Virus record (IMG/VR): IMGVR_UViG_3300030099_008323
Span: 122,104 to 186,103 of that record
Length of the DNA: 64,000 nucleotides
Source: a virus
Direction: 5' to 3' (one strand)
Shown here: positions 1 to 64,000 of the stretch, one piece after another
Position numbering within the stretch: position 1 is the first letter of the stretch
Layout: each line of letters opens with the position of its first letter
Program-made: the position numbers and the translations under genes
The notes under the pieces: model-generated
The model's input: only the letters and a program-made list of their open reading frames with translations
Told to the model about the DNA's origin: nothing
Databases searched by the model: none

Positions 1-930
1 ATTTGTACAAACATAAACATGGCCGTCTGCGCCAACGCAGGGTTGGATTTGCGATCCTAAACATTTTTTATAGTTTCTTCCATATAGAGATGGATCATTT
101 TCTAAATCTTGCAGCTTGTACCCATTAATTTGATATTTATCCCCTAATATTTCTTTAGCCTGCTTGAGCAAGGGCTCTACCTCTGTATTCCAAAAATCAA
201 TCTCTCTTTGTACACCCTCTTCTCTTTCACGATTCACAACCTCGGGTTTAAACTGGCAGTAGTCAACATCAAATTTACTAAAGTATTTAGCAAAATCTAC
301 AATCTCACTATAGGTGTCAGGAGTTATAACAAAACCAACACCTATAGTTATTTTTTTACCTTTATTATTATTAATTTGTACTAGTTTAGCTAAGTTATCA
401 GACATCTTTTGCCAGCCTTGATTTTTTCTAGCTCTTCTAACTGAATTATATGTTTCTGGGGTTCCAGCATCAATCGAAAAGCGCACCCAAGTCATATTTT
501 CAACAAATGTATCAAATAGATCCCACCTGTCAAGTAAAACACCGTTAGTGAAAATACCCATTTTAACAGAATTAGCTCCTAAAAATTGAATAGCCTCTTT
601 CAAATGTCTATTAAGTGTTGGTTCTCCGCCGCCGGTCCAATTTACTGCCCTAACTTTCATGTCAACAAAGTCTCTGCAAAGATCCATTAGGACCTTGCGG
701 GGCATAATTGATCGATCAAAAGTTTCTAAATTTTTTGATTCTGGAAGGTGTATATACGAGGATATACAAAAATAGCATCCGTGATTGCATGCATTGCTAG
801 GATCAACCTCCACTAAAACAGGATTTGAATAGCCTGTTTCTAAATGTTCTAAAGCTCTGTCGACATTAGCGATTATCTTTGCTTGGGGGTTGAAAATAAG
901 AGAATCATTTAATAAATCTTCAATTTTCAT
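1..930 (-). CDS. Radical SAM/SPASM-type protein (partial, runs off the left edge)
   Basis: Manual translation from ATG at 930: MKIEDLLNDS...DPSNACNHGCYFCIS (CxxxCxxC), later GGGEPT and ...QPCVGADGHVYVCTN; absent from the ORF track because truncated. Confidence 0.8.
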   Translation of the reverse strand, partial: MKIEDLLNDSLIFNPQAKIIANVDRALEHLETGYSNPVLVEVDPSNACNHGCYFCISSYIHLPESKNLETFDRSIMPRKVLMDLCRDFVDMKVRAVNWTGGGEPTLNRHLKEAIQFLGANSVKMGIFTNGVLLDRWDLFDTFVENMTWVRFSIDAGTPETYNSVRRARKNQGWQKMSDNLAKLVQINNNKGKKITIGVGFVITPDTYSEIVDFAKYFSKFDVDYCQFKPEVVNREREEGVQREIDFWNTEVEPLLKQAKEILGDKYQINGYKLQDLENDPSLYGRNYKKCLGSQIQPCVGADGHVYVCTN

Positions 931-1834
931 TTTTATTTTTTAGCCACTTTAAAAAATATTCGGTAGGATCTTTAAAATATTCACGTATCACGTCGTCAAA
1001 ATATCTTTTAGCTTTTTCAGCTCTTTGTTCCAACAATTTGTGGGGTATATTATTTATCTCCTGAAGACATTCTTTAATATATTCTGGGCTATTATCCTCC
1101 TTACATATTCTATAAACAAAACTAGTATCGTAAGTATCTTCACCAACTAAAAAATAATCATAATCTGATATTAATATTGGTACCCTATTATAATAGCAGC
1201 TCTCTAGCAACCTTACACTATCAATTCCAGATCCCCTAGGACACAAAGATATGCTACTTTGCAACATAGTATCGATGTAATCTTTTTGTACCTTTGATCC
1301 AATTTCAGATGGACCAGACCAAGTCCTATTGATATGAAGATTCTTATCTAAATCTGAATGATGAAGTGCATGGACCATCATTGCTCTAACAATATGATTT
1401 AAATATCCACGAAAACCAAAACTTTTTTTCCTGGGAAACTCATACTGTTCATTTTGATTATCAATAATATCCAATAAAAGATGAGAAAAAGTTGGTCTGG
1501 CAAAAAGATATTTAATATCTGAGTAAATCTTAAGTGGACCCATAGTTGTGATGATACAATTGTGAAGCCAATTAGGTATTTGCATTCCACCTTCACCTTC
1601 TATATCACATATATGCTTATCTTCATTTCCGTCAAAATATTCAAAATCAGATTTTTTAAAATTTTGATATTGATCATTGGGGATCTGTCCCATATAAAAA
1701 TAATCAGCTTCTTCCGGGCTGACTATTGTACAATGATCTCTAATTCCTTGCTCACTTAATGGCACCGTATTATAATAGATTTTAGTATCATCATGCACAT
1801 GTTTTTTTGCATTAGGATATACGTATAATTTCAT
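920..1834 (-). CDS. Exostosin-like (GT47) glycosyltransferase
   Basis: C-terminal SLCPRGSGIDSVRLLES...VPILISD motif typical of the exostosin family. Confidence 0.7.
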   Translation of the reverse strand: MKLYVYPNAKKHVHDDTKIYYNTVPLSEQGIRDHCTIVSPEEADYFYMGQIPNDQYQNFKKSDFEYFDGNEDKHICDIEGEGGMQIPNWLHNCIITTMGPLKIYSDIKYLFARPTFSHLLLDIIDNQNEQYEFPRKKSFGFRGYLNHIVRAMMVHALHHSDLDKNLHINRTWSGPSEIGSKVQKDYIDTMLQSSISLCPRGSGIDSVRLLESCYYNRVPILISDYDYFLVGEDTYDTSFVYRICKEDNSPEYIKECLQEINNIPHKLLEQRAEKAKRYFDDVIREYFKDPTEYFLKWLKNKNEN

Positions 1835-1836
1835 AT

Positions 1837-3705
1837 TTATTCCATCGATTCGCTAACATTAAAAATACTAGGCATTGGTGGATCCTCAGAAATAGGCAGA
1901 GGCTCTACAATCATATTTTCATAAAATTCTTCTCTAGGAAGATAAGGGTACATATCCTCTACTGGAGTACTCCAGCCAACTATTTTTGGCTCATATGTAT
2001 GGTATTCATGGCAATTAACGTCACAAACCATTGGGCCATCAAACTCTAGAAATTGTCTTATCTTGTCTCTAACTTGTTCATATGTATCCTCTCCAGTTAT
2101 AGTCATTGTAGGTACTCCATATGCGTCTGCAATTGCAATGAAGTTTGGCGGCGCATATCCTTTTGGGCCACATGCTTCACTTCTTCCTTCAAAGTTGACT
2201 TCTTGAAATGCTTTCGTAATTCCGTATATATGATTATTTAAAATAACTGTTTTAAGCTTAATATTGTAATTTAAAAGAGTCTGAAGCTCTTGAATATTCA
2301 TATTAAACCCACCGTCTCCAATAACACAAACAACATTTTGATCTTCGCTAGCAGCGAATACGCCTCCCATTGCTCCAGCAAAAGAAAAGCCCATAGGTGA
2401 ATTTCCGTTATTTGTATAATATCTTTGACCGGTCTTTGTTTTAAAAGCGTGGTTCAACACAACAATATTACCGCCACAGTCTCCTACCAACACATCATTG
2501 GATTTCATTTCCTCTGACAATATTCTTGCAAAAGCATATGGATGAACAGAGTCACCCTCCTTAAACATATCTTCCGTGACAGGATCATACTTCTCCTTCC
2601 AATCTTTTACTTTAGTCATCCACTTAGAGAAGTCTGGCAAATAAGAGCCGGCAGTAGAGTTATTGCAATATGCTAGCCTTTCTCTTAAGAGCTTTATAAA
2701 AAGCTTAGCATCTGAATGAATACACTCATCGAATGGAAGCTGCTGCCATTTTTTAACTAAATTAGCTTTGTCAATGTCAACCATATATTTTTTTGCTTCT
2801 CTAGCAAAAGTACTAGGCTCACCGCCAGTTATCCTACCAGATATTCTACTTCCAATAGCTAATATTAAATCAGAATTCTGTATACCAAAATTTCTTCCAG
2901 CGCCGCCGTATGTGCCGATTCTACCACCATAATATTCAAAATCAGAACAAACTATGTCAAGAGCGTTCCAAGTTGGAAAACAGGGTATCTGTAGTTCTCT
3001 AGCTAACTCCATAAAATCTTCATTTGCATCAGCAAGGCCCACGCCTGCTCCAATCATCAAGCAAGGCCTTTCAGAGTTTTTTAAATCTTCTATAAACTTA
3101 TCAATCTGAAAATTAATCTTGTCGACATTAAAAACTGGCTGGTTAATCTCTTTGTTGTAAGACCTAAGAGAATCAACCTCAACTTCCATTTTTGCCACAT
3201 CAATTGGTAAATCAATTAGTACAGGGCCCGGTCGTCCAGTAGTTGCAATGTGAATTGCCTTTTCCAGCTCATACCTGATGTCCTCTGGGTTTTCTACTAG
3301 TTTAGCATATTTTGTAATTGGTTCTACAATACTGACTATATCAGTCTCTTGAAATCCTATTTGCCTAATTGACTCATCAGGTCGCATGTATTGCGTCTTG
3401 ATTTGACCAGTGATAAATACACATGGAACTGTATCATAAAAACAATTGCCAATTGGTGTTACAAAGTTCATACCACCAGGACCACTGGTTGCAATAGACA
3501 CGCCATATTTTCCAGAAACCTTTGCATAGCCCTCTGCGGCAAAGCCACCAGCTTGCTCATGCATAACAGCAATATATCTGGTTTTATCATTTCTGGTGAA
3601 CGCATCAATCAAATGACCATTAGCTGCTCCATAAACTACAAAAACTTCTTTTATACCATCTTCTGCTAAGTGATCAATAACATAATCAGCAACTTTTTTT
3701 TTCAT
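1837..3705 (-). CDS. Thiamine-diphosphate-dependent enzyme, acetolactate-synthase-like (YerE-type candidate)
   Basis: MHEQAGGFAAEGYAK, TSGPGGMN, GRPGPVLIDLP and the ThDP motif GDGG...NN. Confidence 0.9.
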   Translation of the reverse strand: MKKKVADYVIDHLAEDGIKEVFVVYGAANGHLIDAFTRNDKTRYIAVMHEQAGGFAAEGYAKVSGKYGVSIATSGPGGMNFVTPIGNCFYDTVPCVFITGQIKTQYMRPDESIRQIGFQETDIVSIVEPITKYAKLVENPEDIRYELEKAIHIATTGRPGPVLIDLPIDVAKMEVEVDSLRSYNKEINQPVFNVDKINFQIDKFIEDLKNSERPCLMIGAGVGLADANEDFMELARELQIPCFPTWNALDIVCSDFEYYGGRIGTYGGAGRNFGIQNSDLILAIGSRISGRITGGEPSTFAREAKKYMVDIDKANLVKKWQQLPFDECIHSDAKLFIKLLRERLAYCNNSTAGSYLPDFSKWMTKVKDWKEKYDPVTEDMFKEGDSVHPYAFARILSEEMKSNDVLVGDCGGNIVVLNHAFKTKTGQRYYTNNGNSPMGFSFAGAMGGVFAASEDQNVVCVIGDGGFNMNIQELQTLLNYNIKLKTVILNNHIYGITKAFQEVNFEGRSEACGPKGYAPPNFIAIADAYGVPTMTITGEDTYEQVRDKIRQFLEFDGPMVCDVNCHEYHTYEPKIVGWSTPVEDMYPYLPREEFYENMIVEPLPISEDPPMPSIFNVSESME

Positions 3706-3784
3706 TTATTCCTCTATTGTATACCATGCATCATTATAAGCTCTTTTTTAAAATGCTTAAATTCTTCCGCGTCAAATTTTTTAT

Positions 3785-4723
3785 CTACTTTTTTTTTACT
3801 GTAGTTGTTTCAGGGGTGGCGCTATGATTCGTTGGAAAGCCCTGATCAGTCTCATAAACAACCTCATCGTGCTTCCAATTACCACCACCTAAGAGCTTCT
3901 CTAGTTCTTCCTCTTTAATAGCATAAAAGTTCTCTTCTGAGGGAAACTCACCAGACCTAACCTCCTCTGCATACTTAGTTAAAGCAGATTGCATCATCTG
4001 GCCGGCCTCACAATATCTTTTAACAAACTTTGATTTAAATTCCCAAAACAAACCCATTAGATCATGAAAGATTACTAATTGGCCATCAACTTTATCTCCT
4101 GCGCCAATACCATAAACAGGAATATTAAGCTCGCTAGCAATCATATCAGCTGACTCGCGGGGCATGCCCTCTAACAATAGAAAAGAGCAGCCGGCTTCTT
4201 GTAGTTCTAGAGCTTGCTGGAGGATAATTTCAGCTTGTTTAGCTGTTTTTCCCTGCACTCTATAGCCGCCTAGCTTTGCTCTGGTGTGAGGTGTAAGGCC
4301 TAAGTGGCTCATAACCATAATACCAGCATCTGCAATTGCTCTAATTCTCTCAGTCATTGCACCTTCGACTTTAACACAGTCCATACCAGCTCGAACAAAA
4401 CGACCAGCATTATGAACTGCTTCTTCATTAGATATCTGATATGACATATAAGGCATATCACCAATTAAAAATGCGTTTTTAGCACCTTTCGAGACTGCCT
4501 CACACGAACTAATCATTTGGTCCATACTAACAGGAATAGTTGTCTTATAACCTAATGTAGTCATGCCCAAAGAGTCGCCTACCAAAATACAGTCTACACC
4601 TGCACCATCAGCGATTCTAGCTTGCGGGTAATCATAAGCTGTAGTAAGAACAGTTTTTGTATTTTCTCTCTTGTGTCTTCTCAATCTGAGAATAGTTACT
4701 TTATTTTTATCATCTGCTGGCAT
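3785..4723 (-). CDS. panB: 3-methyl-2-oxobutanoate hydroxymethyltransferase
   Basis: TAYDY, ILVGDSLGM, DMPYMSY, VKVEG, HLGLTP, GGYRVQGK, GIGAG..DGQ..HD.GL are canonical PanB motifs. Confidence 0.93.
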   Translation of the reverse strand: MPADDKNKVTILRLRRHKRENTKTVLTTAYDYPQARIADGAGVDCILVGDSLGMTTLGYKTTIPVSMDQMISSCEAVSKGAKNAFLIGDMPYMSYQISNEEAVHNAGRFVRAGMDCVKVEGAMTERIRAIADAGIMVMSHLGLTPHTRAKLGGYRVQGKTAKQAEIILQQALELQEAGCSFLLLEGMPRESADMIASELNIPVYGIGAGDKVDGQLVIFHDLMGLFWEFKSKFVKRYCEAGQMMQSALTKYAEEVRSGEFPSEENFYAIKEEELEKLLGGGNWKHDEVVYETDQGFPTNHSATPETTTVKKK

Positions 4724-4724
4724 T

Positions 4725-6278
4725 TTAATCTCCTAAAATTTTTCTTTTGAGACTTATTTTAGCAGTCTCAATAACGTTTTGTTCAGCTCTTTTTCCAAAT
4801 TTTTCTCTTAAAAGCTGTAAGTATTTTGGATTAGTATGGTATTTTGTCCAGGCTTCATCTCGAAACTTTAAAATTTGTGCAGCCGTAAGACTATCTGTTG
4901 GTAAATTTTGTGTATCGTAAGAATGCTGACTGTAACCAGTATAACTATCCGGCAATTTCATGCCCTTACTTTTTGCTTGTATATATAAAGGACTACCTGG
5001 GTATGCCATAGCTGTATAAAAATTAACCATTTCTGTATTTGACTCCATGGCGAAGTTTAGCGTATATTCTAAAGACTCCATAGTGTCCATAGGTAATCCA
5101 AAAATATAATTTGCCGCTATGTTTATTCCAGATGATCTCATGTTGTCCATTATATCACCAATCTTAACATCTTTAAAGTTATCTTTATGAACTTCTTTAC
5201 GTAAGATTTGGTCTGGATTTTCTATGCCTAGGCCGAGCCAATTAACTCCTGCCTTTTTAAGAGTGTCCAGGTATTTTGGCTTGCAGGTATCAATCCTAGA
5301 ATATGCCCAAATATTAAAATCATATTGTCTCTCTATAATCATTTGACATATTTTTTCAAAATGACGAGGGTTTAAAACAAAAAGTTCATCTGCGATCTTA
5401 ACGTTTTTAACACCTAGGCTTGCAATATAATCAAATTGATTAATTATAAATTCAGGTGACCAATACCTCCATACGTTACTTTTATCGCTAGCTACTCCAA
5501 TTGATGAGTCTGTTCTGTTGATGATGTTAATCATGCAGAAAGAGCATTTATATGGACAACCTAAACTGGTATACAAAGCAGCAAAAGGCTCTTTCTCTGT
5601 ATTGTTGGACCATGAATGCCATCCTGCTGTTCTGTACTTTTTTATATCAGGGAGCAAATCCCATGCCATTCCTGGTAAATCTACTTCAAGTTTATTCTTG
5701 GGCACTATTGATTGTGGCTTGTTTAAAACGATGCCTTCTTCTGTCTTGTATCCCAGGCCATCTACTTTTTTTAGCTGCACTTCATCAGAAAAATTAGTTA
5801 CTTGAAGAAAATTACTTATTGTATATACACCTTCATTTTGACATATATAGTCAACACAGCTCTCTGATAAGACTTCTCTTGGTAGCGCTGCGACGTGGCC
5901 GCCGACGAAGAGCACATTTGTATTGGGGCTAATTTTTTTTAATTCTTGAGCTGTAGCAATTGCACCCTCCATATTTTGAGTAGATGCACTAGGCTGCTGA
6001 CCATACACAACAAAACAAACAACTCTCGAATTAATATCTTTAATTTGTTGTGCTGCTGACAAATAATCTAATCTTTCAGCTTCGCAGTCTAATATAGCTA
6101 CACCAAAACCTTTTATACGACAATGGTTGGCTAACATCGCAGCCCAAATTGGAGGCTCAATAGCAGAGTGTTTGTTGCTCAGATCTTGATATATCGCCTT
6201 TGAGGCATTTGGGTGCACAAATAATATGTCTAAATTTCTCATATTCATCTTAATAGTTTGCATACCAAGGGCTTTCAA
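4725..6278 (-). CDS. B12-binding (class B) radical SAM protein
   Basis: N-terminal cobalamin-binding-like domain (GGHVAALP), TSLGCPYKCSFC, DELF, YIFGLP. Confidence 0.85.
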   Translation of the reverse strand: MKALGMQTIKMNMRNLDILFVHPNASKAIYQDLSNKHSAIEPPIWAAMLANHCRIKGFGVAILDCEAERLDYLSAAQQIKDINSRVVCFVVYGQQPSASTQNMEGAIATAQELKKISPNTNVLFVGGHVAALPREVLSESCVDYICQNEGVYTISNFLQVTNFSDEVQLKKVDGLGYKTEEGIVLNKPQSIVPKNKLEVDLPGMAWDLLPDIKKYRTAGWHSWSNNTEKEPFAALYTSLGCPYKCSFCMINIINRTDSSIGVASDKSNVWRYWSPEFIINQFDYIASLGVKNVKIADELFVLNPRHFEKICQMIIERQYDFNIWAYSRIDTCKPKYLDTLKKAGVNWLGLGIENPDQILRKEVHKDNFKDVKIGDIMDNMRSSGINIAANYIFGLPMDTMESLEYTLNFAMESNTEMVNFYTAMAYPGSPLYIQAKSKGMKLPDSYTGYSQHSYDTQNLPTDSLTAAQILKFRDEAWTKYHTNPKYLQLLREKFGKRAEQNVIETAKISLKRKILGD

Positions 6279-7176
6279 TTAGTGAAAAAGCTTTTTTAAG
6301 TTGTACGATTCCGCCGTCTAAGTCAAACCTACAATTAAATCCTTTATCATAAAATTTCTGACTGCTAACAATATAATCTCTGGTATCCGGATCACTATTG
6401 AACTCAGCCTTCATAATTTCTATAGGAATGTATTTTGAAACTTTTTCTGCTAACTGAAGTTTATTCATATTAATAGAATCGTTGCCAACATTATAAGTTT
6501 CGTTTTTACATTCTTCCCAATTGTCAACTACAAATTTAAATGCTGAACAAACATCATGAATGTGAACATAATTTCTCATGAACTCACACTCATATAAAAC
6601 TAAAAGTCTATCTCTAAGAGCACGCAAAACAAAATTATTGACTAGTAGATCTGATCTCATTCTAGAACTAGGCCCAAAAACAGTTGCCAATCTAAATGTC
6701 ACATAATTTTCTACACCCATAAAGGCCTTTTCTGCATCGACTTTTGTCGTACCATAGAGAGTCAAAGGATTGAGTGGTGATTCCTCAGTACAAACTCCAT
6801 CACTTTTTGATCCATATCCAGAATTTGTGCAAGGATAAACAACCATTTGATGTTTAGACTTATTCTCTGCCAACCAAACATTTGCATCTAAATTTATTTC
6901 TTTTGCATCTCTTGGATTATCTCTGCACAAAGGAAACCCAACCAAAGCGGCCAAGGGTATTATTACATCTGCACGGGAAACTAACTTTTCTAAACGTTTA
7001 TAGTCTCTAACATCCCCGCGCTCGAAAACAAAATTAGTATGGTTGGTATATCTCAATAGGGACGTAGCATCATACATTAAATTATCATATACTACAACTC
7101 TGTGCCCGTCTTTTAAAAAATAATCAACTAGCTCGCTGCCAATATATCCTGCTCCACCAGTTATCAATATATTCAT
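6250..7176 (-). CDS. NAD-dependent nucleotide-sugar epimerase/dehydratase
   Basis: MNILITGGAGYIGS, YGTTK (YxxxK), FRLATVFG; start placed at the second Met. Confidence 0.9.
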   Translation of the reverse strand: MNILITGGAGYIGSELVDYFLKDGHRVVVYDNLMYDATSLLRYTNHTNFVFERGDVRDYKRLEKLVSRADVIIPLAALVGFPLCRDNPRDAKEINLDANVWLAENKSKHQMVVYPCTNSGYGSKSDGVCTEESPLNPLTLYGTTKVDAEKAFMGVENYVTFRLATVFGPSSRMRSDLLVNNFVLRALRDRLLVLYECEFMRNYVHIHDVCSAFKFVVDNWEECKNETYNVGNDSINMNKLQLAEKVSKYIPIEIMKAEFNSDPDTRDYIVSSQKFYDKGFNCRFDLDGGIVQLKKAFSLIESPWYANY

Positions 7177-7177
7177 C

Positions 7178-7762
7178 TTAAACCTCTTTTCTTGCAACTA
7201 CTCTTATTATTACTGGATCTTGATCTTTATATACAGCTAAATTTGTTGCTTCCTTATAATAACAAATTTCAAATTGATTTTGAAGTAGTTTTTTAATAAA
7301 GTTAGACCCATTAATTGTTCTTCTATAATGGTCATCAATAAAAGAATTATCTTTGTCTGATCTAAATTCAAAAGCAATATAATTAGAAAATTGCAATATT
7401 TGATCTTCTATATCTTCAGTTACAGAGTGAATACCAAAGCGACAATATACAAGATCATAGTTACTAGGCTTTTTAAATTTTAAAAAATCATTTATATCTG
7501 ATTTTATAAAAGTTATGTTTTTACTTGAAGTTATTGTTGAGGCATAATCAACTGCAGTAATAGAGCTACAATGGTGTCCTAACACAAAAGTATCTCTACC
7601 ATCACCGCAACACAACTCAAGCACTCTCATGTTTGTTAAATCAATTGTATCACAGACAAACTTACAAAAGGAAGAAGACAACGTAAATGCTGCCGTCTCA
7701 CTATAATATTTTTTCCAATATTTATTTGGGTTGTTGCCAATCTTTTCCATAATATCTCTCAA
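7178..7762 (-). CDS. Class I SAM-dependent methyltransferase
   Basis: VLELCCGDGRD motif I, AVDY, YCRF..H. Confidence 0.7.
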   Translation of the reverse strand: MRDIMEKIGNNPNKYWKKYYSETAAFTLSSSFCKFVCDTIDLTNMRVLELCCGDGRDTFVLGHHCSSITAVDYASTITSSKNITFIKSDINDFLKFKKPSNYDLVYCRFGIHSVTEDIEDQILQFSNYIAFEFRSDKDNSFIDDHYRRTINGSNFIKKLLQNQFEICYYKEATNLAVYKDQDPVIIRVVARKEV

Positions 7763-8360
7763 AAAATTTAATAGGTTTATTAATACATTTAAAGTTTTTT
7801 TGTTTGAAATTAATTGTTTTCATAGGGAACATTTCATCTTTTTTAAGATTATAAAAACTTCTGTGTCCCTGTTGTAAAAAATCACTTTCTGGTAAATTCT
7901 CATACTCATAAAGATCAATAAAAACATCTTCTTTAACAACAGAATATAAATTTGAAAACTCATTTCTTATTAGTTTATAGCCATTAGTGTTGTGTAAGTA
8001 ATCTAATTTTTGTATTACTTTATGTTCATCTTTTTTAAAATAACCAAAATCAACATCCTCATCATGCTTAATCAAATCATCATCTCTTATCATTCCTAAT
8101 AAAGTACCAAACATTGGCCAAATATCAATATCTTTCGAAAAATAATCGTAAAACTCAAACATAATTTCTAACGCATGTTCGCGAAAACCATCATTGCTAA
8201 AGTTTTTAAAATTTCTTCTATCTAGATGTATTTTATAAATGGTACCAACTGATTTTAGCTTTCCCTGTAGATCGCACCCCTCATAAAGCATATGTCGACA
8301 TATTGATTTTGTGCGCCATGTATGTGCTGGGTCTCTACCAGATATCTCTTCATCACTCAT
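7722..8360 (-). CDS. LicD-family phosphotransferase/nucleotidyltransferase
   Basis: FGTLLGMIRDDDLIKHDEDVD, FIDLY, C-terminal RYYGKDWQQP. Confidence 0.8.
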   Translation of the reverse strand: MSDEEISGRDPAHTWRTKSICRHMLYEGCDLQGKLKSVGTIYKIHLDRRNFKNFSNDGFREHALEIMFEFYDYFSKDIDIWPMFGTLLGMIRDDDLIKHDEDVDFGYFKKDEHKVIQKLDYLHNTNGYKLIRNEFSNLYSVVKEDVFIDLYEYENLPESDFLQQGHRSFYNLKKDEMFPMKTINFKQKNFKCINKPIKFFERYYGKDWQQPK

Positions 8361-8647
8361 CTAATAATCCTTCCCAATATCCAATCTCTAAACATCAACA
8401 TATCGCTTAATTTAGCCATAATAGGACTAGAAAATGCGGCCGGCTTATTCTTCTCAAAGAAATAATGTCCCGTCCAAGCAAAAGGATAAACAACAAATGG
8501 TATCAAAGGAAATAGATACCACATCCAATTATATAGAACATATAGTGTGAAAATTATAGTAGTTAATTGACCAGCGACATGCAGACGTCGATTCCACACA
8601 TTTGTGTGCAAAGTTAAATAATATTTGTAATATTCTGTCAATTTCAC
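8357..8647 (-). CDS. DUF962/Mpo1-like membrane protein
   Basis: YY..YLTLH...NRRLH..G, AWTGHYFFEKNKPA pattern; two hydrophobic segments. Confidence 0.75.
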   Translation of the reverse strand: MKLTEYYKYYLTLHTNVWNRRLHVAGQLTTIIFTLYVLYNWMWYLFPLIPFVVYPFAWTGHYFFEKNKPAAFSSPIMAKLSDMLMFRDWILGRIIR

Positions 8648-9045
8648 CAGCTAATCTCCCAGTCCTCAAACTCAGCTGCTAAACAATCAATTTTATAATC
8701 TTTTCTGCCGCCGGCTACTTCTTGAATTTTATTTTTTGCTGTATTCCTAATACCGTTCAAGCCATGAGTTAATTCTAAATTATTACCATCTTTAATTCCT
8801 TTTCTATAATTTGATTCATTATGCCAGATATGTAAATTCATTTGCGATAATACGACAATAGCTCTTACAAACTCACCATCAACACCATCTGATTTCGGCA
8901 ATAATGTATTGATGTCATGAACTATATCTTTAATTTCCTGTGCATATTCATCTTTATGTTCAGGAATAAAAACTTCCTTTAATTGCACGATTGATAATCT
9001 ATCAATCAACTCAGATAAAGTAGGCAAATATTTTCTACTACTCAT
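8644..9045 (-). CDS. Conserved hypothetical helical protein
   Basis: 133 aa, coupled to neighbours; LSELIDRLSI.QLK motif. Confidence 0.55.
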   Translation of the reverse strand: MSSRKYLPTLSELIDRLSIVQLKEVFIPEHKDEYAQEIKDIVHDINTLLPKSDGVDGEFVRAIVVLSQMNLHIWHNESNYRKGIKDGNNLELTHGLNGIRNTAKNKIQEVAGGRKDYKIDCLAAEFEDWEISW

Positions 9046-9053
9046 TTTTTCTC

Positions 9054-10673
9054 CTAGGTGAATTGTCTAAAATATGGATCGTATACTTTAAAATTATTTC
9101 CAAATAAATGTTTATACTTATAAAATATTCTTGATTCTTCTTTTAATTGTTCAATATTATTTTCTTTTTGAGATCTGCCGCCTGTTAGATAAAGACCAAC
9201 GATCTTATTCAATTTTTTAAATTCAAAGCCACTGTCAACTGCCCTGAGCCACATATCCCAATCATCTGCAAAATTACAGTCCTCTTCATCAAAAAAACCA
9301 CATTCATCATGAATTTGCATTTTCCATAGTGGCATTGGCCCTGGTAGACATTTTACCATATTTTGTTTAGAAAATTCATATGTAGAGTGGTCAAAAAGCA
9401 CTTTTTTATTCTTAGCTTCATCAAAAGTTTCATTTTCGTTAATAGTTTGTGCAACATCGCCATATACCAAATCCACTTTACTACTTTGTAATTCATTATA
9501 AAGATTTTCAATACAATCTTTACTTTTTCTATCATCAATAAATCCAAAAGTGACGTACTCAGTATTAACTTTCTGTAATGCCATGTTAAAACAAGGAGTT
9601 GGTGGAAGCTTTTCATCAATGCGATAATACCTTATATTATCATTTTTTTCTGTAAATTCTTTAACTATTTCTTGCTCTCTACCAGGAGAGTTCGAATCGA
9701 TTATAATAAGCTCACACTGATCAAAAATGGTCTGCTCAGTTATATTCTCTAAAAATCCACGAAGAAATTTTTCGCCTTCATAGTATGTTGTGACAATGGA
9801 TATTTTCTTTTTTTGTTTTTCTTTTTTAGCCTCAATTAGTTTGATAACAGTATCAAATATTTCTTTTCTTTTATTAATCATATAATCAATCAAAGCAGGT
9901 CCTTTAAGAGAAAACCATGGCTCATGAGAAGCACCAACTAATGAATTAGTAATCACATTAATTCCCAGCATTCGAGCCTCGACAACTAACCTAGATAAAG
10001 TTTCTGGCGTTCTTGGTATAAAAACTAGCTTATTATTCTTACTTAATTTTTTTAGAAAATCATTATAATTCTCACTTTGTATCATTTCATATTCTATGTT
10101 GTTTTTTTGACAATATTGTGAAGCTCCATAAGTATTTTTATGAATAATGTTTGATTTCATCACAGAACATATATTTTTCTTTTTATTAACTGTCAGCGCG
10201 TTAATAAGAGATAAAGTCTCCATAGACCATAAATTACCAGATAAATTTACAACATTATCAATGTCTAAATTATCCTTAACAATACCTGCATGAAAAGACG
10301 ATTGAGTTAAAACTTTGATAGCATTCTTGTAAAAAGAGTGATTTCTAATATGCTTCTTGGGTACCTTAAAGTTTTTGAAAGACGCAGGGTTTCTAGTATC
10401 TACATACTTATGATCATGTTCATATATGATATATCTAGCATTCTCTTGGAGCCATTGTTTGCACTCTCTTTTCAGATTGCAAAAATTTGATATGATGAAA
10501 AAAGAATCTTTATTTTCTTGCAGTAACTCAAGATTAACTAAATGAGATTGACACTTTATTATATCATGACCATCTTCATCTAGCATCTTAATTAACTCTT
10601 CATCATTAAGTTCTCCGCCACCAACAATATGCATTAAGAAGAAATCAGAAATGTAAAATACATTTTTATTCAT
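9054..10673 (-). CDS. Two-domain glycosyltransferase (GT-B-like N-terminus + GT2 C-terminus)
   Basis: C-half ISIVTTYY...ELIIIDSNS...FGFIDD...DWDMWLR; N-half ETLSRLVVEARMLG. Confidence 0.8.
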   Translation of the reverse strand: MNKNVFYISDFFLMHIVGGGELNDEELIKMLDEDGHDIIKCQSHLVNLELLQENKDSFFIISNFCNLKRECKQWLQENARYIIYEHDHKYVDTRNPASFKNFKVPKKHIRNHSFYKNAIKVLTQSSFHAGIVKDNLDIDNVVNLSGNLWSMETLSLINALTVNKKKNICSVMKSNIIHKNTYGASQYCQKNNIEYEMIQSENYNDFLKKLSKNNKLVFIPRTPETLSRLVVEARMLGINVITNSLVGASHEPWFSLKGPALIDYMINKRKEIFDTVIKLIEAKKEKQKKKISIVTTYYEGEKFLRGFLENITEQTIFDQCELIIIDSNSPGREQEIVKEFTEKNDNIRYYRIDEKLPPTPCFNMALQKVNTEYVTFGFIDDRKSKDCIENLYNELQSSKVDLVYGDVAQTINENETFDEAKNKKVLFDHSTYEFSKQNMVKCLPGPMPLWKMQIHDECGFFDEEDCNFADDWDMWLRAVDSGFEFKKLNKIVGLYLTGGRSQKENNIEQLKEESRIFYKYKHLFGNNFKVYDPYFRQFT

Positions 10674-11940
10674 ATTCCTTCACTATACTACTAATTTCAT
10701 CCATCCAATCATCTTCAGACTTAATTGGTAAGACCTCTAGAATTGAGTCAACATATTTTTTATATTGGTTTTCTTGACTAAACTCAGTGCATATCCACTT
10801 CTGTAACTCTTTAGCTCTTTTTTTGAATCTGCCATAATCTTTGTAAATTTCTTCTAAGTTCATTTTTATCGAACCGTCTTCTGGATAAGCCCACATAGAA
10901 TCTTTTTGAAGTACTCCATCCCACACAGCCTCTGGCTGAATTGGTGCTAGATTATAACTAATTCTTGAAAACATATGTTTGTTCTTTGTCTTTCCATTTT
11001 TTTGCTTAGTAGTTTTATATAGAAAATCCAAATGCCCACTCCAATCTGTCGCGGCTACTGGCAAGCCATAGTAAGCAGATTCGAATATAGGTAGCCCAAA
11101 TCCTTCTCCATGTGTTGTCGAAACAAATGCTTTAACCTTGGGGTTTTTATAAATTGCTGACATCTCGTGATCGTTTAAACGACCATGCAGCAAATATATC
11201 TTGCACTTTCGATCACCTAAAGAATTTATCATATTTCTTAAATTATTCAGTGTGTGCGTTCTATCAATAATAGAATTTTTAGCAATATTTGTTTTTAATA
11301 TTAAGCCAACATCTTCATTTTCTCTAAAACAATCAATAAAGTTTTTAATAAGCGCTGTTAAATTTTTACGTGGGCTTATTTGTGCAACAGAAAGAAAGTT
11401 AAAGCTAGTCTTTAAATCAAGCTTAACACTCTCATCCGCTTCATACTCATAAACAGGATAAGAAACATAATCAACAGGCACTTGTGTGCGAAAATCAATC
11501 TCTTCATTTGTTTTATTATTAGTGGCTCTATAAACTGTATTGACATAAGAATCTTTTGAGTGTTTGCTAATAGTAATAATCTTATCCATTAAATAAGATT
11601 TCTCAATCCACTTTGGTGAAACTTTAGTGGTCTCAATGCCTGCGGTGACACCTATGTTAACAGGTGCTATTTTTTCCCATTCATTAGGGATAGATATCTG
11701 TAAAGATGCATCAAAAATACCGCCGGAAGCTGCATATTCAACAGTCTTAGTTATGGCAGCATCTATCCAAAGTCTCTCTTCATCAGTATCCGCCAACCAA
11801 CTAGTCTGTCCCCAGTTAATTGGTTGTATGTAAATATCAAACAAATCTTCCCTAGATCTTAAAGCGCGTAGGACTGTTCTGCTGTGATGGCCATAGCCAG
11901 ATTGAGTTAAAATTGGTGCTTTTAATAATACTTTTTTCAT
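10666..11940 (-). CDS. GT4-like glycosyltransferase
   Basis: PRKN, THGEGFGLPIFESAYYGLPV..T.WSGH. Confidence 0.8.
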   Translation of the reverse strand: MKKVLLKAPILTQSGYGHHSRTVLRALRSREDLFDIYIQPINWGQTSWLADTDEERLWIDAAITKTVEYAASGGIFDASLQISIPNEWEKIAPVNIGVTAGIETTKVSPKWIEKSYLMDKIITISKHSKDSYVNTVYRATNNKTNEEIDFRTQVPVDYVSYPVYEYEADESVKLDLKTSFNFLSVAQISPRKNLTALIKNFIDCFRENEDVGLILKTNIAKNSIIDRTHTLNNLRNMINSLGDRKCKIYLLHGRLNDHEMSAIYKNPKVKAFVSTTHGEGFGLPIFESAYYGLPVAATDWSGHLDFLYKTTKQKNGKTKNKHMFSRISYNLAPIQPEAVWDGVLQKDSMWAYPEDGSIKMNLEEIYKDYGRFKKRAKELQKWICTEFSQENQYKKYVDSILEVLPIKSEDDWMDEISSIVKEYE

Positions 11941-11941
11941 C

Positions 11942-13192
11942 TTATACCTCTAACAGTTGCCAGCGTTTATTATTTTTTCTCTGGCCCCATTTACCATATT
12001 TTACATGTATTTCTTTCAATTTTTTATCCCATGTTTTCCAATATTTCTCAAAATTAAAGTTTTTATCTACATACTCTTTACCTTTAGCTCCCATTTCTTG
12101 TCTTTCTTCTTTAGACATTTTATAGATCTTGGTAAGAGCATTAATAAAATCATCTTTATTAAGTCGATCTTCATAGATATAAGGAATATCTTGTGAGCCA
12201 ATAATGCATTTTGAGGCCGGCTCAATACCAACGCCAAACCATTGCTCGCCATCAGTCACTTGATCTTGTAGCCCGCCAGTCATATTAACGATGATTGGGG
12301 TACCACAAGATAGCGATTCTAGTGTAGCTAGTCCAAAACCTTCTGCATCAGAAATATTGACAGTTACATCAGAAACGTTATACATCATAGCCATATGTTC
12401 AAAATCAACTTTTTGAGTTGAGAATTGCACCTCTCCATCTCGTAGGCCTAGCTTATCAATGATTGCAAACAAGTTAGGCCCATTTGGATCATTAGGATCA
12501 GTATGCATGATTAGTCTAGCCTTATCATGTCCAACATTATCTAAAAATTCTTTAAACCAGAATATCAAAGTACCAGGGTGTTTTCTTCTTGCATTTCTAT
12601 TGTTCCAATAAACTAAAAACTTATCTTGCTCAATATTAAATTTATCTCTTAGAGACGATATTTCCTCTTGAGGCAACGGTTTAAATACATCAGAATTTAC
12701 AGCATGAGGTAAATAAAAAGACTCTACCTCAGGAGAGACAGTTTGCACAATGTCATGAGTTACCTTAGATATGCACCCCACTACATCAGTTGAGTCATAC
12801 CAAACCTTATTATATTGTGGATATGGATAATTATCCCACACATGATAATAAACCATAGGCACTAAAGATCTTATTTCATCTTCAATTTCCCATAGCCACC
12901 CAAAAAATCTAGGATCCGTCATAAACCACAATAGATCTGGCTTTTCCGACATAAGAACTGATCTTACAGATTCTTGTGACCCGTACCCATCAACAGGATA
13001 GATAACTAAATCATCTCCCCATTTATCAGTTCTTTGTGGCTTATAATCTTCATGCTTCACAGCTCCACCAAAACAAACAAAAGAATAATCTCCTGTTTCT
13101 AAAAGATTTTCTATCATATATCGAGTCTGTATACCAACTCCGGATGGAGAAAAAGGGTGATCAGACAAGACAAAAACTTTAATTTTTTTCAT
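11942..13192 (-). CDS. GT4 glycosyltransferase
   Basis: RNARRK, EGFGLATLESLSCGTPII...TGG. Confidence 0.85.
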   Translation of the reverse strand: MKKIKVFVLSDHPFSPSGVGIQTRYMIENLLETGDYSFVCFGGAVKHEDYKPQRTDKWGDDLVIYPVDGYGSQESVRSVLMSEKPDLLWFMTDPRFFGWLWEIEDEIRSLVPMVYYHVWDNYPYPQYNKVWYDSTDVVGCISKVTHDIVQTVSPEVESFYLPHAVNSDVFKPLPQEEISSLRDKFNIEQDKFLVYWNNRNARRKHPGTLIFWFKEFLDNVGHDKARLIMHTDPNDPNGPNLFAIIDKLGLRDGEVQFSTQKVDFEHMAMMYNVSDVTVNISDAEGFGLATLESLSCGTPIIVNMTGGLQDQVTDGEQWFGVGIEPASKCIIGSQDIPYIYEDRLNKDDFINALTKIYKMSKEERQEMGAKGKEYVDKNFNFEKYWKTWDKKLKEIHVKYGKWGQRKNNKRWQLLEV

Positions 13193-13195
13193 TTT

Positions 13196-13975
13196 TTACC
13201 TGCAATGCTCTGTTTTATAAAATTCACAACCAAAACCACTAGTACAAGACAAACGGTTTTTAATATATTTTCTGTTGTTTATATTATAAAGCGCTTGGTT
13301 CAATAATTTAATAGCATTTTGTGTTTTTTTTGGTCCGCTTGTTACGCGAAATATCTCAACGTTATTTGTCTTTGCAGTTCTCTTAAGTAAAGCAAAATGT
13401 GTATCAACATTTGATGCATCAACATTATGCTTCTTTGCAAAGAAGTGTTTGTATAAAGTAAGCTGATAGCTAGTCATTCTATCATTTTTTCTTCTAGAGT
13501 CCCATCCCCAAGAGCATGTTTTCCAATCTATGACATGATACATACCATCTGAAGTTTGAATTACTAAGTCAACAAATCCTTTAAATTTTTGATCATTATT
13601 TTCAATTGCCTCAAATAATTTTTCTTCAATTGATATTAAATCAAAGTTTTTAAACTGTTTTTTTACAGCAGGAAGTATAAAAGATATTATATTTTTACTT
13701 TGAATTCGCATATCTTGCACAAGTTTAGAGTTAATCTCTACATTAGATTTTTTCAAAAACTTAAGTTCATTTAAAAATTTTTTTTCAAACACTTCATGAA
13801 GATTTGTTGCAAAATTGTCCTTCATTAGTACTTCACAGACATAATGCATCGCAGTGCCAAAAGCAGTGTGCTCACTACCTAAAAATTTTTTTACCTCGTC
13901 AATATAGACTAACTTGTGTTTAAAAGCACACTCATTCCATATTTTCAACTCAGAAAATGATATGTGTTTTCTCAC
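13196..13975 (-). CDS. PD-(D/E)XK (RecB/AddB/Cas4-like) exonuclease
   Basis: ISFSEL..W..C, GTAMH, KGFVDL, IDWKT, QL..Y; one N-terminal and three C-terminal Cys (possible Fe-S staple). Confidence 0.8.
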   Translation of the reverse strand: MRKHISFSELKIWNECAFKHKLVYIDEVKKFLGSEHTAFGTAMHYVCEVLMKDNFATNLHEVFEKKFLNELKFLKKSNVEINSKLVQDMRIQSKNIISFILPAVKKQFKNFDLISIEEKLFEAIENNDQKFKGFVDLVIQTSDGMYHVIDWKTCSWGWDSRRKNDRMTSYQLTLYKHFFAKKHNVDASNVDTHFALLKRTAKTNNVEIFRVTSGPKKTQNAIKLLNQALYNINNRKYIKNRLSCTSGFGCEFYKTEHCR

Positions 13976-14316
13976 TTTTTCCTCGGTGCGCGAGTTGATT
14001 TTGTTTTTTTCGATCGTTTTGTTGTTTTTTTAGGTTTATTTTTTTTTATTTCTAAAACTTCTGCCGGAGATTCTTCAATACTTTTTAATTCAAATACCCA
14101 AGTACCACGAGAGCGTTCTAGAAAATAATTATCTAAACCTAAAGTTGGTGAAAGACATTTGCCAAGACGAGTATTTTCGGGCAATTTAATCTTCTTAACT
14201 TCGTTCATTAAAGATGGCATGCCAAATCTAACTCTAGATGTAGGATCAAAACTCATGGGCTCTAATACTACCTCAAAAATTAATTTATTGTCTTTAATAT
14301 AAAAATTTGTTTTCAT
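13972..14316 (-). CDS. Hypothetical protein with basic tail
   Basis: 114-aa ORF overlapping neighbours in operon fashion. Confidence 0.5.
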   Translation of the reverse strand: MKTNFYIKDNKLIFEVVLEPMSFDPTSRVRFGMPSLMNEVKKIKLPENTRLGKCLSPTLGLDNYFLERSRGTWVFELKSIEESPAEVLEIKKNKPKKTTKRSKKTKSTRAPRKK

Positions 14317-14317
14317 G

Positions 14318-15070
14318 TTATGTTACCTCTTCTTCTAAAGAAACTAATTTATCATAAATATAAGGACATAATTTATGTAAATAAACTCTATTTCCTAAAT
14401 AATATTCTTCAAATGCGCGCGCAAAATATTCGTCTAGACTTGTAATTGAATACGGCGCTAAAAATAGTCCTATGGTCATATTATTTAATTTTTCATAGCC
14501 AATACCCCTGTAAAGAAACTTATCAAAAGCATGATTATATTCTGTATTTAAAAAATCATATTGACTTATATCATGATCATGATATTTTAATATTTTTTCT
14601 AGTTTTGACCTCTTAGATAAAAAACTATTTTTTATTTTTTCATCTGCATAGATGTATTCTTCATATCTTTCTAATACTGCATGAGATATCTCATGCACAA
14701 TATCATCTAGAAGATCATTAAAATTATCTTGTTTTGGCGAAACATATATTGCACCGTTCATATATGAAGCATTGATGTTTCTTTTTTCAAAAAAATCAAA
14801 ATTTCCAACATATATAACATCTATTAAGGATAGAAAATCATATGGTAAGAGACGGTTAACCTTATTTACTATCTCCTTAAAAGAAATATCATTTTCAAAT
14901 CTGTCATGAAAAAAAACATTAAAAGATCCGATTTTTTGCTCTGATAAAGAACTCACACTATTCTTTACATAACTTACAAGATTTTGTTTTTTTTGTTTCA
15001 TTTTCAATAATTTGCAACTTTTCATTAATTTGTTGTATCTTGTCTTGATGAATAGCTGCACCATCATCAC
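14318..15070 (-). CDS. HExxH zinc-metallopeptidase-like protein (start uncertain, probably near 14960)
   Basis: DDIVHEISHAV and a downstream EYFARAFE third-ligand-like motif. Confidence 0.55.
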   Translation of the reverse strand: MMMVQLFIKTRYNKLMKSCKLLKMKQKKQNLVSYVKNSVSSLSEQKIGSFNVFFHDRFENDISFKEIVNKVNRLLPYDFLSLIDVIYVGNFDFFEKRNINASYMNGAIYVSPKQDNFNDLLDDIVHEISHAVLERYEEYIYADEKIKNSFLSKRSKLEKILKYHDHDISQYDFLNTEYNHAFDKFLYRGIGYEKLNNMTIGLFLAPYSITSLDEYFARAFEEYYLGNRVYLHKLCPYIYDKLVSLEEEVT

Positions 15071-15281
15071 AAGCCTGTTGGTAGCCTCTAACCCAATTTT
15101 CCTCTGCTATAGCTAGAAGAAATTCTGGAAATTGTGTTGCCATAACCTCTACTATCATCTCTACAGTAACATTAGAATCTTCTGGATTTAATTCTTTGCC
15201 AACATATTCAACTAGCATATTTTTTAAATCATTCTCTGGTTCAACTAATTCTTTTAAACTTAAATTTTCATTTATTTGCAT
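14958..15281 (-). CDS. Hypothetical protein
   Basis: 107-aa ORF coupled to the phoH stop. Confidence 0.55.
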   Translation of the reverse strand: MQINENLSLKELVEPENDLKNMLVEYVGKELNPEDSNVTVEMIVEVMATQFPEFLLAIAEENWVRGYQQACDDGAAIHQDKIQQINEKLQIIENETKKTKSCKLCKE

Positions 15282-16588
15282 TACAATACCTTTGAAGCCA
15301 ATGTCGCAACTTTTGACCTCTCTCCTTTAATTAATGTTATATGAGCAGAAAGCTCATGCGATTTGAATTTTTCAACAGCGTATGAAAGACCATTTGACGT
15401 TGAATCTAAATACACGCTATCAATTTGTTCTACATCTCCTGTTAGAATAATCTTGGTGTTCTCACCAACTCTTGTAATTATAGTTTTTAATTCATGAGTT
15501 GTTAAGTTTTGTGCCTCGTCAATAATAATAAACGCGTTTGATATTGTTCTACCTCTAATATATGTAAGTGCTTCAATTTGTATTGTACCATCCTCAAAAA
15601 GATAGCTCATGTGGTCTTTTTTTCCGTTCAACAAGAAATCAATGTTGTCTTGTATTGGCATCAACCATGGCTTCATTTTTTCTTCCATTGTGCCAGGCAA
15701 ATAACCTATATCTTTACCAAGTGGTTGTACTGGACGAGACACAACTAGTTTTTTATAATTGTTGTCTTCTAGCACCTGTTCTAAGCCTGCAGCTATGGCT
15801 AATAAAGTTTTTCCACAACCAGCCTTACCAACTAAAGTAACAATTGGTATTGTTTCGTCCATCAATACATCTAATGCAAACATTTGCTCTTTGTTTCTAG
15901 GTCTTAGCCCCCATATTCCACTCTTAAACTCTCTTACTTTTTGCAGTGGCGTGTTATAATTTTTAAATTTGACTAATGCTGTTTTTTTCTCATTTGCATT
16001 AGATACCATCATTATAAATTGATTTGATTTAAAATTAGCCTCATCAACATCAATAATCACTTCTTTACCTTCATATATACGATCAATGACTTGATCATCG
16101 ACTAAATGATTTGTTAAACCAGTAAATAATTCACTGCAATCGGTTATAACCTTGTTGGTGACGTAGTCCTCTGTTAATATTCCTAAAGAGTCACATTTTA
16201 CACGCATATTAATATCACGGGTAACAACAATAACTTTTCTTTTAGGATTGTTTTTTTGTTCTGTGATTGCAGTGGTAATTATTTCGTTATCAGCACTCTT
16301 AAGATCGCAGGATTCCGGCATGTCTTCAATATTAAAACCTCGTACAGACAAAATGCCTTTGCCTTTTTGCACTCGGACTCCTTTGTGTAAATTACCCTTT
16401 GATCTAAAACCATCTAATATTCTTATGGTCGACCTAGCATTTAATCCGACGCCATCCTGTCTTTTTTTATGCTTATCTATCTCATCTAAAACTTTTAAAG
16501 GTATCACTATGTCATTGTTACTAAACTCAAAAATAGAATTCGAGTTTGTTAAAAATACATTAGTATCTAATACGTAAATTTTTTTCAT
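15281..16588 (-). CDS. phoH: PIN-domain PhoH-family ATPase
   Basis: N-terminal PIN (YVLDTNV, DNEII, TRDINMRVK); Walker A GKAGCGKT; RGRT; IIDEAQNLT; LTGDVEQID. Confidence 0.92.
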   Translation of the reverse strand: MKKIYVLDTNVFLTNSNSIFEFSNNDIVIPLKVLDEIDKHKKRQDGVGLNARSTIRILDGFRSKGNLHKGVRVQKGKGILSVRGFNIEDMPESCDLKSADNEIITTAITEQKNNPKRKVIVVTRDINMRVKCDSLGILTEDYVTNKVITDCSELFTGLTNHLVDDQVIDRIYEGKEVIIDVDEANFKSNQFIMMVSNANEKKTALVKFKNYNTPLQKVREFKSGIWGLRPRNKEQMFALDVLMDETIPIVTLVGKAGCGKTLLAIAAGLEQVLEDNNYKKLVVSRPVQPLGKDIGYLPGTMEEKMKPWLMPIQDNIDFLLNGKKDHMSYLFEDGTIQIEALTYIRGRTISNAFIIIDEAQNLTTHELKTIITRVGENTKIILTGDVEQIDSVYLDSTSNGLSYAVEKFKSHELSAHITLIKGERSKVATLASKVL

Positions 16589-16624
16589 GCTTTACTCTTA
16601 CCTGAAAAACTAGTTAATCATACA

Positions 16625-17377
16625 ATGCTCAGGATTTTAAATTATTTAGTTATTATTTTGTCATGTCTCACTTTAAATAGTTGCGCCATGCAAACAAACA
16701 TAGTTAAGTCTCTAGAGGATGCAAAAAAATCAGTTTTAAAGATAGAAACATGGGCAAGGCTAGGGCAGTGTAATGAAAAAACTATGACCTGCGGAGATTA
16801 TGAAATGCTGTCTATGGGCTCTGGCGCCATAATACTTTATAAAAATTCAAAAAAAGTATTAACAGCAGCGCATGTGTGTAAACAAGATGATTTTGAGCAA
16901 TTCATTCGAATCAATAATGGTGATTTTTATTTAAAAGCAATTGACAGAGAGGGCAAAGAATATATTCTAGAGAGAATTAAACACAATAAAAAACAAGATA
17001 TATGTCTCCTTCAAAGTGTATCTGGGCCTCTTGGAGATGGACAATATTTAAAGTTATCTGTTAAAAAACCCGAATATGGTGAGCAAGTTTATAACTTGGC
17101 CGGCCCGTTAGGTATAATTGAAGGAGAGATGGTGCCGCTAATGCATGGACAATATTTTGGAGAACAAGATGGTAGCGCTTTCTATAGTATTCCTGCAATT
17201 GGAGGATCATCCGGATCACCAGTAGTTAATTCTAGAGGAGAATTAATTGGTATGATTCACTCTGTGCACTTTCGTTTTCATCATATTTCTCTGTCTGCAA
17301 CACACTCGCAGCTTTGGAATTTTTTAGCGCACGTACATAATCATACATTACGATTCCAGAACTCGTCCCAACATTAA
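16625..17377 (+). CDS. Exported trypsin-like serine protease
   Basis: Signal/lipobox-like N-terminus (LNSC), VLTAAHVC, DICLL, GGSSGSPV catalytic triad motifs. Confidence 0.8.
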   Translation: MLRILNYLVIILSCLTLNSCAMQTNIVKSLEDAKKSVLKIETWARLGQCNEKTMTCGDYEMLSMGSGAIILYKNSKKVLTAAHVCKQDDFEQFIRINNGDFYLKAIDREGKEYILERIKHNKKQDICLLQSVSGPLGDGQYLKLSVKKPEYGEQVYNLAGPLGIIEGEMVPLMHGQYFGEQDGSAFYSIPAIGGSSGSPVVNSRGELIGMIHSVHFRFHHISLSATHSQLWNFLAHVHNHTLRFQNSSQH

Positions 17378-17882
17378 GACTTCTTACAGACCCATATTGT
17401 GGAATTTCAATACAATAATCAGATAAATTTATAGCTTCCTCGGTTAAACCTACTCCCTCTTCTCCAAACATCATTAAAGGTGGTTTTTTTAAAGATAGCC
17501 AATTAAATTTATCTAATGTATGGACTTTAAGATTAGATACGTTGTTCTCGATCGCAATTATAGTATAATTATTTTTCAGCTCTAAAAGTTGAGATAAATT
17601 ACGTTCAAGATGTGTAAGGCAAATATAATGGTGTGTGCCCACTGTGCCGCGTCGGTCATAACGCTTCTTGCCCACATAAAACACCTCTCTAGCGCCAAAA
17701 GCATTTGCATTGCGAATGAGAGTACTAATATTAAAATCTCCTTGCCAATGTTCCATACATACTGCGAAGGGTTTAGAGTTTTTTTGAAGGTCTTTTTTAA
17801 TCGATTCCGTAGGCCAGTCTTTATATTTATCAACAACATTTCTAGTCCACATGCTCCAATAGTCAGACATTATCAGCGCCAA
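17232..17882 (-). CDS. SpoU/TrmH-family RNA 2'-O-methyltransferase
   Basis: DFNISTLIRNANAFG, FGEEGVGL, IPQYGSVRSLNV SPOUT motifs. Confidence 0.85.
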   Translation of the reverse strand: MALIMSDYWSMWTRNVVDKYKDWPTESIKKDLQKNSKPFAVCMEHWQGDFNISTLIRNANAFGAREVFYVGKKRYDRRGTVGTHHYICLTHLERNLSQLLELKNNYTIIAIENNVSNLKVHTLDKFNWLSLKKPPLMMFGEEGVGLTEEAINLSDYCIEIPQYGSVRSLNVGTSSGIVMYDYVRALKNSKAASVLQTEKYDENESAQSESYQLILL

Positions 17883-18186
17883 TAATTATTATATCATCAG
17901 TATTTAAATTTGCAAATAAATTATGTTGTTTATTTTCTATAGCGACAATCGCGTCTTCAATACTATTGTGTTGACCGCAACTTTCATTTGGGTATGATAT
18001 AGCATTATATTTTATCGATAATTTATTTTCAGCAATCATATATAAATTTTTACAATTGTTTTTTTTTATGTCACTGCATGTTTTATTTCCCTTGACTTCA
18101 ATAAAAATATGTCCTAAACATATACCGTCTCTCCAGACATATTTTTTTGATGAGAGAAAATTATCTTTTTTTAAAAAATATTTCAT
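17863..18186 (-). CDS. Hypothetical protein
   Basis: 107-aa ORF in operon orientation. Confidence 0.4.
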   Translation of the reverse strand: MKYFLKKDNFLSSKKYVWRDGICLGHIFIEVKGNKTCSDIKKNNCKNLYMIAENKLSIKYNAISYPNESCGQHNSIEDAIVAIENKQHNLFANLNTDDIIIIGADNV

Positions 18187-18389
18187 TAGTAATTTTCTTG
18201 AATTTCAGTTATTTTTGGGTAACTAGTTTTATATTTGATGGTAATAAAACCTTTAATTTTTGAAGGCTTGGTCGCCTCAATGTGAATTATCTGCAGGTTT
18301 CTACAAAGACAACAATCGCATGCATTATGGCTACCATAATTGCTAGCAATTAACTTTGTATTGCACTCCTCACATTCAATTATAGTCAA
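18186..18389 (-). CDS. Small putative zinc-ribbon protein
   Basis: CEEC ... CDCCLC. Confidence 0.45.
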   Translation of the reverse strand: MTIIECEECNTKLIASNYGSHNACDCCLCRNLQIIHIEATKPSKIKGFITIKYKTSYPKITEIQENY

Positions 18390-18431
18390 TTACTTACTCC
18401 ATCATAATTAACTAGCTACAATTATAATATT

Positions 18432-18508
18432 TGGTTGGCCCAACGGGACTTGAACCCGTGACACCCACTTTATAAGAATGGCGCTCTAACCTACTGAGCT
18501 ATGGGCCA
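18432..18508 (-). tRNA. tRNA-Ile(UAU)
   Basis: Hand-folded: acceptor TGGCCCA/TGGGCCA, D arm GCTC/GAGC, anticodon arm CCATT-CT[TAT]AA-AGTGG, T arm ACGGG-TTCAAGT-CCCGT, encoded 3' ACCA. Confidence 0.92.
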
Positions 18509-18512
18509 GTAA

Positions 18513-18710
18513 TCAATCTAGTAGTAGCTGTAATTGCTTATCTTTTTTTTCAGTAAGATTCTGCTCTTCTTGCACTTCCATATACTGAAGGCTAGCTAAA
18601 TGAGGATACTTCTCAAACACTTGCGGAAGGGTCAAATTTTCCGTCATTTGAATTTTTTTTATTTCTTCGCTTACCTTTCCCATTCTTTTTATTCTCCTTT
18701 TTAATATCAA
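18513..18710 (-). CDS. Hypothetical protein (start probably internal)
   Basis: Short ORF with phage-like composition. Confidence 0.45.
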   Translation of the reverse strand: MILKRRIKRMGKVSEEIKKIQMTENLTLPQVFEKYPHLASLQYMEVQEEQNLTEKKDKQLQLLLD

Positions 18711-18894
18711 AATCAGGGTGCAATCTAGTTTTTACTACAAACATATCTTTGGAAGCTAAAAATTTAACTTTAACTTGCATGCCCTTATGTGAATCATTAC
18801 CTTCCCAAATACTTAATAACTTTTTTCTTTTTGTATCAGCCAAATCAAATGATTTATGAAAGCTTTCATTTTTCCATGGTTTATTTACACTCAA
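18613..18894 (-). CDS. Hypothetical basic protein
   Basis: 93-aa ORF. Confidence 0.5.
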   Translation of the reverse strand: MSVNKPWKNESFHKSFDLADTKRKKLLSIWEGNDSHKGMQVKVKFLASKDMFVVKTRLHPDFDIKKENKKNGKGKRRNKKNSNDGKFDPSASV

Positions 18895-18970
18895 AATATT
18901 CTCCTTGTAATAGTGTTTGCAAACTACAAAGATATTATAATAACAAATATTATATAATTTAAACTAATAT

Positions 18971-19483
18971 TTAATTATTTGAATTATTATATTCTACTCT
19001 AGTGCCTAGCGCTCTATCGACCCAATCAGTGGTTACTCCCCAGTTAGCATCTTGGTTCTTGCCCATGTGATGATCATAGTGCCATGGTAAGTGCTGTTTG
19101 CACCAAGCTGGATCTAAATGAGCTTTTTTATGTATTATATAATATTTTATTGCACAATATATTAAAGTAATGTAAAATAAAGGAGTAACTAGTATTAAAG
19201 GTAAGTGAAAAATACCTAATACTATCAAACCTATTATTTCTCCTCTAGCAGCTGGATCAAATAAACCTTTACTATAATCTGGATCGTAGTTATTGTTTTT
19301 ACGAGAGCTTCGATGATGACCATGCCAATGTGAAGCCCATCTACTTTTTTTATTTTTTCCTAAACCATGTAATACATACTTATGCAAAACCCACTCTAAT
19401 ATATTGGAATATATAATTCCAAGCGGGATGCATAAAAGATGCAATGCTGCTAGCAAGGTCACCCCATAGATTGGTACCTCCAA
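18971..19483 (-). CDS. Fatty-acid hydroxylase/sterol desaturase-family membrane protein
   Basis: His boxes EWVLHKYVLH, HWHGHH, H..H, WHYDHH; NWGVT..WVD; hydrophobic segments. Confidence 0.8.
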   Translation of the reverse strand: MEVPIYGVTLLAALHLLCIPLGIIYSNILEWVLHKYVLHGLGKNKKSRWASHWHGHHRSSRKNNNYDPDYSKGLFDPAARGEIIGLIVLGIFHLPLILVTPLFYITLIYCAIKYYIIHKKAHLDPAWCKQHLPWHYDHHMGKNQDANWGVTTDWVDRALGTRVEYNNSNN

Positions 19484-19522
19484 AGATAACTAGCAGTAAG
19501 TGTCATAAAAACAAATAAGTTA

Positions 19523-19813
19523 TTATTTTTTTAAACCTTTCTTGCCTCTTTCAGCATCACTTTCATTTTGCACACCATGTCTAGTATCTTCTTTCATATC
19601 ATCATCGCGCTTAGGATCGCCGTGTTCTTTAACAACAGCTTCTTCGACATTCTCTCTTAGAAGTCCACGAACAATAGTATTACCAAATTTCATATCATAA
19701 ACACCAATTTCTCCGTTTTCATTTAATGAGTGCCACAAAACTTCTCCTACTGCATCTTCATCAGAAATGCCGTATCTCTCTTGAAGGTCTGAACTCAGAC
19801 GCCCTTCCCTCAT
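19523..19813 (-). CDS. Hypothetical protein
   Basis: 96-aa ORF abutting the leader-gene cluster. Confidence 0.55.
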   Translation of the reverse strand: MREGRLSSDLQERYGISDEDAVGEVLWHSLNENGEIGVYDMKFGNTIVRGLLRENVEEAVVKEHGDPKRDDDMKEDTRHGVQNESDAERGKKGLKK

Positions 19814-19960
19814 TCATTTGTGTTGGATGGCTTTAAGCTCTTTCTTTTCCTTGCTTGTTAAACTCTTCTTTGCTTTAAGTTCTTTTTGCCTAGCTTTCTG
19901 AGTTTTTGTCAACTCACCTTCATTAACAAAATTTCTAAAGTTTTCAAATAATTTTTTCAT
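19814..19960 (-). CDS. 48-aa basic microprotein with MKKLFENFR leader (not in ORF track)
   Basis: MKKLFENFRNFVNEGELTKTQKARQKELKAKKSLTSKEKKELKAIQHK; RBS AGGAG upstream; stop abuts the next ATG. Confidence 0.7.
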   Translation of the reverse strand: MKKLFENFRNFVNEGELTKTQKARQKELKAKKSLTSKEKKELKAIQHK

Positions 19961-19961
19961 T

Positions 19962-20456
19962 TTAGTTCTCCTTGAACCATTCTGGTTTTATTCCTTGTAA
20001 AATATGTTTCTCATACTCTTCTTTGGATTTCTTATCGTCAATCTCGCCTTTAACTAGCTTTTGCACAAAACCTAAAGTAATTGCATTAGCCACTATATCT
20101 GCACACCTGGCAGTTACTTCGTTTTTAAGTTGGTCTACAATAATACTTTCACTAGCTTCTGCTATGGGCTGCATTTTATCCTCCGGAACATCGATGATCA
20201 TAGTTGAGTATACATAATCACGATGTGGCTTAGGACAGCAGTGCTCGATCGATTCATCTCTTACATATGTTTTTGTAAATTTAGATATCTTATCATTCCA
20301 TAAAAGCATATTGCTAGTTACGTCATCAGGCTCGCCATATTTGCTGATTAATTCTTCAGAGTACTTTTTAGCATCGTCATGTTCCCAATTTTTTAAAACA
20401 TCAGATGCTTTTTCTTCATTTATAAATCTTCTAAAATTTTCAAATAGTTTTTTCAT
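19962..20456 (-). CDS. Leader-bearing hypothetical protein (putative internal virion protein)
   Basis: MKKLFENFRRFINEE leader. Confidence 0.7.
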   Translation of the reverse strand: MKKLFENFRRFINEEKASDVLKNWEHDDAKKYSEELISKYGEPDDVTSNMLLWNDKISKFTKTYVRDESIEHCCPKPHRDYVYSTMIIDVPEDKMQPIAEASESIIVDQLKNEVTARCADIVANAITLGFVQKLVKGEIDDKKSKEEYEKHILQGIKPEWFKEN

Positions 20457-20929
20457 TAGCAGTTACAATTCCATTTTCTTAAAGCTTTATTAATTCTACT
20501 ATTAGGATCTCTTTTTCCTTTTGCTCCAGTTCTTTTCTTTTTCATTCCGCACATTCTAGAACAAAAAGATTTTCTTCTTTTTGCAGCTTTACCGCCCTTT
20601 TTAAGCTTGCTAGGTTTTTTAGTAACTGCAGTTTTTAATTTTGATCCTGGGTTAGCTTTTCTATAACGTTTAACTCCTTTAGCGGTTAAACCACCAGATT
20701 TTGATTTGTCGCCACTTTTAACAGAAAATTTCTTAGGCATTTTACCTTTACGTTTTTTCTTTTTTTCCTCTAGCTCAACTTCTTCTTTTTGCAAAAACTC
20801 GCTACACCCAACCTTTTCACGAGGATCTTCTAGAAGCTCTTGCAACAAATCTTCATCTAATTGTTCTTCTAGAACATTTTGTATTTCTTCTTCAATAATT
20901 TGTTTTAGTTTTGATTTTATAATATTCAT
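20456..20929 (-). CDS. Leader-bearing protein with DUF6321-like basic module
   Basis: MNIIKSKLKQIIEEE leader; KSGGLTAKGVKRYRKANPGSKLK...RRKSFCSRM...RINKALRKWNC. Confidence 0.65.
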   Translation of the reverse strand: MNIIKSKLKQIIEEEIQNVLEEQLDEDLLQELLEDPREKVGCSEFLQKEEVELEEKKKKRKGKMPKKFSVKSGDKSKSGGLTAKGVKRYRKANPGSKLKTAVTKKPSKLKKGGKAAKRRKSFCSRMCGMKKKRTGAKGKRDPNSRINKALRKWNCNC

Positions 20930-21144
20930 TTCTTTTTTGATAAATCCTGAGTTTTTGCTTTAAGAATATTTGATTTAACAATAAATCTTAATATTTTTTT
21001 TAATTTCTTATCTTTAAGATCTGGGTCTTTAATAGATTTTTTTAAATAATTCAAATCTTTTTTTGAAAGACCATGGCCTTCACTTAAGACGTTAGCTAGC
21101 TCTTCTTGAATAATTGATTTTAAATCTAATTTGTTAATTTTCAT
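20926..21144 (-). CDS. Leader-bearing small basic protein
   Basis: MKINKLDLKSIIQEELANVLSE. Confidence 0.65.
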   Translation of the reverse strand: MKINKLDLKSIIQEELANVLSEGHGLSKKDLNYLKKSIKDPDLKDKKLKKILRFIVKSNILKAKTQDLSKKK

Positions 21145-21148
21145 TAGC

Positions 21149-21445
21149 TTATCCCTTTGTTAAGCCTACTTGTAATTCATGAGCCATTTCAGATGCTATA
21201 GATTTAAGATCAAAAGTAAGATAGCTATGCGCGCTGGTTGGCTGCATTTGCGGCATTACACCGGCCTCTTTTAAATCTTCAATCATTTGACCAAGATATT
21301 TGTTAACAACACTTACATATATTTGGCTACTATCAGGCCTCTTCGCGTCCATGGCCTTATTGACATCACCAATATCAATCTCTTGAACAACACTTTCCAG
21401 CTCTTCTTTAACAATTTGTCTTAATTGTGATTTTGTAATTTTCAT
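21149..21445 (-). CDS. Leader-bearing hypothetical protein
   Basis: MKITKSQLRQIVKEELESVVQE. Confidence 0.7.
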   Translation of the reverse strand: MKITKSQLRQIVKEELESVVQEIDIGDVNKAMDAKRPDSSQIYVSVVNKYLGQMIEDLKEAGVMPQMQPTSAHSYLTFDLKSIASEMAHELQVGLTKG

Positions 21446-21470
21446 TATAATTATTCTCCTTTTATTTCTA

Positions 21471-21716
21471 TCAACGCAGTCTATTAATTTGAATATTTAA
21501 ATTTTGCAAAGCTTCAACAGCAGCTGCAAGACTAGGTCGTAATGGTGTCATTGGATCACTTGGATTTTGGTCTAACATGTCAAGCATGTTGCCTAAATAA
21601 TCTGACATGCCACTAATTTTTTGAACCTCCTCAGGACTAAAAGGCCCGCCTTGATTAACGACTTCCGCCAGCTCTTCTTTGATAATTTGTTTTAATTGTG
21701 ATTTTGTAATTTTCAT
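21471..21716 (-). CDS. Leader-bearing hypothetical protein
   Basis: MKITKSQLKQIIKEELAEVVN. Confidence 0.7.
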   Translation of the reverse strand: MKITKSQLKQIIKEELAEVVNQGGPFSPEEVQKISGMSDYLGNMLDMLDQNPSDPMTPLRPSLAAAVEALQNLNIQINRLR

Positions 21717-21719
21717 TAA

Positions 21720-22079
21720 TCAGTCTCCATATTTTTGACGATCACGTTGCAATTGAGCATCCATTTCTTCTCTATCTCTCATATTATCAGCAAATTTAAG
21801 ATCTGCAATATTTTCAGCTGCATCCTCTAAATCTGAATCTACTAATAAGTAGTCTCTCATCTTATTAAGATTGTTTGCCGCAACAGCCATTTTGTTTGTC
21901 CACCAGGTTGGAAGATGGCCATCCATTTGCTCTAAAGCTTGGAGCATTTGGCCGGCATCTTCAATGATAGTTTTCATTGCACGACGAGCTGAAGATGCGT
22001 CTTCGTGACCGTCTTCATTGAGAGATGCCTCTAATTCTTCTTTAATAATTTGTTTTAATTGTGATTTTGTAATTTTCAT
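21720..22079 (-). CDS. Leader-bearing hypothetical protein
   Basis: MKITKSQLKQIIKEELEASLNE. Confidence 0.7.
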   Translation of the reverse strand: MKITKSQLKQIIKEELEASLNEDGHEDASSARRAMKTIIEDAGQMLQALEQMDGHLPTWWTNKMAVAANNLNKMRDYLLVDSDLEDAAENIADLKFADNMRDREEMDAQLQRDRQKYGD

Positions 22080-22678
22080 TATTTATCGATCCTACCAACC
22101 GCTCTATTATACTTGCGGTCAAAAGACGTCTGACGCGCTACCACGACTCGTGCTTCTTTAGCGTCCTTTTCACCACGGTGACCGACCCCACCTAGAATTG
22201 TATAAGACTTATCTATCGCATCGTCTAGCCACTTGCCGTGGCTGAGCCCGAGGAGGCCTCCTGTTCCTCCTGGTTGGGCTTTACTATAGATAACGGCATA
22301 GATACTATTAAGAAGCTCGTTTTTTGATGCTTGTACAAATTTATATCTATGGCCTAGGCTGCTTTGCATATTATCCCAAGGTTTATAAAATGTATCTACA
22401 AGCTGTTCGGCGCTTTGCTCCAGGCCCTGCGGTGTGACTCTACGGCTTGATAATTCACCCGCAAGCTTCTTCCATTCACGATTAAAATACGGTATTAACG
22501 CGCGCTGTTTATAGTCAGCCAGCTTCGCATTACTAATTATTTTTTGTTCTTCAGCTTTTCTATCCGGTGCTGCAGAAGCGTCAGCTGCCCTGGCGGCCGC
22601 CAACGCTGAATTTTCATTCAAAACACTTTCCAGTTCTTCTTTAATAATTTGTTTTAATTTTGATTTTGTGATTTTCAT
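22079..22678 (-). CDS. Leader-bearing hypothetical protein
   Basis: MKITKSKLKQIIKEELESVLNE. Confidence 0.7.
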   Translation of the reverse strand: MKITKSKLKQIIKEELESVLNENSALAAARAADASAAPDRKAEEQKIISNAKLADYKQRALIPYFNREWKKLAGELSSRRVTPQGLEQSAEQLVDTFYKPWDNMQSSLGHRYKFVQASKNELLNSIYAVIYSKAQPGGTGGLLGLSHGKWLDDAIDKSYTILGGVGHRGEKDAKEARVVVARQTSFDRKYNRAVGRIDK

Positions 22679-23790
22679 GCTGTCTTCCTCTTTTTTTTCT
22701 TTTTTCTAGGAGAATCAGTCGCAACATATGTAGGCTTAGCAGCACCAGATTTTTGCTGTTGATTCTTATCTTTTCTTCTTTTTCTCGCTGCTGAAGCACG
22801 TCTTTCTGCAGGTGTCATACTAGCTCTTTTTGCAGAGGATACACACTTTGGTACACCTTCTCCTTCTTTATCACTAGCACAAGAATCGCCTGTAACAACA
22901 TTTACCCATCCTGGTTTTCCATCTTTTGATTTTGAACCCTTGAACCAGTGATATAGGCTAGATTTTTTCTTTTTGGATTTTTTTTTCTTTTTAGGTTTTT
23001 TCTTTTCTTCAAGTTCAGCTTCTTCAAGACCTTGAATATCTACTTCGAGTATTTCATCCTCTAGTACTTCTTTTTCTTCAGCTTTAACACAATTTCTGTA
23101 CGTCTTACCGTACATTTTTTTAGTTTTTCTTTTGCTATCTGTTTTGTATCCTTTTTGACACCTGCCACCTTTTTCATTTAAAAAAGACTCGATTTTTTCC
23201 ATTACAATATCTTCTTTAGATAAAGACTCGTTTTTCTTTTTCTTGCCGCCCGTGCCCCAGTTTTTAGCGCCTTTTTTGCGACACTTCACAAGAGCGCCAG
23301 ATGCATATGCAGAAGGCCAAACTCTATATCTAGCTTTAACTTTGTAATAACAAGCATCTCTTTTGCCTTTCTTTTTCTTTTTAGCTCTTTTCTTTTTTGT
23401 TCTTTTTTTAGACCTTTTTCTTTTTTCATCAAGCATCTCTTCTTGTGCTTCAAAAAATATTTCAAGGCCTTCAGCAATATCTTCTTTTGTAATGTTTATT
23501 TCTTCATCATCGCCTGCAATAATATCTTTGTCTCTATGGACACCAATATCTTCGCTGCCCTCAATAAATTCATCGATGAAAGCATCTAAATCAAAATCAT
23601 CTGGAAGCTCAACACCTCTCTCATCTAAAAAAGGTTTAAGTTCATCAGGAGTTTTTAACATTTTGCGACCAATAGCGCCGCCTTCTTTGCCGATTAAATC
23701 TCTGGCTGCAGCTTCAACATCTTTTTCTGTTGCTTGTTTCTTCTCTTCTTCATTAACAAATTTTCGAAAATTTTCAAATAGTTTTTTCAT
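22675..23790 (-). CDS. Leader-bearing modular protein with alternating acidic and Lys-rich modules
   Basis: MKKLFENFRKFVNEE; modules DACYYKVKARYRVWPSAYASGALVKCRKKG and LYHWFKGSKSKDGKPGWV. Confidence 0.7.
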   Translation of the reverse strand: MKKLFENFRKFVNEEEKKQATEKDVEAAARDLIGKEGGAIGRKMLKTPDELKPFLDERGVELPDDFDLDAFIDEFIEGSEDIGVHRDKDIIAGDDEEINITKEDIAEGLEIFFEAQEEMLDEKRKRSKKRTKKKRAKKKKKGKRDACYYKVKARYRVWPSAYASGALVKCRKKGAKNWGTGGKKKKNESLSKEDIVMEKIESFLNEKGGRCQKGYKTDSKRKTKKMYGKTYRNCVKAEEKEVLEDEILEVDIQGLEEAELEEKKKPKKKKKSKKKKSSLYHWFKGSKSKDGKPGWVNVVTGDSCASDKEGEGVPKCVSSAKRASMTPAERRASAARKRRKDKNQQQKSGAAKPTYVATDSPRKKKKKRKTA

Positions 23791-24374
23791 AAGCTTAAAA
23801 GTTTTAATTGTTCAATTGTTTGGGCTGTGTTTTTATGATGAATTATTAGACCACCTTTTTTAGCCCACGGCCTAATCTTACTATAAGTATCATCAATAAG
23901 TAGTTTATTATCGCCAGAATATATAAATTTATCCTCTTCTATTATAATATTTATATCAGGCCCTAATTTTTTTTCAATCCAAGCCTTTTTTCCTGTTATA
24001 CACCCTTTTCCTGGCATTGGGGCAGTAAGTATAATTATTTGTGGCGTCGCGTTTTTTATGTATCTCCATAATTTTTGGCCGTCATTTGTCCATTTTAAGT
24101 CAGCCCAAAAATTATGATCGTCACTAACTCTTTTGTACATGTAGTTTCTAACTTCAATTATTTTTTTTTGTGGATCTCGCGTTAGATCAGCAATATCAAT
24201 TTGTGCTCTTCTACCTAGGCTTAATAGTTTTTTACGTAATTTTTCTATATCAACTTTTAGGTTACTAGGCACCCTAGAATTATCTAGAAGATCAGAGTTT
24301 ATATAATCAACAGCTCCTTTTTCAAAGTTAACTAAAACGCCGTCCATGTCGCAAAATATTTGTATTTTATTCAT
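23787..24374 (-). CDS. HAD-superfamily 5'(3')-nucleotidase-like phosphatase
   Basis: FCDMDGVLVNF, ILTAP, GKKAWI, LLIDD...W...GG. Confidence 0.8.
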   Translation of the reverse strand: MNKIQIFCDMDGVLVNFEKGAVDYINSDLLDNSRVPSNLKVDIEKLRKKLLSLGRRAQIDIADLTRDPQKKIIEVRNYMYKRVSDDHNFWADLKWTNDGQKLWRYIKNATPQIIILTAPMPGKGCITGKKAWIEKKLGPDINIIIEEDKFIYSGDNKLLIDDTYSKIRPWAKKGGLIIHHKNTAQTIEQLKLLSL

Positions 24375-24491
24375 TTTTTTGTCCTTTTAGAAAAAATATT
24401 ATAACACAAATATAATCATTTGCCATACTAAGACTGAATTTTTATTTAAAAAATATCTAATTATAGTAGTTCATGTTTAGGAGAAAAAATC

Positions 24492-25877
24492 ATGTCTACT
24501 GGCCACTTAGCCTTCCTCGGTGCCGCAAGATTTCAAGGTTACTGGGACGCGACGTCAAATAAAGCATCTGGCTCTGGCGTCTCAAATGCGCCATCTGGAC
24601 AAATAATTTCTTTATTTAGAACTGGCTCATCGGCTGGAGGCGGATACCACCCGTCTTCTAATCTTACGGCATCTGTTGGAAATTATTGGCAAGTTACAGG
24701 CTCTGGAGTGCTTAACGTTGATGGAACCGCAACATGGAAAACAAATGATTGGATTATATATTCAGGGTCCTCTTGGACAAAACTAGCATTTGAAGATACA
24801 ATTGCATCTGTGGTTTTTGGAGATTTATCCACCAGCGCCTTTCATATGGGCCAAGATAATGATCAACAGATTATCTTCGCATCTGGATCTGTGCATAGTG
24901 GCTCAACTAATCTTAAATTTAATTACAATACAAATACTATTGCACTTCCGTCTGCCTCGTTTGTTGGCGATCTTAAAATGGCTGATGATAAAAAAATAAT
25001 ATTTGGTGATAATAATGAAACGTTTATAAAATATAATGAAGCAGTTGATGATTTTCTTACAATTTCTGGATCTGCAAAAGGCATAGTATTGTCAGGTTCA
25101 ACAATACAAATAGCTGGAACTTTAGAGGGCGCTTCACCATTAAGAATTGGTGGTGAAGTTCAGTTTACATCAACTGGCAGAGAGGCAGCTTTTAATTTTG
25201 GCCCGAATCAAAATTCAAAAATATTTTATGAGGGAGGCGCCACAGGAATATTAGTAATATCTGGCTCTACAGCTAAGGGCACTGTTATATCCGGGTCAAA
25301 CCTTGTCGTTGATAAATTTATGGGTGTTGGAACAACAATCGATGAAATATCACATGCTATTACGCTGCCCAACAATGATGATACTACTGGTGCTATAAAA
25401 GCTAATTCTTACATATCCTACTCTTCACGTGTACACAAACAAAATATAAAACCACTAATAAATTCAATAGATATATTAAATAAATTAGACGGAGTTTCGT
25501 TTGAGTGGAAAAAAACAGGCCGAGAGGATTTTGGATTTATCGCAGAGGATGTGGGTAAAATATTACCAAGTATTGTATCTTGGGATAAAGAAAGAAAAGA
25601 AGCACAAGGCATCCAATACATGAAATTAATATCATTTATTGTTGAAGCAGTTAAAGACCAAAATTATAGTTTTATAGAATTAAAAGATGATATAGAGCTT
25701 CAAAACCAAGTACAAGATAGAAAAATAATAGAATTAAATAATAATTTAAGTGAAGAAAACAAAAAACAATATATATCGTTAAAACAAGAACTTACAAACA
25801 TAACGAACTCTTTTAATAAAAAATTGTTAGCACTAGCTTGCAGTACAACGCTTTTTTTAATACTTTTGGCTCTCTGA
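24492..25877 (+). CDS. Tail-fibre-like protein with S74 intramolecular chaperone and C-terminal hydrophobic anchor
   Basis: FQGYWDAT...GNYWQV...NDWIIY.G..WTK fibre module; SSRVHKQNIK...GFIAEDV...GIQY; coiled coil; ends KKLLALACSTTLFLILLAL; RBS AGGAG. Confidence 0.7.
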   Translation: MSTGHLAFLGAARFQGYWDATSNKASGSGVSNAPSGQIISLFRTGSSAGGGYHPSSNLTASVGNYWQVTGSGVLNVDGTATWKTNDWIIYSGSSWTKLAFEDTIASVVFGDLSTSAFHMGQDNDQQIIFASGSVHSGSTNLKFNYNTNTIALPSASFVGDLKMADDKKIIFGDNNETFIKYNEAVDDFLTISGSAKGIVLSGSTIQIAGTLEGASPLRIGGEVQFTSTGREAAFNFGPNQNSKIFYEGGATGILVISGSTAKGTVISGSNLVVDKFMGVGTTIDEISHAITLPNNDDTTGAIKANSYISYSSRVHKQNIKPLINSIDILNKLDGVSFEWKKTGREDFGFIAEDVGKILPSIVSWDKERKEAQGIQYMKLISFIVEAVKDQNYSFIELKDDIELQNQVQDRKIIELNNNLSEENKKQYISLKQELTNITNSFNKKLLALACSTTLFLILLAL

Positions 25878-25959
25878 AAAAGTATTTATAGTGGACTGGT
25901 GTAGGCGCTCCACGCGCTGACCAGTATTGCTATATAATAAATTTAAGGAGGAAATATTT

Positions 25960-28119
25960 ATGGCTACTTCAGACTTTTCCCAGTTAAGGACTTACCTTGA
26001 CTTACAAGACATGTCGGGCTCAGCTGGTGAGGCTTTACCAACTAGCGTCAACGGTGTTATTTACTACAGCTCAGGATCCATGCACATGCGTGATGATCTT
26101 GCTGTCAATGGTGCCCTCAGCGTAGCAGGCGCCATTACCAACGTTACTGACCCAACAAACAACCAAGATGCAGCAACAAAAAAATATGTTGATGATCAAT
26201 TAACAGCTTTTGACTTGGATGCCACTACAGACAGTGGAACTATTGACGTATTGCTTGGTAGCGAGACGTTAACTGTTGCCGGTGGCACAGGCTTGGATAC
26301 CTCAGCGACAGGAACTACAATTACAGTTAATATTACTGCTGGTGGTGTCGACACAACCCAATTAGCTAATGACGCAGTTGAAGGTACCAAAATTGCAGAC
26401 AATGCAGTTAACTCTGAGCACATTGCCCTTGGTGCACTAGACCAAGAGCATTACAGCACTGGCTCAATTGATAGTAACCACTTAGCCGGCTCAATCGCTA
26501 ATGCTAAATTAGCTAACAGTGCAATTACTATTGCTGGAAGCTCTACGTCTCTTGGTGGCTCAATTTCTGCTGCTACAATTGCTGCCGCGGTCGATGGTGA
26601 AGACATGGCTATCACTGCCTTGACTGATCTAGACTTCAAGACAGCAGGCAACAAGACTATTTTTGATACTGTCGGTGCTAATACACTTACTGTCGGAGCT
26701 AGCAATACAACCGTGGCTATTGCTGGTAATCTTTCAGTTGCCGGTACAACCACAACTGTTGACTCAACACAAGTTCAAATTGGTGATCGTATTGTCGAAC
26801 TTAACACTGCTGGTGCGTCAGGCGACGCTGGTCTTTACGTACAGGACGCTTCAACCAACCAGACTGGCTCACTCTTGTGGGATTCAAGCGAAGATGCTTG
26901 GATGGGTGGCTTGAAAGATGCGGAAGTTCACTTTGCCGATCTTAGTTCAACTCAGACCCTCACCAACAAGACTTTGACTTCACCTGATATCAACACGCCT
27001 GATATTGACGGTGGTACTATTGACGGAGCAACCATTGCTACTTCTAATATTACTGTTGGGGCTGGCAAAACTCTTGATGTTTCTGCAGGTACTTTAACTC
27101 TTGCAGCCGGTCAGATTGCGCATGCGGCTCTTGCTAACGATGCTGTTGATGGTGACAATATTGCTGACAACGCAGTTAACTCTGAGCACATTGCCCTCGG
27201 TGCGTTAGATCAGGAGCACTACAGCAGTGGGTCGATCGACAGCAACCACTTGGCTGGAAACATTGCTAATGCTAAATTGGCCAATAGTGCAATTACTATT
27301 GCTGGAAGTTCTACATCTCTTGGCGGTTCAATTTCTGCTGCTACAATTGCTGCAGCGGTTGACGGTGAAGACATGGCTATTACTGCCTTGACTGATCTAG
27401 ACTTTAAAACAGCAGGTAACAAGACTATTTTTGATACAGTAGGTGCCAACACACTTACTATCGGTGGATCTTCTACTACTTCGTCTTTCCCCGGCGCCGC
27501 ATCTATTGTTGGAGGCTTTCACGTTGGTCACGCTAGCGGATACGGTGGTGACGGTGCATCGTTTGACGATGCTGGCTCACTTTCAATGAAAGGAGCTTTA
27601 AGTGTCGGCACAAACAACAGTGGCGGGGCACAAGTCGGAAATAAAGACTTTGTTGTGTTTGGGCAATCTCAGGGTAAGAATGTATTCTTTGATGCTTCAG
27701 CTGACACATTAACTGTTAATGGTGCATTTGCAGTTAATGGTGATTCAAGTATTGTTGGTGATATTGGCATGAATGGCGATTTGACTTTACAATCTGATCA
27801 TGATGTTAAAGCACGTGCATTTATCACATATTCTGATCGTGAGTTGAAGACTAACATTCAGCCAATGAATAATCCTCTAGAGAAAGTTATGAAGCTCGAA
27901 GCAGTTTCATATGATCTTAAGACTGGCAAGAAGAACGAGATTGGATTTATCGCTCAGGATGTTGCTAAAATTGCTCCTGAAATCTGTGCTGTTGACAAGA
28001 ATGGTATCGGTCGTGGTATCGATTACTCAAGAATGTCAACTCTTCTCGTTGGTGCCCTTAAGGCTCAGCAGACTCAGATTGAGGATCTTAAGAAAGTAAT
28101 TGCAAAATTACAGAAATAA
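25960..28119 (+). CDS. Tail fibre/spike protein with S74 intramolecular chaperone
   Basis: Gly/Ala/Thr/Ser-rich beta repeats, DGGTIDGATI, SDRELKTNI...GFIAQDV...IDYSRM; RBS AAGGAGG before ATG 25960. Confidence 0.8.
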   Translation: MATSDFSQLRTYLDLQDMSGSAGEALPTSVNGVIYYSSGSMHMRDDLAVNGALSVAGAITNVTDPTNNQDAATKKYVDDQLTAFDLDATTDSGTIDVLLGSETLTVAGGTGLDTSATGTTITVNITAGGVDTTQLANDAVEGTKIADNAVNSEHIALGALDQEHYSTGSIDSNHLAGSIANAKLANSAITIAGSSTSLGGSISAATIAAAVDGEDMAITALTDLDFKTAGNKTIFDTVGANTLTVGASNTTVAIAGNLSVAGTTTTVDSTQVQIGDRIVELNTAGASGDAGLYVQDASTNQTGSLLWDSSEDAWMGGLKDAEVHFADLSSTQTLTNKTLTSPDINTPDIDGGTIDGATIATSNITVGAGKTLDVSAGTLTLAAGQIAHAALANDAVDGDNIADNAVNSEHIALGALDQEHYSSGSIDSNHLAGNIANAKLANSAITIAGSSTSLGGSISAATIAAAVDGEDMAITALTDLDFKTAGNKTIFDTVGANTLTIGGSSTTSSFPGAASIVGGFHVGHASGYGGDGASFDDAGSLSMKGALSVGTNNSGGAQVGNKDFVVFGQSQGKNVFFDASADTLTVNGAFAVNGDSSIVGDIGMNGDLTLQSDHDVKARAFITYSDRELKTNIQPMNNPLEKVMKLEAVSYDLKTGKKNEIGFIAQDVAKIAPEICAVDKNGIGRGIDYSRMSTLLVGALKAQQTQIEDLKKVIAKLQK
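26362..27465 (+). repeat. 336-bp (112-aa) internal direct duplication: 26362-26697 and 27130-27465
   Basis: LANDAV...NTLT(V/I)G nearly identical in protein; DNA differences mostly at third codon positions. Confidence 0.9.
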
Positions 28120-28143
28120 TTTAGTTATTGTTTAGATAATAAC

Positions 28144-28176
28144 AAACCCTCGGCTGATTCAGCCGAGGGTTTTTTT
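28144..28176. terminator. Rho-independent terminator, probably bidirectional
   Basis: AAACCCTCGGCT-GATTC-AGCCGAGGGTTT followed by a T run, between convergent genes. Confidence 0.9.
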
Positions 28177-28196
28177 ATATAAATTATCTATTGTAG

Positions 28197-29024
28197 TTAC
28201 AGACGATGATCATTTTTAAAAATTTTAAACTGTAATAATAATTTTTTAGCTTCTTGCGAACCACTAGTTTTTATTGTCTTTTGCAACAAATTTATTGCAG
28301 AATTTATATATATGCGCGCAGCGTCATAATATCCCTCTTCAAATGATCGATCTGCATTTTTTTTCGCTTCGATTGCTTTTTTAATTAAAACATTAGCAGT
28401 CTCTTCTTGAATTATTTCTTCTAATTTTGATTCTGCAATATTTATATTTTTACTAACCATATCATTTACAATCAAGTTTTTCTCACTTAATAAAGTCTCA
28501 ATCTCTTCAAAAAATATTTTTTCTAAATTATAAACTAATGATTCGTTTTTCTTTTTTTTCATTCTTTGCGTTTTCTTTTTTGATGCCGCAACTCTTTTTT
28601 TTGCGTAATCACATGCTCCTCTAAGGTTCTTCTTTTTTTGAGGATCTTTTGCTCTACCCGCAGCTACACATGCTCTTTGTTTAATTAGTTGCTTAACCTG
28701 TGATTGTCTTTTGTGAGGTTTTGATTTTAAAGACTTCTTTGCAAGAGTTTTTTTAACATCGGATGCAGTCTTAAAGCTTACACCCACAGTATCACTTGGA
28801 TTTTCATCGGTGTATAAACGACGACCAGATCCTTTTGGTTTTTTACCTGTTCCTTTTTTTGGATCTTTGCCTTCATTTGTCTCGTCTTCGTTAGCATAAA
28901 GAGCAGCTAAATATTTTTTAACAGCTTCTTTGTTTGGATCCGTACATCCAACTTTTTCTCCACGCTCGCCGTCTTTGTTTTTTTTATAAACACATCCTGT
29001 TTTGTAATCTGGAACATATGGCAT
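28197..29024 (-). CDS. Modular basic protein (putative internal virion protein)
   Basis: KDPKKGTGKKPKGSGRRLYTDENP module flanked by NE/LxE linkers; internal leader-like SKLEEIIQEE. Confidence 0.6.
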   Translation of the reverse strand: MPYVPDYKTGCVYKKNKDGERGEKVGCTDPNKEAVKKYLAALYANEDETNEGKDPKKGTGKKPKGSGRRLYTDENPSDTVGVSFKTASDVKKTLAKKSLKSKPHKRQSQVKQLIKQRACVAAGRAKDPQKKKNLRGACDYAKKRVAASKKKTQRMKKKKNESLVYNLEKIFFEEIETLLSEKNLIVNDMVSKNINIAESKLEEIIQEETANVLIKKAIEAKKNADRSFEEGYYDAARIYINSAINLLQKTIKTSGSQEAKKLLLQFKIFKNDHRL

Positions 29025-29398
29025 TAATCTGACTCCCTCACAAAATAATTAGTAACATTATATTTCTTAAGAAGTTTTTTGAAAGAAGATAAATCTAGAC
29101 CTAAAAATGCTGCTCCTTCACCTTTTGTTCTAGCTGCAGAATAAGTGTATTTTAAAACTGCATGCCGAACAATATCAGGCAAAGAGGACCATATGTTAAT
29201 TCCGTATAATTTATAGTTAACAGACTTAGCAGCCAATTCTAATCTTAGAGCAATTATTTCTTCTAAAGTTAAACAAGAAAGCATTATTTCAAAACGCTCA
29301 TTTATTTTATTTTCGGACTTAAGCTTATTAGCAATGCTGTAGTAATCTTGATCTTTCTTTTTGAATCTGCTTCTTTTACTTTCCCACATTATATTCAC
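29024..29398 (-). CDS. Fis/NtrC-type helix-turn-helix protein
   Basis: C-terminal TKGEGAAFLGLDLSSFKKLLKKYNV resembles HTH_8. Confidence 0.55.
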   Translation of the reverse strand: MNIMWESKRSRFKKKDQDYYSIANKLKSENKINERFEIMLSCLTLEEIIALRLELAAKSVNYKLYGINIWSSLPDIVRHAVLKYTYSAARTKGEGAAFLGLDLSSFKKLLKKYNVTNYFVRESD

Positions 29399-29401
29399 AC
29401 T

Positions 29402-32400
29402 TTATACAAACATATCATACATTTGTTTGGCAGTATCATCTACAGAAAGATCTATGGTGGTTGTGTCTTCATCATCTTGCTCTTCTGCCGGTTCGTTATT
29501 ATCCACGTCAACATCTTCTTCACCTATCAAGTTATCATCTCTTTTGGCTGACATAGGTACTTCAGAAGCAAATTTTTCTGCAGATCCAGCTACTTGTGCA
29601 CCGCTAGGCTTTTCAGTGCTAACTCCTGTAAATGCTGGTTGTTGCCCTAGTGTTCTAGCTAAATCCTCTTCAAAAGATGCTAGCCATAAATCAATATTGT
29701 ATAGAGTGTAGTTTTTAAATTGTTCAACATACTCTGAATTTTGTGCTAATGCTTTTCTTTTATCTGCTAACACAGACTCAATGTTTGAATCATTTATTGT
29801 CTCAAATGCAACTCTTGCTCCAGTAGGATCCAAGCCCTCTTCTTTAAAATCTTCAAAATCACTTTCAAGTTGATCCTCTGGGGACATTTCTGCTTTTTTA
29901 AAGCGCGCATCTTCTTTACCATCAGATGGCATAACTCTGTCAGGATCATCTAACTCAATACTGATTTTATTATCGCTTTCCTGCTCAGTAAGATCACCTT
30001 CGCCTAGAGCACCCAGCGCCCTTGCATCTAATGATTCAAAGCCACCAAAAGTTGATTTCATTTTTGATAATACATGCGCGCGATATGATTGACGCTCTTC
30101 AGGCTTTGAAAGTTTTCTTAAGCCAGATTTAATAATTGGTAAAATTTGGCTTAAAGCATCTGCTAACATGTTAATTGGAGTTGAAGAATAGGGAGCTGGC
30201 TTGGTGTCGGCATCAATATCTGCTTCTGTAATAATATGTCTAACAACTTTTCTCAATTTGTTTTCTTGAAGTTTTGTATCTATTAGGTTTTGTTTTTTAT
30301 TTATCTCCCTAATTCTGATAGCTTGTCTGATTATTTTTCTCAACTGCTTTTCTTGTAGTGTGTCTTCCATTTTATTACTCCCAGGCGAAAATGCCATTGA
30401 ACCTCCAGCAACAGATGATTGCTCAGATACAGCCATTGCCCTGTCTTTAATTTCTTCATCAGATTTTTGGTACTGATTAATTAACACCTTTAATTTTTTT
30501 TGTATGTCTAGTGATAGCCGACTAATCATACTTTCTAAATCATTATCAGAGATATTCGCCCCAACAATTTTTGGATCTAATACTATATCAACTGCTTTAC
30601 TTTTAATTATATCCTCAGGATTAGTAAACTCTTCTTTTTCAGCCTGCTCAACCAAAGAAAATAGGTAGTTCATCGTAAAAAAACCCTCTGCAACAACCTC
30701 CTGTGAGTTGGTTTGTTTGTTTAACACCTGGATGACATCATCATAAAAGTTATCATCAGGCATAAGTTTTTTAAAAGTCTTCCAGTCTCCTTTAACAAAA
30801 GCTTGCCTCATTCTTGTAGCACTTGCTGCTTCACCGTCAACTTCTAAAGCTTTTGCGGGTGGGTAATCTACAACTTCAGCATTTGCCGTAGATGGTTTAT
30901 TTTGAAAATGATTGTAAAAACCTTTAATTCTTTCTTTATCGCCTCCTTTATCGCTAGCGCCTAAAGCAAAAACAACTCCTGGAAACTGAGAAACAAATTT
31001 TTGATCATTCATAAATTCATAACAAGTTGTCATTGGCGTAGGCCACTTGCCCTGATCTTTAAACTCTACTTTATCGCTAAATCCACCATATATGTCAAAT
31101 ATCGCTTTACTTTGTTGATAAGTTACAGTTAAGCCAGGCTCTTTTCTAGGTTTAAACCCAGTAACAACAATAACTTTTAAAACATCAGGTCTTTTTTCAT
31201 ATTGTTTAATCATTGAATAATGACCATTAGTGGGTGGCTTAAATCCACCAGGGATAAGAACAACTACTTTTCTTTGCTGTTCTGCAACAGGTGCAGCTTC
31301 TATAGCGTAACTTTCCAATAACTCACCATATTTAAATTTATTTTCATGCATCGCTTCTGCTGAATCAGAAGGTATATCTTCGCCTTTTGGTGTAACACCA
31401 AAGCCGCCGCCTCTATTATCTACAATAAACTCTCCAGTAAATTTAAATGCAATACCATCACATATGTCTGTTGATTGTATGACAATACCTTCATGCTTCT
31501 CATCTCCGCCCTCAACACCTAAATCTACATCGGTCATAATAGATTTTTTCAAGGCGTTACCAATATGACGCACGGCATGCCAAAGAATGACTGCACTGTT
31601 GATCGCCTCTGCATCACGAGGGCTAGCACCTATATCAAACGGACCAATTCCAGTTTCGTGGCCCTTCACCATAACGTCTTCATACATTTTAAGGGCAAAT
31701 GCGCTTTGCTTCGGGTCTTTTATATAATCATCTTTAGTACGAATTTTACCTTTTACCGATTCACCATCTGCAGTAAAGCCTGGAGTATCTGGATAGTAAG
31801 CAATATGCGCAGGATTTTCTTTTACTGATAAAAGAAGTTCTTTTAGTGTTCTACCTTCAAGCTCACCTGTTTGTTCATTAATCCTGACAGGGCCAACACT
31901 CATTTGCTCATTAACTTTTTTATAATTGTAAGAAACTCTCATATTGAGAGCTTCCTCAATTCTCCTCAACACCATCTCTCTTGTAAGACCTTCTTTAAAC
32001 CTAACACCAATTTTTGTATATACATTAAATGGCATGTCTAGTTCAGTTGCATGTCTTTGTATGGCTTTTGCAAGGTTATCAAGCACCTCTTGATGTTCTT
32101 GTTTCTTTGCCTTTAACTCGTTATTTTTTGCAGCAATAAGCTGGTCAATCTGTACAGTGTCTTGGCGTTGGGCCAGTAATTCATCTTTTTTCTTAAGGAG
32201 ATCATTAATTTCTGCAACTGTTTCCCAATAGAAACCTCTTGTAAGGCGCCTCGACTTTGTTTTTCCTGTTTTAGTTTCTTTTGTTTCGGTATAAAACTCT
32301 GAAAGTCTATGAATAGCGATATAATTTTGCTTATAATTAACATTATTTTTTACTGGCTTATAACCTCTTTCTGCGTTCGGGCCTTTTGGATCGTCTGCAT

Positions 32401-32854
32401 TTGCATAATATTCAGCATCAAAAAAGACTCCTTCGGGCCCCATGCGCTCAAAAAGACCCAAAGCCTCAACATATGGTCTTAGTTCCATTAAATTATGATT
32501 TAATATCTTCGACATGTGGTTGACAACCTGAACCATTCCATGTCCTTCGTTGCCTCCAAATCTTTGCACCACATTATCTGGAGTCACACCTTCAAAATCA
32601 TATTTTGTTTTTGTACCACGCGTTTTTCCGCCTCTATCTATTACAAACATGAATCCTGCAGGATTATTTGCTTTCTGAAGACGAAAAGATGTATTAACAC
32701 CGTCTAATTTTACAGAAACAGAGCTTCCTTTTGATTCTTCTTCGTAAAGAGGTATAGCATTTACCGCTTTTACGTAAAAATTAATTAAATCACGGCCATT
32801 TCTTACCTCACGGCAATCAAATGGATGTGCCATATGTCCAGCAGCACCGCCCAT
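29402..32854 (-). CDS. Multidomain protein: ligase-like nucleotidyltransferase domain + cytidylyltransferase-like (HxGH) domain + acidic tail
   Basis: GGAAGHMAHP; SVKLDG; EGIVI; FKFTG; PGGFKPPTNGH; SATRMR. Confidence 0.65.
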   Translation of the reverse strand: MGGAAGHMAHPFDCREVRNGRDLINFYVKAVNAIPLYEEESKGSSVSVKLDGVNTSFRLQKANNPAGFMFVIDRGGKTRGTKTKYDFEGVTPDNVVQRFGGNEGHGMVQVVNHMSKILNHNLMELRPYVEALGLFERMGPEGVFFDAEYYANADDPKGPNAERGYKPVKNNVNYKQNYIAIHRLSEFYTETKETKTGKTKSRRLTRGFYWETVAEINDLLKKKDELLAQRQDTVQIDQLIAAKNNELKAKKQEHQEVLDNLAKAIQRHATELDMPFNVYTKIGVRFKEGLTREMVLRRIEEALNMRVSYNYKKVNEQMSVGPVRINEQTGELEGRTLKELLLSVKENPAHIAYYPDTPGFTADGESVKGKIRTKDDYIKDPKQSAFALKMYEDVMVKGHETGIGPFDIGASPRDAEAINSAVILWHAVRHIGNALKKSIMTDVDLGVEGGDEKHEGIVIQSTDICDGIAFKFTGEFIVDNRGGGFGVTPKGEDIPSDSAEAMHENKFKYGELLESYAIEAAPVAEQQRKVVVLIPGGFKPPTNGHYSMIKQYEKRPDVLKVIVVTGFKPRKEPGLTVTYQQSKAIFDIYGGFSDKVEFKDQGKWPTPMTTCYEFMNDQKFVSQFPGVVFALGASDKGGDKERIKGFYNHFQNKPSTANAEVVDYPPAKALEVDGEAASATRMRQAFVKGDWKTFKKLMPDDNFYDDVIQVLNKQTNSQEVVAEGFFTMNYLFSLVEQAEKEEFTNPEDIIKSKAVDIVLDPKIVGANISDNDLESMISRLSLDIQKKLKVLINQYQKSDEEIKDRAMAVSEQSSVAGGSMAFSPGSNKMEDTLQEKQLRKIIRQAIRIREINKKQNLIDTKLQENKLRKVVRHIITEADIDADTKPAPYSSTPINMLADALSQILPIIKSGLRKLSKPEERQSYRAHVLSKMKSTFGGFESLDARALGALGEGDLTEQESDNKISIELDDPDRVMPSDGKEDARFKKAEMSPEDQLESDFEDFKEEGLDPTGARVAFETINDSNIESVLADKRKALAQNSEYVEQFKNYTLYNIDLWLASFEEDLARTLGQQPAFTGVSTEKPSGAQVAGSAEKFASEVPMSAKRDDNLIGEEDVDVDNNEPAEEQDDEDTTTIDLSVDDTAKQMYDMFV

Positions 32855-32865
32855 ATAATTTCCCC

Positions 32866-33867
32866 TTATTTAGTCCATTTTTTAACTAATCTTTCGAAAA
32901 GTAACTGATCTTTCTTCGAAGTAAAAGATTCATTAAGATTTTCATTAGTTTTTTTAATTTTTTTAGTTTTTTTAATTTTTTTAGTTTTTGTCAGCCCATC
33001 GATGGCTCTTTTGAGAGCGGCTTTTGCTGAATCGACTCTATCCTTAAGATCTTTATTATCTGGATCTTTTTTAAGCTTTTCTTCAGCTCTTTTTAGCCTT
33101 TTTTCAGCTTCTTCAACTGCAGTCGGCTTCTTTTTAGGCTCAAGATCTTTTGCAGTGCCTTTAAATCTATCAAGCTTGGTAGGATCACCTTCTTCAAGTT
33201 TTTCATCGTGTCTTTTGCCGGCTGAATAATGCCCCTCTTCCATTTCTGCTTCGTCAGTAGTTTCGCCACCAGCTTTGCTAATAATTGCTTGTTGCAAACT
33301 ATCTGGAAGCGTATCTTGATCTCCTATAAGGGCTGGATTCTCATCATACTTTGGTGTCGACAATTGTTTTTCTTGTAGCATCTTGAAAGCTATATCTGTT
33401 AGCTTATCAAGGGCCTCCTCTTGTAAAAGTGACTTAATCATAGTGTTGTTCTCCTTGAGTTGGTCTTCGTAATCTCTAAAAATAAGGCCATTACCTAATA
33501 AATAGGCTTCAGCCTCCATATTTCGCATATGAGGGTCTTTTTGTGCATATCCAGGGCCAGTTGATACCTCTGAATCAAATTCACCCCTACAATTTTGTGT
33601 GTGGTGCACTAATTCATGTGACAAAGACCGTAAAATATCTTTGACATGACGTTTATCAACATAAATTGTTATTTCTAAGATATTTGGGTCGTAATAAGCT
33701 GTTTTTCCAAAAGGATTTTCAGCATTTTTAACATCTGATACAAAATTAACACCAACTGGCTTGTTAAATCCTAATTTTTTTTGTGCGTATGGCAAAAAAT
33801 CAGAGGCATGCCTTACAATATCACCGCACTTGCCAGTTGTATCGTTTATTTTGAACATTTTATTCAT
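32866..33867 (-). CDS. HExxH-containing protein with coiled-coil/basic C-terminus
   Basis: RSLSHELVHHTQ...E.EA; KTKKIK tandem near the C-terminus. Confidence 0.55.
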   Translation of the reverse strand: MNKMFKINDTTGKCGDIVRHASDFLPYAQKKLGFNKPVGVNFVSDVKNAENPFGKTAYYDPNILEITIYVDKRHVKDILRSLSHELVHHTQNCRGEFDSEVSTGPGYAQKDPHMRNMEAEAYLLGNGLIFRDYEDQLKENNTMIKSLLQEEALDKLTDIAFKMLQEKQLSTPKYDENPALIGDQDTLPDSLQQAIISKAGGETTDEAEMEEGHYSAGKRHDEKLEEGDPTKLDRFKGTAKDLEPKKKPTAVEEAEKRLKRAEEKLKKDPDNKDLKDRVDSAKAALKRAIDGLTKTKKIKKTKKIKKTNENLNESFTSKKDQLLFERLVKKWTK

Positions 33868-34817
33868 TAAGCGCCTCCAAAACCAGCAGGTGCCGATTTA
33901 CCACGTTTATAATTAGGTTTTTTTGTATATGGGGGCGTATTTTTTTGCATGCCATGTTTTAAAAGTCTTTTTTTCATTCTAGAATGCCTAGCAAGGTACT
34001 TTTTTTGGATTGGTTCTATCTCATTAAGGGTGTAAAATCCAGTTTTCTCCTCATTTACGTCTTGATTTAAGAATATTTTGAATTTTCTATGGTATTTACC
34101 GTCTAATGACATCATTCTATCATAAGAATCTGTCTTTAGTTTATGTAAGAGGTCAATATATTTGTTGTTTCTTAGAAATTTAAAGGCTAGATTCTCGTTT
34201 GAATACTCACCTTTGTCTTCAAGTCCAGATTGACGAAATTTTTTAATCTTTTTTGTTAATTTAGAAGCAATTTCATGTGTTTGTTTGAATTTTTTGACGT
34301 CAAACATATCCTCAACACGCTCTATCATATCAACAAATGACATTGCCTTTCTTTTTACCATGTCCATATCAAATTTATAGTATTCCGGTGCTAACTTAAC
34401 CGGCTCTGCAATCCAACTATCTTTTAGAATTGAATAAACACCTGTTGAGTGGTGCTCTTCTTCGTTATGTTGGACGTAAATTTCAACTTCAAAGCCAAAA
34501 ATTTTAATATTATGCTTATTGTTCCACAATGTTGTCTTTGCACTAAAAAAATCTCTAACTAAATCATAGTTATCATTGATATCTGAGAAGTCGACTATTA
34601 AATGCAAGTCTATGTCTGAATACTTTGTGTAATTGTAGTTAGCTATCGAGCCTGTGAATGTAATATCTTCAATGATTCCATTCTTGAGGTCTAAACTATT
34701 AAAAAAATCTTCAGCAATTTCAATAAGCTTTTTGCGTATTTTTGGATTTAAAGATTTATTTTGCCAAATTTTTGATTGTAAATCATCATTAACAACACCG
34801 ACTTGATCAAAATTCAT
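33867..34817 (-). CDS. Pol-beta-superfamily nucleotidyltransferase
   Basis: TGSIANYNYTKYSDIDLH plus EVEIY third acidic residue. Confidence 0.75.
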   Translation of the reverse strand: MNFDQVGVVNDDLQSKIWQNKSLNPKIRKKLIEIAEDFFNSLDLKNGIIEDITFTGSIANYNYTKYSDIDLHLIVDFSDINDNYDLVRDFFSAKTTLWNNKHNIKIFGFEVEIYVQHNEEEHHSTGVYSILKDSWIAEPVKLAPEYYKFDMDMVKRKAMSFVDMIERVEDMFDVKKFKQTHEIASKLTKKIKKFRQSGLEDKGEYSNENLAFKFLRNNKYIDLLHKLKTDSYDRMMSLDGKYHRKFKIFLNQDVNEEKTGFYTLNEIEPIQKKYLARHSRMKKRLLKHGMQKNTPPYTKKPNYKRGKSAPAGFGGA

Positions 34818-34880
34818 ATTTTACCTCAAAGTAAATAGTTTTAAAATTTTTACTATGAATATTTTGTTAGTATATTGTAA

Positions 34881-35069
34881 ATGGAGGAAAAAATGAAATA
34901 TTTTTATAATACTGCTAGCATATTTCTGCTTTTGGCAATTTTATTTTTTATCTTGAAAGCACTTTTCAAGATCACCATCAACACTATTGCATCCGTGTGT
35001 AAAATATTTTATTGCACATGCATCGGAGTGCATGGACTTGTTTTTAATTGGAACTCTAGATGGCTATAA
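34881..35069 (+). CDS. Small membrane protein
   Basis: GGAGG RBS; hydrophobic N-half. Confidence 0.4.
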   Translation: MEEKMKYFYNTASIFLLLAILFFILKALFKITINTIASVCKIFYCTCIGVHGLVFNWNSRWL

Positions 35070-35297
35070 TTTTTCTAATTTGCCTTCAAGGCGCCCAACA
35101 ATTCTTAGAATCTCACTATTGTTTGTGCGAATAACCGAGATATCCTCTCTGAGGACCTCTATTTCACGCTCAATATCTTTAAATTTTGGTTCATTAATTG
35201 TTTGTACCCAAAAAATCACGCCAGCAATTGTGGCAATTAGAGCCACAATCAAAGTAAACCAATCTTTAAATGCCTGAATATTTAAATTACTGTTCAT
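35064..35297 (-). CDS. Single-TM coiled-coil protein (holin/XhlA-like candidate)
   Basis: TM FTLIVALIATIAGVIFWV followed by heptad repeats; next to the endolysin. Confidence 0.45.
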   Translation of the reverse strand: MNSNLNIQAFKDWFTLIVALIATIAGVIFWVQTINEPKFKDIEREIEVLREDISVIRTNNSEILRIVGRLEGKLEKL

Positions 35298-35523
35298 ATT
35301 TAGACCCCGATCGTTTTTTTATTTTCTTTTCAACTCTTTGTAGGCGTTTCATAATCTTTTTTTGTTGATTTTTTACATTTACAGAATCTTTTTTATGAAC
35401 TACTTTTACAATCTTAGGCGTTGCGGCTACAACTATTAAAGAATTTATAAAAATACTAACAGCAAAAAATAAAAAAGAACAAAAAAGATATTTATTAAGA
35501 ATTTTTTTGCTACACGTTAGCAC
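35287..35523 (-). CDS. Small TM/signal-anchored basic protein
   Basis: Hydrophobic N-terminus and Lys-rich C-terminus. Confidence 0.4.
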   Translation of the reverse strand: MLTCSKKILNKYLFCSFLFFAVSIFINSLIVVAATPKIVKVVHKKDSVNVKNQQKKIMKRLQRVEKKIKKRSGSKYEQ

Positions 35524-35569
35524 TTTACGATTCCTCCGACTTATTTAAATAGTCCCCAGAAATACAATT

Positions 35570-35773
35570 ATGCAAGATATAAACCCCGGCGATATAGTAA
35601 CACTTAAAGGTCTCAGCAAACAAAAAGAAAAACCCCTTGGAATTGTTAAAAGAAAGCTAGATAGAAAAACTTTTGAAATATTTTGGATTAACGAGGGAAT
35701 AGCAACAAGATTTGCTTTAGTTGATATGGCTAAATCTCATAGATTAGAAATTATTAGCCAAGCTGCTCAATAA
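35570..35773 (+). CDS. Small KOW/SH3-like beta-barrel protein
   Basis: NPGDIV...GIV...EIFW...LEIISQ, the same pattern as the early-region family. Confidence 0.5.
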   Translation: MQDINPGDIVTLKGLSKQKEKPLGIVKRKLDRKTFEIFWINEGIATRFALVDMAKSHRLEIISQAAQ

Positions 35774-36602
35774 TATCCTTCAAATCTAGACCGGCACAAT
35801 CAATTTTATTCCTTGTTAGATGATAGTGACAAACTACACCTTTGTATTTTCCCTTAGAGGCTTCTGGTACAACTCCATTGTTTGTCATGTTTTCATTAAT
35901 CATTGGTGTTTGAAGGGGAATATTGTAGTGTCCACACAAAACTTCAATTAGTTTTTTGTAAGCTTCAATTTGTATCCTATAATACCCTAAGTGCGGTTTA
36001 AGCCTGATGCCGTGAACTTTACTGTCTTTGCAAATCGGTCTAGGCCCGAAACCTCTTTTTTGATACCAGTCTTGATATTTTGTATAATAAGCATTTGAAA
36101 AATCAACACCAATAGAGTATTTGTTAACTTTTCCTGCATGCCAGGCAACATGGTTTGTATCAACATATTGATGGATCACACCATCATTGTCAATACAAAA
36201 ATGTGTAGATATTTTTCTCGCCTGTAAAACACGCTTACACCTTTCTGCAGACGTTGTTGCATCCCAGTGTGTAACAATCATATTTGGATTTCTCTCACGT
36301 CTCCATTTTCTGTAACAATTAGAAGGCATTAAATCTTGCTTAACATCCCACTCAATATCAACTTGTTGTCCGTTGATTAGTAAATAATTATCTGATTCTT
36401 GTAAATCTCGCTCAGCCAACAATCTTCTAAATGTATTAGGACCAACTTTGCCATCTACACTTAAATCATGTAACATTTGAAAATGTTTGATACTTTGTAT
36501 TAAATCAGAATTAATATCATGTATATTGGGGTTAAGCCAAGACGGATGCCACCCATATTTTTTCGATGATCTTTTATTGTAATTAATTAATAACCATTCC
36601 AT
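35754..36602 (-). CDS. Endolysin: peptidoglycan-binding domain + Amidase_2 N-acetylmuramoyl-L-alanine amidase
   Basis: FQ..HDLSVDGKVGPNT; VTHWD; STHFCID.DG; AWHAG..N..SIG; H...NKIDC. Confidence 0.85.
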   Translation of the reverse strand: MEWLLINYNKRSSKKYGWHPSWLNPNIHDINSDLIQSIKHFQMLHDLSVDGKVGPNTFRRLLAERDLQESDNYLLINGQQVDIEWDVKQDLMPSNCYRKWRRERNPNMIVTHWDATTSAERCKRVLQARKISTHFCIDNDGVIHQYVDTNHVAWHAGKVNKYSIGVDFSNAYYTKYQDWYQKRGFGPRPICKDSKVHGIRLKPHLGYYRIQIEAYKKLIEVLCGHYNIPLQTPMINENMTNNGVVPEASKGKYKGVVCHYHLTRNKIDCAGLDLKDIIEQLG

Positions 36603-36606
36603 TACA

Positions 36607-37158
36607 TCAACCTCTCAATCTTATATATATTTTTTTATTTTCATCGCTTTCAGTACCAAGAGTCATTTGAATTGATTTTAAATATGGCTTAGATAAGCTG
36701 CCTTTAGAATTAAAATCATTTATTTGTTGCATTGAAAAAAAACCATATTCTGTGTGTTCATCGCTAAGCTTTACCTCGCCACCACCAAATGCAGCCTGAA
36801 AAAATACTTTGTTGCCGTGGTTGTAATGAAGCGCTTTTGGTTCAAACACATTAAGTCCTGTTTCTTCGAACACCTCTCTTTCCAAAGCAGACAAAATATT
36901 CTCGTCGCTTTTCATATGTCCACCAGGCAAATCCCAGCCCATATCATTTTTTAATAAAAGTACTTTTCCATTTCTGTGCATAACAACTTTAACTGATTTT
37001 GATAGATCCTCTCCGGTTGCTTGTTGTTTGTCTGCTGGATATATATTTTTAACATATCCTAAATTATTTCCAATTGTTCCAGCTAGGCTCGGGCGATCTC
37101 CACCAAAATATGTGAGTTCATTAATATAGCCCCTCCAACTTTCAAATAATTTTTTCAT
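36607..37158 (-). CDS. Nudix hydrolase with MKKLFESWR leader
   Basis: Nudix box GGHMKSDENILSALEREVFEETGL; WDLPGG; LSDEH. Confidence 0.85.
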   Translation of the reverse strand: MKKLFESWRGYINELTYFGGDRPSLAGTIGNNLGYVKNIYPADKQQATGEDLSKSVKVVMHRNGKVLLLKNDMGWDLPGGHMKSDENILSALEREVFEETGLNVFEPKALHYNHGNKVFFQAAFGGGEVKLSDEHTEYGFFSMQQINDFNSKGSLSKPYLKSIQMTLGTESDENKKIYIRLRG

Positions 37159-37161
37159 ATG

Positions 37162-38472
37162 CTATTTTATCTCTTCAGGTGGCCCGGTGAAGGTGTAGGA
37201 TGAATTCTCAAGTTTTCTAATAGCCGGTATTACTTCATCGTATAGCTCTTTTACTCTTTTTCTAGCATTCTTATATCCTATTTTTGCAGATTCATAGTTT
37301 TTTTCCCAGTTTTTCTTCTCATTTTTATCAGTGCTAGGGTCATCGACATCAGGCTTAGCAATATTTTTTTTGTCACTAATGTATTTTTTTACATTTTCAT
37401 CAATGCCATATAATCTTACATGGAAGTGGTGAAAATGATTTTTTTCATGCCTAACTTTTGTCCCAAATATTTTTCTACTCAGCCACCTTTTTGATCTTTT
37501 TCCTGCTTTGATATCCTGCTTAAGCTTTTGTTTAATAGCAGCAATAATTTTTTCATCTATAAATATATACTCAACTATAAATTCTGTGCCTGCGCCCGGA
37601 CCATACAAGCAATGCGCTATGAAATTTATACATGCATCAATATCAATTTTTGATACGTCCCTACCTAGATTATCAAAATTCCAAGACTCTTTAGAGCCTC
37701 TTCTTTTATCTGAAACACTCATTTTTACTTTTCTTGTCGGTACGTATCCCTTTAAAGGCACATCACCTGTTATTTCTTTTCCTTTGAATTCTTGTTCCGA
37801 TAAAGTTGGTACTGACATATCAACGTCTAGACCCCATCTATGACTGCCATGGCCGTAGATCTTTGTACCTAGCTTATATCTACCGATATCTAGTTTGGAT
37901 ATGTCTTCAACAAACCATGGCGCATATTTTGCAACAGATGGGTTTACTTCAAGACTATTTAAAAACCTTATCATAGTTGGCCATCCCCATCTTCTATTGT
38001 TAGCTTCTTTCACTTCAACGACACTATTACCATTAAATTTTTTCAGGCCGGCCTTTGAGAATTCCTTTGGTGTTGGTAATGATGGTGGCGAGGTAAAGCT
38101 TGATAATTTTGCTGCAGCAAATTCTAGATACCTTAAATCGTCCTCCATCAACAGATATTTGTCTTGTACAACTCTTGCTATATCACTAGGATCAAGAAAT
38201 CCACGTATGTAGTACGATAATTCAACTGATTTCTTAACAAACTCCTCTCCTAGGCCTTTATCTTTTGCTTGTGATAAATACCACTTCCTAGCACGAACAT
38301 TACTCATAGCCCGGGCAACTTCCATAACCGCCTCAACATAATGATCTTCTGTGGGTTTATCTGGTGGTAGCTTTCCTAGTTTTGGATGATTTATTCCCTT
38401 AAGAGTTTTTGCTAGTGAAGAGTTATTTTGCTCTCCTATATAGGCGCGCCAATTTTCAAATAGTTTTTGCAT
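37162..38472 (-). CDS. MepA-like murein endopeptidase with MQKLFENWR leader
   Basis: HGSHRWGLDVD and HFHHFHVRL match the MepA/LAS zinc-peptidase motifs. Confidence 0.65.
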   Translation of the reverse strand: MQKLFENWRAYIGEQNNSSLAKTLKGINHPKLGKLPPDKPTEDHYVEAVMEVARAMSNVRARKWYLSQAKDKGLGEEFVKKSVELSYYIRGFLDPSDIARVVQDKYLLMEDDLRYLEFAAAKLSSFTSPPSLPTPKEFSKAGLKKFNGNSVVEVKEANNRRWGWPTMIRFLNSLEVNPSVAKYAPWFVEDISKLDIGRYKLGTKIYGHGSHRWGLDVDMSVPTLSEQEFKGKEITGDVPLKGYVPTRKVKMSVSDKRRGSKESWNFDNLGRDVSKIDIDACINFIAHCLYGPGAGTEFIVEYIFIDEKIIAAIKQKLKQDIKAGKRSKRWLSRKIFGTKVRHEKNHFHHFHVRLYGIDENVKKYISDKKNIAKPDVDDPSTDKNEKKNWEKNYESAKIGYKNARKRVKELYDEVIPAIRKLENSSYTFTGPPEEIK

Positions 38473-38473
38473 A

Positions 38474-38923
38474 CTATAGATCTCCAGATCTTACTGCCTC
38501 AAATTTATATTGACTCTCACATGAATAAGCTACGCTAAATCGCTGCATGACTGCTGATAAATCACCAAATAGCTGTTCTGAATTTTCTGTTGCACTCCCT
38601 ACAGTCCAATTAAGTTTCATTATCCACTCTCCATCGTCACAATAAAAAATAGATTCTGTAGCACAAATTTCACCATTCCAGTAATCCTCTCTTAACTCGC
38701 AACCAAAACGATCATTAATAATTACAACACCTTCGTCAATTTTAACATCTAGCTCCCCTAGTCTTCCACAGTCGCCACTAATTTCCCTAGTAACCATTTT
38801 ATATAACCCAGTTTGATCTTCTTGACTGGCTACACAATCATCTATAATATTTGTGCCTGTGCACATTATCATAAAATTACCAGCCAACACAATCAGGAGT
38901 AAAATTTTAAATATTTCTTTCAT
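38474..38923 (-). CDS. Exported/lipoprotein-like Cys-containing protein
   Basis: Hydrophobic signal ending ...MIMC; several Cys. Confidence 0.55.
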   Translation of the reverse strand: MKEIFKILLLIVLAGNFMIMCTGTNIIDDCVASQEDQTGLYKMVTREISGDCGRLGELDVKIDEGVVIINDRFGCELREDYWNGEICATESIFYCDDGEWIMKLNWTVGSATENSEQLFGDLSAVMQRFSVAYSCESQYKFEAVRSGDL

Positions 38924-38942
38924 AATAATAAATAGTCAATTA

Positions 38943-39212
38943 TTACTTAAAAACTTTTTCTTTAGCTGTCTCAAGAAGCTTGGGTAAAAAACTTTTTTTA
39001 AGCTTCATAAGCCTACCAAATTTTACCCTGTCTCTAGCGTCTGTATAAAGTGTCGTAGGTTTTTTTATCTCGCCATCAATTATTTGATCACTAAAATCAT
39101 AGAATTTTGACTTTGGTTGCTTACTTAATACCTCCGGACAAAACCATGGTAATAGCAGCGAAAAAATAGCTGCTATTGCCAAAATTATAATTAATTTACT
39201 CAGTTTACTCAT
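38943..39212 (-). CDS. CglF/GltF-like (myxobacterial gliding-motility) exported protein
   Basis: Signal peptide then YDFSDQIIDGEIKKP..LY..AR...FGRL.KLK.SF.PKL..TA, recalled as the CglF DF.D..I.GE..KP pattern. Confidence 0.6.
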   Translation of the reverse strand: MSKLSKLIIILAIAAIFSLLLPWFCPEVLSKQPKSKFYDFSDQIIDGEIKKPTTLYTDARDRVKFGRLMKLKKSFLPKLLETAKEKVFK

Positions 39213-39224
39213 ATGTTTCTCCTT

Positions 39225-39830
39225 TTAAATATTAAAAGCCCGCATCATTCTCCTTGCACTGATAATCATCGCTGAGTGCGCAGGCGTCCAGCCACGATAC
39301 TTATGGCCCTCATGATCAGCGTCATACGTACCAAATTTAGCCTTAAGGGCTAGATGCACTAATTCATGTGTAAGAGAACTTTCAGATATTTTATAATCGT
39401 ATCCTCTCCAGACCCAAATTATATTCTGTCCTTCAACCTTACCAATTATTGTTCGTGAAGTAAACAGCTCTCCATTTAAAGAAAATCCTTTATTACTTAC
39501 TTTTTTACTATTGCCCCAACGTATCATAACTTTCTGTAGCATACCTCGTACAGCAAAGTCTCTGTCACCAAAATATTCAACCCACTTGTGGTAAAAGATC
39601 ATTAGAGCTAGGGCTGTTTTATGTTTTGGATAAATATTACAGTTTGGCATTATTTGACTAGCATTTTCAAAAAACGGAATTATAATCATTTGAGGCATTT
39701 TTTCATCAGGCATACATAAAGAATTTTTGTATAATTTTTTATTATCATTTGTAAAAAAAACATTAGGGCCATGTCCTGAACATGTGACACAAAAACTTAA
39801 AGCCAATAAAAATATTATTTTTCTTAACAA
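39225..39830 (-). CDS. Lipoprotein-like HExxH protein
   Basis: Signal peptide with Cys; LTHELVH. Confidence 0.5.
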   Translation of the reverse strand: MLRKIIFLLALSFCVTCSGHGPNVFFTNDNKKLYKNSLCMPDEKMPQMIIIPFFENASQIMPNCNIYPKHKTALALMIFYHKWVEYFGDRDFAVRGMLQKVMIRWGNSKKVSNKGFSLNGELFTSRTIIGKVEGQNIIWVWRGYDYKISESSLTHELVHLALKAKFGTYDADHEGHKYRGWTPAHSAMIISARRMMRAFNI

Positions 39831-39842
39831 ACACTGAGTCTC

Positions 39843-40070
39843 CTAGCATTCTGCTTTTTTCTTGGTTACCATAAGGGCTCTAGTTACAACATCAGCTTTT
39901 AGGTCTTCTAAAATATGCGAAAAATTTTCAATATCTGATTTTGTTATTTCATCCATCATTGCCCAAAGAGAATCAACTTCATCTTTCAATAGTTCATTCT
40001 CTTTTTTAGCTTTCTTAATTTGTTCCTCAAGCGATTCAATTTCTTTTTGCAGTTTATCTAAATTTTTCAT
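39843..40070 (-). CDS. Coiled-coil hypothetical protein
   Basis: Heptad pattern; RBS upstream. Confidence 0.55.
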   Translation of the reverse strand: MKNLDKLQKEIESLEEQIKKAKKENELLKDEVDSLWAMMDEITKSDIENFSHILEDLKADVVTRALMVTKKKAEC

Positions 40071-41968
40071 TAATTTTCATCCTTACATATCTCATCTAAG
40101 ATCTTCATCAAACTATTATACATTGTAGTTGGGTTGTTTGACAACAAGAACCATTCTCCGCCTCCGGCATCAGATAATTGCTCCCATTTTTGCTTATCAG
40201 ATCCTGATCTAGAAAAAGTATATAACTTAAGTTGCGATGTTGTTCCCAAGGCGCTTTTAACATCATCTAGTTCTAGAACGGGATCCATATAGCTTTGAGG
40301 GTCCTCATCGCTAAACACAATTATTATCTTTTCGACGCCGGGACGCCAATTAACATTAAAATTTTGAAGGGGTGGTTCCGACTCAACCACCTGAACCCCA
40401 GTGCCTGTTTGGTAAACCAAGCCTTGCCAATTTAAATCTATTATAGGATATATCAAATTTGAAGAAATATTATGTATCGATAAATATATTGCATCTAACA
40501 ACATTTCACGCATGCCATTCATTCCATTAGGACTAGAATCCAGCCCAGACATAGAATTTAAAAATTCTGTAAATCCTGTCAAATTCTGTACCATCTCAAG
40601 TCTTTCATAAAAAAGAGGACCTGTTGGCGAAGGCGCAGGCCCTCTTAGCATTCCCCATTGTAAAACTTCTTCATCACTAAAGTCTGCAGCAAATTTATTT
40701 AAAGCAATCATTACAGCATTTATCTCATCACCCATAGACCCAGACCAATCAACAATAAAAAGAATATCAGTTTCTTTCATTTTTTCGCCGTAGTCAGTTA
40801 CACCATCACAGTCATCATCAATTCCATTGCAAATTTCATTTTGCGGTGTTACTTCGCCTAGACACATACCACCAACAAACTGACCAAGTTCATCCCAATT
40901 ACCCCAAGAGCCGGCATCACAAACCATCTCTCCAGGCTCACATATTCCAACAGAAGCTGTTTCTAGAGGTCCTGTATAACATCCAGAAATTAAATTTTCA
41001 TCGACTAGTTGATTACAATTATCGTCAAAATTATTACATTTTTCATCTTCAAGTGGGATACCAACAAAAGGATCACACGAAGCAGGATCTTGTAATTCAG
41101 GAGGTAACCAGTAACAAAGAGCGTAACAAGGGGTTGTTATAATTTCTGCGCATTGTGTATCGACACATTCGCATGTTTTAAAACCTTGGCCACAAATAAG
41201 TGGGCTCTCTTCGCAGGGAAACAAAGTACCAACGTCTTGTATTGTACACGTGCACTCTAGCCCTTCATCAATTTGATTATCACAATCGTTATCAAACCCG
41301 TCACATATTTCATTTTGAGGTTGTTTTGCCGTGCAAGAAATCCAATTTCCATCATCACATACCTCATAGCCATTACCGCAAACAGTAGAACATGACTGAA
41401 TTAAATCTTCATCAGTCTCACCGTTACAATCATTGTCTACCCCATCACAAACTTCAGGAGGGACAATTCCGCATTCACCACAAACATTTAATTGATTTTC
41501 ATCAATCAAATCATCACAGTCATCATCGATGCCGTTACAAGATTCCTCATAACATTCTGTTACACAATCAGTGTACTGTATCTTGCCTTTGTTGCACACT
41601 TTATCTTGTGTGCCAGGATATCCGTCATCTGTTGTACATTCTAAAGACGCAATCAAATATTGTGTTGGATCGCACTCCATATGCTCTGTACAGGGTGTCT
41701 CTGAATGAAGTGTAGGAGGATCTTCACAAACATTCATACAAATTTCTTTTTGCCATATAGAGTCTAGTGGAGGACAAAAATACATTTTACATTCAATGCA
41801 TTCAGGACCATTAGTATCTGGTGTATCTTCCCATGGAATAATTTCTGGCTCTTCCACTACGCCAGCATTAGAGTCTAGATCTTCAGTCCCGGCGCTCCCG
41901 TCATTCGCAGTACTGCAGCCATATTGCAACACAACCAATGCTAAAAAAGCCACCAATAACTGCTTCAT
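40070..41968 (-). CDS. Lipoprotein with five Cys/Asp-rich MopE-type repeats and C-terminal vWA domain
   Basis: Lipobox LQYGC; five E.C(D/N)..D(N/D)(D/N)C repeats; DILFIVDWSGSM MIDAS; IIVFSDE. Confidence 0.85.
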   Translation of the reverse strand: MKQLLVAFLALVVLQYGCSTANDGSAGTEDLDSNAGVVEEPEIIPWEDTPDTNGPECIECKMYFCPPLDSIWQKEICMNVCEDPPTLHSETPCTEHMECDPTQYLIASLECTTDDGYPGTQDKVCNKGKIQYTDCVTECYEESCNGIDDDCDDLIDENQLNVCGECGIVPPEVCDGVDNDCNGETDEDLIQSCSTVCGNGYEVCDDGNWISCTAKQPQNEICDGFDNDCDNQIDEGLECTCTIQDVGTLFPCEESPLICGQGFKTCECVDTQCAEIITTPCYALCYWLPPELQDPASCDPFVGIPLEDEKCNNFDDNCNQLVDENLISGCYTGPLETASVGICEPGEMVCDAGSWGNWDELGQFVGGMCLGEVTPQNEICNGIDDDCDGVTDYGEKMKETDILFIVDWSGSMGDEINAVMIALNKFAADFSDEEVLQWGMLRGPAPSPTGPLFYERLEMVQNLTGFTEFLNSMSGLDSSPNGMNGMREMLLDAIYLSIHNISSNLIYPIIDLNWQGLVYQTGTGVQVVESEPPLQNFNVNWRPGVEKIIIVFSDEDPQSYMDPVLELDDVKSALGTTSQLKLYTFSRSGSDKQKWEQLSDAGGGEWFLLSNNPTTMYNSLMKILDEICKDEN

Positions 41969-41979
41969 AACCTAAACCC

Positions 41980-42270
41980 TCATGGACCCCACTTATTAAA
42001 CAAATATCCCTTCACGTCAATTTCTTCGGTATCCTCTAGATTTTTTTGATATTCTGAGTCTAAAAACAAAGAGGCGAGAGATTTACCTGCCTTGTAAGAT
42101 GAAGAAAATTCTTCTTTTAATTTCTTACTATAACCATATTCAGCTCTAAAAGATGGATTGAGTTTCCACTTGCCTGACCAAACGTTCAATTTTACAGATC
42201 CAATAAATTGATCTTGCACATAGATCTCGTTTTCAACTCCATCATTTATTTCTTTAAAGCTTATTTTCAT
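41980..42270 (-). CDS. Hypothetical protein
   Basis: 96-aa ORF. Confidence 0.5.
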   Translation of the reverse strand: MKISFKEINDGVENEIYVQDQFIGSVKLNVWSGKWKLNPSFRAEYGYSKKLKEEFSSSYKAGKSLASLFLDSEYQKNLEDTEEIDVKGYLFNKWGP

Positions 42271-42331
42271 ATTAATAACTAGTTTCTATATTGTTCCTAT
42301 AATGAATTTTATTTATATTTAAGGAGAAAAC

Positions 42332-42634
42332 ATGAATTATAGGCTTATTCACAGAGGTGATAAAGACTTTGAACCTACATTAGATTTTTTAGAAAAAAAA
42401 TACTTTCATAATGGCGGCGGCCCAGACGCAGAAGAAATTTGGAATAAATGCAAACAAGAAGTTAAAGAAGATGGGTGGGTGAGTTTTTACGGGACTAATT
42501 CACAAGTATCGAACTTAATCAAAAGAAATAGAATAGGAATTAAAGCTGTTAGATACGATAAAGACGGCGCAGAATTGTTTTATGATTCAAAACATGTAAA
42601 GTCTTTTTTTACAATGGTTAAGATTAGAAAATAA
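42332..42634 (+). CDS. Hypothetical protein
   Basis: AAGGAG RBS, 100 aa. Confidence 0.55.
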   Translation: MNYRLIHRGDKDFEPTLDFLEKKYFHNGGGPDAEEIWNKCKQEVKEDGWVSFYGTNSQVSNLIKRNRIGIKAVRYDKDGAELFYDSKHVKSFFTMVKIRK

Positions 42635-42636
42635 AT

Positions 42637-45600
42637 TTATCTAATCCATCTCTTACTTTTTAGAAAAGCTAGGAACCTCTGTGCTCTCATTCTGTCATCT
42701 TTACTAAATCTAGATTTTAATCCGGATAAAATTTTAAAATTATGAATCCAAGCCTGATTAATATTTTCTGGATTAAAATTTAATTTATTTAATTTTTTTG
42801 ATTTTGGTAGTTCACTAGTGGCTATACTAGGTGTGGAGATATCGTCATTGTCTACAGCTTGGTCAGAAACCACATCCTCATCTGTAATGAGAATATCTTT
42901 AAACTCTTCATATCCTTCTCTTTTTTTAACATTTTTAGGACTATACATATTTTGCCACAATTTATATACATCTGGAGTAAGTGCAGTTCTTTCTAACAAA
43001 TCTTCAATATGGCGGTCGTGGTAGTAAGAGTCTTTATACACTTTTTCAGGGCTCCAATTTTTTCTTAATTCTAATTCATAAATTAAGCTCTCTAGAGGCA
43101 AAAGACGCTTGAAAGCCCCTGGTTTATCAGAAAGATGTGTTGATGCCGCGGCAGAAACATTTAGTGTGGCATTATATTTTAAAATAGCTCCTGTTTCTAA
43201 TTCTTTGGGTTTATCAGGCCAGTACCCAGTTTTCTGATACACTGTATATTTTATTAATCTGTTTATTTCTTCGGCTGTTAGACGTAATATTGCAGCGCCA
43301 TTGTCAACTTTTTCAAATCCTTTTTTAAGCGTTTCTCTCTGTAAGCCCTCAGTAATTGCCATAAATTTAGTAGCTGTATGACAGAATTCCCAGTAGTATG
43401 CCCTCTCATAAAATTTGTGTTTACTGCTTTTTTTCTTTGCTTTAAGCATGTCTAGTGCTCTCGTGACGAGGCCGGCTTCAGGATAAAATATTAAAGCCAG
43501 CGGAGCAGAAATTGGATGCATTAGTGGCTTGTTAGCTTTGATAAACTCTTCAACATTTTTTGTTTTATCTGAGCTTTCATATTCTTGCAAGACGTCAAGC
43601 CAAGTTTTATTTGTAAAGCCCATCGCACCTATTTCCTTACCTCTCTCTATAGCATCTTTATTTAAATACTCAGATATTGGCTTCCCATCTGGAGACAGAT
43701 TCAAAGATAAATTTGAATTTACAAATTTTTCTATTGAACTCTTAGTCATAGTTCTTGATGTGATGCTTGTTATTTTTGTAGCAGCCTCCACAGATCTTTT
43801 TAATATTTCGTGAAACTCACGTGGTTCATATTTATCTCTTTCAAAACATGCCGCAAGGCCTTGATAGAGCTTCTCAAAATTTTCTGCAAAAATATCGATA
43901 TTATTTTCTATCTGAGAAAAGTCTTTTTGCATTTTTCGCTCCGGCCCAAAATAATTGCCAGATTCATAATCATGCCATCCATTTTCTTCATATTTTCCAT
44001 TTTTATAATCTTGTATAATACGATTATATATCCTAATATCCTCTGTTTTGGTTGGGGATAGGCCATAGCATTGTGGCTCAGCCGGCCCCAGATCGAATGA
44101 TTGAGCCATTAACCAACTTTTTCTCATTTCACATGCAAAAGAAAAAGTACCAGGCTGCAAATATGATGGGCATCTACATAGATAGCCTATAACACCAATT
44201 GGATCAAACATCATGAAGAACGCTGTAATACCCCGGAAAGCCGGGGTTTGTATTACGTTTCCTTGCTCTAATTCATTAAGGTCGGAAAGATAAAAGAACG
44301 GGGAGAGTATTTTAAGTACTCTTTGTGCGCCTTTCATTAAGGTGCCTGTTAGCGCTAGTAAATCATCAGTTACCCTTAAAAATAATTTTCTATCACTAAT
44401 TGTTTCCATCTGCACAAATATCTTCTTTGCAGCTTCTTTTGCTTGCTTGAACTCTGCATCACTTGCAAACACATCATTAGCATTAAGCTCATCTAAAAAC
44501 TTCATGTATTTTTTTTCTGCACCACGAACATTGAGGGTCTTACCAGATTTTTTCATCTGTCTAAACATCGCCTCTAATGTAAGATTCGGATCGATATTCA
44601 TTCCTTTGGTAGCTGGTATCATATCTAAAACATCAGCGCCAGGTAAATATCTAAGATATTTCGCTTTGCGAGGGCCCGTAAACGTCTCTAGGGCTGATTT
44701 TTTTACTTTAACTTTATCGGTTTGATATTTTTTAGCTAACTTTCTGAGATCTTCAACTTGTTTGCTTAAAAATGTATTATTTACTCCTGCTTTTTTTCTA
44801 TCATATGGTCCATTAGAAAGCAAGGCGCCTATACCAACACGTGGAAAAAGTGGCATTTTTTGATCACTAGTGCCGCCTAACTGTGCTAGCATTTCTTTAA
44901 TTACATCAAGTTCAGCGCCACTTACATCAGTAAATATCAGTCGACCAGATTCAAGTTGGTCTAGTAGTGTTCTATACCTCCAAACATCACCTGTTCTTCT
45001 GCTACTGAAAAAATCAAAAACTTGTCCACGCGCCCCTGCTCCAGCAATATTATCTGTTGCTTCAGCTAGCCATCGACCTCTTCCATCTGGCTTAACTTTG
45101 AAATCAACACCCCATATATAATTTGTTGTTTCATGAACAAAATCGTATGTTGTTGATATGTCAATATTCATTCTATCAGGAAGAGAGGTATTCAAAATAT
45201 CAGACAGCCTCACAGATAGGCCAGAGTTTTCTGGCTTCCATGATCTTCTTAGCGCGCCAAGTTTATTAATTTCATTATTAATTTGAGCTGCAGCACTAGC
45301 CCAAGCGCCGTTCGCATTGCTAGCTAGCTTATAGTTTACAGACTTACCTTTTATGTCAGATATCGTTCCATCGTTTTGAAATTTTATAGCTGATTTTTCA
45401 TTCTCAGGCAGGGCGTCTATGAGATTATCGATCCAGCTGCTATCAAATCTAGGATCAACTGTGTGGCGTATGATTGGTCTTTCAGAATTTCTAATTCTTC
45501 TTTGAGCCGCTAAAAGTGCATCATCACCTGCAGAAGTTGCATTACGTACTTCTCTTTCTAGAGAAATGAGAAATTTACCGCCACTATTCACCGCCTCTGG

Positions 45601-46365
45601 CGATCGGCTAGTCATATTTTCTAAAGCTTGCACGCCATGGCCAGTATAAGCAAAAGAGCCAATAACTTTAGGCTCCACTCCTTTTCTTTGAAATATTGTA
45701 ACTGGACTTTTTTTATCGCTGTATTTAACTACAGTTGCGCGCGCAACAATATTGTCATTGGGAGGCCCGGTAATATTAACTATTTTTAAAATTTTTGCTT
45801 GATTCTTGACTACTGAATCTAATTCTTTCATATTAACAAATAGCTGAAAAAATCTATCAATGCCATCAATCGCTCTTCTTCCTGCTGCATCAGCTGAGCT
45901 AGCTATTTCTTGATACTTAGGACTATTTTTAAGTACTTTGTCGTAAGTTTGATAAAATTCATATAATGGCCATTTTCCAGCAGCAACTTCATATATTACA
46001 ATATCCAATATAGAATCGTAATTTGCACCAACAATATCATTAAGCGCACCTAAGATAAATTGATAAATTGCAGTCTCTTTTAAAGCTTCTAAGGCTCTTA
46101 TGGCATCTTTCCCACCTAAATCGTATATATACTGCAGCAGCCAATCTCTAGCTTTTTTACCTGTTTGAACTAAACCACCTATAGGCGTCTCAACATCTGC
46201 GGTAGCTGGCTCATTTACCGGCACTTCAGCTAGCTTTTCTCGTGCTCTAGCCATTTCTCCTGCTAGGCCTGGATCCGTTGGTCGCGGCGATCGCCCCTTG
46301 AATTCAATAATTTTTTTAGCCTCATGGAGGATGAAGCTTTCAAGATCTGCTTTATTTAATTTCAT
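42637..46365 (-). CDS. 1242-aa leader-bearing protein of unknown function (putative internal/ejection protein)
   Basis: MKLNKADLESFILHEAKKIIE leader variant; no recognisable catalytic motif. Confidence 0.6.
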   Translation of the reverse strand: MKLNKADLESFILHEAKKIIEFKGRSPRPTDPGLAGEMARAREKLAEVPVNEPATADVETPIGGLVQTGKKARDWLLQYIYDLGGKDAIRALEALKETAIYQFILGALNDIVGANYDSILDIVIYEVAAGKWPLYEFYQTYDKVLKNSPKYQEIASSADAAGRRAIDGIDRFFQLFVNMKELDSVVKNQAKILKIVNITGPPNDNIVARATVVKYSDKKSPVTIFQRKGVEPKVIGSFAYTGHGVQALENMTSRSPEAVNSGGKFLISLEREVRNATSAGDDALLAAQRRIRNSERPIIRHTVDPRFDSSWIDNLIDALPENEKSAIKFQNDGTISDIKGKSVNYKLASNANGAWASAAAQINNEINKLGALRRSWKPENSGLSVRLSDILNTSLPDRMNIDISTTYDFVHETTNYIWGVDFKVKPDGRGRWLAEATDNIAGAGARGQVFDFFSSRRTGDVWRYRTLLDQLESGRLIFTDVSGAELDVIKEMLAQLGGTSDQKMPLFPRVGIGALLSNGPYDRKKAGVNNTFLSKQVEDLRKLAKKYQTDKVKVKKSALETFTGPRKAKYLRYLPGADVLDMIPATKGMNIDPNLTLEAMFRQMKKSGKTLNVRGAEKKYMKFLDELNANDVFASDAEFKQAKEAAKKIFVQMETISDRKLFLRVTDDLLALTGTLMKGAQRVLKILSPFFYLSDLNELEQGNVIQTPAFRGITAFFMMFDPIGVIGYLCRCPSYLQPGTFSFACEMRKSWLMAQSFDLGPAEPQCYGLSPTKTEDIRIYNRIIQDYKNGKYEENGWHDYESGNYFGPERKMQKDFSQIENNIDIFAENFEKLYQGLAACFERDKYEPREFHEILKRSVEAATKITSITSRTMTKSSIEKFVNSNLSLNLSPDGKPISEYLNKDAIERGKEIGAMGFTNKTWLDVLQEYESSDKTKNVEEFIKANKPLMHPISAPLALIFYPEAGLVTRALDMLKAKKKSSKHKFYERAYYWEFCHTATKFMAITEGLQRETLKKGFEKVDNGAAILRLTAEEINRLIKYTVYQKTGYWPDKPKELETGAILKYNATLNVSAAASTHLSDKPGAFKRLLPLESLIYELELRKNWSPEKVYKDSYYHDRHIEDLLERTALTPDVYKLWQNMYSPKNVKKREGYEEFKDILITDEDVVSDQAVDNDDISTPSIATSELPKSKKLNKLNFNPENINQAWIHNFKILSGLKSRFSKDDRMRAQRFLAFLKSKRWIR

Positions 46366-46425
46366 GTAATATTGTCCAACTTAAAATGCGCGCAGCGCGA
46401 AAAAATTTTCCTTACTTGCCCAGGC

Positions 46426-46938
46426 CTAAAGATCGTCAGGCTCACCATAATCGTCAGGTAAACCACCTGGATTAACGGGATCGATCTGTCTTAGTTGCAT
46501 AGCCTTAGCTAAACCGGTTTCTGCCAAGCTGGAAGGCTGTCTGTCTTCAGGAACCAGCTTCTCTATGGCTACGAGCTGCTCACTTAAATCTCTAGATTTA
46601 GCATATTTATTGTAGAGTTTGCCTAGCTCAGTTAGAGCTTCTTCCCATCTTTCGTTTTTCGAGTACTGAGATAAAATATTCTTATTTCTAGTCCAGTAAT
46701 TTTTAACAGTGAACATCATATCGCGATAAGCTTGCTGAGGGTTGTCGACAACATCCTTTTCCTCATATTTTGTACCAAGCTGATCTCTTACAAAATGCTC
46801 TCTTACTTCTAAAAGCTTTCTAACCAGCTGCCCGCCGCTCTTCATCTCAGGATTCATGCCTAGATCTTCTTGCTCAGCAAAAAAATTCTGAAGCTCTTCT
46901 TTAATAATCTGCTGTAATCTTTGTTTTGTAATTTTCAT
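46426..46938 (-). CDS. Leader-bearing hypothetical protein
   Basis: MKITKQRLQQIIKEELQNFFAE. Confidence 0.7.
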   Translation of the reverse strand: MKITKQRLQQIIKEELQNFFAEQEDLGMNPEMKSGGQLVRKLLEVREHFVRDQLGTKYEEKDVVDNPQQAYRDMMFTVKNYWTRNKNILSQYSKNERWEEALTELGKLYNKYAKSRDLSEQLVAIEKLVPEDRQPSSLAETGLAKAMQLRQIDPVNPGGLPDDYGEPDDL

Positions 46939-46939
46939 C

Positions 46940-47236
46940 TTAATTTCCCTTCTGATCTTTTGCCCAGATCTGTGGACATCGTTTTTTTGATTTGCTCATT
47001 AGTTGCGCCTTAACTATATCGTCTTTAGCGCCGGCCCTCAATTCATTGCGAAAGCTTAAGCCACGTTTAGTATCTTCACATGCTAGCTTTACAGCCTCAT
47101 CCGGGGCGTCATCTGCTTTATCATCAAAATCATCTGGAAAGTCTGGTATCTGAATATCACCAGGCCTTACTCTCTCAAGGACGTTTGCTATTTCCTCTTT
47201 AATAATCTGTTTAAGTTTATCTTTCGTAATTTTCAT
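46940..47236 (-). CDS. Leader-bearing hypothetical protein
   Basis: MKITKDKLKQIIKEEIANVLE. Confidence 0.7.
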   Translation of the reverse strand: MKITKDKLKQIIKEEIANVLERVRPGDIQIPDFPDDFDDKADDAPDEAVKLACEDTKRGLSFRNELRAGAKDDIVKAQLMSKSKKRCPQIWAKDQKGN

Positions 47237-47267
47237 TATATAACTCCCGTTGCTATATTAAGTATAT

Positions 47268-47492
47268 ATGAAGAATACATTAATAATTGTATCATTTTTA
47301 ATTAGTTTGTTAATCACGAATTACACTTTTGCAATTTGCCAAGTAGCTGAAAAAGATAATGCTTCTTATTGCGAGGTAAGCGAAACAGGGCTATGCTGTG
47401 TAATCGACCTGCCAGACAATTGTTACGAAGTATGGTGTTATGACTATAGAGATTGCGTCTGGGGATCAACCGACGTTGCAATTTGTTTTTAA
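47268..47492 (+). CDS. Small secreted Cys-rich protein
   Basis: Signal peptide plus 8 Cys in about 50 aa. Confidence 0.5.
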   Translation: MKNTLIIVSFLISLLITNYTFAICQVAEKDNASYCEVSETGLCCVIDLPDNCYEVWCYDYRDCVWGSTDVAICF

Positions 47493-47680
47493 TCTGACCC
47501 AACGCACTCTGTCTCTTCTACACCAAAGTTGTTTGTTTCTTCGTCTTCTTTGTCCCAGATAAGCTGCAGCACTTCCATTCGATGATCTTCCTGGATAGTA
47601 GGACCTATTTCACGGAGGTTCGAACGTGCCTCAAAGCTGGTTAATTTGTTTTTCTGTAATTCAACACATATGATACACAT
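47489..47680 (-). CDS. Small hypothetical protein (CxxC N-terminus)
   Basis: MCIIC...; GGAGG RBS. Confidence 0.55.
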   Translation of the reverse strand: MCIICVELQKNKLTSFEARSNLREIGPTIQEDHRMEVLQLIWDKEDEETNNFGVEETECVGSD

Positions 47681-47694
47681 AGCATAGTTTCCTC

Positions 47695-47961
47695 CTACTT
47701 TGCTTTGCTTTTGAAATTAGTTTCTTTGCGTGAGCGTGCTATAGCTTTCTTGATGTCTTCAATTTGTTGCAAGATTGCTTTATTATAATCTCTCTTAGAC
47801 TTATAGGCCTTATAAAGCTGATTAAGCAAATCGCGCACATTGTCGTCATCTTCTTTGCCTTCATTCCATGGATGGTCTTTCTGCAGATCTTCATTAACGC
47901 CAGGGTATTTCTCAATTGCGTCTTTTATCATTTCTTTAATTAGCTCTTTTGAAATGCGCAT
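47695..47961 (-). CDS. Leader-bearing small protein
   Basis: MRISKELIKEMIKDAIE. Confidence 0.55.
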   Translation of the reverse strand: MRISKELIKEMIKDAIEKYPGVNEDLQKDHPWNEGKEDDDNVRDLLNQLYKAYKSKRDYNKAILQQIEDIKKAIARSRKETNFKSKAK

Positions 47962-47964
47962 TAA

Positions 47965-48954
47965 TTATTCCTCAAGCTTTGTTAAGTCGCGACTAAGATC
48001 TTGGAACGCTGTTTTTTTAAGTACTTTGCTCATTTGTTGTTCAAGCTTGCCTAATTCGATCAAACGAAAATCTATATCGCGAATTTTCTTTTCAATATCA
48101 TCTTGATCTGGATCTAAGCTGCCAGGTATTAATTGAGCGATAAGATCTTTTTTTTCAGCATTTAATTTGGCCTTTTCACTTTTAACACGCCGCTCGCGGG
48201 AAGATAGCGATCGCATCTTTGTCAAATTAGGATCTTCGCGGTTTGATGGCATCACAGGGTCGACCGGATTAAGAACGGGCGTCTTAGACTGTTTTGGAGG
48301 CATTTCAACTGGTGGCGTTGTACGATACTGCAGTTTCATTTGATCTAGCTTATTTTGCTCTAGCAGCGCTGCAAACGTATTTGATTGAAGCGCTTCTTTT
48401 AAAATTGACTTAAGCTGTGCTTTTGTGATTTTAACGCTTTTATGTCCTTCATTTATATCTTCGTAATCATCGTCGAACGCATCGATCTCTGCAGGAGATA
48501 ATCCAGTCGCCAGGCCACTCGGCCGAGTGCGCATCATTTTGAGGTGAAACTCAACGTCGCGACCTATCTCAGGCCTTTGTTCTATGACAGCATCCAGCAT
48601 CGCTTGCGCGTTTTGATCACGACCGCTCCTTGCCGCATGAAATAACCTTTCCAGTGCTCTATTATCAAATATCTTAGGCGGACCTTCTAAAGCTTTAGTT
48701 GCTAGCGCTTGATATGGCGTTATATCGCCCACGCTGTGTATTTGCTTTTTTGGTGAATCGATTTTTGATCGATCAGTCACAGCGCTGGTTTGCGCAACTC
48801 CCCTTCTTGGCTCGCCATACCGATTGGCTCTACGCGGCCCATCTAGATCTTCAATATCCAGCTTGGGCTCACCATATTCTGCTGGGTTTCTTTTGTAAGC
48901 CTCTAGAATGATCTCTTTCACTAGTTTTTTAAGTTTATTATTATCAATTTTCAT
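47965..48954 (-). CDS. Leader-bearing protein with a second internal leader copy
   Basis: MKIDNNKLKKLVKEIILE; internal VKITKAQLKSILKEAL; RBS AAGGA before ATG 48954. Confidence 0.65.
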   Translation of the reverse strand: MKIDNNKLKKLVKEIILEAYKRNPAEYGEPKLDIEDLDGPRRANRYGEPRRGVAQTSAVTDRSKIDSPKKQIHSVGDITPYQALATKALEGPPKIFDNRALERLFHAARSGRDQNAQAMLDAVIEQRPEIGRDVEFHLKMMRTRPSGLATGLSPAEIDAFDDDYEDINEGHKSVKITKAQLKSILKEALQSNTFAALLEQNKLDQMKLQYRTTPPVEMPPKQSKTPVLNPVDPVMPSNREDPNLTKMRSLSSRERRVKSEKAKLNAEKKDLIAQLIPGSLDPDQDDIEKKIRDIDFRLIELGKLEQQMSKVLKKTAFQDLSRDLTKLEE

Positions 48955-49451
48955 ATTGCTGTTCCTTAAACGTACCAATTGCTGGTTTAAGCTTGACTAT
49001 TGTAAATAGTATCGTTATAATGATTAAATCTCAAAATTAACTTGGCGGTATTTTTTTGCTTTAGACTTGGCTTTAAGTGCCTATATTGTATGTAAGTAAA
49101 TTAATGAGCTATGATATATATGCAGTTTCTATCTTGATGTTAGCTATTGGCTTAATTCCTCCCTTGGCCAATGTTTTAACTCATATGATAATAACGTGGA
49201 TTAACCGTCGCGACCCTTAGCTTCCCCTAGGACACTTATTAATTAATTACTTGAATTTATTGATCTTTTACAATTCCCAAAATCTGGAAATTTACCTGCG
49301 CATTGCAAATGTATCTAGCCCGCTTTAGACAAGCCCAATCATTCCGGTGACTTACATTCCGGGATATCCCACCGGCTCCCCCCTATGTTAGTGTATTTAT
49401 TAAGCTTATTAAATAGTTTATCATATATGTGCTAGTTTGTTAAGTGGTATT

Positions 49452-49649
49452 TTATTCAGTGATATCAGTAACGTACGGCTTGCCATCCTTAAAGGTGATG
49501 TGTATCTGTCCCATAAGGTAAGCGTCTAGCGCATCCTGCAAAGCGTTAGCTAGGTCTAAGCGACCAGCCGATGCTTGGTCAGCTACTAAGCTACGCATCT
49601 TATAGGCAGTCCAGTCCGCTATGTTGTCGATATTGTTCTCCTTTTCCAT
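49452..49649 (-). CDS. Early hypothetical protein
   Basis: Directly downstream of promoter P1. Confidence 0.55.
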   Translation of the reverse strand: MEKENNIDNIADWTAYKMRSLVADQASAGRLDLANALQDALDAYLMGQIHITFKDGKPYVTDITE

Positions 49650-49655
49650 AGTAAC

Positions 49656-49684
49656 AATATAGTTACCAGTGTTTACTAAGTAAA
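49656..49684 (-). promoter_or_regulatory. Early promoter P1
   Basis: TTTACT-N17-TATATT. Confidence 0.55.
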
Positions 49685-49831
49685 GGGCGTGGGTAGGTTA
49701 AAGTGTAGAGGCTATCCCCTTGTATTTGCTACCCTTTTATATACCCCTTATTCACTAGCATATATTTATATCCTGCTAGCGTTCCCTAACCTACTGTAAT
49801 AGCTTAGAGTTTTGAATAGTGTTACACCCAA

Positions 49832-50083
49832 CTAGTTAATGGTGTTATTCTGTTGGGCTACTGAGTGAATGAGAGCACCGCTTGTGTCCTCTATCCAAGC
49901 AGGCCATCCAGCGCCTAGCCAATCCTTGAGCATTACCTCAGCTTGAACCAGAGAGCCAGCCTCGTAGCGTTGGATATCACCCTCACAAGGAATGCATAGC
50001 GTATAAGTAGCTTTAATCTCTTGGCTTTCTGGCCCTAGGGCTTGAGAGAGTAGAGTGTTAACTAAGTTATTGATTTTATTCAT
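49832..50083 (-). CDS. Early hypothetical protein
   Basis: ATGA-coupled to the upstream ORF. Confidence 0.55.
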   Translation of the reverse strand: MNKINNLVNTLLSQALGPESQEIKATYTLCIPCEGDIQRYEAGSLVQAEVMLKDWLGAGWPAWIEDTSGALIHSVAQQNNTIN

Positions 50084-50298
50084 TTAGACCCTCGCCTTAA
50101 TAGTGTTCTAATGAGAAGGTGCGCAGCCTCTAGCTTATCGCCTTCGTTATTAGCGTTAAGGTTACGCTGTAACCATCGGAGATTGCTGACTTTATTTAAG
50201 TCTCTCCGCATTTCTGGAATGTTCATGCCCTCAAGAAGCTCTGAAAGCCTAACGATTACAGGGTCTTGAACCGATTTAAAGTTATTGTTTTCATTCAT
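50080..50298 (-). CDS. Early hypothetical protein
   Basis: 72 aa, GGAGG RBS. Confidence 0.55.
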   Translation of the reverse strand: MNENNNFKSVQDPVIVRLSELLEGMNIPEMRRDLNKVSNLRWLQRNLNANNEGDKLEAAHLLIRTLLRRGSK

Positions 50299-50411
50299 CT
50301 TTTGAACCCTCCGAGTGATTCAGGGTAGAGCATGGCCAATCCGGCCATGGTAATAAATAAAGCAATCACTAGAATAACCAGCAAGGTTATCAGTCTTAGC
50401 CTCACACACAT
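50295..50411 (-). CDS. 38-aa single-pass membrane microprotein (not in ORF track)
   Basis: MCVRLRLITLLVILVIALFITMAGLAMLYPESLGGFKR; TAATG-coupled to the sigma stop and ATGA-coupled to the next gene. Confidence 0.55.
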   Translation of the reverse strand: MCVRLRLITLLVILVIALFITMAGLAMLYPESLGGFKR

Positions 50412-51259
50412 TAGAATGAAGCGCTGACCATATCGGCAACGGTCTCAGCGCCGAAGCGGCTAGTGAGGTAGGAGGCCATGCGACCACGTAGGGTCTTTTC
50501 AATCTGGCCCACACGCTGCTTTGTGCAGCCGAAGGTGGTAGCACAACGCTTGTCATTGCCCTGAAGCTCGTGAGCAATGCGACCCACGAAGATAGCGCGC
50601 TGGCGGTCGTTGAGGGTCTTAGCAAAGTCCTCAAAGGCTGAGGCGAGCATGGCGCTGTTTTGCGTGCGCTCGTGTGCAATGTCCTGAGTCATAGCCTCAG
50701 AAGGCACAACGGTTGCAACGGTGGCGCCGTCGTCAGATAGAGGAGCGTCAAGGCTTGTGCCACGTGCCTGCATGTACTGGAGACAAGCGGTTACATCCTT
50801 CTCATCAAGGCCCATGTGAGCAGCAATCTCAGCGGGTGAAGCGTCTTGACCGATAGCCTTGCGAGCCTTCTGAAGACCCGACCACAACTTTTTAGAAGTG
50901 CGTGAGCCACAGTGCACAAGGCCAGCGTTAGCTTGCACGTGCTCTTGACACTTGGCGACCATCCACATGCGGGCATAGGTCGTAAAGCTTGCGCCCTGAG
51001 TGGCGTCGTATTTGTCAATAGCAATAAGGATGCCCTCGGCAGCGGCGGCGAGCAAGTCATTGAAATCAATGCCCCTACGAACATTTTTCTTGGCCACCTT
51101 GTGAGCAAGGCGAATATTGGCTTGCACTAGGCGGCGGCGCGCCTCTGAGCGGATGGCATCATCACATTGGTCTGACTGAGCAAAGGCAACAAGCTCAGCT
51201 TGCTCGGTCTTGGAAAGGATAAGGGCGGTAGTGGCGAGTGCGGTGAGAGCGTTCAGCAT
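50411..51259 (-). CDS. Phage-encoded sigma-70-family (RpoD/RpoH-like) sigma factor
   Basis: Region 2 LVQANIRLAHKVAKK...DLL...EGIL.AIDKYD..G.SFTTYARMW; region 3 EIAAHMGL, SLDAP; region 4 LNDRQR...TKQRVGQIE; start at ATG 51259 after GGAG. Confidence 0.9.
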   Translation of the reverse strand: MLNALTALATTALILSKTEQAELVAFAQSDQCDDAIRSEARRRLVQANIRLAHKVAKKNVRRGIDFNDLLAAAAEGILIAIDKYDATQGASFTTYARMWMVAKCQEHVQANAGLVHCGSRTSKKLWSGLQKARKAIGQDASPAEIAAHMGLDEKDVTACLQYMQARGTSLDAPLSDDGATVATVVPSEAMTQDIAHERTQNSAMLASAFEDFAKTLNDRQRAIFVGRIAHELQGNDKRCATTFGCTKQRVGQIEKTLRGRMASYLTSRFGAETVADMVSASF

Positions 51260-51290
51260 GTGGGTTTCTCCGGGTGTGCTGTTCTTGGCT

Positions 51291-51326
51291 ACATCTAAAT
51301 AATAAGAACGGTTTGAGGCCAGACAA
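51291..51326 (-). promoter_or_regulatory. Early promoter P2 (drives the sigma gene)
   Basis: A-tract UP element, TTGTCT-N16(...GTTCT)-TATTAT-TTAGATGT. Confidence 0.75.
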
Positions 51327-51694
51327 GGGGCAAAGCGCTTTTTTTTCACTTTTTTTTGTCTGCTCTCGAAACTGTTTTTCATACCCCTATATATATGCAA
51401 TGTGCGTGCCAAATTTGCACCTTCAATAATATCAATAAGTTAGGGTGTGAAGTGCGTTACCTAGTTCCCACTTAAGTGCGCAAGCTGTTTCGCACCTAGC
51501 GTAAGTCGTTGTCTTTATTGATATCCGGTGCGCAATCTAGTTCGCGGTCGTATTTAAATGTGCCCCATACTAGACCGATGCAGAAGCCTAAGGCAAGGAC
51601 TGCTAGGCACATCAAAGTACTTGATATCATCAAGGATTCTCCGTTAGTTCTGCCAGTACAAACCAGCATAAAGCAGCGAGGCAAAGCATTCCCA

Positions 51695-52063
51695 TTAGAA
51701 GTGCCTCGCTTTCTTAGTCCAATCGCGACACCATGCCATGGCGTTTTTCCGCGCGTTGACTGTCTTGAACTCGACCGGCTTGCCTATCACCTGCTCGTAA
51801 GCGTCGAAGCGAGCAGCGACAAAGAGGTCATTGACCTGACAGACCGCGACTTGAGTGCCATCGGCTAGCCATGCTTTGTGGATGATGGTCGCGGGCATGT
51901 TGCGCGGGTTGATGCGAGTTTGACCAACGCGAGGGCGCCCCTCATTGCGAGCGGCGCGCTTGTGCTCGCCTCTAACTCTAAGCTTGCCTGAGAAAGTGCG
52001 GCGTGATGTACGGTAGTTGTGGCTATCGCTCTTGCTCATTGTCCTATCCTTTTCTTGAGACAC
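51695..52063 (-). CDS. Early basic hypothetical protein (start probably ATG near 52040)
   Basis: Arg-rich N-half; downstream of P3 with AGGA RBS. Confidence 0.55.
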   Translation of the reverse strand: MSQEKDRTMSKSDSHNYRTSRRTFSGKLRVRGEHKRAARNEGRPRVGQTRINPRNMPATIIHKAWLADGTQVAVCQVNDLFVAARFDAYEQVIGKPVEFKTVNARKNAMAWCRDWTKKARHF

Positions 52064-52095
52064 TTATAACATAGGCACGGGTAAACGCGAGTAAA
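52060..52095 (-). promoter_or_regulatory. Early promoter P3
   Basis: TTTACT-N16(...GTGCC)-TATGTT-ATAAGTGT. Confidence 0.65.
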
Positions 52096-52434
52096 AAACT
52101 TTTTAGTCTTTTTTCTTTCTAAGCCATTCCCAAATATAAATGACACAAACCGAACCAATCAAAAACTCAATCATTTCACACTCCTACGTGTGCGAGCAAA
52201 AAACTATTTACCTGCAATGTATTGCAAGGCACCTGAGAACATTAGAAAAAATATAAAGATTTCCATAACTCAACAACCTACTACTGGGGCTAGGATTGAA
52301 GGGTCTTGAATGATATCCAAGATATGCATGACTTCCTGTTGAATCTCATACCAAAACAGGGACCATGAACGATATTGGTAGAGCATTGGCTCAACTAATG
52401 GTGTGATGATTATATTGTAGTCCATGATTATCTC

Positions 52435-52650
52435 CTAATCGTTGCAGGGAGGATGTGACCAGTTCTCATATTGCCAGTCGGAAATAATGCCGCTCTTGCA
52501 TAGAGAATCGGTCCAGTTGTTCCAAGCCTCGGAGGAGGCGATGGTGTCAATCGTGCCATCGCTATGCGTTGAAATCGTGGGGAGGATGTAGTTAGTGAAC
52601 TCGTCAACGGCGTCTTGCCAGAGCATTGGGTTGTCAATATCGCGTGCCAT
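52435..52650 (-). CDS. Conserved small phage protein (EAWNNWTDSLCK motif)
   Basis: MARDIDNPMLWQDAV...EAWNNWTDSLCKSG.I..WQY.NW; GGAG RBS. Confidence 0.65.
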   Translation of the reverse strand: MARDIDNPMLWQDAVDEFTNYILPTISTHSDGTIDTIASSEAWNNWTDSLCKSGIISDWQYENWSHPPCND

Positions 52651-52660
52651 GTGGACTCTC

Positions 52661-52840
52661 CTAGAGGCGTTGTAGTCTGATTGAAGTGATAGTGAGCGGC
52701 GTAAGCGGGTCATTGCCATAACGCTCTTCAACAATGCGCTCGGCTTCCGCGAAAGACTTGGCTTGAAACTCGTCCGCGTAGCAGTAAGTTTCCCCACTGT
52801 AGAGCTGCTCATAGTGTACATAGAAGGTTTTGTCTTGCAT
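52661..52840 (-). CDS. Early hypothetical protein
   Basis: MQDKTFYVHY; AAGGAG RBS after P4. Confidence 0.6.
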   Translation of the reverse strand: MQDKTFYVHYEQLYSGETYCYADEFQAKSFAEAERIVEERYGNDPLTPLTITSIRLQRL

Positions 52841-52860
52841 TGTGGCTCTCCTTGCCGGGT

Positions 52861-52896
52861 ACATCTAAATAATAAGCACCAATAAAGCAGGGTAAA
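52861..52896 (-). promoter_or_regulatory. Early promoter P4
   Basis: TTTACC-N16(...GTGCT)-TATTAT-TTAGATGT. Confidence 0.75.
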
Positions 52897-52932
52897 GGGT
52901 TTATTTTATTATTTTATAAACCCTCGGAATGA

Positions 52933-53127
52933 TTAAGTTAACTCAATATTGAGTGTGGAGACTGCCGTCGTCTTGCTTGGGAAAGCAACAACGCAGCCCT
53001 TAACGATATCATTCTCAATGACAACGCCTAGTTCGCGCAACCACGGCATTTCAACAGCTAGCGCATCAAGCTGTCGACCACGTTGTTTGAAGCGTACTAA
53101 GTCACCGATATTAAACTGCTTTTTCAT
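52933..53127 (-). CDS. KOW/SH3-like microprotein
   Basis: FNIGDLVRF...LGVV...VAF. Confidence 0.6.
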   Translation of the reverse strand: MKKQFNIGDLVRFKQRGRQLDALAVEMPWLRELGVVIENDIVKGCVVAFPSKTTAVSTLNIELT

Positions 53128-53136
53128 TGTTTACCT

Positions 53137-53301
53137 CTAGCTGCTAGCAGGGCGGCATGCCTCAACAAAGCGAGACACGTCAAAGCGTGGGTTCTCATCG
53201 CGTAGAGCGTAAGCGAAGTCCATAGCAACCGACTCGCGAGTGCGGCGGTCTTCAATGTTTTTGACGATATTGGCAATCATTTTAAAGTGCTTGCGGGTCA
53301 T
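53137..53301 (-). CDS. 54-aa conserved small phage protein (not in ORF track)
   Basis: MTRKHFKMIA...NPRFDVSRFVEAC; AAGGAG RBS after P5. Confidence 0.7.
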   Translation of the reverse strand: MTRKHFKMIANIVKNIEDRRTRESVAMDFAYALRDENPRFDVSRFVEACRPASS

Positions 53302-53322
53302 GTCCTTTCTCCTTTGTTGGGG

Positions 53323-53358
53323 ACATTTAAATAATAAGAACGGTTTGAGAGGGGTAAA
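53323..53358 (-). promoter_or_regulatory. Early promoter P5
   Basis: TTTACC-N16(...GTTCT)-TATTAT-TTAAATGT. Confidence 0.75.
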
Positions 53359-53571
53359 CTAAAAAGTTACCTTTTCCCATCCAGGCAAGAGGCTAGCACG
53401 TTCAACCGTGACCAACTGACCATAGCGTAGCTTACACTTGCCCTCGGCGTCAGCAGCGCTAAGTCCCCAGAATGTCTCATCTTTTGACTGCTCCTCGTAA
53501 ACAGGAGGACGGTGGCGCTTTGCGACATTCTTGAGGTAGGTCATTGTGACGCGGTAAGGTTTCTCTTTCAT
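53359..53571 (-). CDS. Early hypothetical protein
   Basis: MKEKPYRVT; AAGGAG RBS after P6. Confidence 0.6.
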   Translation of the reverse strand: MKEKPYRVTMTYLKNVAKRHRPPVYEEQSKDETFWGLSAADAEGKCKLRYGQLVTVERASLLPGWEKVTF

Positions 53572-53592
53572 TGGTGGCTCCTTCTGCCGGGT

Positions 53593-53628
53593 ACACATAA
53601 ATAATAAGCACCGTTTAGGTGGAGTAAA
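53593..53628 (-). promoter_or_regulatory. Early promoter P6
   Basis: TTTACT-N16(...GTGCT)-TATTAT-TTATGTGT. Confidence 0.75.
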
Positions 53629-53827
53629 GGCCTGGAGTAACTTTTTTCAAATAACTCTTTGTAAATCTTCGTACCTTGCCATCGAAGGTCTTGATATCAT
53701 AAAGAAAATAGTTATCCCGTCCAGGCTCCGCTGTTATTTGTAGGCGCTGCTCGACAATCAAACCAAGAGAGCCTTTTGGCACTCCGATAGAACCATGCTT
53801 AAACTCAACTAAATCACCGATATTCAC
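53615..53827 (-). CDS. KOW/SH3-like microprotein (junction array A)
   Basis: GTG start inside the junction repeat; NIGDLVEF. Confidence 0.7.
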   Translation of the reverse strand: MNIGDLVEFKHGSIGVPKGSLGLIVEQRLQITAEPGRDNYFLYDIKTFDGKVRRFTKSYLKKVTPGLYST

Positions 53828-53996
53828 TGATAACCTCTATGTCACATCCAGCAGCATGCACGTCACGTGCATGGTCCAGCATTTTCACACGCCACTCGTC
53901 ACCTTTCCAATCGGGACGGTGGTAACTCTTAACTAGCACGCCTAGTTTTGTGCCATAGTGTCTTGTTTTTACCTTAACTAAATCACCGACTTTCAC
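53814..53996 (-). CDS. KOW/SH3-like microprotein (junction array A)
   Basis: VKVGDLVKV...IEVISEYR. Confidence 0.7.
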   Translation of the reverse strand: MKVGDLVKVKTRHYGTKLGVLVKSYHRPDWKGDEWRVKMLDHARDVHAAGCDIEVISEYR

Positions 53997-54156
53997 TGAT
54001 AATCTCCAAGTTACTTTTGGGCAAGTCATAGCTGCCGTAGTGAAACATTACCCGTATTCGATTGGCGAGAGGCGCGGGAGCGAAGGGCGCTTCGTCGGCA
54101 CGGGTCACAACCCCAATATCACCTGAAAGTGAGCGAACTAAATCACCGACTTGCAT
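53983..54156 (-). CDS. KOW/SH3-like microprotein (junction array A)
   Basis: MQVGDLVRS...LEIISESR. Confidence 0.7.
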   Translation of the reverse strand: MQVGDLVRSLSGDIGVVTRADEAPFAPAPLANRIRVMFHYGSYDLPKSNLEIISESR

Positions 54157-54302
54157 TAATCTCTCCATTGAAGATGCTTAGCAATTTGACGTTTAGGCTT
54201 ACGACGACGACCAGTGCGCTCATCACGTACACGAGTGTGATGCTTGCCTGCCTTGCCCGAGTGTAAAACTCTTGGGTCTATCGTTGTTCGTTTAGCCTTC
54301 AT
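54156..54302 (-). CDS. 48-aa Arg/Lys-rich microprotein (not in ORF track)
   Basis: MKAKRTTIDPRVLHSGKAGKHHTRVRDERTGRRRKPKRQIAKHLQWRD; ATG immediately after P7. Confidence 0.55.
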   Translation of the reverse strand: MKAKRTTIDPRVLHSGKAGKHHTRVRDERTGRRRKPKRQIAKHLQWRD

Positions 54303-54338
54303 ACACATATATAGTAGGAACAGGAGCGCACGAGTAAA
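54303..54338 (-). promoter_or_regulatory. Early promoter P7
   Basis: TTTACT-N16(...GTTCC)-TACTAT-ATATGTGT. Confidence 0.7.
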
Positions 54339-54346
54339 AAACTATC

Positions 54347-55621
54347 TTATCTTTTTTCATCGATGGCGATGATGCGCTCATTTGTTTTAAAGTAAGGGCG
54401 CTCAGCATGCTCTTTAGTAGTCATCCACATGCGCTGACACTTGCTAGGCTTAGGCTTGGGCGCGCACAAGTCAGTGAGCACAATGTGACCGTCAAACTCG
54501 CGAGTGTTAACATACTCAGTAGGAGCGTTAAAGCACGTGCCGCCATACATGACACGCTCGCGCTTGCGTTGCTCGCCCTTGCGCCACACGTAAACTTTAT
54601 CCTCAGCAACACGAGTATCAAAAGGGATAACCGTAAACGTGGCAAGGCTAGCCAGTTTATTAAGCTCACCGTAAAAAGCTGCCAACATACTGTCAGAAAC
54701 TGAGCCAGATTGGTCAATGCTAATAGCAATGTTGGCAGTTCTGTTGACCTTGCGGCCTGGATGCACGTAGGCATAGCGACGATTCAAACGCTTTGGAGTG
54801 CTACGCTTGTTAGAGCGCTGTGACGTCTTGATGAAGTAACGCAACATTTTACGCCAATCAACTTTGGATTGGATACGCTCCATGATTTCCCTGCGACAAG
54901 ACGAAGAAACAGTGCCCCAGTTGCGCGTTGAAGCCTCTTGCGCTGCATCCTTCACAGCCTCTTTCAATCGCTCTTTGGCAATGTCCATGGCTGCTTGCTC
55001 TTCTGGTCCTGCTTGGCCTTGTCCCCAGTCTTCATGCGAATCAAACTGACCAGCATTGTCAGGGTCAAACGGCTGGCTAGAAGATTCACCGCCAGACCCG
55101 TCATTAGAGCCGCCGCTAGTGCCATCATTGGAATCATTTTCTTGTTCCTCCATTTTCTCAAGTAGCCGAGTGTAGTACCATTCAGCGGTCATATTGCCAG
55201 GCATATCTTCAAACATTTTGCCGCCTGGAATACAGCAGTTTTCAGGCAGATTGTCAGCGCCGATGTGGTAGTTGATTGCCAAGTCAGCAGCAATATTCCA
55301 GATTTTGAACTTTTGCGCTTGCTCGGGTGTAGGCTTCTGAGTCTGCATAACACCGGCCAGCTCGTCAGGTAGACGACCAGTGACGTGCTCAAATACAAGG
55401 TGATAAAACTCATGTATCAGCACGCCAGAGCGCTGAGAGTCAGTTAGACCCTCGAAAAACTCAGGGCTGTAGACCATTTCAAAATGGCCGTCAGGGGTCA
55501 CACGTACGCCAGCAGTCGGGATATTGCCAGGCTTTTTGTCAATACGACGTGAGAGCGCAGCAAAGAAAGGCTCGCTTTGAAGCAGCCGGTAAACGTGGTC
55601 ATTTAGATTGAAGTCAGACAT
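54347..55621 (-). CDS. DUF2201-type metallopeptidase-like + vWA-like protein
   Basis: TAGV, HEFYH, NIAADLAIN; acidic linker; IDQSGS MIDAS, GGT.F, TD. Confidence 0.85.
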   Translation of the reverse strand: MSDFNLNDHVYRLLQSEPFFAALSRRIDKKPGNIPTAGVRVTPDGHFEMVYSPEFFEGLTDSQRSGVLIHEFYHLVFEHVTGRLPDELAGVMQTQKPTPEQAQKFKIWNIAADLAINYHIGADNLPENCCIPGGKMFEDMPGNMTAEWYYTRLLEKMEEQENDSNDGTSGGSNDGSGGESSSQPFDPDNAGQFDSHEDWGQGQAGPEEQAAMDIAKERLKEAVKDAAQEASTRNWGTVSSSCRREIMERIQSKVDWRKMLRYFIKTSQRSNKRSTPKRLNRRYAYVHPGRKVNRTANIAISIDQSGSVSDSMLAAFYGELNKLASLATFTVIPFDTRVAEDKVYVWRKGEQRKRERVMYGGTCFNAPTEYVNTREFDGHIVLTDLCAPKPKPSKCQRMWMTTKEHAERPYFKTNERIIAIDEKR

Positions 55622-55639
55622 TGCGTCCTCCATCGTGGT

Positions 55640-55675
55640 ACACAATAACTATAAGAACGATAAACCTTGGGTAAA
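55640..55675 (-). promoter_or_regulatory. Early promoter P8
   Basis: TTTACC-N16(...GTTCT)-TATAGT-TATTGTGT. Confidence 0.7.
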
Positions 55676-55829
55676 GAAAAAAAGCTAGGAGGGTTGTTTT
55701 CTCGCAGAGCAACCTTGCTATCCTGTTAGATTTATTCAACTTCTGAGTTAGGCGTCGAACAGGCAAACACGCATGTAATACATAATGTGTGGGGTACACA
55801 ACTCCTAGCCGCCCCATAACCTCATAATA

Positions 55830-56891
55830 TTATTTATTTTTATCACCAGTGAGAATCTTGACAAGCTTGCCCGATACGGTCTCGCCGTTGTCTGCTTTTG
55901 TTTTGTGGAAGGCTGTGACGTTAGCAGTCTCACCCTTGCCGAGTGCCTGCCATAGCTTCATGACAGCCTCAGAAGGCAACGCAACAAAGTAGTTAGCAAG
56001 GTTAACACACTGTTGCTCTGTCAACTCAGCTTTAAAAGCTTCGCTGCTATCCATCTTTTCAATGAGAGCACAGTGGTCATTGATATTGAAATCATTAGTC
56101 TTTTCGACCTTACCCTCATCAAGAATCATTTCAACAGTAACTTGGCGCTCATAGTTTTTGACAAAATCGTTGAATGCAACGCCAGCCTCAAAGCCAACAA
56201 AGCCACAAGCAAGGTGAAACATGGCAGGCTTGTGAGCCTGGACCATATCAGCGGTCACTAGGCAATCGTTCAAGCGCTTCCACGAGCGACGTGAGGGATA
56301 TACTTTATTGGGCTCGAAGTCATCGCTATGCTCCAAGTGAGAGCGATTCTGGTTGATGAAATCCCAAACAATATCAACCGTGTTGGTCTTAGCCCAAGCT
56401 AGCCAATCCTCAACAGAGGGCTCGACGTCAAAGACGGTCCAGCGGTCAAGCTCAGCCGGGTCCATTTCACCGACCTGATACTGAGAGCCATGCTCGCCAC
56501 CGTTGACAGCAGCGACCACAACGGTATCCTCGTGCAAGTAGTTGCCAAAAATCTTGCGAGAGTCGGTCAACTCGAAAATACCTTGACGCACTTCGGGGAT
56601 AGCACGGTCGACCTCATCGAGAAAGAGCAGCACCGCACGTGAGCAGGCATCTGCTAGCCAGTCAGGCGCACAGAAAGAAGTGATATCACCGTCTGTCTTA
56701 GGAAGACCCACGAGGTCACCCTCGGTCATCTGAGACGCACGACGTTCTACAACGGGCAAGCCCATATCACGGCCAATCTGATAGACAAGCTCCGACTTGC
56801 CAATGCCATGGCGACCACGAAGCATAAGAGGCTTCTTGACTGCAAGGACGTGGGGTGCGACTGAGACGAAAGTTTGAAAATCTAGAGCCAT
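55830..56891 (-). CDS. MoxR/dynein-related AAA+ ATPase
   Basis: Walker A GRHGIGKS, Walker B LFLDEVDR, AAVN, MDPAELDRW, PSRRSW. Confidence 0.88.
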   Translation of the reverse strand: MALDFQTFVSVAPHVLAVKKPLMLRGRHGIGKSELVYQIGRDMGLPVVERRASQMTEGDLVGLPKTDGDITSFCAPDWLADACSRAVLLFLDEVDRAIPEVRQGIFELTDSRKIFGNYLHEDTVVVAAVNGGEHGSQYQVGEMDPAELDRWTVFDVEPSVEDWLAWAKTNTVDIVWDFINQNRSHLEHSDDFEPNKVYPSRRSWKRLNDCLVTADMVQAHKPAMFHLACGFVGFEAGVAFNDFVKNYERQVTVEMILDEGKVEKTNDFNINDHCALIEKMDSSEAFKAELTEQQCVNLANYFVALPSEAVMKLWQALGKGETANVTAFHKTKADNGETVSGKLVKILTGDKNK

Positions 56892-56924
56892 TGTTATCTC
56901 CTACTTGTAACTAGGTGGCTGTTG

Positions 56925-56960
56925 ATACTTAAATAATAGGAACGGTAAACTATCAGTAAA
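56925..56960 (-). promoter_or_regulatory. Early promoter P9
   Basis: A-tract, TTTACT-N16(...GTTCC)-TATTAT. Confidence 0.75.
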
Positions 56961-57117
56961 GTTTTTTTTAATCTGTCGCCCATTCATAGCGAAGAATACG
57001 ACCAGAGCCACAGGCACAACGACCAGACTCAGGTCTTTTCAAATACTTACAGCCGCATGAGCCGCAGTAGTAGTTATAGGTAACTTTAGGTGGTTTTATT
57101 TTCCAGTCAAACATTCT

Positions 57118-57798
57118 TTAAGCCTTCGCTTTCTTGAGATATCTTTCTTCAGTTTCAATAGTTTCAATACCGCCGACTGGCAGCACTTTAATCTTGCGGG
57201 AGCCTTTTGTAGCAGAGCGCACGTCTTCCTCACACTCTACAATCATAACTAGCTTTCCTCGCAGTTTACTAGATGGGAAAGGCACATTTTGTGAGTTGCG
57301 AACCATCGCCATGGTGCCTACAGTAAACTTAGGAACCTGAGACGCATTGTCAAGTGCGCGCTGCACATATTTGTTAAGAACCATCTTCCGGTACAGCTTT
57401 TCTGTTGGTACATAATCATCCTCAGCTAGGATGCGGCGAGCGGCATCACCAAAATAAGGAGGATTAGCCAAGTAATACTCAGCCGCAAACTTCAAGTCTT
57501 CACGCATAGCGGGCGTAAAACTTTCAATCCAGTTCTTTCGGGCTGCAATGTTTTTGGGGTCAGTCTTTTTTTCGATGCGCTGAAGTGTGTCATGCTGCTT
57601 GACAGTTAGGCGACCCCACTTGTTCGCGCTCTCACGCAGAGAGCCAAGAAAGCTACGCTCCCAGTCAGTCATTACCGTAACGCCGCGTGCTGCTACTTTT
57701 TCAATGCGCTCAAGTAGTTCTTTTTTAGACATGCTTGAAGACTCGTGTTTGCTTTGCTGATATCGCTGACGTGCCCAGTAACCCATGTTACTCTCCAT
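57118..57798 (-). CDS. Early hypothetical protein (possible C-terminal SH3-like domain)
   Basis: WERSFLGSL...LT.KQ; KFTVGTMAMV...ETEERYLK. Confidence 0.65.
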   Translation of the reverse strand: MESNMGYWARQRYQQSKHESSSMSKKELLERIEKVAARGVTVMTDWERSFLGSLRESANKWGRLTVKQHDTLQRIEKKTDPKNIAARKNWIESFTPAMREDLKFAAEYYLANPPYFGDAARRILAEDDYVPTEKLYRKMVLNKYVQRALDNASQVPKFTVGTMAMVRNSQNVPFPSSKLRGKLVMIVECEEDVRSATKGSRKIKVLPVGGIETIETEERYLKKAKA

Positions 57799-57822
57799 TG
57801 TGAGGGTTGTCGTCTAGTTCGT

Positions 57823-57859
57823 ATACATTAATTGTAGGAACCCCATCGCAAAGAGTAAA
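57823..57859 (-). promoter_or_regulatory. Early promoter P10
   Basis: TTTACT-N17(...GTTCC)-TACAAT. Confidence 0.65.
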
Positions 57860-58112
57860 CTCCCCATCATCATAAAAAACCACATTGTCTTCATCGCTTC
57901 GATTAACATCTTGTTTTTGTTCATTTTTTTTCCAGTGTTGGATGTGAAAATATTCTTTGCTCAACGTCGGCCCTCAATCCAGTTTGTTTTAGATTCGGAG
58001 CGGTCAATAGGTCCACAATCTTTTGGGGTTCTTAGCGCTGCGCGGACCTCCACCAACATTGACTCTAGCTGCTGCTCAAAGCGCTCTAATAGAATCCTGT
58101 ACTCTTTATCAT

Positions 58113-58298
58113 TCATATCGCATACTCCTCGTCAGCCAATGGCGTGACAGTAATAATATTCTCCCAAGTCATTGAGCCCTCAGGCCACAAAACTTGATAA
58201 TCAATCGCAGTGAGTGAGTTTGTGTGTGTCTCGCTTACACGAGTGACGACACCCATCGAGCCAGTGTCATTGCATTTAACTAAATCGCCTGTAATCAT
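58113..58298 (-). CDS. KOW/SH3-like microprotein
   Basis: MITGDLVKC...GVV...YQVLWPEG. Confidence 0.65.
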   Translation of the reverse strand: MITGDLVKCNDTGSMGVVTRVSETHTNSLTAIDYQVLWPEGSMTWENIITVTPLADEEYAI

Positions 58299-58504
58299 CG
58301 GCCCACATCCTTTGCCATGTTAAAACTTGAGATATACATGTAGCCGCCCTTATTATAAGCGGGAGCAGTACACCTAGCCTTACGAAGAATCTCTTTCTCA
58401 GCAGCCTCTTGTCCACAATCGAGACAAGTGCTGTAGCCTAATGCCTTGCGACGGTCTGAGTATTCCTCATCACATTCAATACAGATAGCCATGTTGGCCT
58501 CCAT
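58295..58504 (-). CDS. C4 zinc-finger protein, TraR/DksA-finger-like
   Basis: CIEC-x15-CLDC with RRKALG. Confidence 0.55.
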   Translation of the reverse strand: MEANMAICIECDEEYSDRRKALGYSTCLDCGQEAAEKEILRKARCTAPAYNKGGYMYISSFNMAKDVGR

Positions 58505-58513
58505 GTCTTGGGT

Positions 58514-58549
58514 ACACCTAAATAATAATCACGCAGCATCGGCAGTCAA
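58514..58549 (-). promoter_or_regulatory. Early promoter P11
   Basis: TTGACT-N16-TATTAT-TTAGGTGT. Confidence 0.7.
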
Positions 58550-59011
58550 GAGCATATCCAATAAAGGTTGTCTTTTTACCTCTCCATCACCTACGCGTAT
58601 ACAAAAAACTTTGTCGCCATAGGGCGAATAGATGCTGGTGCCTACCTCAGATAGAGCGCAGATAACGCTGCTAAGCTCTACATCACAAAGAGCCCACTGC
58701 TCTTTACCATCCTCTGAATCATCAATATAAGCTGGGCCATCGTCACCAGTTAGCAGCACCAGCATATCATCAGTCAAGTGCTCAGTGGGAATAGGCTCAT
58801 CACTGAAAATAGTCTCAGTAAAGTAGTTTATGTGTTCACCTTCGGGCCAGACCTCTAAGTTAAACCAGCCATCGCGTGCGCACTTCGCTGGTTTAATAGT
58901 CCAATCATAACCATGGTCTTCCCAGTTGAGATAGTAGTTGCATATGCATTGCAACACTTTTGTGACGATTGGTGTGTCATATTTAGGCTTGAACATCCAT
59001 GAAGAATGCAT
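58529..59011 (-). CDS. Early hypothetical acidic protein
   Basis: 160-aa ORF. Confidence 0.6.
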   Translation of the reverse strand: MHSSWMFKPKYDTPIVTKVLQCICNYYLNWEDHGYDWTIKPAKCARDGWFNLEVWPEGEHINYFTETIFSDEPIPTEHLTDDMLVLLTGDDGPAYIDDSEDGKEQWALCDVELSSVICALSEVGTSIYSPYGDKVFCIRVGDGEVKRQPLLDMLLTADAA

Positions 59012-59014
59012 AAC

Positions 59015-59215
59015 TTACTCCGACTTGCTGATAACCTTGACCCAACCTTGCTCGATTGCGTCTAGTGACATTCTCTGTGACTTGGTAAACGTGTTCCACT
59101 GCACCCAGACATACTGTCCTGCTGGGCCTTCGATAGTATTATAGGAACAGACTTCGCTTGTGACAACACCAAAATCGCCATCGCCCATATCTTTAATCAA
59201 ATCACCGGGTTTCAT
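59015..59215 (-). CDS. KOW/SH3-like microprotein (junction array B)
   Basis: MKPGDLIKD...VWVQW...VKVISKSE. Confidence 0.7.
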   Translation of the reverse strand: MKPGDLIKDMGDGDFGVVTSEVCSYNTIEGPAGQYVWVQWNTFTKSQRMSLDAIEQGWVKVISKSE

Positions 59216-59402
59216 TCTTTATCCTTAAGGCCCATAGCTTTTCAAATACATAATGGCAACATATCAAAACAGCGTGCAGAAAAACAGTGATGCCTGTAGC
59301 TGATTTAACATCGCCGGTAGCTAAAAAAAGCACTAACACGGTTACTAAAATAGATACGCACCTCCAGGCAATCACCTTCTTTAAGATGTCACTAGGCTTC
59401 AC
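59202..59402 (-). CDS. DUF2061-like membrane protein, copy 1
   Basis: KKVIAWRCVSI...TGD...HYVFEKLW; GTG start inside the junction. Confidence 0.65.
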   Translation of the reverse strand: MKPSDILKKVIAWRCVSILVTVLVLFLATGDVKSATGITVFLHAVLICCHYVFEKLWALRIKNETR

Positions 59403-59577
59403 TGATAACCTCCAACTCTGGACCATCATACCAAAACAAATCTACCCCTCGTGACCAAGAGACCTGGTAGTAGGGCGCAGCATATTCATCAGACTTTATA
59501 GCTTTGATTATAACGCCAGTGCCCAGCGAGTCTCTCACCAAATAGTTGGTGCGTCTTACTAAATCACCTACTTTCAT
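59392..59577 (-). CDS. KOW/SH3-like microprotein (junction array B)
   Basis: MKVGDLVRR...YQVSW...LEVISEA. Confidence 0.7.
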   Translation of the reverse strand: MKVGDLVRRTNYLVRDSLGTGVIIKAIKSDEYAAPYYQVSWSRGVDLFWYDGPELEVISEA

Positions 59578-59848
59578 TTTCAAGCTCGTGTGAGGGACAA
59601 ACCAACCATACTTTGTTTTTAGGGCTCCAACCCTCTTTAAAAAACCTGCCCATTGCTAAAGCTTCTATAACTGGCTTCGTAGGGTTGCTGTCTGTTACAA
59701 TAAAACTATAGGAACTAATATATTTTGGTAAAGGTTTTTTTCTTTTTGCTATCGATAAAAGATTCTCTTTGGTTTTTACCTTTGATTTCAAAGCTATCAG
59801 CGCAGTGTATTTTTTTCTTGGATTGCACTCCCAGTCTTCAACTTTCAC
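59564..59848 (-). CDS. Hypothetical protein inserted in junction array B
   Basis: Starts VKVEDW in one junction and ends ELENESR in the next. Confidence 0.6.
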   Translation of the reverse strand: MKVEDWECNPRKKYTALIALKSKVKTKENLLSIAKRKKPLPKYISSYSFIVTDSNPTKPVIEALAMGRFFKEGWSPKNKVWLVCPSHELENESR

Positions 59849-60005
59849 TGATAACCTCTAGCTGCGATTCGGGCCAATGTATTAACTCTTCTGAGCAAGA
59901 TATCGTGTGCCAGCCAGGACTAAACTCGGAGCACGCGATGATCACTCCGACGACACGATCTCCGTGGAATGAACCGATTAGTTCAACTAAATCACCGACT
60001 TTCAC
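59838..60005 (-). CDS. 55-aa KOW/SH3-like microprotein (not in ORF track)
   Basis: VKVGDLVELIGSFHGDRVVGVII...LEVISES. Confidence 0.7.
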   Translation of the reverse strand: MKVGDLVELIGSFHGDRVVGVIIACSEFSPGWHTISCSEELIHWPESQLEVISES

Positions 60006-60168
60006 TGATTACCTCTAAATCGTAATACGACATTTCTACTACACCATCGGGCCAGAGCACGCTAGCGTAAGCAGGTTCACCCCCGCCTTGATGTCCGTAA
60101 ACTTTGGCTATAACACCGATGCCCGCAGCGCTCCAACCTAACTGCGTAACCAAATCACCTACCTTCAC
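59992..60168 (-). CDS. 58-aa KOW/SH3-like microprotein (not in ORF track)
   Basis: VKVGDLVTQLGW..GIGVIA...SVLWPDG...LEVISESR. Confidence 0.7.
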   Translation of the reverse strand: MKVGDLVTQLGWSAAGIGVIAKVYGHQGGGEPAYASVLWPDGVVEMSYYDLEVISESR

Positions 60169-60307
60169 TAATCACCTTCAACTCTGAATAGTTTTTTGCA
60201 TCCTCAACCGTGTTATCGTCAAGCCACTCAACTAATGTTATCCACTTGTTGGCCTCAACTATCAAGCCAAGATACTCGTTAAACTCAACTAAATCACCGA
60301 CTTTCAC
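60155..60307 (-). CDS. 50-aa KOW/SH3-like microprotein
   Basis: VKVGDLVEFNEYLGLIV...VEWLDD...LKVISEGR. Confidence 0.7.
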   Translation of the reverse strand: MKVGDLVEFNEYLGLIVEANKWITLVEWLDDNTVEDAKNYSELKVISEGR

Positions 60308-60482
60308 TAAAAATCTCCAACCAACTAGCTCGCATCCAAGCGGGCTCATGCCCGTCAAACCAATATACCCTATAGGGACAACCATTAGGATTTTTTAGTT
60401 GGGGCTCACTTATATATATTATAATCCCCAGGTTTGTAGGGTAAAGGCCGTGAACATTTTTTACCATGTCACCGACTTTCAT
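60294..60482 (-). CDS. KOW/SH3-like microprotein
   Basis: MKVGDMVK...GIII...YRVYWFDG...LEIFSESR. Confidence 0.7.
   Translation of the reverse strand: MKVGDMVKNVHGLYPTNLGIIIYISEPQLKNPNGCPYRVYWFDGHEPAWMRASWLEIFSESR
60418..60445 (-). promoter_or_regulatory. Possible internal early promoter P12
   Basis: TTTACC-N16-TATAAT inside a coding region. Confidence 0.4.
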
Positions 60483-60669
60483 CTTCCATCCTCATAGACC
60501 ACATCTTTTCAAAGCCGTAGTGGCAAGATATCAAAACAGCATGCAAAAAAATAGTGATGTTCGTAGTTGACTCAACATCGCCAGTCGCTATGAAAAGCAC
60601 CAACATGGTCACTAAAATTGAGACACACCTCCAAGCAATCACTTTTTTTAAAGTATCACCGACTTTCAC
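60469..60669 (-). CDS. DUF2061-like membrane protein, copy 2
   Basis: VKVGDTLKKVIAWRCVSI...HYGFEKMW...EDESR. Confidence 0.65.
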   Translation of the reverse strand: MKVGDTLKKVIAWRCVSILVTMLVLFIATGDVESTTNITIFLHAVLISCHYGFEKMWSMRMEDESR

Positions 60670-60847
60670 TGATAACCTCCAGTTCATGTGCAGCGTGAAA
60701 AGAAAAATCTGTATCACTCCAGATAATCTTATGGGAAGTAAAGCCCTCCTCTGGATAGTCAGTCATAGATATAATAACGCCCATCCCGTAGTCAACGCCT
60801 TTTATTTTATATTGCTCTTTTAAAACAACCAAGTCACCGACTCTCAT
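60656..60847 (-). CDS. KOW/SH3-like microprotein
   Basis: MRVGDLVVL...GVII...IIW...LEVISESR. Confidence 0.7.
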   Translation of the reverse strand: MRVGDLVVLKEQYKIKGVDYGMGVIISMTDYPEEGFTSHKIIWSDTDFSFHAAHELEVISESR

Positions 60848-61031
60848 CGTAAACTTCCAAAAGGCATGTTTGGTAGTTACCAACCGGAGTGTATGGATTA
60901 CACCACACAATGAAGGCAACATCGCGCCCCTGTTGTGAATGACGTGGTTCTTCTAGAGTCTCTAGCCTTACTACGACACCCAAAGGTTTGTCATAATGCG
61001 CGCGAAACTTTACCAGATCGCCAACCTTCAT
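60834..61031 (-). CDS. KOW/SH3-like microprotein
   Basis: MKVGDLVKF...LGVV...IVW...LEVYDESR. Confidence 0.7.
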   Translation of the reverse strand: MKVGDLVKFRAHYDKPLGVVVRLETLEEPRHSQQGRDVAFIVWCNPYTPVGNYQTCLLEVYDESR

Positions 61032-61231
61032 CCAGAATGCCCTACTATCTCTAAATCAACCTCTGTCATAAAACCTTCGTCCACTTCAAAAAAAGGAGAA
61101 ATCCACTGTATCCTCCACCTTTTAAACTTTGTCGGGTGTTTTTCCAAAACTATTCCAATAGGGTGGTAGCTCGTGCCAACGGTATCTGGACCCCATGGCG
61201 TCTTGCACCTAACTAAGTCTCCGGGCTTCAT
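61028..61231 (-). CDS. KOW/SH3-like microprotein
   Basis: MKPGDLVRC...IGIV...IQW...LEIV. Confidence 0.7.
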   Translation of the reverse strand: MKPGDLVRCKTPWGPDTVGTSYHPIGIVLEKHPTKFKRWRIQWISPFFEVDEGFMTEVDLEIVGHSG

Positions 61232-61437
61232 AAGCCCCTCACGTCACACTGAACGACCTTATAATCTTTTATAAAATAAACTTTCTGACCCGCTTCAGGC
61301 AGACATGCTGACAAGTCTTTGGACACTCGCGAGTGAAATGTCTTAGACCCCCTCTCATACGAGATTAAAATCTCACTTTCATACACATGTTCAACCATTC
61401 CGAGCATCATCATTGTTGCTAAAATCTTGTTCTTCAT
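61228..61437 (-). CDS. Early hypothetical protein
   Basis: ATGA-coupled on both sides. Confidence 0.55.
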   Translation of the reverse strand: MKNKILATMMMLGMVEHVYESEILISYERGSKTFHSRVSKDLSACLPEAGQKVYFIKDYKVVQCDVRGL

Positions 61438-61706
61438 GCTCTGCTCACAATCTCATATAGAGATTCGTAGTTGTTAAAACTTCGTGCATCCCAGCCATCC
61501 GTGCACAACCCAGCGTCACGCCACTGCACCTCAACGAAAAGATCCATACCGGCTGTCTTATGGTTATCGCCGTATGGTCCAATGGTGCTGGTTGAAACAA
61601 CAATGCCCATGTCGTCATCATCAGTGCAGCGGATTATGTCGCCTACTTTTGGATATTCACTTAAAGGGATTGCATGCGGTGGCCTCTCTTTTTCATACGG
61701 CGGCAT
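61434..61706 (-). CDS. KOW/SH3-like protein with N-terminal extension
   Basis: PKVGDIIRC...MGIV...VQW...YEIVS; start moved to ATG 61706 to avoid the GIY-YIG overlap. Confidence 0.55.
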   Translation of the reverse strand: MPPYEKERPPHAIPLSEYPKVGDIIRCTDDDDMGIVVSTSTIGPYGDNHKTAGMDLFVEVQWRDAGLCTDGWDARSFNNYESLYEIVSRA

Positions 61707-61947
61707 TGATAAACTCCTCTTTTTGTTTTCTGGTAAGTCTTTTAAAGCTATACTCTGCCTGTAAAGCATCTCTACGTGTTCTATAAACTCTTGTGTGTAT
61801 ATAGCTGGATGGCCTTCTTGAGCGAGTGTACTTAGCACCTTTAGCTGTTTGGTTATGCTCATGTAGCCTACGCTCCAAGTCTGTAGTTACACCACAATAG
61901 TAAGTACCATCAGCGCACAGTAAAACATAAAGGTACCAGTTTTTCAA
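61693..61947 (-). CDS. GIY-YIG nuclease (UPF0213/YhbQ-like)
   Basis: YLYVLLCADGTYYCGVTTDLERRL.EHN...GAKYTR.RRP...A...E. Confidence 0.85.
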   Translation of the reverse strand: MKNWYLYVLLCADGTYYCGVTTDLERRLHEHNQTAKGAKYTRSRRPSSYIHTRVYRTRRDALQAEYSFKRLTRKQKEEFINAAV

Positions 61948-62231
61948 TGATTAAACCAAAAATTCATATGCCAAGCGAGAACAGACATATATATCACACA
62001 CACAGGAGCAAGCAATATGCGCTTGTGACGAGCAATAAATTCTAAGCCTATGGCGAAGAGAGTAAACTTTACTACTACAAATACCATAGGCCCTATCTCC
62101 AGGGCCATTGCCATGACTGGGTTTGCTTCTTCTACTCCCCTGCTCACTGCGAACAAGGTCATAACTGCATCGAGAAAGTTCATCAAGTGGCAGAGAAAAA
62201 ACCAAGCTAGCCATGTTTGCTGTCTGTGCAT
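61944..62231 (-). CDS. DUF5658-like membrane protein
   Basis: NFLDA.MT......EEANPVM; three hydrophobic segments. Confidence 0.65.
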   Translation of the reverse strand: MHRQQTWLAWFFLCHLMNFLDAVMTLFAVSRGVEEANPVMAMALEIGPMVFVVVKFTLFAIGLEFIARHKRILLAPVCVIYMSVLAWHMNFWFNH

Positions 62232-62248
62232 TACATAGTAAATATATT

Positions 62249-62482
62249 CTACGTAGATAAAACTCTTTTTCTTCTATACTTTTTGCTGCCCAGGTGGAGT
62301 GCGCACGTACCATCATCAATGGCCTTGTAGACAAAATCTACATCTACGTCGTGAAACTCACCAGGGGTGCTAAGGTTGCTGTGGCATATATAATAATGGA
62401 TTTTTCTTTTTGTTACCTTTGTGACAAATCCATATCTACCTTGAGTCTCCAGCAAATCGCCTACTTTAATCTTAAAGTTCAT
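62249..62482 (-). CDS. KOW/SH3-like microprotein
   Basis: KIKVGDLLE...GFVTKV. Confidence 0.6.
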   Translation of the reverse strand: MNFKIKVGDLLETQGRYGFVTKVTKRKIHYYICHSNLSTPGEFHDVDVDFVYKAIDDGTCALHLGSKKYRRKRVLST

Positions 62483-62690
62483 GCTTCATCTGATCCATGA
62501 CTGCATCAATGCCGTATTGAATCAAAGTTTTAGCTAAAAACTTTGGAGGACAGTTGTGTTTTTTTGCATACGCTTGCACTGCCTCCCACTCATCGCGGTC
62601 GACAAAGACGCCCTTAATCTCTTTTTTAGAGCGTGGCCTACCTTTTGCTAAATACTCATTGATGCTCTTTTTATTGTGATCGTTAAACAT
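62472..62690 (-). CDS. Small DNA-binding protein candidate (AT-hook-like KGRPR + ribbon-helix-helix-like)
   Basis: KGRPRSKKEIKGVFVDRDEWEAVQAYAKK..., downstream of P13. Confidence 0.45.
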   Translation of the reverse strand: MFNDHNKKSINEYLAKGRPRSKKEIKGVFVDRDEWEAVQAYAKKHNCPPKFLAKTLIQYGIDAVMDQMKHEL

Positions 62691-62730
62691 TGTTTCCTCT
62701 CAGATATTTATTAGCCGCTTTGGCCTGTCT

Positions 62731-62766
62731 ACATCTTTATTATAGGCACGGCACACAACGAGTAAA
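62731..62766 (-). promoter_or_regulatory. Early promoter P13
   Basis: TTTACT-N16(...GTGCC)-TATAAT-AAAGATGT. Confidence 0.75.
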
Positions 62767-62769
62767 AAA

Positions 62770-63132
62770 TTAATCCATCATTTTGTTGATGGCTTCGAGT
62801 GTTTTCTCTAGTAGTTTAAGTGCCATGATTTCTTTGATGCCCTCTACCATATCCGTAGCAGCATCATTATGCATTGAAATAAAGTCTTGGCTGCTCATGT
62901 TCTGTGACATGTGCCCCTGGCAGCCATAGCCAGTCTCTTCGCTGGCTCCTTGTGTTGGATTATTCTGGTTGCTTTTTCTCTGCTCATTCTTTTGAGCCTC
63001 TTGGTTTTCTATCTGGTGTGATTGTCCGGCAGGTGTTGGCCTGTAGACAGCACCAGTGTTTACTGGACCGACTTTCACTTTTTCACCCCTCCCCTTGTTT
63101 CGTCTGTGTTGACCTGTTAATGGTAAGTACAT
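62770..63132 (-). CDS. Hypothetical low-complexity protein
   Basis: 120-aa ORF; contains a degenerate GTGAAAGTCGGT at codon 19. Confidence 0.5.
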   Translation of the reverse strand: MYLPLTGQHRRNKGRGEKVKVGPVNTGAVYRPTPAGQSHQIENQEAQKNEQRKSNQNNPTQGASEETGYGCQGHMSQNMSSQDFISMHNDAATDMVEGIKEIMALKLLEKTLEAINKMMD

Positions 63133-63256
63133 ATTATAATTAGTGAAAAAATAAAAAAATCGTTATTTGTCTAGTAGCAAGCCTTCCAAAGTAAAACAAT
63201 AGAAACCAAAAGCAACACGTCAATCGTAAAAAACATTAATGCTGGCTTGAAATCTT

Positions 63257-63463
63257 TCATTTGCTCTCGCTAACTACCTCTAAATCCTGACTCATAAAAC
63301 TTCTAACCTTGTTTCCCCGTGCCGTTGGAAACATAACGCTGAACACATCGCACTTCTTTTGTAGTATGACGCCGATTGTTTCAAAAGGTATGCCAATGAC
63401 GTCACTTATGCCATTGGTAAAGTGAGAGTGAATGTTTAATTTTACTAAATCGCCGACTTTCAT
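63257..63463 (-). CDS. KOW/SH3-like microprotein
   Basis: MKVGDLVKL...IGVI...VMF...LEVVSESK. Confidence 0.7.
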   Translation of the reverse strand: MKVGDLVKLNIHSHFTNGISDVIGIPFETIGVILQKKCDVFSVMFPTARGNKVRSFMSQDLEVVSESK

Positions 63464-63486
63464 CTACCATAATTAGTAGATTGAGG

Positions 63487-63687
63487 TTATTTATGCTTTT
63501 TCAAAGTAGCGATGCACTCCTCTGCTTCAGATAAAACTTTAGTCCAGTGTGTTATTTCATCCAAAAGCTTTGAGTGTTCTCCAATCCCGACTGGGTGGTT
63601 AAAATACGTGTCTAGCACTGCGCGGGCTTCTTCGGCCTTAGACTGAAAATGAGCTAGCGCCGCTTTGTAATACAGATTCTCTTTCAC
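63487..63687 (-). CDS. Conserved small phage protein
   Basis: YF.HPVGIGEHS motif; GGAG RBS. Confidence 0.6.
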   Translation of the reverse strand: MKENLYYKAALAHFQSKAEEARAVLDTYFNHPVGIGEHSKLLDEITHWTKVLSEAEECIATLKKHK

Positions 63688-64000
63688 TTTGCAACTCCTT
63701 GTGCTCTTGTTTCATTCGCAAATATTTCTTGTCTTCTCTGGCCTTCTTCCAAGCCTCTCTAAATATGATCGCAGACACAGCCTTGTCGCAGACTAGTGCG
63801 TCCGGCTCCTGCGGTATTAAAGAGCCATCTGGATTGTACTTTCTACCGTCTCTGTGGTTGGCGTACCTTCTGGCTCTGGTAAAACCCATGTGCAGAAACT
63901 TTTTTGCCATGTCTGCACCTACAAAATCTCCACACCTGAGGTAGTCATGAAACATTTTAAGTATTTGCATGCTAGAATCGGTGGCTTCTTGCGGCGTCTT
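63638..64000 (-). CDS. DUF4385-like protein (partial, continues past the right edge)
   Basis: KTPQEA..SS..I..MF..Y...DFVGADMAKKFLHMGFTRARRYANH. Confidence 0.75.
   Translation of the reverse strand, partial: KTPQEATDSSMQILKMFHDYLRCGDFVGADMAKKFLHMGFTRARRYANHRDGRKYNPDGSLIPQEPDALVCDKAVSAIIFREAWKKAREDKKYLRMKQEHKELQSERESVLQSGASSFSV

Follow-up and report, generated by a model that had tools for sequence, protein, structure and literature searches.

A stand-alone GltF-type protein, closest to a Myxococcota cluster-I F subunit, in the genome of a large marine phage

We analysed a stretch of 64,000 nucleotides (the window; positions 122,104 to 186,103 of IMG/VR record IMGVR_UViG_3300030099_008323) from the 186-kb genome of an uncultured marine phage. 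The window carries a gene for a small exported protein of 89 amino acids that belongs to the GltF/CglF family, appears from its sequence to be a copy of the cluster-I F subunit of Myxococcota Glt-type machines, and is encoded apart from the other genes of such machines. With slightly better than even confidence, we propose that this protein is an exported linker, captured from Myxococcota, that stands in for or tops up the host subunit in a Glt-type machine. Capture from Myxococcota is proposed because the cellular relatives are almost all Myxococcota and because of the high identity to cluster-I F.

The 89-aa ORF matched a single NCBIfam model, NF033764 (CglF; E 6.5e-10, 38.9 bits), with residues 31-85 aligned to model positions 33-87 of 88. 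This score falls below the NCBI curated equivalog cut-off of 90 bits, as do those of all the tested MAG copies (28.9-48.9 bits), and each of the 20 aligned family members (20/20) matched NF033764 and no other model. The protein database contained 1772 homologs of the 89-aa protein. Thus, the CglF/GltF match that the sequence-only reading had proposed was confirmed by the HMM search, at a score under the equivalog cut-off, and the motif that it had quoted, YDFSDQIIDGEIKKPTTLYTDARDRVKFGRLMKLKKSFLPKLL, is present in the ORF. The family assignment stood, but the phage protein is not the M. xanthus-type subunit: it shares 82% identity across its entire mature domain (E 1e-32) with the cluster-I F of a Myxococcota genome (L015:6817-7128), against 21% (E 8e-4) with the CglF-like F of cluster II in that genome. 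Other F loci that end GltC-D-E-F runs encode proteins 57-84% identical to it. These comparisons establish homology and subtype directly, and the 89-aa protein is an orthologue-grade copy of the cluster-I F subunit. Since its close counterpart is this paralogue and not the CglF-like F, a link to gliding as such would be tentative.

The 89-aa gene is preceded by a good Shine-Dalgarno sequence (AAAGGAG). The N-terminus of its product is basic and then hydrophobic, and the signals of its homologs finish in AxA-type sites just before the conserved domain; based on these export signals, which were observed directly, the product is predicted to be exported by means of a type I signal peptide, leaving a mature domain of ~56 aa. 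M. xanthus GltF, which is CglF (MXAN_4868, NF033764), is likewise small and exported with a type I signal peptide, and both proteins have a conserved C-terminal domain of ~55 residues. The phage protein has the same length and the same invariant residues as the cluster-I F proteins (L015:6817-7128 and L275:7283-7543). The median identity was 0.60 between viral and cellular members, 0.63 among cellular members and 0.65 among viral members. Per-column conservation in the viral and cellular sets agreed with a rho of 0.79, a value inflated by the collection of both sets with the same two peptide patterns, and it spans the strand region and the C-terminal helix. A tree built from the 60 columns of the domain had too little resolution to point to a donor clade.

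We confirmed 93 cellular loci with an F gene, nearly all of them in Myxococcota MAGs; among cells, the GltF/CglF family is limited to myxobacteria and close relatives. Of 80 cellular loci, 51 have a GltC-like, 60 a GltD-like and 63 a GltE-like gene ahead of F. The carrier Myxococcota genomes encode two paralogous Glt-type clusters. Cluster I, the more divergent, has the order OM beta-barrel, GltC-like, GltD-like, GltE-like and, last, F, while cluster II is nearer to the M. xanthus models and has GltG adjoining its F. The YbgF/CpoB model matches the GltC- and GltD-like proteins, and by their sequences the Glt parts are relatives of Tol-Pal. The cluster-I machine may be unrelated to gliding. Some MAG-binned copies of the gene carry the labels Nitrospinota and Pseudomonadota; in a 38% GC locus from a Woesearchaeota bin (L081), the F-like gene is all that is common with the phage and has no glt neighbours.

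In M. xanthus, GltF is essential, periplasmic and located at focal adhesions (PMC3169522), and it has been predicted to bridge GltC, GltD and GltG (PMC11761067). In the structural model, GltF contacts the TonB-like C-terminal domain of GltG by beta-strand pairing and GltC, a TPR protein, through its C-terminal helix, which occupies a groove there (PMC11761067). In the proposed reading, the phage would have captured the F gene from a Myxococcota cluster-I set (OM beta-barrel, GltC-, GltD-, GltE-like and F). The phage F would be made with a Sec signal peptide, from within a packed run of genes for exported proteins and cell-wall enzymes, and a peptide of ~56 residues would be freed into the periplasm. 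By analogy, this peptide would most likely dock on the host partners as the host F subunit does; we infer this docking mode, and also substitution rather than blocking. Phage F would then replace or supplement the host linker, and the outer- and inner-membrane parts of the machine would stay coupled, under phage control.

Our survey of viral sequences established the distribution and the stand-alone status of the gene directly. At least 100 viral contigs carry a GltF-type gene, one record with terminal repeats among them, and four related large phage records, three of which are rated complete, also encode it; TerL identity is 47-74% among four large phages with the gene. GltC, GltD and GltE were found in none of the 80 viral F loci around which we searched for them, and five large phage records, of which four have a completeness rating of 100%, gave neither GltC nor TonB_C. 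Thus, whereas cluster-I F ends a glt-type run, the phage gene stands alone, encoded without gltC, D, E and G, in AT-rich DNA beside genes for phage exported proteins; the gene-cluster feature of the GltF family, i.e., placement after gltD and gltE, is absent in the phage and present in the nearest cellular homologs. It is hardly conceivable that the gene is a mis-assembled cellular fragment or a decaying passenger. The source record, rated complete, has genes for capsid, portal, terminase, baseplate and polymerase, and the GltF-type gene is intact, has a phage-like GC content and is conserved across the viral contigs.

The lack of partner genes would also suit a competitor or exclusion factor, in which the phage linker fills the docking sites on GltC and GltG and jams or rewires the host machine. 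Motility or surface transport would be stopped, a machine-dependent receptor would be hidden, or phages that use TonB/Tol-like coupling would be blocked. The gene is placed among genes for exported proteins, as is often the case for phage exclusion lipoproteins; T5 Llp and Cor are such proteins, exported and acting on the host envelope. Additionally, the Glt parts are akin to Tol-Pal, as the YbgF/CpoB matches indicate, and Tol-Pal is exploited by phages and colicins. Nevertheless, we consider this explanation unlikely. The conserved positions match those of the cellular proteins at both predicted interfaces, while an inhibitor would be expected to lose or alter one of them, and we saw no sign of early expression, the usual timing of exclusion genes. 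A single subunit of a host machine is also carried by cyanophages, as psbA/D1. Unlike psbA/D1, Llp and Cor, the phage part proposed here would be the periplasmic adaptor in a motor-driven trans-envelope machine, and the literature searched gave no published case of a phage carrying one.

The sequence-only reading had described a run of exported ORFs at 38474-41968. These ORFs were found, and they belong to a tight run of nine genes, all on the minus strand (Table 1), with intergenic gaps of -1 to 19 nt; the start of the 75-aa gene shares 1 nt with the stop of the 632-aa gene. Four of the nine ORFs (632, 201, 89 and 149 aa) have a signal-peptide-like N-terminus, basic and then hydrophobic, with a Kyte-Doolittle 12-residue mean of 2.75-3.12 in the hydrophobic segment; the other five are without it. 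The endopeptidase, NUDIX and endolysin genes continue the run downstream with gaps of 1-4 nt, and the first minus-strand terminator-like site past the run start is located at 35235-35219. The ACTAGTTATT motif occurs as a single exact copy within the window and is kept at the equivalent position in loci L090, L082 and L084, ahead of differing first genes.

Table 1. Features of the gene run and its upstream element (positions in the window)
Feature	Position	Strand	Basis or remark
Amidase_2 endolysin with PG-binding domain	35754-36602	-	Pfam and PHROGs matches
NUDIX hydrolase	36607-37158	-	Pfam and PHROGs matches
M74-like murein endopeptidase	37162-38472	-	Pfam and PHROGs matches
Exported or membrane-anchored Cys-rich protein, 149 aa	38474..38923	-	Hydrophobic N-terminus, 7 Cys
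GltF/CglF-family small exported protein, cluster-I F subtype, 89 aa	38943..39212	-	NF033764 match
Exported protein with HExxH motif, 201 aa, probable small zinc metallopeptidase	39225..39830	-	Invariant motif
Coiled-coil protein, 75 aa, without signal peptide	39843..40070	-	Weak coiled-coil family matches only
Exported Cys-rich MopE/vWA protein, 632 aa, possible lipoprotein	40070..41968	-	PF11617 and vWA fold
96-aa ORF heading the run	41980..42270	-	Homolog in L082 and L090
ACTAGTTATT motif, possible promoter or leader element	42274..42283	-	Directly before the start codon of the leading gene

Co-transcription with the endolysin would also fit a lysis role. In that case, the 89-aa protein would be a lysis or egress accessory, made late with the endolysin, that contributes to uncoupling the trans-envelope link, or to exploiting it, at cell opening. 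The M74-like endopeptidase and the amidase endolysin lie in the same tight run with no terminator-like site between, spanin genes were not recognised, and a motif of the T4 late-promoter type, TATAAATA, is present upstream of the run. Nevertheless, we rejected TATAAATA as a late promoter, as it is neither enriched in the window nor conserved in relatives. Furthermore, an amidase gene lies within 8 kb in just 8 of the 80 GltF-centred viral loci, and breaking a link needs no ortholog-grade conservation of the host linker; we therefore regard a lysis accessory as very unlikely.

The 201-aa ORF is, from its motifs, a probable small zinc metallopeptidase: H155-E-x-x-H159 and D170-x-D-H-E174 are invariant across seven viral homologs. 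Its AF2 model had a pLDDT of 74.7, and the fold search was non-significant (best E 0.13, selecase), with weak top matches that are mostly zinc peptidases; its ESM Atlas clusters have viral members only. Family searches, Pfam, PHROGs and NCBIfam among them, gave no match for the 149-aa ORF or for the 96-aa ORF, and a homolog of the former was seen in one related viral locus only. Of 80 viral loci, 14 have a homolog of the 75-aa protein close to the GltF-like gene.

The 632-aa protein consists of an N-terminal Cys-rich region, five MopE-type Cys/Asp repeats and a C-terminal vWA domain, and it contains 43 Cys (6.8%). The five repeats (motif C-x-[DN]-G-x-D-[DN]-[DN]-C), which had been claimed from the sequence, were found with Pfam MopE PF11617 (E 3e-15, 56.6 bits, cut-off 27), three stretches passing individually and five being readable by eye. 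The Pfam VWA (PF00092) score of 21.3 bits is under its cut-off of 23.8; a Foldseek search with an AF2 model of the C-terminal domain returned a vWA/integrin I-domain fold with probability 1.0 and a TM of 0.6-0.7 relative to the target, the best matches being integrin alpha I-domains. The claim of a vWA domain with an intact MIDAS held for the fold and for DWSGS and S-D-E, which are invariant in 23 homologs, but not for the MIDAS Thr ('ST' in most homologs), in place of which this phage and the three relatives nearest to it have Gly or Met. The suggested lipoprotein nature is plausible: the Cys that closes the hydrophobic stretch is invariant in 23 of 23 homologs, but positions -3 to -1 are often non-canonical relative to the standard lipobox, [LVI][ASTVI][GAS]C at the signal-peptide end, with LQYG-C in the window and Y, F, V or T at -1 in relatives. 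In the 149-aa and 201-aa ORFs, the residue at -1 is M and T, respectively.

More than 120 homologs of the 632-aa protein were found, with 51-83% identity. The protein matched no NCBIfam family at E<=1, the CglD model NF033765 included, and its family profile found nothing among PDB sequences. CglD and CglB, both vWA lipoproteins, serve as adhesins in the gliding machine of M. xanthus, and the idea that the phage protein mimics them was not borne out by homology: its likeness to CglD is one of domain layout alone. It is predicted to be exported, is Cys-rich, and has acidic Cys/Asp repeats followed by a C-terminal vWA domain with DxSxS, matching the general layout of CglD (preprint 10.1101/2023.10.19.562135). 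Nevertheless, CglD is twice as large, the phage repeats are of the MopE type and not of the COMP type, and the MIDAS Thr of the phage protein is replaced. We also rejected it as a CglD orthologue: NF033765 does detect a CglD-like adhesin in genome G003, within a few kb of cluster I, and the similarity of the phage protein to this adhesin covers just 31 residues around the MIDAS motif.

MopE repeats, taken alone, are shared with the 632-aa protein by 161 of 301 Myxococcota genomes. A full-length collinear cellular counterpart was found in one of the 301 sampled genomes (G009, Myxococcota), as a 556-aa MopE/vWA protein (L271:997-2667) that is collinear with phage residues 131-628 at 30% identity (E 2e-45). 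It likewise has five MopE stretches, DxSGS, T/S-D-E and a C-terminal Cys; it is without the N-terminal Cys-rich region of the phage protein, and its gene neighbours are housekeeping genes (DapD-like and M20 peptidase), not glt genes. Of 52 vWA loci, 12 have the GltF-like gene next to the vWA gene, and in two large related records the distance between them is 26 kb and ~99 kb, which rules out an obligatory adjacency. A joint function, if any, is weakly supported because adjacency is limited to a subset of relatives. We read the 632-aa protein as an exported adhesin-like protein in its own right, conserved in the lineage and perhaps displayed by infected cells.

The carriers of the GltF-type gene form a clade of marine far-T4-like phages of 180-280 kb that is abundant and hostless. 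The support for a Myxococcota host is indirect, and we infer it from two links: the near-confinement of the cellular F homologs to Myxococcota and, secondly, the MopE repeats with the G009 homolog, which suggest marine myxobacteria. Searches of 50,697 deposited phage genomes with the DNA of the region, the 632-aa protein and the 89-aa protein gave no matches, and a tmRNA was searched for and found absent in this phage genome.

Some features would fit a host other than a myxobacterium, such as a member of the Bacteroidota or of another marine Gram-negative group, in which the peptide would be redeployed onto generic TonB/TolA C-terminal domains and TPR (CpoB-like) proteins. The GC content is 33% in the phage, 34-47% in the related contigs and 49-72% in the cellular carriers of the F gene, and the best 30 loci checked for low-GC Myxococcota carriers had 49-71% GC. 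Among cultured phages, the nearest have Flavobacterium, Microcystis and Rhodothermus as hosts, i.e., they include phages of Bacteroidota and cyanobacteria. Additionally, an acidic residue is often present 2-3 positions past the Cys in the exported proteins, which resembles Bacteroidota surface lipoprotein signals. Nevertheless, such a host is highly improbable. The 82% identity to a Myxococcota subunit, with the same column constraints, argues for the same partners, the cellular homologs are essentially Myxococcota only, and the MopE repeats and the G009 homolog also point there. Moreover, T4-type phages can be much AT-richer than their hosts, and the tRNA set agrees: the phage tRNAs decode AGA, UUA, AUA and AAA, codons that are frequent in the phage and infrequent in a GC-richer carrier.

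Phage genomes with single parts of a host's metabolic machines are already known, and a conserved stand-alone adaptor of a Glt-type machine, as we propose, would stretch this single-part capture to cell-surface mechanics. The GltF-type gene would also be a possible host marker for its hostless phage clade, and phage F would offer a natural minimal 56-residue probe of the GltC-GltF-GltG contacts, so far known from structure predictions only. The finding also highlights that uncultured Myxococcota have a second Glt-type cluster, which is widespread, and it corrects the tempting view of the neighbouring vWA protein as a copy of CglB or CglD. In its broadest and quite unlikely form, the proposal is that large marine phages, as an entire clade, provide the myxobacteria they infect with a GltF-type linker as well as a cargo or adhesin, the MopE/vWA protein, for a motor-driven trans-envelope conveyor, and so redirect a gliding or surface-transport machine. 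If true, viral proteins or glycans would be displayed, and the sticking, movement and neighbour encounters of the infected cell would be altered, which would amount to viral control of surface behaviour.

Searched against NCBIfam, the 89-aa ORF of the minus-strand gene run matched a single model, NF033764 ("adventurous gliding motility protein CglF"; E 6.5e-10), at 38.9 bits, beneath the model cut-off of 90 bits. All 20 of its aligned relatives matched NF033764 and no other model. The CglF/GltF likeness that the sequence-only reading had proposed was thus borne out by this HMM check, and the motif quoted there was found in the ORF; by sequence, the 89-aa protein is a member of the GltF/CglF family. 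Its relatives in the protein database number 1772 and are mostly marine, with a very strongly conserved mature domain of approximately 56 residues.

The Myxococcota genome G001 carries two paralogous Glt-type clusters. Cluster II scores closer to the M. xanthus models, with GltC at 300 bits and CglF at 48.9 bits; GltG (300.8 bits) comes immediately after its GltF/CglF-type small subunit (F). Cluster I is the more divergent one, with GltC at 195 bits and CglF at 37 bits, and a helicase gene comes after its F gene. The phage protein shares 82% identity with the cluster-I F (E 1e-32) vs 21% with the cluster-II F (E 8e-4); on sequence comparison, it is of the paralogous, cluster-I subtype. Since several paralogous M. 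xanthus clusters (nfs/G3, G4, G5) are dispensable for motility (Luciano et al., PMC3169522), cluster I cannot be taken to be a "gliding" cluster. Cluster I of the marine genome G003 opens with a gene for a myxobacterial outer-membrane beta-barrel (TIGR04565), and a divergent gene a few kb upstream encodes a 1088-aa CglD-like adhesin that combines choice-of-anchor D domains with a vWA domain of MIDAS/CglD-like type.

Scanning one genome per prokaryote species, we confirmed 93 cellular loci, of which nearly all come from MAGs of Myxococcota or "Deltaproteobacteria"; the single Oligoflexales-labelled locus belongs to the same GTDB phylum sample. Upstream of the cellular F gene, GltC-, GltD- and GltE-like genes were found in 51, 60 and 63 of 80 loci, respectively, those missing one being mostly on truncated contigs. 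Of the 301 Myxococcota genomes sampled, 99 contained the family according to a profile search. Two F-like genes stand in tandem in one Myxococcota MAG, the second immediately downstream of the first. A divergent F-like gene without glt neighbours was also observed on a contig (GC 0.38) binned as Candidatus Woesearchaeota, which is otherwise unlike this phage and whose bin assignment is probably mistaken.

The scan of viral contigs gave 100 confirmed loci (GC 34-47%; many contigs of 120-284 kb), of which 80 were kept; none of these 80 has GltC, GltD or GltE, and GltC and the TonB_C domain are absent from five large phage records, four of them rated 100% complete. Four large carriers, three of them rated complete and one with terminal repeats, have terminases 47-74% identical to that of this phage. 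No deposited phage genome was found to have the gene, and our literature search found no paper connecting GltF/CglF with phages. Median identities were 0.60 (virus-cell), 0.63 (cell-cell) and 0.65 (virus-virus), and column-wise conservation of viral and cellular copies correlated with a rho of 0.79, figures to be read with the caveat that both sets were collected by the same two peptide patterns. In a 60-column tree, 74 of 81 viral copies fell in viral-only groups, and no donor could be named.

The MopE-type repeats proposed for the 632-aa protein were confirmed (PF11617, E 3e-15). Its C-terminal domain adopts a predicted vWA/integrin I-domain fold (Foldseek probability 1.0; model pLDDT 70-89 there) in which DWSGS and S-D-E are invariant among homologs. 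This phage and the three relatives nearest to it have another residue in place of the MIDAS Thr, so that the MIDAS is not fully intact as had been claimed. The proposed likeness to CglD is not supported by homology: the protein matched no NCBIfam model, that of CglD included, and its similarity to the CglD-like adhesin is confined to the surroundings of the MIDAS motif. Its near-full-length relatives, more than 120 at 51-83% identity, are all unnamed proteins. Among the 301 Myxococcota genomes, 161 match solely via the MopE repeats; the vWA domain alone matched only in G009, where a 556-aa protein aligns collinearly with residues 131-628 of the phage protein (30% identity, E 2e-45); its gene adjoins DapD-like and M20 peptidase genes. 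GltF-like and vWA genes occur together in all four related large phage records, adjacent in two, and a GltF-like gene lies within 10 kb in 12 of 52 vWA-centred loci.

The run comprises nine ORFs with intergenic gaps of -1 to 19 nt, and no terminator-like site was found along it. Signal-peptide-like N-termini were found in four of the nine (632, 201, 89 and 149 aa); the lipoboxes of the 632-, 201- and 149-aa proteins are non-canonical. In the 201-aa ORF, HExxH and DxDHE are both invariant among homologs, and a fold search gave nothing significant. Neither the M74-like murein endopeptidase nor the NUDIX hydrolase has a signal peptide, and the two have an N-terminal leader in common (MQKLFENWRAYIGE / MKKLFESWRGYINE). 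The ACTAGTTATTRRTATG element keeps its position in four related phages while the first gene after it varies; it could be a promoter, a leader or a cassette junction. This phage is without the mini-ORF present in two of them. The 1242-aa ORF had no match in Pfam, PHROGs or NCBIfam. The 100-aa ORF had no family match, and its homologs are the commonest neighbours of the GltF-like gene (23 of 80 viral loci).

Coordinates of the features (window positions unless a genome or locus is named)
Feature	Position	Strand	Remark
Nine-ORF run	42270 down to 35754	minus	
M74-like murein endopeptidase	37162-38472	minus	run member
NUDIX hydrolase	36607-37158	minus	run member
First terminator-like site	35235-35219		
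ACTAGTTATTRRTATG element	42274-42283	minus	directly at first start codon of run
ACTAGTTATTRRTATG in related viral loci	L090 ~4795-4810; L082 ~4835-4850; L084 ~5825-5840		
Hydrophobic mini-ORF, ~30 aa	L090 ~4810-4900; L082 ~4850-4940		single transmembrane helix; after ACTAGTTATTRRTATG
100-aa ORF	42332-42634	plus	divergent to run
1242-aa ORF	42637-46365		just upstream of run
Phage tRNAs	G000 (phage genome) 736-3087 and 140535-140611		last = window 18432-18508
Second F-like gene	L002:8496-8939		Myxococcota MAG
1088-aa CglD-like adhesin	L274:7739-11005		G003, marine Myxococcota MAG

The virus record (186,103 bp, rated 100% complete; the window is its bases 122104-186103, GC ~33%) encodes a major capsid protein, portal, large terminase, baseplate wedge, DNA polymerase, ribonucleotide reductase, DnaB-like helicase and GroEL, with tail-fibre genes inside the window. 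The closest counterparts of its terminase and capsid protein are in Flavobacterium phage vB_FspM_immuto (44% and 49% identity, respectively), Microcystis phage Mel-JY01 and Rhodothermus phage RM378, and the phage is accordingly classified as a distant T4-like myovirus. Myxococcota are a candidate, unproven host. Two shared gene families (GltF/CglF-type and MopE/vWA) favour them, as do the five phage tRNAs (Lys-UUU, Arg-UCU, Met-CAU, Leu-UAA and Ile-UAU), which read the A/U-rich codons AAA, AGA, AUG, UUA and AUA and fit codons that the phage uses often and a GC-richer carrier seldom: the shares of AGA, UUA and AUA within their own codon families are 36-52% in the phage vs 10-13% in one Myxococcota carrier. 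However, the GC gap between the phage and the cellular carriers, the hosts that the nearest cultured phages infect and the MAG labels given to binned gene copies argue against this host.

GltF is a gliding-essential periplasmic protein located at focal adhesions (PMC3169522). An AlphaFold-based model of the machine places the C-terminal helix of GltF in a groove of GltC and pairs a GltF beta-strand with the TonB-like GltG domain, GltF thus bridging GltC, GltD and GltG (PMC11761067). Given this role, and since conservation in the phage protein covers the helix and strand regions alike, we read the phage gene as probably a working linker that substitutes for the host subunit; the chief rival explanations are that it interferes with the host machine or acts in exclusion, or that it has a role at lysis. 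As a linker, the phage F protein would be exported and would then replace the host subunit.
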